A stretch of 10,213 nt of DNA. It comes from a virus. Its lineage: Duplodnaviria > Heunggongvirae > Uroviricota > Caudoviricetes. Below are positions 1 through 10,213 of this stretch, piece by piece; the first letter of the stretch is position 1; every line of letters begins with the position of its first letter. The position numbers and the translations under genes were made by a program. Below the pieces are notes generated by a model, which saw only the letters and a list, made by a program, of their open reading frames with translations, did no database searches and was not told the DNA's origin. The stretch lies in IMG/VR virus record IMGVR_UViG_2700988907_000001. The stretch is one strand, 5' to 3'.

Positions 1-21
1 AATGCACGTTATTGTTACATA

Positions 22-27
22 TATAAT
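22..27 (+). promoter_or_regulatory. Possible sigma-A -10 box (TATAAT) inside the inverted repeat TTACAT/ATGTAA (15-20/26-31)
   Basis: Perfect TATAAT about 65 nt upstream of the first ORF. The -35 position would fall at the window edge and cannot be assessed. The region is AT-rich, so chance is possible. Confidence 0.3.
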
Positions 28-90
28 GTAAAGGGTTTTATACATATAAAAAAGGAAATTGTCATCTTTCTTAAATAGGAAGGTGTAAAA

Positions 91-216
91 ATGACAAGCA
101 ATCCAAAATGCTCTAATTGTAACGGGCAAACTAAACATATAGACACAGACGAATACGAATGTGTTTATTGCGGTTGTGTTCTTGATGAATATGGAGATGT
201 TATTCATGAGATATAA
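91..216 (+). CDS. 41-aa zinc-ribbon mini-protein (not in ORF track)
   Basis: Manual translation: MTSNPKCSNCNGQTKHIDTDEYECVYCGCVLDEYGDVIHEI*. It has CxxC-x13-CxxC and RBS AGGAAGGTG at 77-85. The stop overlaps the HNH start (ATG 206). Confidence 0.75.
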   Translation: MTSNPKCSNCNGQTKHIDTDEYECVYCGCVLDEYGDVIHEI

Positions 217-607
217 AGTTTGTTCACATTGTGGCAGAAGATACGATGCAAACAAACAATGTATTTGTCAAGTAAATAATTCAAATGAATATAGTAAAAA
301 ATATTATGAACAAAACAAAGAACGTAAAAAACAATTAAACAATAAGCGTTGGAAAACTTTAAGAGAGAGAATTATTAAAAGAGACGGTGGAATGTGTAAC
401 AGATGTTGGGTAAGTCTTAATGTTATAGAAACAAAAGATTTACAAGTACACCATATCAAACCACGTTCTGAATATCCGGAACTAATGTACGACCCAAACA
501 ACTTAATAACAGTTTGTAAAACATGTAACCTTGCGTTAGGAACAAAAGGTAGCTTAGATTGGGAAGTACAAAAGTTTAATGAAGATATTGACGAACCAAG
601 ATTATAA
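206..607 (+). CDS. Packaging-associated HNH endonuclease (HK97 gp74-like); likely start is ATG 206 rather than GTG 161
   Basis: N-terminal CxxC (CSHC), RWKTLRERIIKRDGGMCNRC, VHHIKP...NNLITVCKTCN HNH core, position directly upstream of terS, and GGAG RBS at 193-196 before MRYKVC. Confidence 0.88.
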   Translation: MRYKVCSHCGRRYDANKQCICQVNNSNEYSKKYYEQNKERKKQLNNKRWKTLRERIIKRDGGMCNRCWVSLNVIETKDLQVHHIKPRSEYPELMYDPNNLITVCKTCNLALGTKGSLDWEVQKFNEDIDEPRL

Positions 608-625
608 ATAAGGAGGGAAAAGGTA

Positions 626-1135
626 ATGTCAAGAGGTAGACCGAAAGCGCCAGCTCAACTTGTAGACCCAAGCAAGAATCACAGATATAATAAATCTCAA
701 GTTGAACAAATGAAAAAATCAGAAGATGAATTAAAAGGCAAGTCTGAAAAAGTATCTGACATTCCGGAGTACCTATCAGACCTAGCTAAAGAATACTACT
801 CTTTCATAGTTAATGAAATGGAAGTAAGTGGTGTTTTAAGTAATCTTGATATTCCAGTGGTTGTTCAGATTTCAGAAACGTTAGCGATTATAAGAAAATG
901 TGATGCTGATATTCAATCAGACGGATTGTGGTATTATGAACCAGATAGAAATGGTAGAAATATTAAAAAGAAAAACCCTTCTGTCGATATTAGAGATAAA
1001 GCACTTAATCAATTTAAACAACTGGCTGTTCAATTAGGTATGACACCGTCATCAAGAAGTAGTTTAGCAGCAGCTAATATAGAAAAGCAAGAAAAAGAAG
1101 AAGACCCATTATTAAAAGTTCTTAATCAAAAATAA
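626..1135 (+). CDS. terS: Phage terminase small subunit, P27 family
   Basis: N-terminal GRPK, P.YLS..AKEYY, KKNPSV and C-terminal QLGMTPSSR motifs typical of P27-family TerS. RBS AAGGAGG at 610-616. Confidence 0.9.
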   Translation: MSRGRPKAPAQLVDPSKNHRYNKSQVEQMKKSEDELKGKSEKVSDIPEYLSDLAKEYYSFIVNEMEVSGVLSNLDIPVVVQISETLAIIRKCDADIQSDGLWYYEPDRNGRNIKKKNPSVDIRDKALNQFKQLAVQLGMTPSSRSSLAAANIEKQEKEEDPLLKVLNQK

Positions 1136-1233
1136 TATAAGACCGTCATTTGATTGTAAAAGACTACGGGCACTAAGTCAATTAGGTTTAAAGGTGTCCA
1201 TATACATAAAAATCTTGAAAGGATGTTTTTCCC

Positions 1234-2742
1234 ATGTCATTCTTAGAAAATTTAATTAATGAAGATAACAAAACAGTTACAACTAACGGAGAAAATGGTT
1301 ATAAATCAACTTTAAGTGGTATTTTAGATTTATCAACTGAAATTGGTAATAGTAGATTTTTAGATATAGATAATTTAACAGACTTAATAATTAAAGCAAG
1401 AGATGAAGATTTTTTATTATATTCTAAATTAATCGCATATGCAAGAGACGTTCGTCAAGGCGGAGGAGACAAACGTTTAGGTCGTTTAGGTTTTGTTGAT
1501 ATATTTGACAATATTAGTATAAATAAAATTCCGTTTTTAGTTACTTTAATATCAGAGTACGGAAGTTACAAAGATGTGGTTCTTTTATTGTTAGCGCCAG
1601 TTAGAAACAAGGATAAAAAGAGAGTATTAGCACAACATTTAAATAATATCTTAGATTCAGATGATACCAATGAACAAGTTAGTTTATTAGCTAAATATAT
1701 GCCAACAGAAACTACTAAAGATGAAGACATGAAATTTGCATATAGAGAATTTATGAAGTATGTAGATATTACACCTAAAGAATATCGTAAAAGAAACACA
1801 CGAATCAGAAAGAAACTAGACATTGTAGAAACTAAGTTAACTGAAAAACGTTATGAAGATATTGACTATTCTCGTGTTCCGTCACAAGCTAATTTGAAAT
1901 ATAGAGACGCTTTTATTAGAAATGACAAAGAGCGTTACACAGATTATTTAGAAAAAGTAGATTCTGGAGAAGAAAAAATAAATAGCGGAACTCTCGCTCC
2001 TTATCAAATTGTAGACAAAGTGCGTTATAGTAATAGTTCTTCATTAAATACTCTATGGAATAATATTCCTGCGCCAACTAACAACGGATTAGAGATTCTA
2101 CCTGTAGTTGACGTTTCTGGTTCTATGTATGGACTACCAATGGACGTAGCAGTTTCTTTAGGAATATTTTTATCAGAACATAACAAAGGTCAATTTAAAG
2201 ACCATTTTATCACATTCTCTAATGAACCAGAATTGAAAAAAATTAAAGGTAATACTATTCGTGATAAAGTATCTAGTGTTGAATCTTCTAATTGGGGTAT
2301 GAATACAGATTTAGAAAAAACATTTGATTTAATATTAAAAACAGCAATTAACAATGATTTAACACAAGAAGAGTTACCAAAATCATTACTTATTATTTCA
2401 GATATGCAATTTGACGAAGCTACAACTGGTGGTTTTTTCGCATCAGATGTACCAAAACCAGATGACACATTCTTTGAAAAAATGAAACATAAGTTTAAAC
2501 AACATGGATATAAATTACCGTTTATAGTATTTTGGAATGTAGGATATGGTAACACTAAACCTGTAGTTAAAACAACTAAAAATACAATTTTAGTATCTGG
2601 TTTTAGTCAAAACATATTTAACAGTATTTGTAATCTAGACCTAGATGATTTAGAAAAATATACACCACTTAAAGCATTATTAGAAATTTTAGAATCAGAT
2701 AGATATAAAGCGATAGAGGGCTTATATCAAACAACGGATTAA
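1234..2742 (+). CDS. TROVE/Ro60-related protein with C-terminal vWA domain (DUF2828-like)
   Basis: N-terminal TTNGENGYKST, ARDVRQGGG, LAKYMP, IDYSRVPSQA, KINSGTLAPYQIV. vWA MIDAS VVDVSGSM, plus ISDMQFD, IVFWNV and VSGFS. These match the DUF2828/TROVE-vWA pattern from memory. RBS AAAGGA at 1218-1223. Confidence 0.82.
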   Translation: MSFLENLINEDNKTVTTNGENGYKSTLSGILDLSTEIGNSRFLDIDNLTDLIIKARDEDFLLYSKLIAYARDVRQGGGDKRLGRLGFVDIFDNISINKIPFLVTLISEYGSYKDVVLLLLAPVRNKDKKRVLAQHLNNILDSDDTNEQVSLLAKYMPTETTKDEDMKFAYREFMKYVDITPKEYRKRNTRIRKKLDIVETKLTEKRYEDIDYSRVPSQANLKYRDAFIRNDKERYTDYLEKVDSGEEKINSGTLAPYQIVDKVRYSNSSSLNTLWNNIPAPTNNGLEILPVVDVSGSMYGLPMDVAVSLGIFLSEHNKGQFKDHFITFSNEPELKKIKGNTIRDKVSSVESSNWGMNTDLEKTFDLILKTAINNDLTQEELPKSLLIISDMQFDEATTGGFFASDVPKPDDTFFEKMKHKFKQHGYKLPFIVFWNVGYGNTKPVVKTTKNTILVSGFSQNIFNSICNLDLDDLEKYTPLKALLEILESDRYKAIEGLYQTTD

Positions 2743-2748
2743 TTTCCG

Positions 2749-2985
2749 TTGATACATATTAAAGACACTTACAGCAATCTTATTAATTCAATTTTACGGC
2801 TATTTAAAATGATTATGTGTCTTGTTTATCTTATACAAAAGTCTCTTACAGCAAACTTTATTAAACATTTTTAAAAGATATAATACTATGTTGAGACTTG
2901 TTTATATTTTGAAAAGGACGTACAGCAAATTATTATTAAAAAAACATGGGAACGTTTTTCAAATTGTCCTTTGATACATATTAAA
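2749..2985 (+). repeat. Perfect 15-bp direct repeat TTGATACATATTAAA (2749-2763 and 2971-2985) bracketing the array
   Basis: Read directly; the two copies are 222 bp apart. Confidence 0.9.
2762..2972 (+). ncRNA. Tandem array of three structured ~60-nt units (period 74-77 nt) with invariant TACAGCAA; putative small RNAs
   Basis: Unit 1 AAGACAC(2762-2768)/GTGTCTT(2817-2823); unit 2 AAGTCTC(2839-2845)/GAGACTT(2893-2899); unit 3 AAAGGAC(2913-2919)/GTCCTTT(2966-2972). TACAGCAA at 2770, 2847 and 2921, each followed within 2-4 nt by TTATTAA. Confidence 0.8.
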
Positions 2986-2987
2986 TC

Positions 2988-3020
2988 TTTGTATGCTTAT
3001 ACAAACATCTCTCTTTTTCT
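2988..3020 (+). terminator. Possible weak terminator or processing hairpin after the array
   Basis: TTTGTAT-GCTT-ATACAAA (2988-3005) followed by pyrimidine-rich CATCTCTCTTTTTCT. The stem is AT-rich, so termination is uncertain. Confidence 0.3.
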
Positions 3021-3064
3021 GACCTTAGAGGGGTGTTCGTATAAGTATATAAAGAAAGGTCAGA
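3006..3064 (+). promoter_or_regulatory. RBS-sequestering structure (hairpin or H-type pseudoknot) before the NUMOD4-HNH gene
   Basis: TCTGACCTT(3018-3026) pairs with AAGGTCAGA(3056-3064), which contains the SD. CATCTCTCT(3006-3014) pairs with AGAGGGGTG(3027-3035). Confidence 0.6.
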
Positions 3065-3070
3065 TTAAAA

Positions 3071-3637
3071 ATGAAAGAAATTTGGAAAGATATTCCTAAT
3101 TATGAAGGATATTATCAAATTAGTAGTTTAGGAAGAGTTAAAAGTTTAGAAAGACATATTGTTTATAAAGATGGCAGAGAAAGAACTTATCCTAGTGTAA
3201 TAATTTCTAATAGAGTCGGTACCAATGGTATGGAATTATGTACTTTGACTAAAAACAATAGAAAAAAGAATATAGAAATTCATAGAATGGTTTCTATTGT
3301 TTTTATAGGAGATTGTCCTAAAGGGTATGATATATGTCATATTGATGGTAATTGCTTAAATAACAATATTAATAATTTAAAATATGACACTCGTTCAGAA
3401 AATAGAATAGATAATTATAGATATGGCGGAAAAGCAAGTACAGGAAAATTAAATATAAAACAAGTATTAGAAATAAGACATAAATATAAACATGAAAAAT
3501 ATACTTATAAACAATTATCTGATATTTATGATATTGGGATAACGCAAATAGGTAGAATAATAAGAAGAGAAGCATATACTTGGTTAAATGATAATGGAGA
3601 AATAGAAAAATCTTTAACAGAAATTAAATCTTGTTAA
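3071..3637 (+). CDS. Free-standing NUMOD4-HNH homing endonuclease with C-terminal HTH
   Basis: NUMOD4 start EIWKDIPNYEGYYQISSLGRVKS, HNH core IHRMV...ICHIDGNCLNNNINNL, C-terminal GKLNIKQVLEIR...YKQLSDIYDIGITQIGRIIR. Confidence 0.9.
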   Translation: MKEIWKDIPNYEGYYQISSLGRVKSLERHIVYKDGRERTYPSVIISNRVGTNGMELCTLTKNNRKKNIEIHRMVSIVFIGDCPKGYDICHIDGNCLNNNINNLKYDTRSENRIDNYRYGGKASTGKLNIKQVLEIRHKYKHEKYTYKQLSDIYDIGITQIGRIIRREAYTWLNDNGEIEKSLTEIKSC

Positions 3638-3656
3638 AAAAGGAGATTGTTTTTGA

Positions 3657-4835
3657 ATGAATGAATACATTAAAAAAACAGAAGAGAGCATTACAGCTTA
3701 TTCTATCAGATTATATAAAAATAGAGCAACTTACGGTTTAACATTTCAAGAAATTGGAGATTTATTAAACGAAGTTTCTGGAGAGAATCATAGCGAAGCA
3801 AAGTGGCGAAGACCTATTCAAAGCTACTTACAAATTCAAGAATACTTAGAACAAGAGAACCCAGCAGGATTAACTTCCGACCAATTAGAAGAAATCCAAT
3901 CAAAGAAATTGGAACTTGAAAAAGAAAAAATAAAAATGAGAGACCAAAAACGTGAAATGCGTAACACTCTTAGACAAATGGCTCGTTTAGAACATTTAGT
4001 AGATTATGTTGAATCTGCAACAGAAACATTAGAACCATTTGAGTTACCTGTAGAAAGCAAAGATAAAACTAATGATAGTGAAGCTATGGTAGTTATTTCC
4101 GATTGGCATTTAGGAATGAATATAGATAGCCAATTTAATAGATTTAACGAAGATGTAGCACGATACAGAATCACTAAGTTAAAGCAGAAAACATATGAAA
4201 AAGTAATTAAAGACGACATACAGAGATTGCATATAGCTAACTTAGGTGATTTAATTCATGGTGCTATACATGTGTCAACTAGAATACAAAGTGAAGAAGA
4301 TGTTATTCAGCAAGTTATAAGAGCTTCTGAATATCTGAAAGACTTTATTGGAGATTTCTTGAAATTAGGCATTGATATTAAGTATTATAATGTTATAGGA
4401 AATCATGGTCGTGTATCTCCTAACAAACAAGATGTGGCAGGAATAGAAGAAAACTTTGAAAAACTTATTCTAACTATATTAGATACGGCATTTAGTTCTC
4501 AATTAAATTATACGTCTTTTGATTCTAAAGACGGTCTTATTGAAACTACAATAAAAGGACGTAAAGGTGTTCTAGTACACGGAGATTATGATAAAGGCGC
4601 AAGTATTGTTGCTAAATTACCACAACTATTAGGATATGTTCCAGATTTTGTTATAGGTGGACATTTTCATAGAGAATCAATTATGGACTATGGTAAGACG
4701 ACATGTATTACTAATGGTTCTTTATGTGGTAGTGATGATTATGCAATACAAATGAGATTAGGTGGAAAACCTAGCCAAAAATACTTAACTTTCACTGATG
4801 AAGGTATTGAAGAAAATAATACGATTTATTTATAA
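3657..4835 (+). CDS. Calcineurin-like metallophosphoesterase with N-terminal HTH-like and coiled-coil region
   Basis: Five family motifs in order: SDWHLG, LGDLIHG, IGNHG, VHGD, GHFH. N-terminus LTFQEIGDLLN is followed by an E/K/R-rich helix. RBS AAGGAG at 3640-3645. Confidence 0.88.
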   Translation: MNEYIKKTEESITAYSIRLYKNRATYGLTFQEIGDLLNEVSGENHSEAKWRRPIQSYLQIQEYLEQENPAGLTSDQLEEIQSKKLELEKEKIKMRDQKREMRNTLRQMARLEHLVDYVESATETLEPFELPVESKDKTNDSEAMVVISDWHLGMNIDSQFNRFNEDVARYRITKLKQKTYEKVIKDDIQRLHIANLGDLIHGAIHVSTRIQSEEDVIQQVIRASEYLKDFIGDFLKLGIDIKYYNVIGNHGRVSPNKQDVAGIEENFEKLILTILDTAFSSQLNYTSFDSKDGLIETTIKGRKGVLVHGDYDKGASIVAKLPQLLGYVPDFVIGGHFHRESIMDYGKTTCITNGSLCGSDDYAIQMRLGGKPSQKYLTFTDEGIEENNTIYL

Positions 4836-4847
4836 AAATGACCTTAC

Positions 4848-4881
4848 GGGACAACTCATTTGAGAATGTCCCTTTTACTTT
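4848..4881 (+). terminator. Likely intrinsic terminator after the phosphoesterase gene
   Basis: GGGACA(4848-4853)/TGTCCC(4867-4872) with inner CTC/GAG pairing, followed by TTTTACTTT. Confidence 0.6.
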
Positions 4882-4983
4882 GTTAAAATTACTTTTACTT
4901 ATATTGGGATAATTAACGTGATTATCTTTGCGTCTAAAAGCCAATAAGACAAAATGGCGACTATATAGATAAGAGTATTTTTA

Positions 4984-5054
4984 AGAGGGTAAAACCTCTA
5001 TTTCCTTATTCATATTCATTCATAATAATTTCTCCGAGAGGGCTTTGCCCTCTT
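4984..5054 (+). ncRNA. Candidate small antisense-type RNA element between two hairpins
   Basis: AGAGG/CCTCT hairpin (4984-4999), then a segment complementary to the phosphoesterase RBS and start, then the GC-rich hairpin GAGAGGGC-TTT-GCCCTCTT (5036-5054). Confidence 0.4.
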
Positions 5055-5063
5055 GATGATTAA

Positions 5064-5137
5064 CAGAATGTAGTTCAATTTGGTAGAATACCACATTTGG
5101 GATGTGGTGGTTGTTGGTTCAAATCCAGCCATTCTGA
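5064..5137 (+). tRNA. tRNA-Pro (anticodon UGG), CCA not encoded
   Basis: Acceptor CAGAATG/CATTCTG, D arm GTTC-AATTTGGTA-GAAT, anticodon arm CCACA-TTTGGGA-TGTGG (TGG at 5098-5100), T arm GTTGG-TTCAAAT-CCAGC. C1-G72 and A73 fit Pro identity. Confidence 0.95.
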
Positions 5138-5164
5138 TATTGATTTTATTGTTTTACAGAAACA

Positions 5165-5605
5165 GAAACAGTCGATTGGTTTTGTCATTTACCCAAGTGT
5201 TATCATAAGACAAAAATGTCAACTGTCTTTTTAGAGTAGTCACTGTTTCACAGTATAAAATGATAACTTTTTTAGATGGCTACATATACATAATAAAATG
5301 TGGATTTCATGTCCACCTATCCTAACTCTGAGACTGTGAGATAGTAACTTAAACTAGCTATTTAAGTGAATGGAGAGATAGGTTAAAAACTAGATTCTCA
5401 ATGTGGCTTATTGAGTGCTTTGTTGCTATAGAAAAATAGTAATGAAAGAACAAAGGGTAGTTTTGAATGGTTTGAGCCCTTTATACATATATGTCTGCTC
5501 TGCGGAGTATTGAGAGTGAAATCTTTATGGAAGAGGAAACTCGAACTCACTCTAGTTCTTTTAAGTAGAACAAAGGCATTGGTTTGAATCCAATGTAAGA
5601 GTGAG
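5165..5605 (+). ncRNA. Large structured ncRNA candidate (GOLLD/ROOL-type giant phage RNA or a new class)
   Basis: About 440 nt with no ORF in the track, directly after a tRNA, with many helices: GAAACAGT/ACTGTTTC, TTTTGTC/GACAAAA, GTTATCAT/ATGATAAC, TCACAGT/ACTGTGA, ACCTATC/GATAGGT, ACTTAAA/TTTAAGT, CTCAAT/ATTGAG, CTTTGTT/AACAAAG, a GAG-GAAA-CTC tetraloop and CTCACTCT/AGAGTGAG. Family not verified. Confidence 0.65.
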
Positions 5606-5616
5606 ATTACATAATT

Positions 5617-5645
5617 TTGACTTTTATTAATATGTATGTTATTAT
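5617..5645 (+). promoter_or_regulatory. Sigma-A-type promoter with extended -10, upstream of the GIY-YIG gene and terL
   Basis: TTGACT (5617-5622), 17-nt spacer, TG at 5637-5638, TATTAT (5640-5645). Confidence 0.65.
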
Positions 5646-5665
5646 TTAATAAAGGAGTAATTAAT

Positions 5666-6421
5666 ATGTACGGTTATATATACAAAACAACAAATTTATT
5701 AAATAAGAAAATATATATAGGACAAAGAAAGTCAAAAGAATTTATTAAGAGTTATTATGGAAGTGGCACTTTAATTAAAAAAGCTATATCTAAATATGGT
5801 AAAGAAAATTTTTCAGTAGAATTAATAGATTTTGCTATGTCGGCAGATGAGTTAGATGAAAAAGAGATATGGTATATAAAAGAGCTTAAATCAAAACATA
5901 CATATGGTAATTATAACTTAGCCGATGGTGGTTTTTTAGCTAGATATGATTTTAATAATCAACCAGAATGGAAGAAAGAAGAAACAAGACAGAAACTTTC
6001 TTTAGTAAATAAAGGTAGAAAAAGAACAGAAGAAACGAAAAAACGAATTTCAGATGTTCAAAAAGGAAGAAAACAAAGTGAAGAAACGAGAATAAAGAAA
6101 TCTATTTCTACAAAAGAAAGTTTAAAAAATAACAAAGAGCGTTTACAAAAACACACTGATACATTAAATAAACATAGATACAATAAAAGTCAAATAGTAG
6201 ATGTTTATAATGGTGTGAATTTAATTTATTCTTTTAAATCTTACAAAGAGTGTTGGAATTATTTTAGTAAACTTGGATTAGGAAGAAAACCTTTAACTAA
6301 AAACTTATTAGAAGGTCAACCTATTTGCCCTAGCGAAAGACCTGGTAATATGAGCCGTAAAGTATATAACGCTAGAGTAAGATTTAAAGATTATAAGTTT
6401 ATATATAGAGAAAGAGGGTAA
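5666..6421 (+). CDS. Free-standing GIY-YIG homing endonuclease with NUMOD3 repeats; likely start ATG 5666
   Basis: MYGYIYKTTNLLNKKIYIGQ, YYGSG, catalytic-type E (ELDEKEIWYI) and YN; NUMOD3-like KRTEETKKRIS and KQSEETRIKKS. RBS AAAGGAG at 5651-5657 supports 5666 over 5636. Confidence 0.9.
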   Translation: MYGYIYKTTNLLNKKIYIGQRKSKEFIKSYYGSGTLIKKAISKYGKENFSVELIDFAMSADELDEKEIWYIKELKSKHTYGNYNLADGGFLARYDFNNQPEWKKEETRQKLSLVNKGRKRTEETKKRISDVQKGRKQSEETRIKKSISTKESLKNNKERLQKHTDTLNKHRYNKSQIVDVYNGVNLIYSFKSYKECWNYFSKLGLGRKPLTKNLLEGQPICPSERPGNMSRKVYNARVRFKDYKFIYRERG

Positions 6422-6425
6422 TGAT

Positions 6426-8135
6426 TTGATTGATGAAAAAATAGTTAATCATCCTTCTTATCAATACGCCTTATCTGTTGTGAATGAAGATGTTATATCT
6501 GGAAGATATATAAAAAAAGAATGTTCTAAGTTTTTACATGAATTAGAAAATGACGAAAGTAGATATTTCTTTGATGTAGATATGTTAGAAACATTAGATA
6601 GTTTAACTAAATTGATAAATATGGCAGATGGCATGAAAGAAGGAGTAAGTGCCTATGAAGCACTAGGTGGTTTTCAGTGGTATTTTTTAGCAAATGTATT
6701 GTGTTGGAAATACAAAGAAAACCCTAAAAGACGTAAATATGAAAAGAGCTTATTGCTTATTGGAAGAAAAAACGGTAAAACTTTTCTTACTGGTTTGATA
6801 TTCTTAATATTTATGATGATTGAACCAGAATATTCTAAATTCTTCAGTGTATCTGCTACTAAAGATTTGTCTAGTTTGATTAAAGAGCAAATGGAGATGT
6901 TATTAGACAAATCTCCTGTGTTATCAAATCATTTTAAATGGTTACGTTCAGAAGTTAGATTCACAGCTAAGAAATCTTCTATGAAACCTTTAGCTTATTC
7001 TTTAGATAAGTTAGACGGACGTAAAGCAGCGGTATGGTTGTCTGATGAAACGGGAGCTTTACCTTCACGTTATCCAATAGATTCAATGCGGTCAAGCCAA
7101 ATGAACCAATTAAACAAAACTGGTATTATAATATCTACTGCATATCAAACAACAGACAATCCAATGACAGAAGAAGTGGATTATGCTGAAAAAGTTATGG
7201 ATGGTATTATTCAGGACGACAAAACTTTTGCTTTGTTGTACAAACCAGATAATCCTAAGGAATGGATGTCAGAAGAAGCTCTATATCAAGCTAATCCTAT
7301 CTTATATGATGTCCCAGAAAACTATGAGATGTTAGACGATGAAAGAACGATGGCAACAGAAATGCCGTCTAAAAAGTCTAACTTTTTAACTAAACATTTA
7401 AACATATTTATTGACGGAGATATTGAAGAATCATTTGTTACTATAGACGATTTAAGACAAGGTAAAATAGCAGAAGAAGATTTTGATTGGGACGGTAGAG
7501 AAGTTTATTTAGGTATCGACTTAGCAGAAACTGTCGATAATACTGCTGTTTCAATGGTTTATTATGATAATGATGAAGATAAATTTTATACAAAATGTTG
7601 GTCATTTATTCCACAAGAGAAAGCGACAGAAAAATCAAAAAGAGAACGTATTAATTATTTCTTAATGCGTGACAAAGGTTGGGCTTTTTTATGTGGAGAT
7701 AGAGTAATAAGTCAACGTTTTGTTGAAGATTACGTATTAGGAATAGAAAAGAAATATAATGTTATAGTAAAAGGTATCGGATATGATAGACGTAATGCAA
7801 TATCATCTGTAAACAGATTTATAGATGAAGGAGATTACGAGTGTGTAGAAGTAAGACAAAATAGTTCGTCACTTGGTCCAACATTTAAAATGATGAGAGA
7901 TTATATTATAGATGGCAATTTCCTTTACCAAGAAAATGAACTTTTAGAAAATAACTATAAAAACGCACGAATAACATACGATACTACAATGAATATATAT
8001 GTCAATAAAAAGAAAAGTGCTGGTAAAATTGACGGTGTTTATGCCACAGCAGATGCAATGTATCTATGGAAACAAGACATAGATGACGGATTATTGACAA
8101 GTAGTTTTGAAGATAGAGGATTATTTATTTTGTAA
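6426..8135 (+). CDS. terL: Phage terminase large subunit
   Basis: Walker A IGRKNGKT, Walker B WLSDE, nuclease GIDLAETVD and GKIDG. The N-terminus looks intact. TTG start just after the GIY-YIG stop; lies upstream of the portal gene. Confidence 0.95.
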   Translation: MIDEKIVNHPSYQYALSVVNEDVISGRYIKKECSKFLHELENDESRYFFDVDMLETLDSLTKLINMADGMKEGVSAYEALGGFQWYFLANVLCWKYKENPKRRKYEKSLLLIGRKNGKTFLTGLIFLIFMMIEPEYSKFFSVSATKDLSSLIKEQMEMLLDKSPVLSNHFKWLRSEVRFTAKKSSMKPLAYSLDKLDGRKAAVWLSDETGALPSRYPIDSMRSSQMNQLNKTGIIISTAYQTTDNPMTEEVDYAEKVMDGIIQDDKTFALLYKPDNPKEWMSEEALYQANPILYDVPENYEMLDDERTMATEMPSKKSNFLTKHLNIFIDGDIEESFVTIDDLRQGKIAEEDFDWDGREVYLGIDLAETVDNTAVSMVYYDNDEDKFYTKCWSFIPQEKATEKSKRERINYFLMRDKGWAFLCGDRVISQRFVEDYVLGIEKKYNVIVKGIGYDRRNAISSVNRFIDEGDYECVEVRQNSSSLGPTFKMMRDYIIDGNFLYQENELLENNYKNARITYDTTMNIYVNKKKSAGKIDGVYATADAMYLWKQDIDDGLLTSSFEDRGLFIL

Positions 8136-8148
8136 AGGAGGTACGTAA

Positions 8149-9624
8149 ATGGGATTGATTGATGATTTAATGAAGCAATTTTCAAATAATCAAAATAATC
8201 AAAACAAACAACAATTAAATAATATGTATGGTAATGTAAATTCAGCTATTGTTGGTACTTCCTCTGGTGGTTCCTCAAATTTTACAGAAGAAGAAGCACT
8301 TTCAATATCCTCTGTAGCAGCAGCAACTGATTTAATAACATCCACTATTGCTAGATTACCAATAAGGTTGTATAAAAAAGGCTCTAAAGGAGAATATGTA
8401 TCATTAGACGATGATAAAAGAGTTTTTTTATTGAATAAAGAACCTAATACAACATTAACTGCTATTACATTAAAGAAACGCATTATATTAGATTATCTTT
8501 TTCATGGAAACTCATATATATATCCAGAATGGAACAGAAATGAGTTAATGGGATTGCATCATATACCAGCTAAAAACGTTTTTGTTGAAAAATACGTAGA
8601 TGAAAACATACCTTTTGCAGTTAAAGGTCAATTTGAAGTTTTAGGAGCAGATGCTCAAAAAATAACTTTATTGCCCGATGAATTAATGATTGTGTTAAAA
8701 AATTCTGAGAATGGATTAGATTCGAAGGGTATATTAGACCTTAATTCAGAGTTGTTACAACTTGCATTAAACCAACAACAATATAGTTCTTCTATATTGG
8801 AGAATGGTGCATTGCCTTTGGCTGTTTTAACTACTCCATCTAGGGTTACAGATAAAGCAATGGCAAGAATTAAACAAAGTTGGGAGACTATCTATAAAGG
8901 TGGAAAAAATGCTGGTAAAACGGTTATTTTAGAAGATGGTATGGATTACAAACCGGTATCTCTCAACCCTAATGAATTAGATTTAAGTACAAGTAAAGAA
9001 GCTGTATTATCAGATATTGCAAGAGTTTTTGGTATTCCAGAGTCAATGCTTAATGCAGATGCAAATAAATATAATTCTAATGAACAAAACAACTTGCATT
9101 TCTTACAGTATACATTAGACCCGATTATTACAGCTCTTGAGAGTGCGTTAAATAAATCTTTATTGTTAGAATCTGAAAAAGACAAAGGTTACAGTTTCCA
9201 AGTTGACAGAGATTCAATATTGGCAACTACAGAAGCAGAGAAATTTGCTACTACTATTCAAGCAATGAAAGGCGGATTAATCTCTGTGAATGAAGCAAGA
9301 GCTAGACATAACCTTAAACAAATAACTGATGACTACATGATGTGGGGTCTAGGAAACATTTTCTACAATAAAGAAGACAGTAAAATGACTATTCCAAATA
9401 TGGGTGCTATTATTGACCCTAATGACCCAGAAAGTGTAGCAAAAGCTATGAATAAAGATTCTGAACAAGCTAGTAATGATTTAAAAGATAAACAAAAAGA
9501 ACAAGAAAAAGAGAATACTGATAAAGATGACAACGAAGAAAAGACTGATGATGAGATGAATGAAGATAAAGAAGACAAAGATAAAAAATCTAACAAGGAT
9601 AAGGATATAAAAGAAGACAAATAA
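8149..9624 (+). CDS. Phage portal protein, HK97 family
   Basis: IARLPIRLYK, LNKEPN, GNSY, GKTVILEDGMDYKP, IARVFGIP, YTLDP, SVNEAR. RBS AAGGAGGT. Charged C-terminal tail. Confidence 0.95.
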   Translation: MGLIDDLMKQFSNNQNNQNKQQLNNMYGNVNSAIVGTSSGGSSNFTEEEALSISSVAAATDLITSTIARLPIRLYKKGSKGEYVSLDDDKRVFLLNKEPNTTLTAITLKKRIILDYLFHGNSYIYPEWNRNELMGLHHIPAKNVFVEKYVDENIPFAVKGQFEVLGADAQKITLLPDELMIVLKNSENGLDSKGILDLNSELLQLALNQQQYSSSILENGALPLAVLTTPSRVTDKAMARIKQSWETIYKGGKNAGKTVILEDGMDYKPVSLNPNELDLSTSKEAVLSDIARVFGIPESMLNADANKYNSNEQNNLHFLQYTLDPIITALESALNKSLLLESEKDKGYSFQVDRDSILATTEAEKFATTIQAMKGGLISVNEARARHNLKQITDDYMMWGLGNIFYNKEDSKMTIPNMGAIIDPNDPESVAKAMNKDSEQASNDLKDKQKEQEKENTDKDDNEEKTDDEMNEDKEDKDKKSNKDKDIKEDK

Positions 9625-9649
9625 CTTTTATATAAGAGAGGTTAGATAA

Positions 9650-10213
9650 ATGGCTAAAGTGGAATTTAGAATGCACGATGCCAAAATGACTAGCGAAGGA
9701 GACATGATTGTTGCTGGTTATGTAAACCAAACAGAACAATTTAGTCAAGAGCTAGGACTGGCAAAACGCTTTAAAGAAAAAATTTCAAAAGGTGCATTCC
9801 AACGTGCCATTTCAAAATCAGATAGAGATATTGATTTCTTAGCAGAACATGATAGCTCAGTTGTTTTAGCTTCTACTAAAAACGGAACTTTAGACTTAAA
9901 AGAAGACGATAAAGGTCTTTATATGGAAGCAAGAGTTATTAATACTTCTGCTGGTCGAGATTGGTATGAAATGATTAGTTCTGGACTAATTACTAACATG
10001 TCATTCGGGTTCCAATCTATCAATGATGAGTGGCGTTCAGTTGGAGAGAACCTTTTCGAGAGAACGATTAATGATTTAGAATTATTTGAAGTATCAGCTG
10101 TTAGAAATCCAGCTTATGCTCAATCAAGTATCTCAAATCGTGGACTTGACACTTCTGACGAAGATATAGTCCCAGAAGACATTGAGGAGGAAAATGTAAT
10201 GGAACAACGTACA
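9650..10213 (+). CDS. HK97-family prohead protease, 3'-partial; frame open to window end (not in ORF track)
   Basis: Manual translation MAKVEFRM...IVAGY...FKEKISKGAF...FLAEHD...EDDKGL...NMSFGF...LFEVSAVRNPAYAQS, with catalytic-type H (AEHD) and S (MSFGF). RBS GAGAGG at 9636-9641. Confidence 0.9.
   Translation, partial: MAKVEFRMHDAKMTSEGDMIVAGYVNQTEQFSQELGLAKRFKEKISKGAFQRAISKSDRDIDFLAEHDSSVVLASTKNGTLDLKEDDKGLYMEARVINTSAGRDWYEMISSGLITNMSFGFQSINDEWRSVGENLFERTINDLELFEVSAVRNPAYAQSSISNRGLDTSDEDIVPEDIEEENVMEQRT

Follow-up and report, generated by a model that had tools for sequence, protein, structure and literature searches.

Y RNAs tether Ro60 to PNPase. They carry a conserved Ro60-binding helix described by Chen et al. 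(2014, PMC4201824), who sought the relative YrlA only beside genes annotated as TROVE and report a motif different from the one below. A phage-borne system with which our locus can be compared is the Ro60-Yrl pair of Thermus phage phiLo (PMC12135203).

The second group of RNAs relevant here is the Class I RNAs of Dictyostelium. These are 42–65 nt long (typically about 60 nt), have their ends joined by a 6-bp helix that shows compensatory change, and present an 11-nt single-stranded motif, CCUUACAGCAA, after the 5′ arm (Kjellin et al. 2021, PMC7919456). Their genes are scattered in a eukaryotic genome, each with its own DUSE promoter element about 60 nt upstream, and their published direct binder is the RRM protein Rnp1A/CIBP, which is not Ro60-like (PMC7919456). 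A pull-down with DdR-21 recovered GuaB, NdkC, CIBP/Rnp1A and DDB_G0281243, the last a protein of unassigned function with orthologues in all Dictyostelia (2020 preprint of PMC7919456). Beyond Dictyostelia, the search by Kjellin et al. turned up no Class I RNAs, but it took in only one bacterium (PMC7919456).

At least 708 sequenced phages, and many bacteria besides, encode proteins with the domains DUF2828 and DUF7788, whose annotation goes no further than "RNA-binding protein" or "hypothetical". An RNA partner would turn these proteins into a testable particle. Here we describe a family of small RNAs linked to their genes, starting from an array of three hairpin units in a 10,213-nt stretch of viral DNA (IMG/VR record IMGVR_UViG_2700988907_000001; the whole stretch analysed is called the window).

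Results

The window belongs to a 6ec-group siphovirus (genus Sextaecvirus) of Staphylococcus epidermidis, whose packaging and head region it represents. Genes for an HNH endonuclease and the small terminase are followed by a gene encoding a 502-aa DUF2828 and DUF7788 protein (1234–2742, + strand; hereafter the DUF2828 gene) and, starting 20 nt after its stop codon on the same strand, by the array (2762–2972). Further downstream lie a long hairpin (2986–3055), a NUMOD4/HNH homing endonuclease gene (3071–3637), a metallophosphoesterase gene (labelled "exonuclease" by PHROGs), tRNA-Pro (5064–5137; found by ARAGORN and Rfam) and, in this order, genes for a GIY-YIG endonuclease, the large terminase, the portal and the prohead protease. 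The gap between tRNA-Pro and the GIY-YIG gene (5165–5605) has no Rfam match; a metatranscriptome contig covers 5333–5561 of it.

All three units lie on the + strand, at periods of 77 and 74 nt. Unit 1 (2762–2823, 62 nt) is closed by AAGACAC (2762–2768) and GTGTCTT (2817–2823), unit 2 (2839–2899, 61 nt) by AAGTCTC (2839–2845) and GAGACTT (2893–2899), and unit 3 (2913–2972, 60 nt) by AAAGGAC (2913–2919) and GTCCTTT (2966–2972). The elements listed in a preliminary description of the locus can all be read directly from the DNA: perfect 7-bp closing stems that differ in sequence between units; TACAGCAA exactly one base 3′ of the 5′ arm in each (2770–2777, 2847–2854 and 2921–2928); TTATTAA 2, 3 and 4 nt after it in units 1, 2 and 3; inner hairpins with the pairings ATTTTA/TAAAAT, AACAT/ATGTT and AAAAAC/GTTTTT, respectively; and GTTTAT after units 1 and 2 (2824–2829 and 2900–2905). 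Each 3′ arm is followed by an unpaired G (2824, 2900 and 2973).

The closing helices of all three units appear in the minimum-free-energy folds. The single-sequence fold energies are ordinary (z = −0.2, −2.0 and −0.95 against shuffles for the three units), as the sequence is about 75% A+T; one sequence alone would thus not prove a structure, and significance has to come from comparison. The units were rejected as tRNA genes or pseudogenes, ARAGORN and Rfam giving only the tRNA-Pro in the window, and none of the three interiors has the shape of an anticodon arm or contains a tRNA-like domain (T arm, acceptor-like hairpin, D arm).

We compared the array with other DUF2828 loci. An initial stem scan was too permissive, accepting a 7-bp "stem" at 30% of the motif occurrences on the wrong strand, and we therefore relied on covariance models. 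Model R1, built from 43 short units, gave 138 matches at E ≤ 1 over 745 kb, all on the gene strand and none on the opposite one. In an independent set of 80 bacterial-genome DUF2828 loci, none of which had been used in building R1, it found 133 matches at E ≤ 0.01; these were spread over 67 loci and, without exception, lay on the gene strand as before. In the reverse direction, model R2, built from bacterial-genome sequences only, recovered units 1, 2 and 3 of the window with 48.2 bits (E 1.6e-9), 42.9 bits (E 2.7e-8) and 36.1 bits (E 9.8e-7), the next-best score anywhere else in the window being 9.8 bits. The covariance-model search that the preliminary description had proposed thus yields homologues, and covariation, in phage and bacterial-genome loci alike, and the array is no local oddity: its units are members of a widespread RNA family.

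The members share what we call the handle: a closing helix of 7 bp (7–8 bp), 1–2 nt, the single-stranded motif ACAGCAA, and an unpaired G after the 3′ arm (present in 132 of the 133 independent matches), around a variable interior. The octamer, first described as invariant, is so in its last seven letters, since ACAGCAA is fixed family-wide but the T before it varies. TTATTAA and the inner hairpins are conserved in close relatives only. Among the 133 independent homologues every one of the seven pairs covaries and 99.9% of the cells are paired, compared with 31–54% in controls in which the partner column was slid; cells with a double change number 191 versus 48 in shuffles, and the helix-preserving changes include G-U pairs. 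Because the model itself produced these alignments, they are biased towards its structure, and related genomes are not independent; the slid-column controls and the strand bias are free of the alignment bias. Seven covarying pairs around a motif fixed across phyla bear out the earlier proposal of selection on an RNA helix and a motif, which a protein would read.

The same data bear on whether the repeats act as DNA, for instance as a packaging or recombination site, or as the target of a homing endonuclease, between the terminase genes. The array does lie between terS and terL, beside an inserted HNH gene, and is bracketed by a 15-nt direct repeat, TTGATACATATTAAA (+ strand, 2749–2763 and 2971–2985). 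A DNA site, however, would not explain why matches of both sets together fall 271 to 0 on the gene strand, or why the helix is kept by compensatory changes that extend to G-U pairs. Elsewhere the family goes with the DUF2828 gene and not with terminase, and phages 6ec and BE02 lack the HNH gene yet carry the array. Contradicted by strand bias and covariation, a role at the DNA level is scarcely credible.

The direct repeat is kept in relatives and is possibly a shared processing context, or a trace of array growth. Homology to phages 6ec and BE02 stops at about 2982, inside its second copy, where the HNH cassette is inserted; compared with 6ec, BE02, S-CoN_Ph10 and Ph16, the insertion comprises 2983–3637 (long hairpin and NUMOD4/HNH gene). 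In these four phages the second TTGATACATAT repeat abuts the ribosome-binding site of the metallophosphoesterase gene. The inserted 70-nt hairpin before the HNH gene is near-perfect (window 2986–3066; −34.3 kcal/mol, z = −11), and its loop CTGACCTT (3019–3026) is exactly complementary to AAGGTCAG (3056–3063) in the ribosome-binding region of that gene (start at 3071). Judged from this complementarity, the two could pair as a pseudoknot, through which translation of the homing endonuclease would be controlled.

The RNA is tied to the DUF2828 gene. The handle was found beside a DUF2828/DUF7788 gene in 55 of 80 IMG/VR loci; roughly a fifth to a third of gene-bearing loci have no RNA match, which we count against our best explanation. 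A near-identical array is present in the close relatives CF9, BE02 and the S-CoN phages, and units also lie beside the DUF2828 gene of unrelated phages: seven in Bacillus phage vB_BcoS-136, three each in Listeria phage LP-064, Mycobacterium phage Bazzle and E. coli phage wV8, and two in Campylobacter phage CP30A. Staphylococcus myovirus Alsa_2 has a variant motif, ACAGCYAA. When whole genomes were searched (wV8, LP-064 and Bazzle, a 2.8-Mb staphylococcal genome and a 54-kb virus record), matches were found only adjoining the DUF2828 gene. Across 81 genomes around the nearest one available, the gene was present in 13 and the RNA in 12, all 12 with the gene on the same contig and strand, 1–2 kb away; the 68 genomes without the gene had no RNA, and the sole genome with the gene but without the RNA had its gene on a very short contig. 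As these genomes are mutually related, the co-occurrence (12 of 13 gene-bearing genomes) is descriptive and carries no statistical test. Together with the covariation, the results establish that the RNAs form a conserved family, covarying and confined to one strand, with physical linkage to the gene of a protein that has, as described below, a Ro60-like fold.

Several of these loci have further features. In S-CoN_Ph17 (L002, 1495–3290) the DUF2828 gene is annotated in two pieces and units 2 and 3 have lost the 5′ arm and ACAGCAA through deletions, unit 1 being intact; gene and RNAs may have decayed together here, or the assembly may be of low quality. In LP-064 (L008), the three ACAGCAA units are preceded at about 650 nt by a match to ROOL RNA (962–1513; 87.4 bits, just short of the threshold of 99.1), which is itself flanked by tRNA genes; the DUF2828 gene is followed after 1.3 kb by one for the RtcB ligase.

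We asked how the array of the window could be transcribed. A small 6-bp hairpin (2732–2751, + strand) holds the stop codon of the DUF2828 gene in its loop. No U-tract follows it on the + strand, and a pattern scan flags it solely as a terminator-like site of the minus strand; read-through of transcription from the gene into the array is therefore likely. Pattern and consensus scans of the window found no promoter or terminator specific to the array: promoter-like sites were fewer than in shuffles, and none was positioned to drive it. One contig of a transcriptome library spans 2587–2804 and one metatranscriptome contig spans 2616–2766; both are assembled contigs, from which we draw no verdict on transcription, ends or processing. 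In Alsa_2 (L006, 4060–4440), three variant-motif units (ACAGCCAA/ACAGCTAA) lie downstream of the DUF2828 gene, and an extended −10 promoter-like site (TTGCAA ... TGTTATAAT) and a hairpin lie upstream of the units, which suggests that an array can have its own promoter.

An array that begins 20 nt after a stop codon with no terminator between might act in cis on the operon transcript, as protein-binding, processing or stability elements in the 3′ UTR of the DUF2828 mRNA, by which, for example, the protein regulates its own message or downstream genes. The relatives at first sight point the same way, since in most of them the units precede the gene by no more than about 300 nt, as a leader would (in the independent set, the median distance to its start is 274 nt). 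The position is not constant, however: depending on the phage, units are upstream of the gene or downstream of it, and in Bacillus and Felix O1-like phages they are kilobases away, among tRNA genes. They also come in one to seven copies with different interiors, some holding whole tRNA-like modules, which fits stand-alone RNA genes better. We thus regard action in cis as unlikely.

The interiors fall into two kinds. Short forms of the family, such as the three units of the window, are 50–70 nt long; long forms, of 90–130 nt, hold a tRNA-like module within the same handle, mostly in the permuted order known from YrlA (T arm, acceptor-like hairpin, D arm). The long form at 3406–3505 of locus L153 aligns end to end with Rfam YrlA (RF02553; 43.8 bits, E 8e-9, threshold 69), its closing helix on the YrlA terminal helix and ACAGCAA at the YrlA Ro-binding region, with the positions of the Ro-binding helix unmatched. 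Even the best long-form relative misses the YrlA gathering score (69 bits), and YrlA has no match in the window at E ≤ 10. Among 118 short units from other phages, 28 have an interior resembling an anticodon arm (stem of at least 4 bp, 7-nt loop YU-NNN-R-N), and ten of these show UUU. The 7-nt loop CTTTTAA, which has the shape of the anticodon loop of tRNA-Lys(UUU), occurs on different stems in many short units of unrelated viral contigs (L018 3890, L023 3874, L025 3816, L027 3903, L069 646, L012 3887 and others).

Such interiors would suit RNAs that work independently of the DUF2828 protein. A host factor, for example a tRNA-processing or tRNA-modifying enzyme, would then read the handle, the interiors would be decoys or mimics for host nucleases that cleave tRNA, and the linkage to the gene would mean no more than that both serve a common pathway. 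Besides the anticodon-like loops, the interleaving of units with tRNA genes speaks for this, as does the closing helix with its unpaired G, which resembles an acceptor stem with a discriminator base. On the other hand, phages of Firmicutes, Actinobacteria, Proteobacteria and Campylobacterota have different hosts and yet an identical handle, the only neighbour that stays constant is the DUF2828 gene of the phage itself, and the three interiors of the window are unlike anticodon arms. Reading by a host factor alone is hence improbable. The likeness to a tRNA acceptor stem, drawn in the preliminary description, is partly apt: the 7-bp helix followed by a conserved unpaired G agrees with it, and relatives do enclose tRNA-like modules.

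We analysed the protein encoded upstream of the array. It matches Pfam PF11443 and PF25043 and belongs to PHROG 850, "RNA-binding protein". Its AlphaFold model (pLDDT 86.9) has as its top 13 PDB fold matches Ro60, Rsr or phage Ro60 in every case, at TM scores of 0.36–0.59 (most 0.5–0.6). These include frog, human and Deinococcus Ro60 and the Ro60 of Thermus phage phiLo; the matches to Ro60 chains run over the full length (about 500 residues) at 10–17% identity. Among Swiss-Prot AlphaFold models the matches are Ro60, telomerase p80 and TEP1, which make up the TROVE group, and proteins named DUF7788 dominate the fold matches in the AlphaFold DB. Both parts of a Ro60/TROVE protein are present in the model, the ring of helical repeats and a vWA domain with a MIDAS (DxSxS...T...D), whose residues D293, S295, S297, T358 and D390 are invariant (alignment A3). 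Pfam TROVE does not match the protein, and a profile of 30 homologues found no Ro60 in the PDB. According to the predicted structure, the DUF2828/DUF7788 protein is related to Ro60 by fold only; it is the presumed partner of the RNAs.

Scans of the units against Rfam with cmscan at permissive thresholds gave no family at its gathering score, so the earlier statement that the array belongs to no named RNA family holds. Rfam 15 does not contain the family; the below-threshold likenesses are to RF01414, the Class I RNAs, on the units, and to YrlA in relatives. On the array no Rfam family scores higher than RF01414, and no other one reaches an E below 1 there. RF01414 scores 22.1 bits on unit 1 and 22.9 bits on unit 2, short of its gathering score of 41.5, and the same scans do not report unit 3; it also matches one unit of the Listeria phage. 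In the cmscan alignment 10 of 11 motif positions align, units 1 and 2 reading C-UUACAGCAA (C-UUACAGCAA-UUA) and unit 3 C-GUACAGCAA.

Discussion

The array is probably a set of three tandem genes for non-coding RNAs of about 60 nt, partners of the Ro60-like DUF2828/DUF7788 protein in a minimal Y-RNA-like particle. It is most likely at the handle that the RNAs are bound by the protein whose gene ends 20 nt upstream. Protein and RNAs would form a particle analogous to Ro60 with Y RNAs: the array would be co-transcribed with the gene in the late operon and then cut into single units, and the variable interior would present something to a third party. We infer release from the late transcript because there is no terminator between gene and array and because a conserved G and A/U-rich spacers flank the units.

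During infection the particle likely serves to handle, repair or protect RNA, and tRNA in particular. We propose this role because the family is found within tRNA arrays and beside RtcB in other phages. More speculatively, the anticodon-like interiors and the tRNA and RtcB neighbours could mean that tRNAs are repaired, or that the units act as decoys against defences that cut tRNA. The RNAs of relatives, interleaved with tRNA genes, tRNA-like or anticodon-arm-like inside and near RtcB, suggest that tRNAs are surveyed, repaired or protected from such host defences.

The comparison with Dictyostelium concerns the handle. Array units (60–62 nt) and Class I RNAs share their length and a short helix that joins the ends, of 7–8 bp in the family versus 6 in Class I. 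The motif after the 5′ arm is CUUACAGCAA in units 1 and 2, compared with CCUUACAGCAA in Dictyostelium. As to the putative ends, AAG opens Class I RNAs, units 1 and 2 and 95 of the 133 independent matches, and units 1 and 2 would end in C-U-U-G-U, with one extra U relative to the CUGU of Class I. The interior is variable in both. The likeness is too detailed to ignore, the handle being near-identical to the signature of RNAs reported as unique to social amoebae. What differs is the context: in place of a DUSE element and a dictyostelid genome we find a Staphylococcus phage with units 74–77 nt apart in one operon. As the Rfam threshold is missed and the promoter context is different, we do not file the units as Class I RNAs. 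It is conceivable, though on present evidence doubtful, that the stem-ACAGCAA RNAs of phages and bacteria and the Class I RNAs are one family, in which Class I RNAs would be Y-RNA-like partners of a Ro60-like protein of the DUF2828/DUF7788 type, spread by gene transfer among bacterivorous amoebae, phages and bacteria. DDB_G0281243 would be a candidate for the Ro60-like partner. Swiss-Prot AlphaFold models include no Dictyostelium homologue of DUF2828, a result that applies to those models and not to dictyostelids at large. Were it one family, the 20-year-old Class I RNAs would gain a testable biochemical role.

The closest parallel is to Ro60 and its Y RNAs. As there, a ring-shaped protein of helical repeats with a vWA domain is encoded within a few hundred nucleotides of small RNA genes on the same strand (in the window, an array 20 nt after a Ro60-type gene), the RNAs often come in several copies, and their ends are paired in a terminal helix. 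tRNA genes and RtcB are near by in some phages, as with Ro60 systems. Unlike YrlA, the units of the window are only 60–62 nt long, with simple interiors and without a tRNA-like domain; in this they are similar to YrlB, and the Salmonella pair of YrlA (tRNA-like) and YrlB (short) closely parallels the long and short forms described here. Unlike Y RNAs, they have a 7-bp helix and ACAGCAA in place of a long bulged Ro-binding helix and a GNCGAA-type motif, so that the mode of binding cannot simply be copied from Ro60. The family was missed earlier because Chen et al. (2014) looked only beside TROVE-annotated genes, and with that different motif. An RNA with UACAGCAA is not described in the papers on DUF2828/DUF7788, Ro-like phage proteins and YrlA that we covered, a body of literature that leaves out most subscription journals. 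With neither an Rfam 15 entry nor a description found there, the stem-ACAGCAA RNAs are best classed as an unreported variant of the Ro60/Y-RNA kind, and the particle they would form with the DUF2828/DUF7788 protein as a second, much smaller branch of the Ro60/Y-RNA system.

What the first reader, a model, noticed from the sequence alone, without database searches (positions are those of the whole stretch)
5165..5605. ~440-nt ornate non-coding RNA candidate with pseudoknots between tRNA-Pro and the GIY-YIG gene
Seen: dense long-range complementarity. The loop of hairpin TTTTGTC/GACAAAA (5180-5215) contains GTTATCAT (5199-5206), which pairs perfectly with ATGATAAC (5260-5267), giving a pseudoknot. 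TCACAGT (5248-5254) pairs with ACTGTGA (5333-5339), which lies inside the ACCTATC/GATAGGT domain (5315-5383). A GNRA tetraloop lies at 5533-5542. Established: GOLLD and ROOL are giant structured RNAs of unknown function found in Bacillota phages next to tRNA genes. Inference: this is a short GOLLD/ROOL variant or a new large RNA; I cannot assign the family by eye.
Basis: partly seen in the sequence, partly recalled or inferred. Interest (0 to 1): 0.75.

Follow-up and report, generated by a model that had tools for sequence, protein, structure and literature searches.

The report
Phage small-RNA beads, not one giant RNA
The supposed 440-base "ornate RNA" is a patchwork of short, separately inherited RNA modules in the tRNA island of a Staphylococcus phage, including a new 63-base motif and a tRNA relic without its anticodon arm, and the modules are separated by UACAUA, the sequence that the host RNA-cutting toxin MazF cleaves.

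Summary
The window is the packaging region of a Staphylococcus Sextaecvirus (6ec-like siphophage). The interval 5165-5605 is nevertheless not one conserved RNA.

Rfam gives only tRNA-Pro: no GOLLD, ROOL or group I intron match even at E<=10. Relatives show a mosaic:
- 5139-5221 carries one arm of the proposed pseudoknot. It is an insertion present in only 4 phages and has no folding signal (z +0.14).
- 5222-5481 is confined to S. epidermidis phages.
- 5490-5607 is missing from 6ec and about 17 others.

Real structured parts do exist:
- A 63-nt three-helix motif (5482-5544) has 5 compensatory pairs and is shared with unrelated Mammaliicoccus myophages.
- A tRNA-derived element without an anticodon arm (5546-5605) has a DH5 homologue that still scores as tRNA.
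- The 5315/5383 stem has weak support.

The modules are separated by TACATA boxes (5281, 5287, 5484, 5608), which match the MazF hexamer U^ACAUA. These boxes are 8-11 times enriched on the sense strand of five such islands. They usually follow a stem, and late ORFs avoid them (1 seen against 11.2 expected). I infer that a precursor is cut into stem-capped small RNAs; this is untested. Earlier notes of this scan recorded the tRNA-like element here and in another genome.

The parts
5064..5137 (+). tRNA-Pro (UGG), the first unit of the island; no encoded CCA
   Evidence: ARAGORN; Rfam tRNA 65.9 bits
5139..5221 (+). Lineage-specific ~83-nt insertion.
   Evidence: Absent from 6ec, Ph15, BE02, BE22, PG-2021_46, CF9 and Ph10; present only in PG-2021_5/74/88. 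Fold z +0.14. No homology to the TACAGCAA units at 2760-2974.
5222..5280 (+). Module 1: short conserved segment with weak hairpins
   Evidence: Present in the S. epidermidis clade; 5221-5267 is also in PT94 and PMBT8, directly after a hairpin plus ATACATA. Fold z -1.05. The 6ec-type U-to-C change breaks the local ACUGU/ACAGU stem.
5281..5292 (+). Tandem TACATA boxes (UACAUA x2), predicted single-stranded
   Evidence: unpaired probability 0.83 and 0.68, the 95th and 90th percentile
5293..5483 (+). Module 2, made of hairpin 5302-5318, closing stem 5315-5321/5377-5383 around hairpin 5347-5367, hairpins 5397-5415 and 5418-5455, and stem 5452-5457/5477-5482
   Evidence: Found only in S. epidermidis phages. 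Fold z -2.37. One compensatory pair (5321:5377) with a wobble intermediate, two wobble-preserving changes (5347, 5438) and two changes that break terminal pairs. 5401-5452 is deleted in PG-2021_46.
5482..5544 (+). 63-nt conserved motif: TACATA box (5484-5489) inside the palindrome ACATATATGT, then P1 5496-5500/5505-5509 (UGCG loop), P2 5514-5517/5539-5542 and P3 5522-5526/5530-5534
   Evidence: Conserved in Sextaecvirus lineages and in the Sciuriunavirus myophages SscM-1 and MSShimriz1. 98.6% of cells paired, 5 pairs changed on both sides, 0 of 500 shuffles reach the score, slid controls near zero. One copy per genome.
5546..5605 (+). tRNA-derived element without an anticodon arm: acceptor 5546-5553/5598-5605, U8-A9-like UA 5553-5554, D-like arm 5555-5558/5568-5571, T arm 5578-5582/5590-5594 with loop UUUGAAU
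   Evidence: The MFE equals the centroid and z is -3.3 for 5490-5608. The DH5 homologue scores Rfam tRNA at 37.9 bits. Compensatory changes occur in the acceptor (PT1-4), D stem (F1/DH5) and T stem (F1, with wobble in PG-2021_46 and DH5). Ph15 and BE22 carry stem-breaking SNPs.
5608..5613 (+). TACATA box after the tRNA-like element. In BE02, PT1-4, F1 and DH5 it is followed directly by the terL Shine-Dalgarno sequence.
5617..6421 (+). Free-standing GIY-YIG homing endonuclease gene (5636-6421) with its own sigma-70-like promoter (5617-5645), inserted between the last box and terL
   Evidence: PHROG 314 at 2e-42; promoter scan; the insertion point is seen against BE02, PT1-4 and F1

Best explanation
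The interval 5165-5605 is the distal part of a variable tRNA/small-RNA island. The island lies between the metallophosphatase gene and terL in a Staphylococcus Sextaecvirus.

It is a string of short, independently gained and lost structured modules, which I call beads. Reading from tRNA-Pro they are:
- a rare insertion (5139-5221);
- module 1 (5222-5280);
- module 2 (5293-5483);
- module 3 (5490-5607), which joins a 63-nt three-helix motif to a tRNA relic that kept its acceptor, D and T arms but lost the anticodon arm.

The beads are separated by single-stranded UACAUA boxes. These match the exact hexamer cleaved by MazF of Bacillota, including S. aureus MazF.

Inferred mechanism: the island is transcribed together with tRNA-Pro. 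The precursor is then cut at the boxes by host MazF, or by another nuclease with the same specificity. This releases RNAs of about 60-200 nt, each ending in a protective stem. The last cut would place the 5' end of the downstream mRNA just before its ribosome-binding site. In relatives that mRNA is terL; here it is the inserted endonuclease gene.

Shown: the mosaic, the covarying helices, the tRNA ancestry, and the statistics of the boxes. Inferred: transcription as one precursor, cleavage at the boxes, and the enzyme. What the 63-nt motif and the tRNA relic do beyond capping and processing remains open.
For: Mosaic:
- blastn and alignments show that 5143-5221 is absent from most relatives.
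- 5222-5491 occurs only in S. epidermidis phages, and 5482-5615 has a different, wider distribution.
- 6ec joins TATACATAT directly to the terL SD.
- The locus holds 0-6 tRNAs in relatives.
- In DH5 a TACATA box separates the 63-nt motif from the tRNA relic, so they are separate beads there.

Structure:
- The three helices of the 63-nt motif covary across two phage families.
- The tRNA relic has 3 compensatory events, and its DH5 homologue passes the Rfam tRNA threshold.

Boxes:
- In the window, TACATA on the sense strand occurs 9 times in 1465 intergenic nt (0.96 expected) and once in 8748 coding nt. The reverse complement occurs 0 times in intergenic sequence.
- In five islands the counts against expectation are 14 vs 1.7, 10 vs 0.9, 9 vs 0.8, 5 vs 0.6 and 4 vs 0.5. 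The reverse complement occurs 3, 0, 0, 1 and 0 times.
- 69% of 42 boxes have a helix ending within 4 nt upstream, against 24% of control positions (Mann-Whitney p 5e-7).
- Three of the window's four boxes are in the top 10% for predicted unpairedness.
- In BE02 late ORFs the sense strand holds TACATA once against 11.2 +/- 2.8, and TACAT 14 times against 43.2 +/- 5.4, under synonymous shuffling. The reverse complements are at expectation.
- All 10 sense-strand ATACATA in the 29-kb late block are intergenic, and most lie 17-26 nt before a start codon.

Enzyme:
- MazF of B. subtilis, Listeria and S. aureus cleaves U^ACAUA (bioRxiv 10.64898/2026.08.06.743204).
- S. aureus MazF also cuts the UACAU pentad (PMC7470975, listed). 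This fits the avoidance of the pentad, not just the hexamer, in ORFs.

Single precursor: the SscM-1 island has two canonical sigma-70 promoters, near 125 and 970, and 12 boxes downstream of them.
Against: - No transcript ends are known. The only RNA-library data are assembled contigs, which cannot show cleavage, and one of them runs across box 5484.
- The nearest held bacterial assembly that carries this phage DNA (G001) and four genomes of its genus gave no PemK/MazF hit. Its taxon is not disclosed and it may not be the host. Still, MazF is not shown for this phage's own host.
- A promoter reading of the box is not excluded, because T4-type late promoters are also short -10-only boxes close to start codons.
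- Box 5608 is only at the median for unpairedness.
- The tRNA relic carries stem-breaking SNPs in Ph15 and BE22 and is deleted in many phages, so some beads may be decaying rather than functional.
- Covariation rests on few independent lineages: about 5 for the tRNA relic, and 2 haplotypes for module 2.
Confidence: 0.6

Rival explanations
1. One ornate ~440-nt non-coding RNA, either a short GOLLD/ROOL variant or a new large RNA, folded through long-range helices and pseudoknots.
For: The whole-region fold has z -3.1. 7-mer inverted repeats are about twice the shuffle mean. It lies next to a tRNA gene in a Bacillota phage, as GOLLD and ROOL often do. Kayvirus phages make abundant ~550-nt RNAs beside their tRNA genes (PMC7698491).
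Against: There is no GOLLD, ROOL or group I hit at E<=10. One pseudoknot arm lies in an insertion that most relatives lack, and that insertion has no fold signal. Module 3 is absent from 6ec and about 17 other phages, and PG-2021_46 deletes 52 nt of module 2. None of the inter-module pairings covaries. The fold signal is local to two modules. 8-mer complementarity is at chance.
Confidence: 0.04
2. Decaying tRNA array. The interval is debris of former tRNA genes and spacers with no function of its own, and the structured parts are fossils.
For: The locus holds 0-6 tRNAs in relatives. The tRNA relic forms a decay series: DH5 is still detectable by Rfam, F1 keeps a vestigial arm, the S. epidermidis clade and PT1-4 have lost the arm, and 6ec has lost the whole element. 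Ph15 and BE22 carry stem-breaking SNPs. Indels are frequent.
Against: Every form lacks a usable anticodon loop, yet the acceptor, D and T stems keep pairing through 3 compensatory changes across lineages. The 63-nt motif is not tRNA-like, covaries, and is shared with unrelated myophages. The strand-specific box statistics show selection at the RNA or signal level.
Confidence: 0.18
3. The TACATA boxes are -10-only promoters for a phage-directed RNA polymerase holoenzyme (T4 or Kayvirus late-promoter style). Each bead would then be its own small transcription unit, and the stems would act as terminators.
For: Boxes precede most late genes at 17-26 nt from the start codon. Kayvirus late promoters are -10-only boxes (TGTTATATTA) without a -35 (PMC7698491). 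Promoter-like words are also expected to be avoided on the sense strand of ORFs. No enrichment of sigma-70 promoters is seen in the late block.
Against: In 6ec, F1 and DH5 the SD starts 0-2 nt after the box, so a start site 6-7 nt downstream would remove it. The stems before the boxes lack U tracts, and a true tRNA (tRNA-Asn) also precedes a box. ORFs avoid the UACAU pentad and not only the longer box, which fits MazF better. The identity with the host nuclease's hexamer would be a coincidence. There would be 10-14 promoters in about 2 kb.
Confidence: 0.15
4. The modules are Y-RNA-like partner RNAs of the neighbouring Ro60-like DUF2828/DUF7788 protein (1234-2742).
For: The protein is encoded 2.4 kb upstream. 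Module 2 occurs only in phages that also carry that gene. Bacterial Y RNAs contain tRNA-like domains (from memory: Chen et al. 2014, PMC4201824, cited in earlier notes, not read here).
Against: The 'handle' that earlier notes of this scan report for DUF2828 partners (a closing stem followed by ACAGCAA) occurs exactly at 2771, 2848 and 2922, directly after the gene, and nowhere in 5138-5635. The tRNA relic and the 63-nt motif occur in F1, PT1-4 and DH5, which lack the gene, and are absent from 6ec, which has it. The co-occurrence of module 2 with the gene is confounded by phylogeny.
Confidence: 0.05

Closest known systems
Kayvirus 'lncRNA1/lncRNA2' regions beside phage tRNA genes (vB_SauM-515A1; PMC7698491)
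   Same: Gene-free, structured, co-oriented RNA regions that abut tRNA genes in staphylococcal phages. The function is unknown. Their positional counterpart in Sciuriunavirus SscM-1 shares the 63-nt motif and the TACATA punctuation with this window.
   Different: Those are single abundant transcripts of about 525-570 nt known from RNA-seq. Here the stretch is a mosaic of 60-190-nt modules with no expression data. Apart from the 63-nt motif, no sequence similarity was found.
GOLLD and ROOL large RNAs (Rfam; accessions RF02032 and RF03087 as given in earlier notes)
   Same: Bacillota phage context and proximity to tRNA genes.
   Different: No covariance-model match at E<=10. The available space is under 500 nt, and it is not inherited as one unit.
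tRNA (RF00005), tRNA pseudogenes and tRNA-like structures
   Same: 5546-5605 keeps a 7-8-bp acceptor stem, UA at positions 8-9, a 4-bp D stem and a 5-bp T stem with a 7-nt T-like loop. Its DH5 homologue scores 37.9 bits as tRNA.
   Different: There is no anticodon arm, and the D loop lacks GG. C56 is U, or U55 is G in F1 and DH5. The window copy and the F1 copy get no tRNA hit at E<=10. ARAGORN calls none of them.
MazF (EndoA/NdoA) U^ACAUA cleavage sites in Bacillota (bioRxiv 10.64898/2026.08.06.743204; PMC7470975)
   Same: The box is the exact hexamer. It is single-stranded, strand-specific, and avoided inside ORFs.
   Different: The known sites lie in host mRNAs. No one has reported phage intergenic or ncRNA islands punctuated by the site (57 papers contain 'UACAUA' and none of the 20 listed concerns phage RNA islands). 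Cleavage here is untested.
Phage T4 tRNA cluster with co-processed stable RNAs (species 1 and 2) and T7 RNase III sites between cistrons (from memory, not checked here)
   Same: Small stable RNAs are co-transcribed with phage tRNAs and released by processing. Processing sites next to stems lie between late cistrons.
   Different: The nucleases and signals differ (RNase P, RNase E and RNase III). There is no UACAUA box in those systems.

Membership tests
GOLLD RNA (Rfam) | Match to the family covariance model | tested here: not met
   cmscan at the gathering threshold on the whole window, and at E<=10 with permissive filters on 4830-5700, gave no GOLLD hit.
ROOL RNA (Rfam) | Match to the family covariance model; about 500-600 nt inherited as one unit | tested here: not met
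   No hit. The interval is a mosaic with segment-wise presence and absence.
Group I intron | Covariance-model match and interruption of a host gene | tested here: not met
   No hit. The stretch is intergenic, and terL is intact at 569 aa.
tRNA (RF00005) | Cloverleaf with acceptor, D, anticodon and T arms that scores above 29 bits | tested here: not met
   Window 5546-5605 gets no tRNA hit at E<=10 and its anticodon arm is absent. The homologous DH5 element scores 37.9 bits with a truncated arm. The window copy is therefore tRNA-derived, not a tRNA.
tRNA (RF00005) | Conserved pairing of the acceptor, D and T stems | tested here: met
   Pairing is kept through A:U to G:C in the acceptor, U:A to C:G in the D stem, and U:A to U.G to C:G in the T stem across 5 lineages.
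DUF2828 (Ro60-like) 'handle' RNAs as described in earlier notes of this scan | Closing stem of about 7 bp followed within 1-3 nt by (A)CAGCAA | tested here: not met
   Exact ACAGCAA occurs at 2771, 2848 and 2922 (and at 2341 inside the gene) but not in 5138-5635. Only ACAGAAA occurs, at 5156 and 5162 inside the rare insertion, and that insertion does not align with the units.
MazF U^ACAUA substrate | Exact UACAUA hexamer in single-stranded RNA | tested here: met
   Boxes lie at 5281, 5287, 5484 and 5608. Unpaired probabilities are 0.83, 0.68, 0.78 and 0.37.
MazF U^ACAUA substrate | Actual cleavage by MazF in vivo or in vitro | not testable with these tools
   Only assembled contigs of public runs were available.
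MazF U^ACAUA substrate | Host encodes a MazF/PemK toxin | tested here: inconclusive
   A mazEF homologue is reported for S. epidermidis, by the title and abstract of PMC8792614 as listed; I did not read the paper. However, G001, the nearest held assembly that carries this phage DNA, and 4 congeners gave no PF02452 hit. 11 of 14 other genera of its family did.

The most novel reading that the evidence does not exclude
Staphylococcal and mammaliicoccal phages of two unrelated families build their tRNA/ncRNA islands and late operons as 'beads on a string', punctuated by the host MazF hexamer UACAUA, while purging that word from their ORFs. On this reading the phage co-opts a host toxin-antitoxin nuclease as its RNA-processing enzyme. 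Cleavage would release stem-capped small RNAs, including a new 63-nt motif and an armless tRNA mimic. It would also give late mRNAs 5' ends next to their ribosome-binding sites. Alternatively, the islands could serve as decoy substrates that soak up MazF.
Probability: 0.35. Interest if true: 0.8.

Novelty: new variant of a known kind. Interest (0 to 1): 0.5.

Why it matters
As filed, a new giant RNA or a GOLLD/ROOL relative, the finding does not hold, and that removes a false lead.

What remains is useful in three ways.

1. The 63-nt three-helix RNA motif has no Rfam family. It is shared by unrelated phages of the same hosts, always as the last RNA element before the first late protein gene.

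2. The tRNA relic has lost decoding ability in every lineage but keeps its acceptor, D and T helices. It is a natural minimal tRNA mimic placed directly before terL.

3. The host MazF hexamer is strongly avoided in phage ORFs yet placed after almost every intergenic stem. If cleavage is confirmed, this would make the physiological role of the chromosomal MazEF system during phage infection directly testable. It would also explain how gene-free RNA islands beside phage tRNA genes are matured.

Tried and rejected
- Rfam at E<=10 on the region, on SscM-1 1-2700 and on the F1 and PT1-4 loci gave only tRNAs and chance hits.
- Pattern scans for more homologues added no diversity. The long motif pattern found 0 stretches in IMG/VR. 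A 17-mer found only SscM-1. The metagenome scan found 2 near-identical copies.
- My genome contigs pattern was too loose.
- Public runs were available only as Logan contigs. RNA-library contigs cover 5333-5561 (X15) and 4918-5189 (X17). They cannot show transcription, ends or strand, and DNA carry-over is possible. I draw nothing from the uncovered parts.
- The idea that the 5139-5221 insertion is a fourth TACAGCAA 'handle' unit was rejected, because it does not align with the units.
- The small ORFs 5398-5550(-), 5097-5234 and 5080-5208 have no PHROG match.
- The sigma-70 promoter scan of the BE02 late block was uninformative: 77 hits against 84.9 in shuffles.
- I considered hammerhead-like CUGA motifs in module 2 and a put-like antiterminator reading of the 63-nt motif. 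No test was available for either, so I claim neither.
- The window's own assembly is not held.

Full report
**Context.** The window is the packaging end of a Staphylococcus Sextaecvirus, a 6ec-like siphophage of about 90 kb. The gene order is as follows:
- HNH endonuclease (161-607) and small terminase (626-1135);
- a DUF2828/DUF7788 'RNA-binding' protein (1234-2742);
- a second HNH endonuclease (3071-3637) and a YonJ-like metallophosphatase (3657-4835);
- tRNA-Pro (5064-5137);
- a gene-free stretch (5138-5635);
- a GIY-YIG homing endonuclease (5636-6421);
- large terminase (6426-8135), portal and protease.

blastn against GenBank phages finds 42 records, nearly all Sextaecvirus.

**Checking the observation.** The stretch is non-coding. 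Its three small ORFs have no family match, and relatives differ by 1-2-nt indels throughout.

The statistical case for 'dense long-range complementarity' is weak. Perfect 8-mer inverted pairs number 3 against 3.0 in dinucleotide shuffles. 7-mers number 21 against 10.8 +/- 4.6. The global fold has z -3.1, but folding the pieces separately places the signal in 5490-5608 (z -3.3, MFE equal to the centroid) and 5296-5484 (z -2.4). The segment 5138-5224, which carries the first hairpin and one pseudoknot arm, has z +0.14.

**It is not a member of a known large-RNA family.** cmscan of the whole window at gathering thresholds finds only tRNA-Pro. A permissive search of 4830-5700 at E<=10 adds only chance hits such as snoRNAs and miRNAs at E 1.7-7.8. 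There is no GOLLD, ROOL or group I intron match.

**It is not one unit.** The locus between the metallophosphatase gene and terL is a variable tRNA island. Relatives carry 0 to 6 tRNAs there. Pairwise blastn and alignments split the candidate into segments with different histories:
- 5139-5221 is an insertion found only here and in PG-2021_5/74/88.
- 5222-5280 occurs in the S. epidermidis clade and partly in PT94 and PMBT8.
- 5293-5483 occurs only in the S. epidermidis clade, and 52 nt of it are deleted in PG-2021_46.
- 5490-5607 is present in some S. epidermidis phages and in PT1-4, F1 and the DH5 clade. It is absent from 6ec and about 17 others, where TATACATAT runs straight into the terL ribosome-binding site.

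The proposed 5199/5260 pseudoknot therefore has one arm in DNA that most relatives lack. TCACAGT is conserved in PT94 and PMBT8, which lack its proposed partner. The GNRA hairpin at 5533-5542 competes with two helices that covary.

**What is real, part 1: the 63-nt motif (5482-5544).** Ten sequences share it. They include the Mammaliicoccus myophages SscM-1 and MSShimriz1 (Herelleviridae), which are unrelated to Sextaecvirus.

The three helices are P1 5496-5500/5505-5509 with a 4-nt loop, P2 5514-5517/5539-5542, and P3 5522-5526/5530-5534. They are paired in 98.6% of cells. Five pairs change on both sides. No shuffle out of 500 reaches the covariation score, and sliding the partners abolishes the signal.

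The motif occurs once per genome. In both phage families it is the last RNA element before a stem, a TACATA box and the first late protein gene: terL in one family, and a small ORF followed by an amidase gene in the other.

**What is real, part 2: the tRNA relic (5546-5605).** It has the following parts:
- an acceptor stem (5546-5553/5598-5605);
- UA at the position of nucleotides 8-9;
- a 4-bp D-like stem whose loop lacks GG;
- four linker bases where the anticodon arm should be;
- a T arm with the loop UUUGAAU.

The homologous element of DH5 sits in the same place before terL and scores 37.9 bits with the Rfam tRNA model. It has a 3-bp, 9-nt-loop remnant of the anticodon arm. F1 has a different vestigial arm.

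No lineage has a usable anticodon loop. The other three helices are nevertheless kept through compensatory change:
- A:U to G:C in the acceptor stem (PT1-4);
- U:A to C:G in the D stem (F1 and DH5);
- U:A to U.G to C:G in the T stem.

Against strict constraint, Ph15 and BE22 carry stem-breaking SNPs, and many phages have lost the element altogether. I confirm the description and add its ancestry.

**What is real, part 3: module 2.** One pair of the ACCTATC/GATAGGT stem covaries (C:G to U:A, with a U.G intermediate in PG-2021_46). Two further changes keep pairing through wobble. Only two haplotypes exist, so this is weak support.

**The punctuation.** TACATA follows each module, at 5281, 5287, 5484 and 5608.

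In the window:
- The word occurs 9 times in 1465 intergenic bases on the sense strand, against 0.96 expected.
- It occurs once in 8748 coding bases.
- The reverse complement occurs 0 times in intergenic sequence.

In the complete BE02 genome:
- All ten sense-strand ATACATA of the 29-kb late block are intergenic.
- They typically lie right after a hairpin and 17-26 nt before a start codon.

Under synonymous-codon shuffling of the BE02 late ORFs:
- TACATA is seen once, against 11.2 +/- 2.8 expected.
- TACAT is seen 14 times, against 43.2 +/- 5.4 expected.
- The reverse complements sit at expectation.

In five gene-free islands (this window, SA2, F1, DH5 and SscM-1):
- The word is 8-11 times enriched on the sense strand only.
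- 69% of the 42 boxes have a helix ending within 4 nt upstream, against 24% of control positions (p 5e-7).
- Three of the window's four boxes are in the top 10% for predicted unpairedness.

UACAUA is the strict recognition hexamer (U^ACAUA) of MazF from B. subtilis, Listeria and S. aureus. S. aureus MazF also cuts the UACAU pentad (PMC7470975, listed).

**Mechanism proposed.** This part is inferred. The island is transcribed with tRNA-Pro as a precursor and cut at the single-stranded boxes. Each upstream piece is left with a 3' stem, and the downstream mRNA gets a 5' end close to its ribosome-binding site. From general knowledge of Gram-positive mRNA decay, a ribosome-binding site near the 5' end is a stabilising arrangement.

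Three points favour an RNA-level signal over a -10 promoter:
- In 6ec, F1 and DH5 the ribosome-binding site starts 0-2 nt after the box.
- A genuine tRNA also precedes a box.
- ORFs avoid the pentad, not just the longer box.

The promoter reading is not excluded.

**Caveats:**
- No end-mapping data exist.
- One RNA-library contig spans box 5484.
- The nearest held assembly with this phage DNA shows no PemK-family gene. Its identity is undisclosed. For S. epidermidis, the known host of the relatives, a mazEF homologue is reported in the title and abstract of PMC8792614 as listed, which I did not read.

**Relation to the neighbouring Ro60-like gene.** The exact ACAGCAA signature that earlier notes of this scan tie to DUF2828 partners occurs three times at 2771-2928 and not in the candidate. 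The conserved modules occur in phages without that gene and are missing from 6ec, which has it. A Y-RNA role for this interval is therefore unlikely.

**Verdict.** The interpretation as a single ornate RNA, or as a GOLLD/ROOL variant, is not supported. The stretch is a modular small-RNA island that contains one new covarying motif and one tRNA-derived mimic. It is punctuated by a word identical to the host MazF site. That last point is the most interesting lead, and it can be tested at the bench.

Noticed in passing
window 2760-2975: Three stem-closed units, each with TACAGCAA just after the 5' arm, directly follow the DUF2828/DUF7788 gene. Exact ACAGCAA lies at 2771, 2848 and 2922. The third unit's closing stem is followed by G-ATACATA (2975), the same box as in the tRNA island.
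   Followed up: partly
L136+L137 (BE02 genome), late genes 66.5-94.3 kb and 0-8.1 kb: Late ORFs strongly avoid UACAU(A) on the sense strand: TACATA 1 against 11.2 and TACAT 14 against 43.2 under synonymous shuffling. The reverse complement is at expectation. Early genes are also depleted (39 against 59.9 by a Markov estimate).
   Followed up: yes
L137 about 11300-12000 (BE02 59.3-60.0 kb, minus strand): A roughly 700-nt low-complexity tract made almost entirely of ACATA/ATACATA-like repeats lies in the gene-free gap between two gene blocks. It could be an origin or a recombination hot spot. It contains more than 20 copies of the same word as the boxes.
   Followed up: no
L008 2080-2135 against L014 2150-2200, and L008 1900-1965 against L014 2270-2370: The DH5-clade siphophage island shares whole RNA modules, stem plus TATACATA, with the gene-free island of Sciuriunavirus myophages. 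This suggests that RNA beads are exchanged between unrelated phages of Mammaliicoccus.
   Followed up: partly
window 4964-5055: Two hairpins upstream of tRNA-Pro (4984-4999 and 5037-5055) are 88-90% conserved in PT1-4 and SA2, upstream of tRNA-Asn. In PT94 and PMBT8 a box follows them directly, with no tRNA. There is only a chance-level csRNA hit (20.6 bits, E 5.2).
   Followed up: partly
window 5616-6425: The GIY-YIG homing endonuclease gene is inserted exactly between the last TACATA box and the terL ribosome-binding site, as seen against BE02, PT1-4 and F1. It brings its own sigma-70-like promoter (5617-5645). terL is uninterrupted here but split by endonuclease inserts in 6ec, BE02, SA2, F1 and TPWB06.
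   Followed up: partly
window 5559: This phage has one extra U in the D-like loop of the tRNA relic compared with all ten relatives. This allows a 5-bp stem with a 7-nt loop (UUUAAGU) that superficially looks like an anticodon loop.
   Followed up: partly
G001 contig C45 9761-10335 (L146): A held bacterial assembly carries the 6ec-type form of the locus, with neither the insertion nor module 3. That genome and 4 congeners show no PemK/MazF hit, while most sister genera do.
   Followed up: partly
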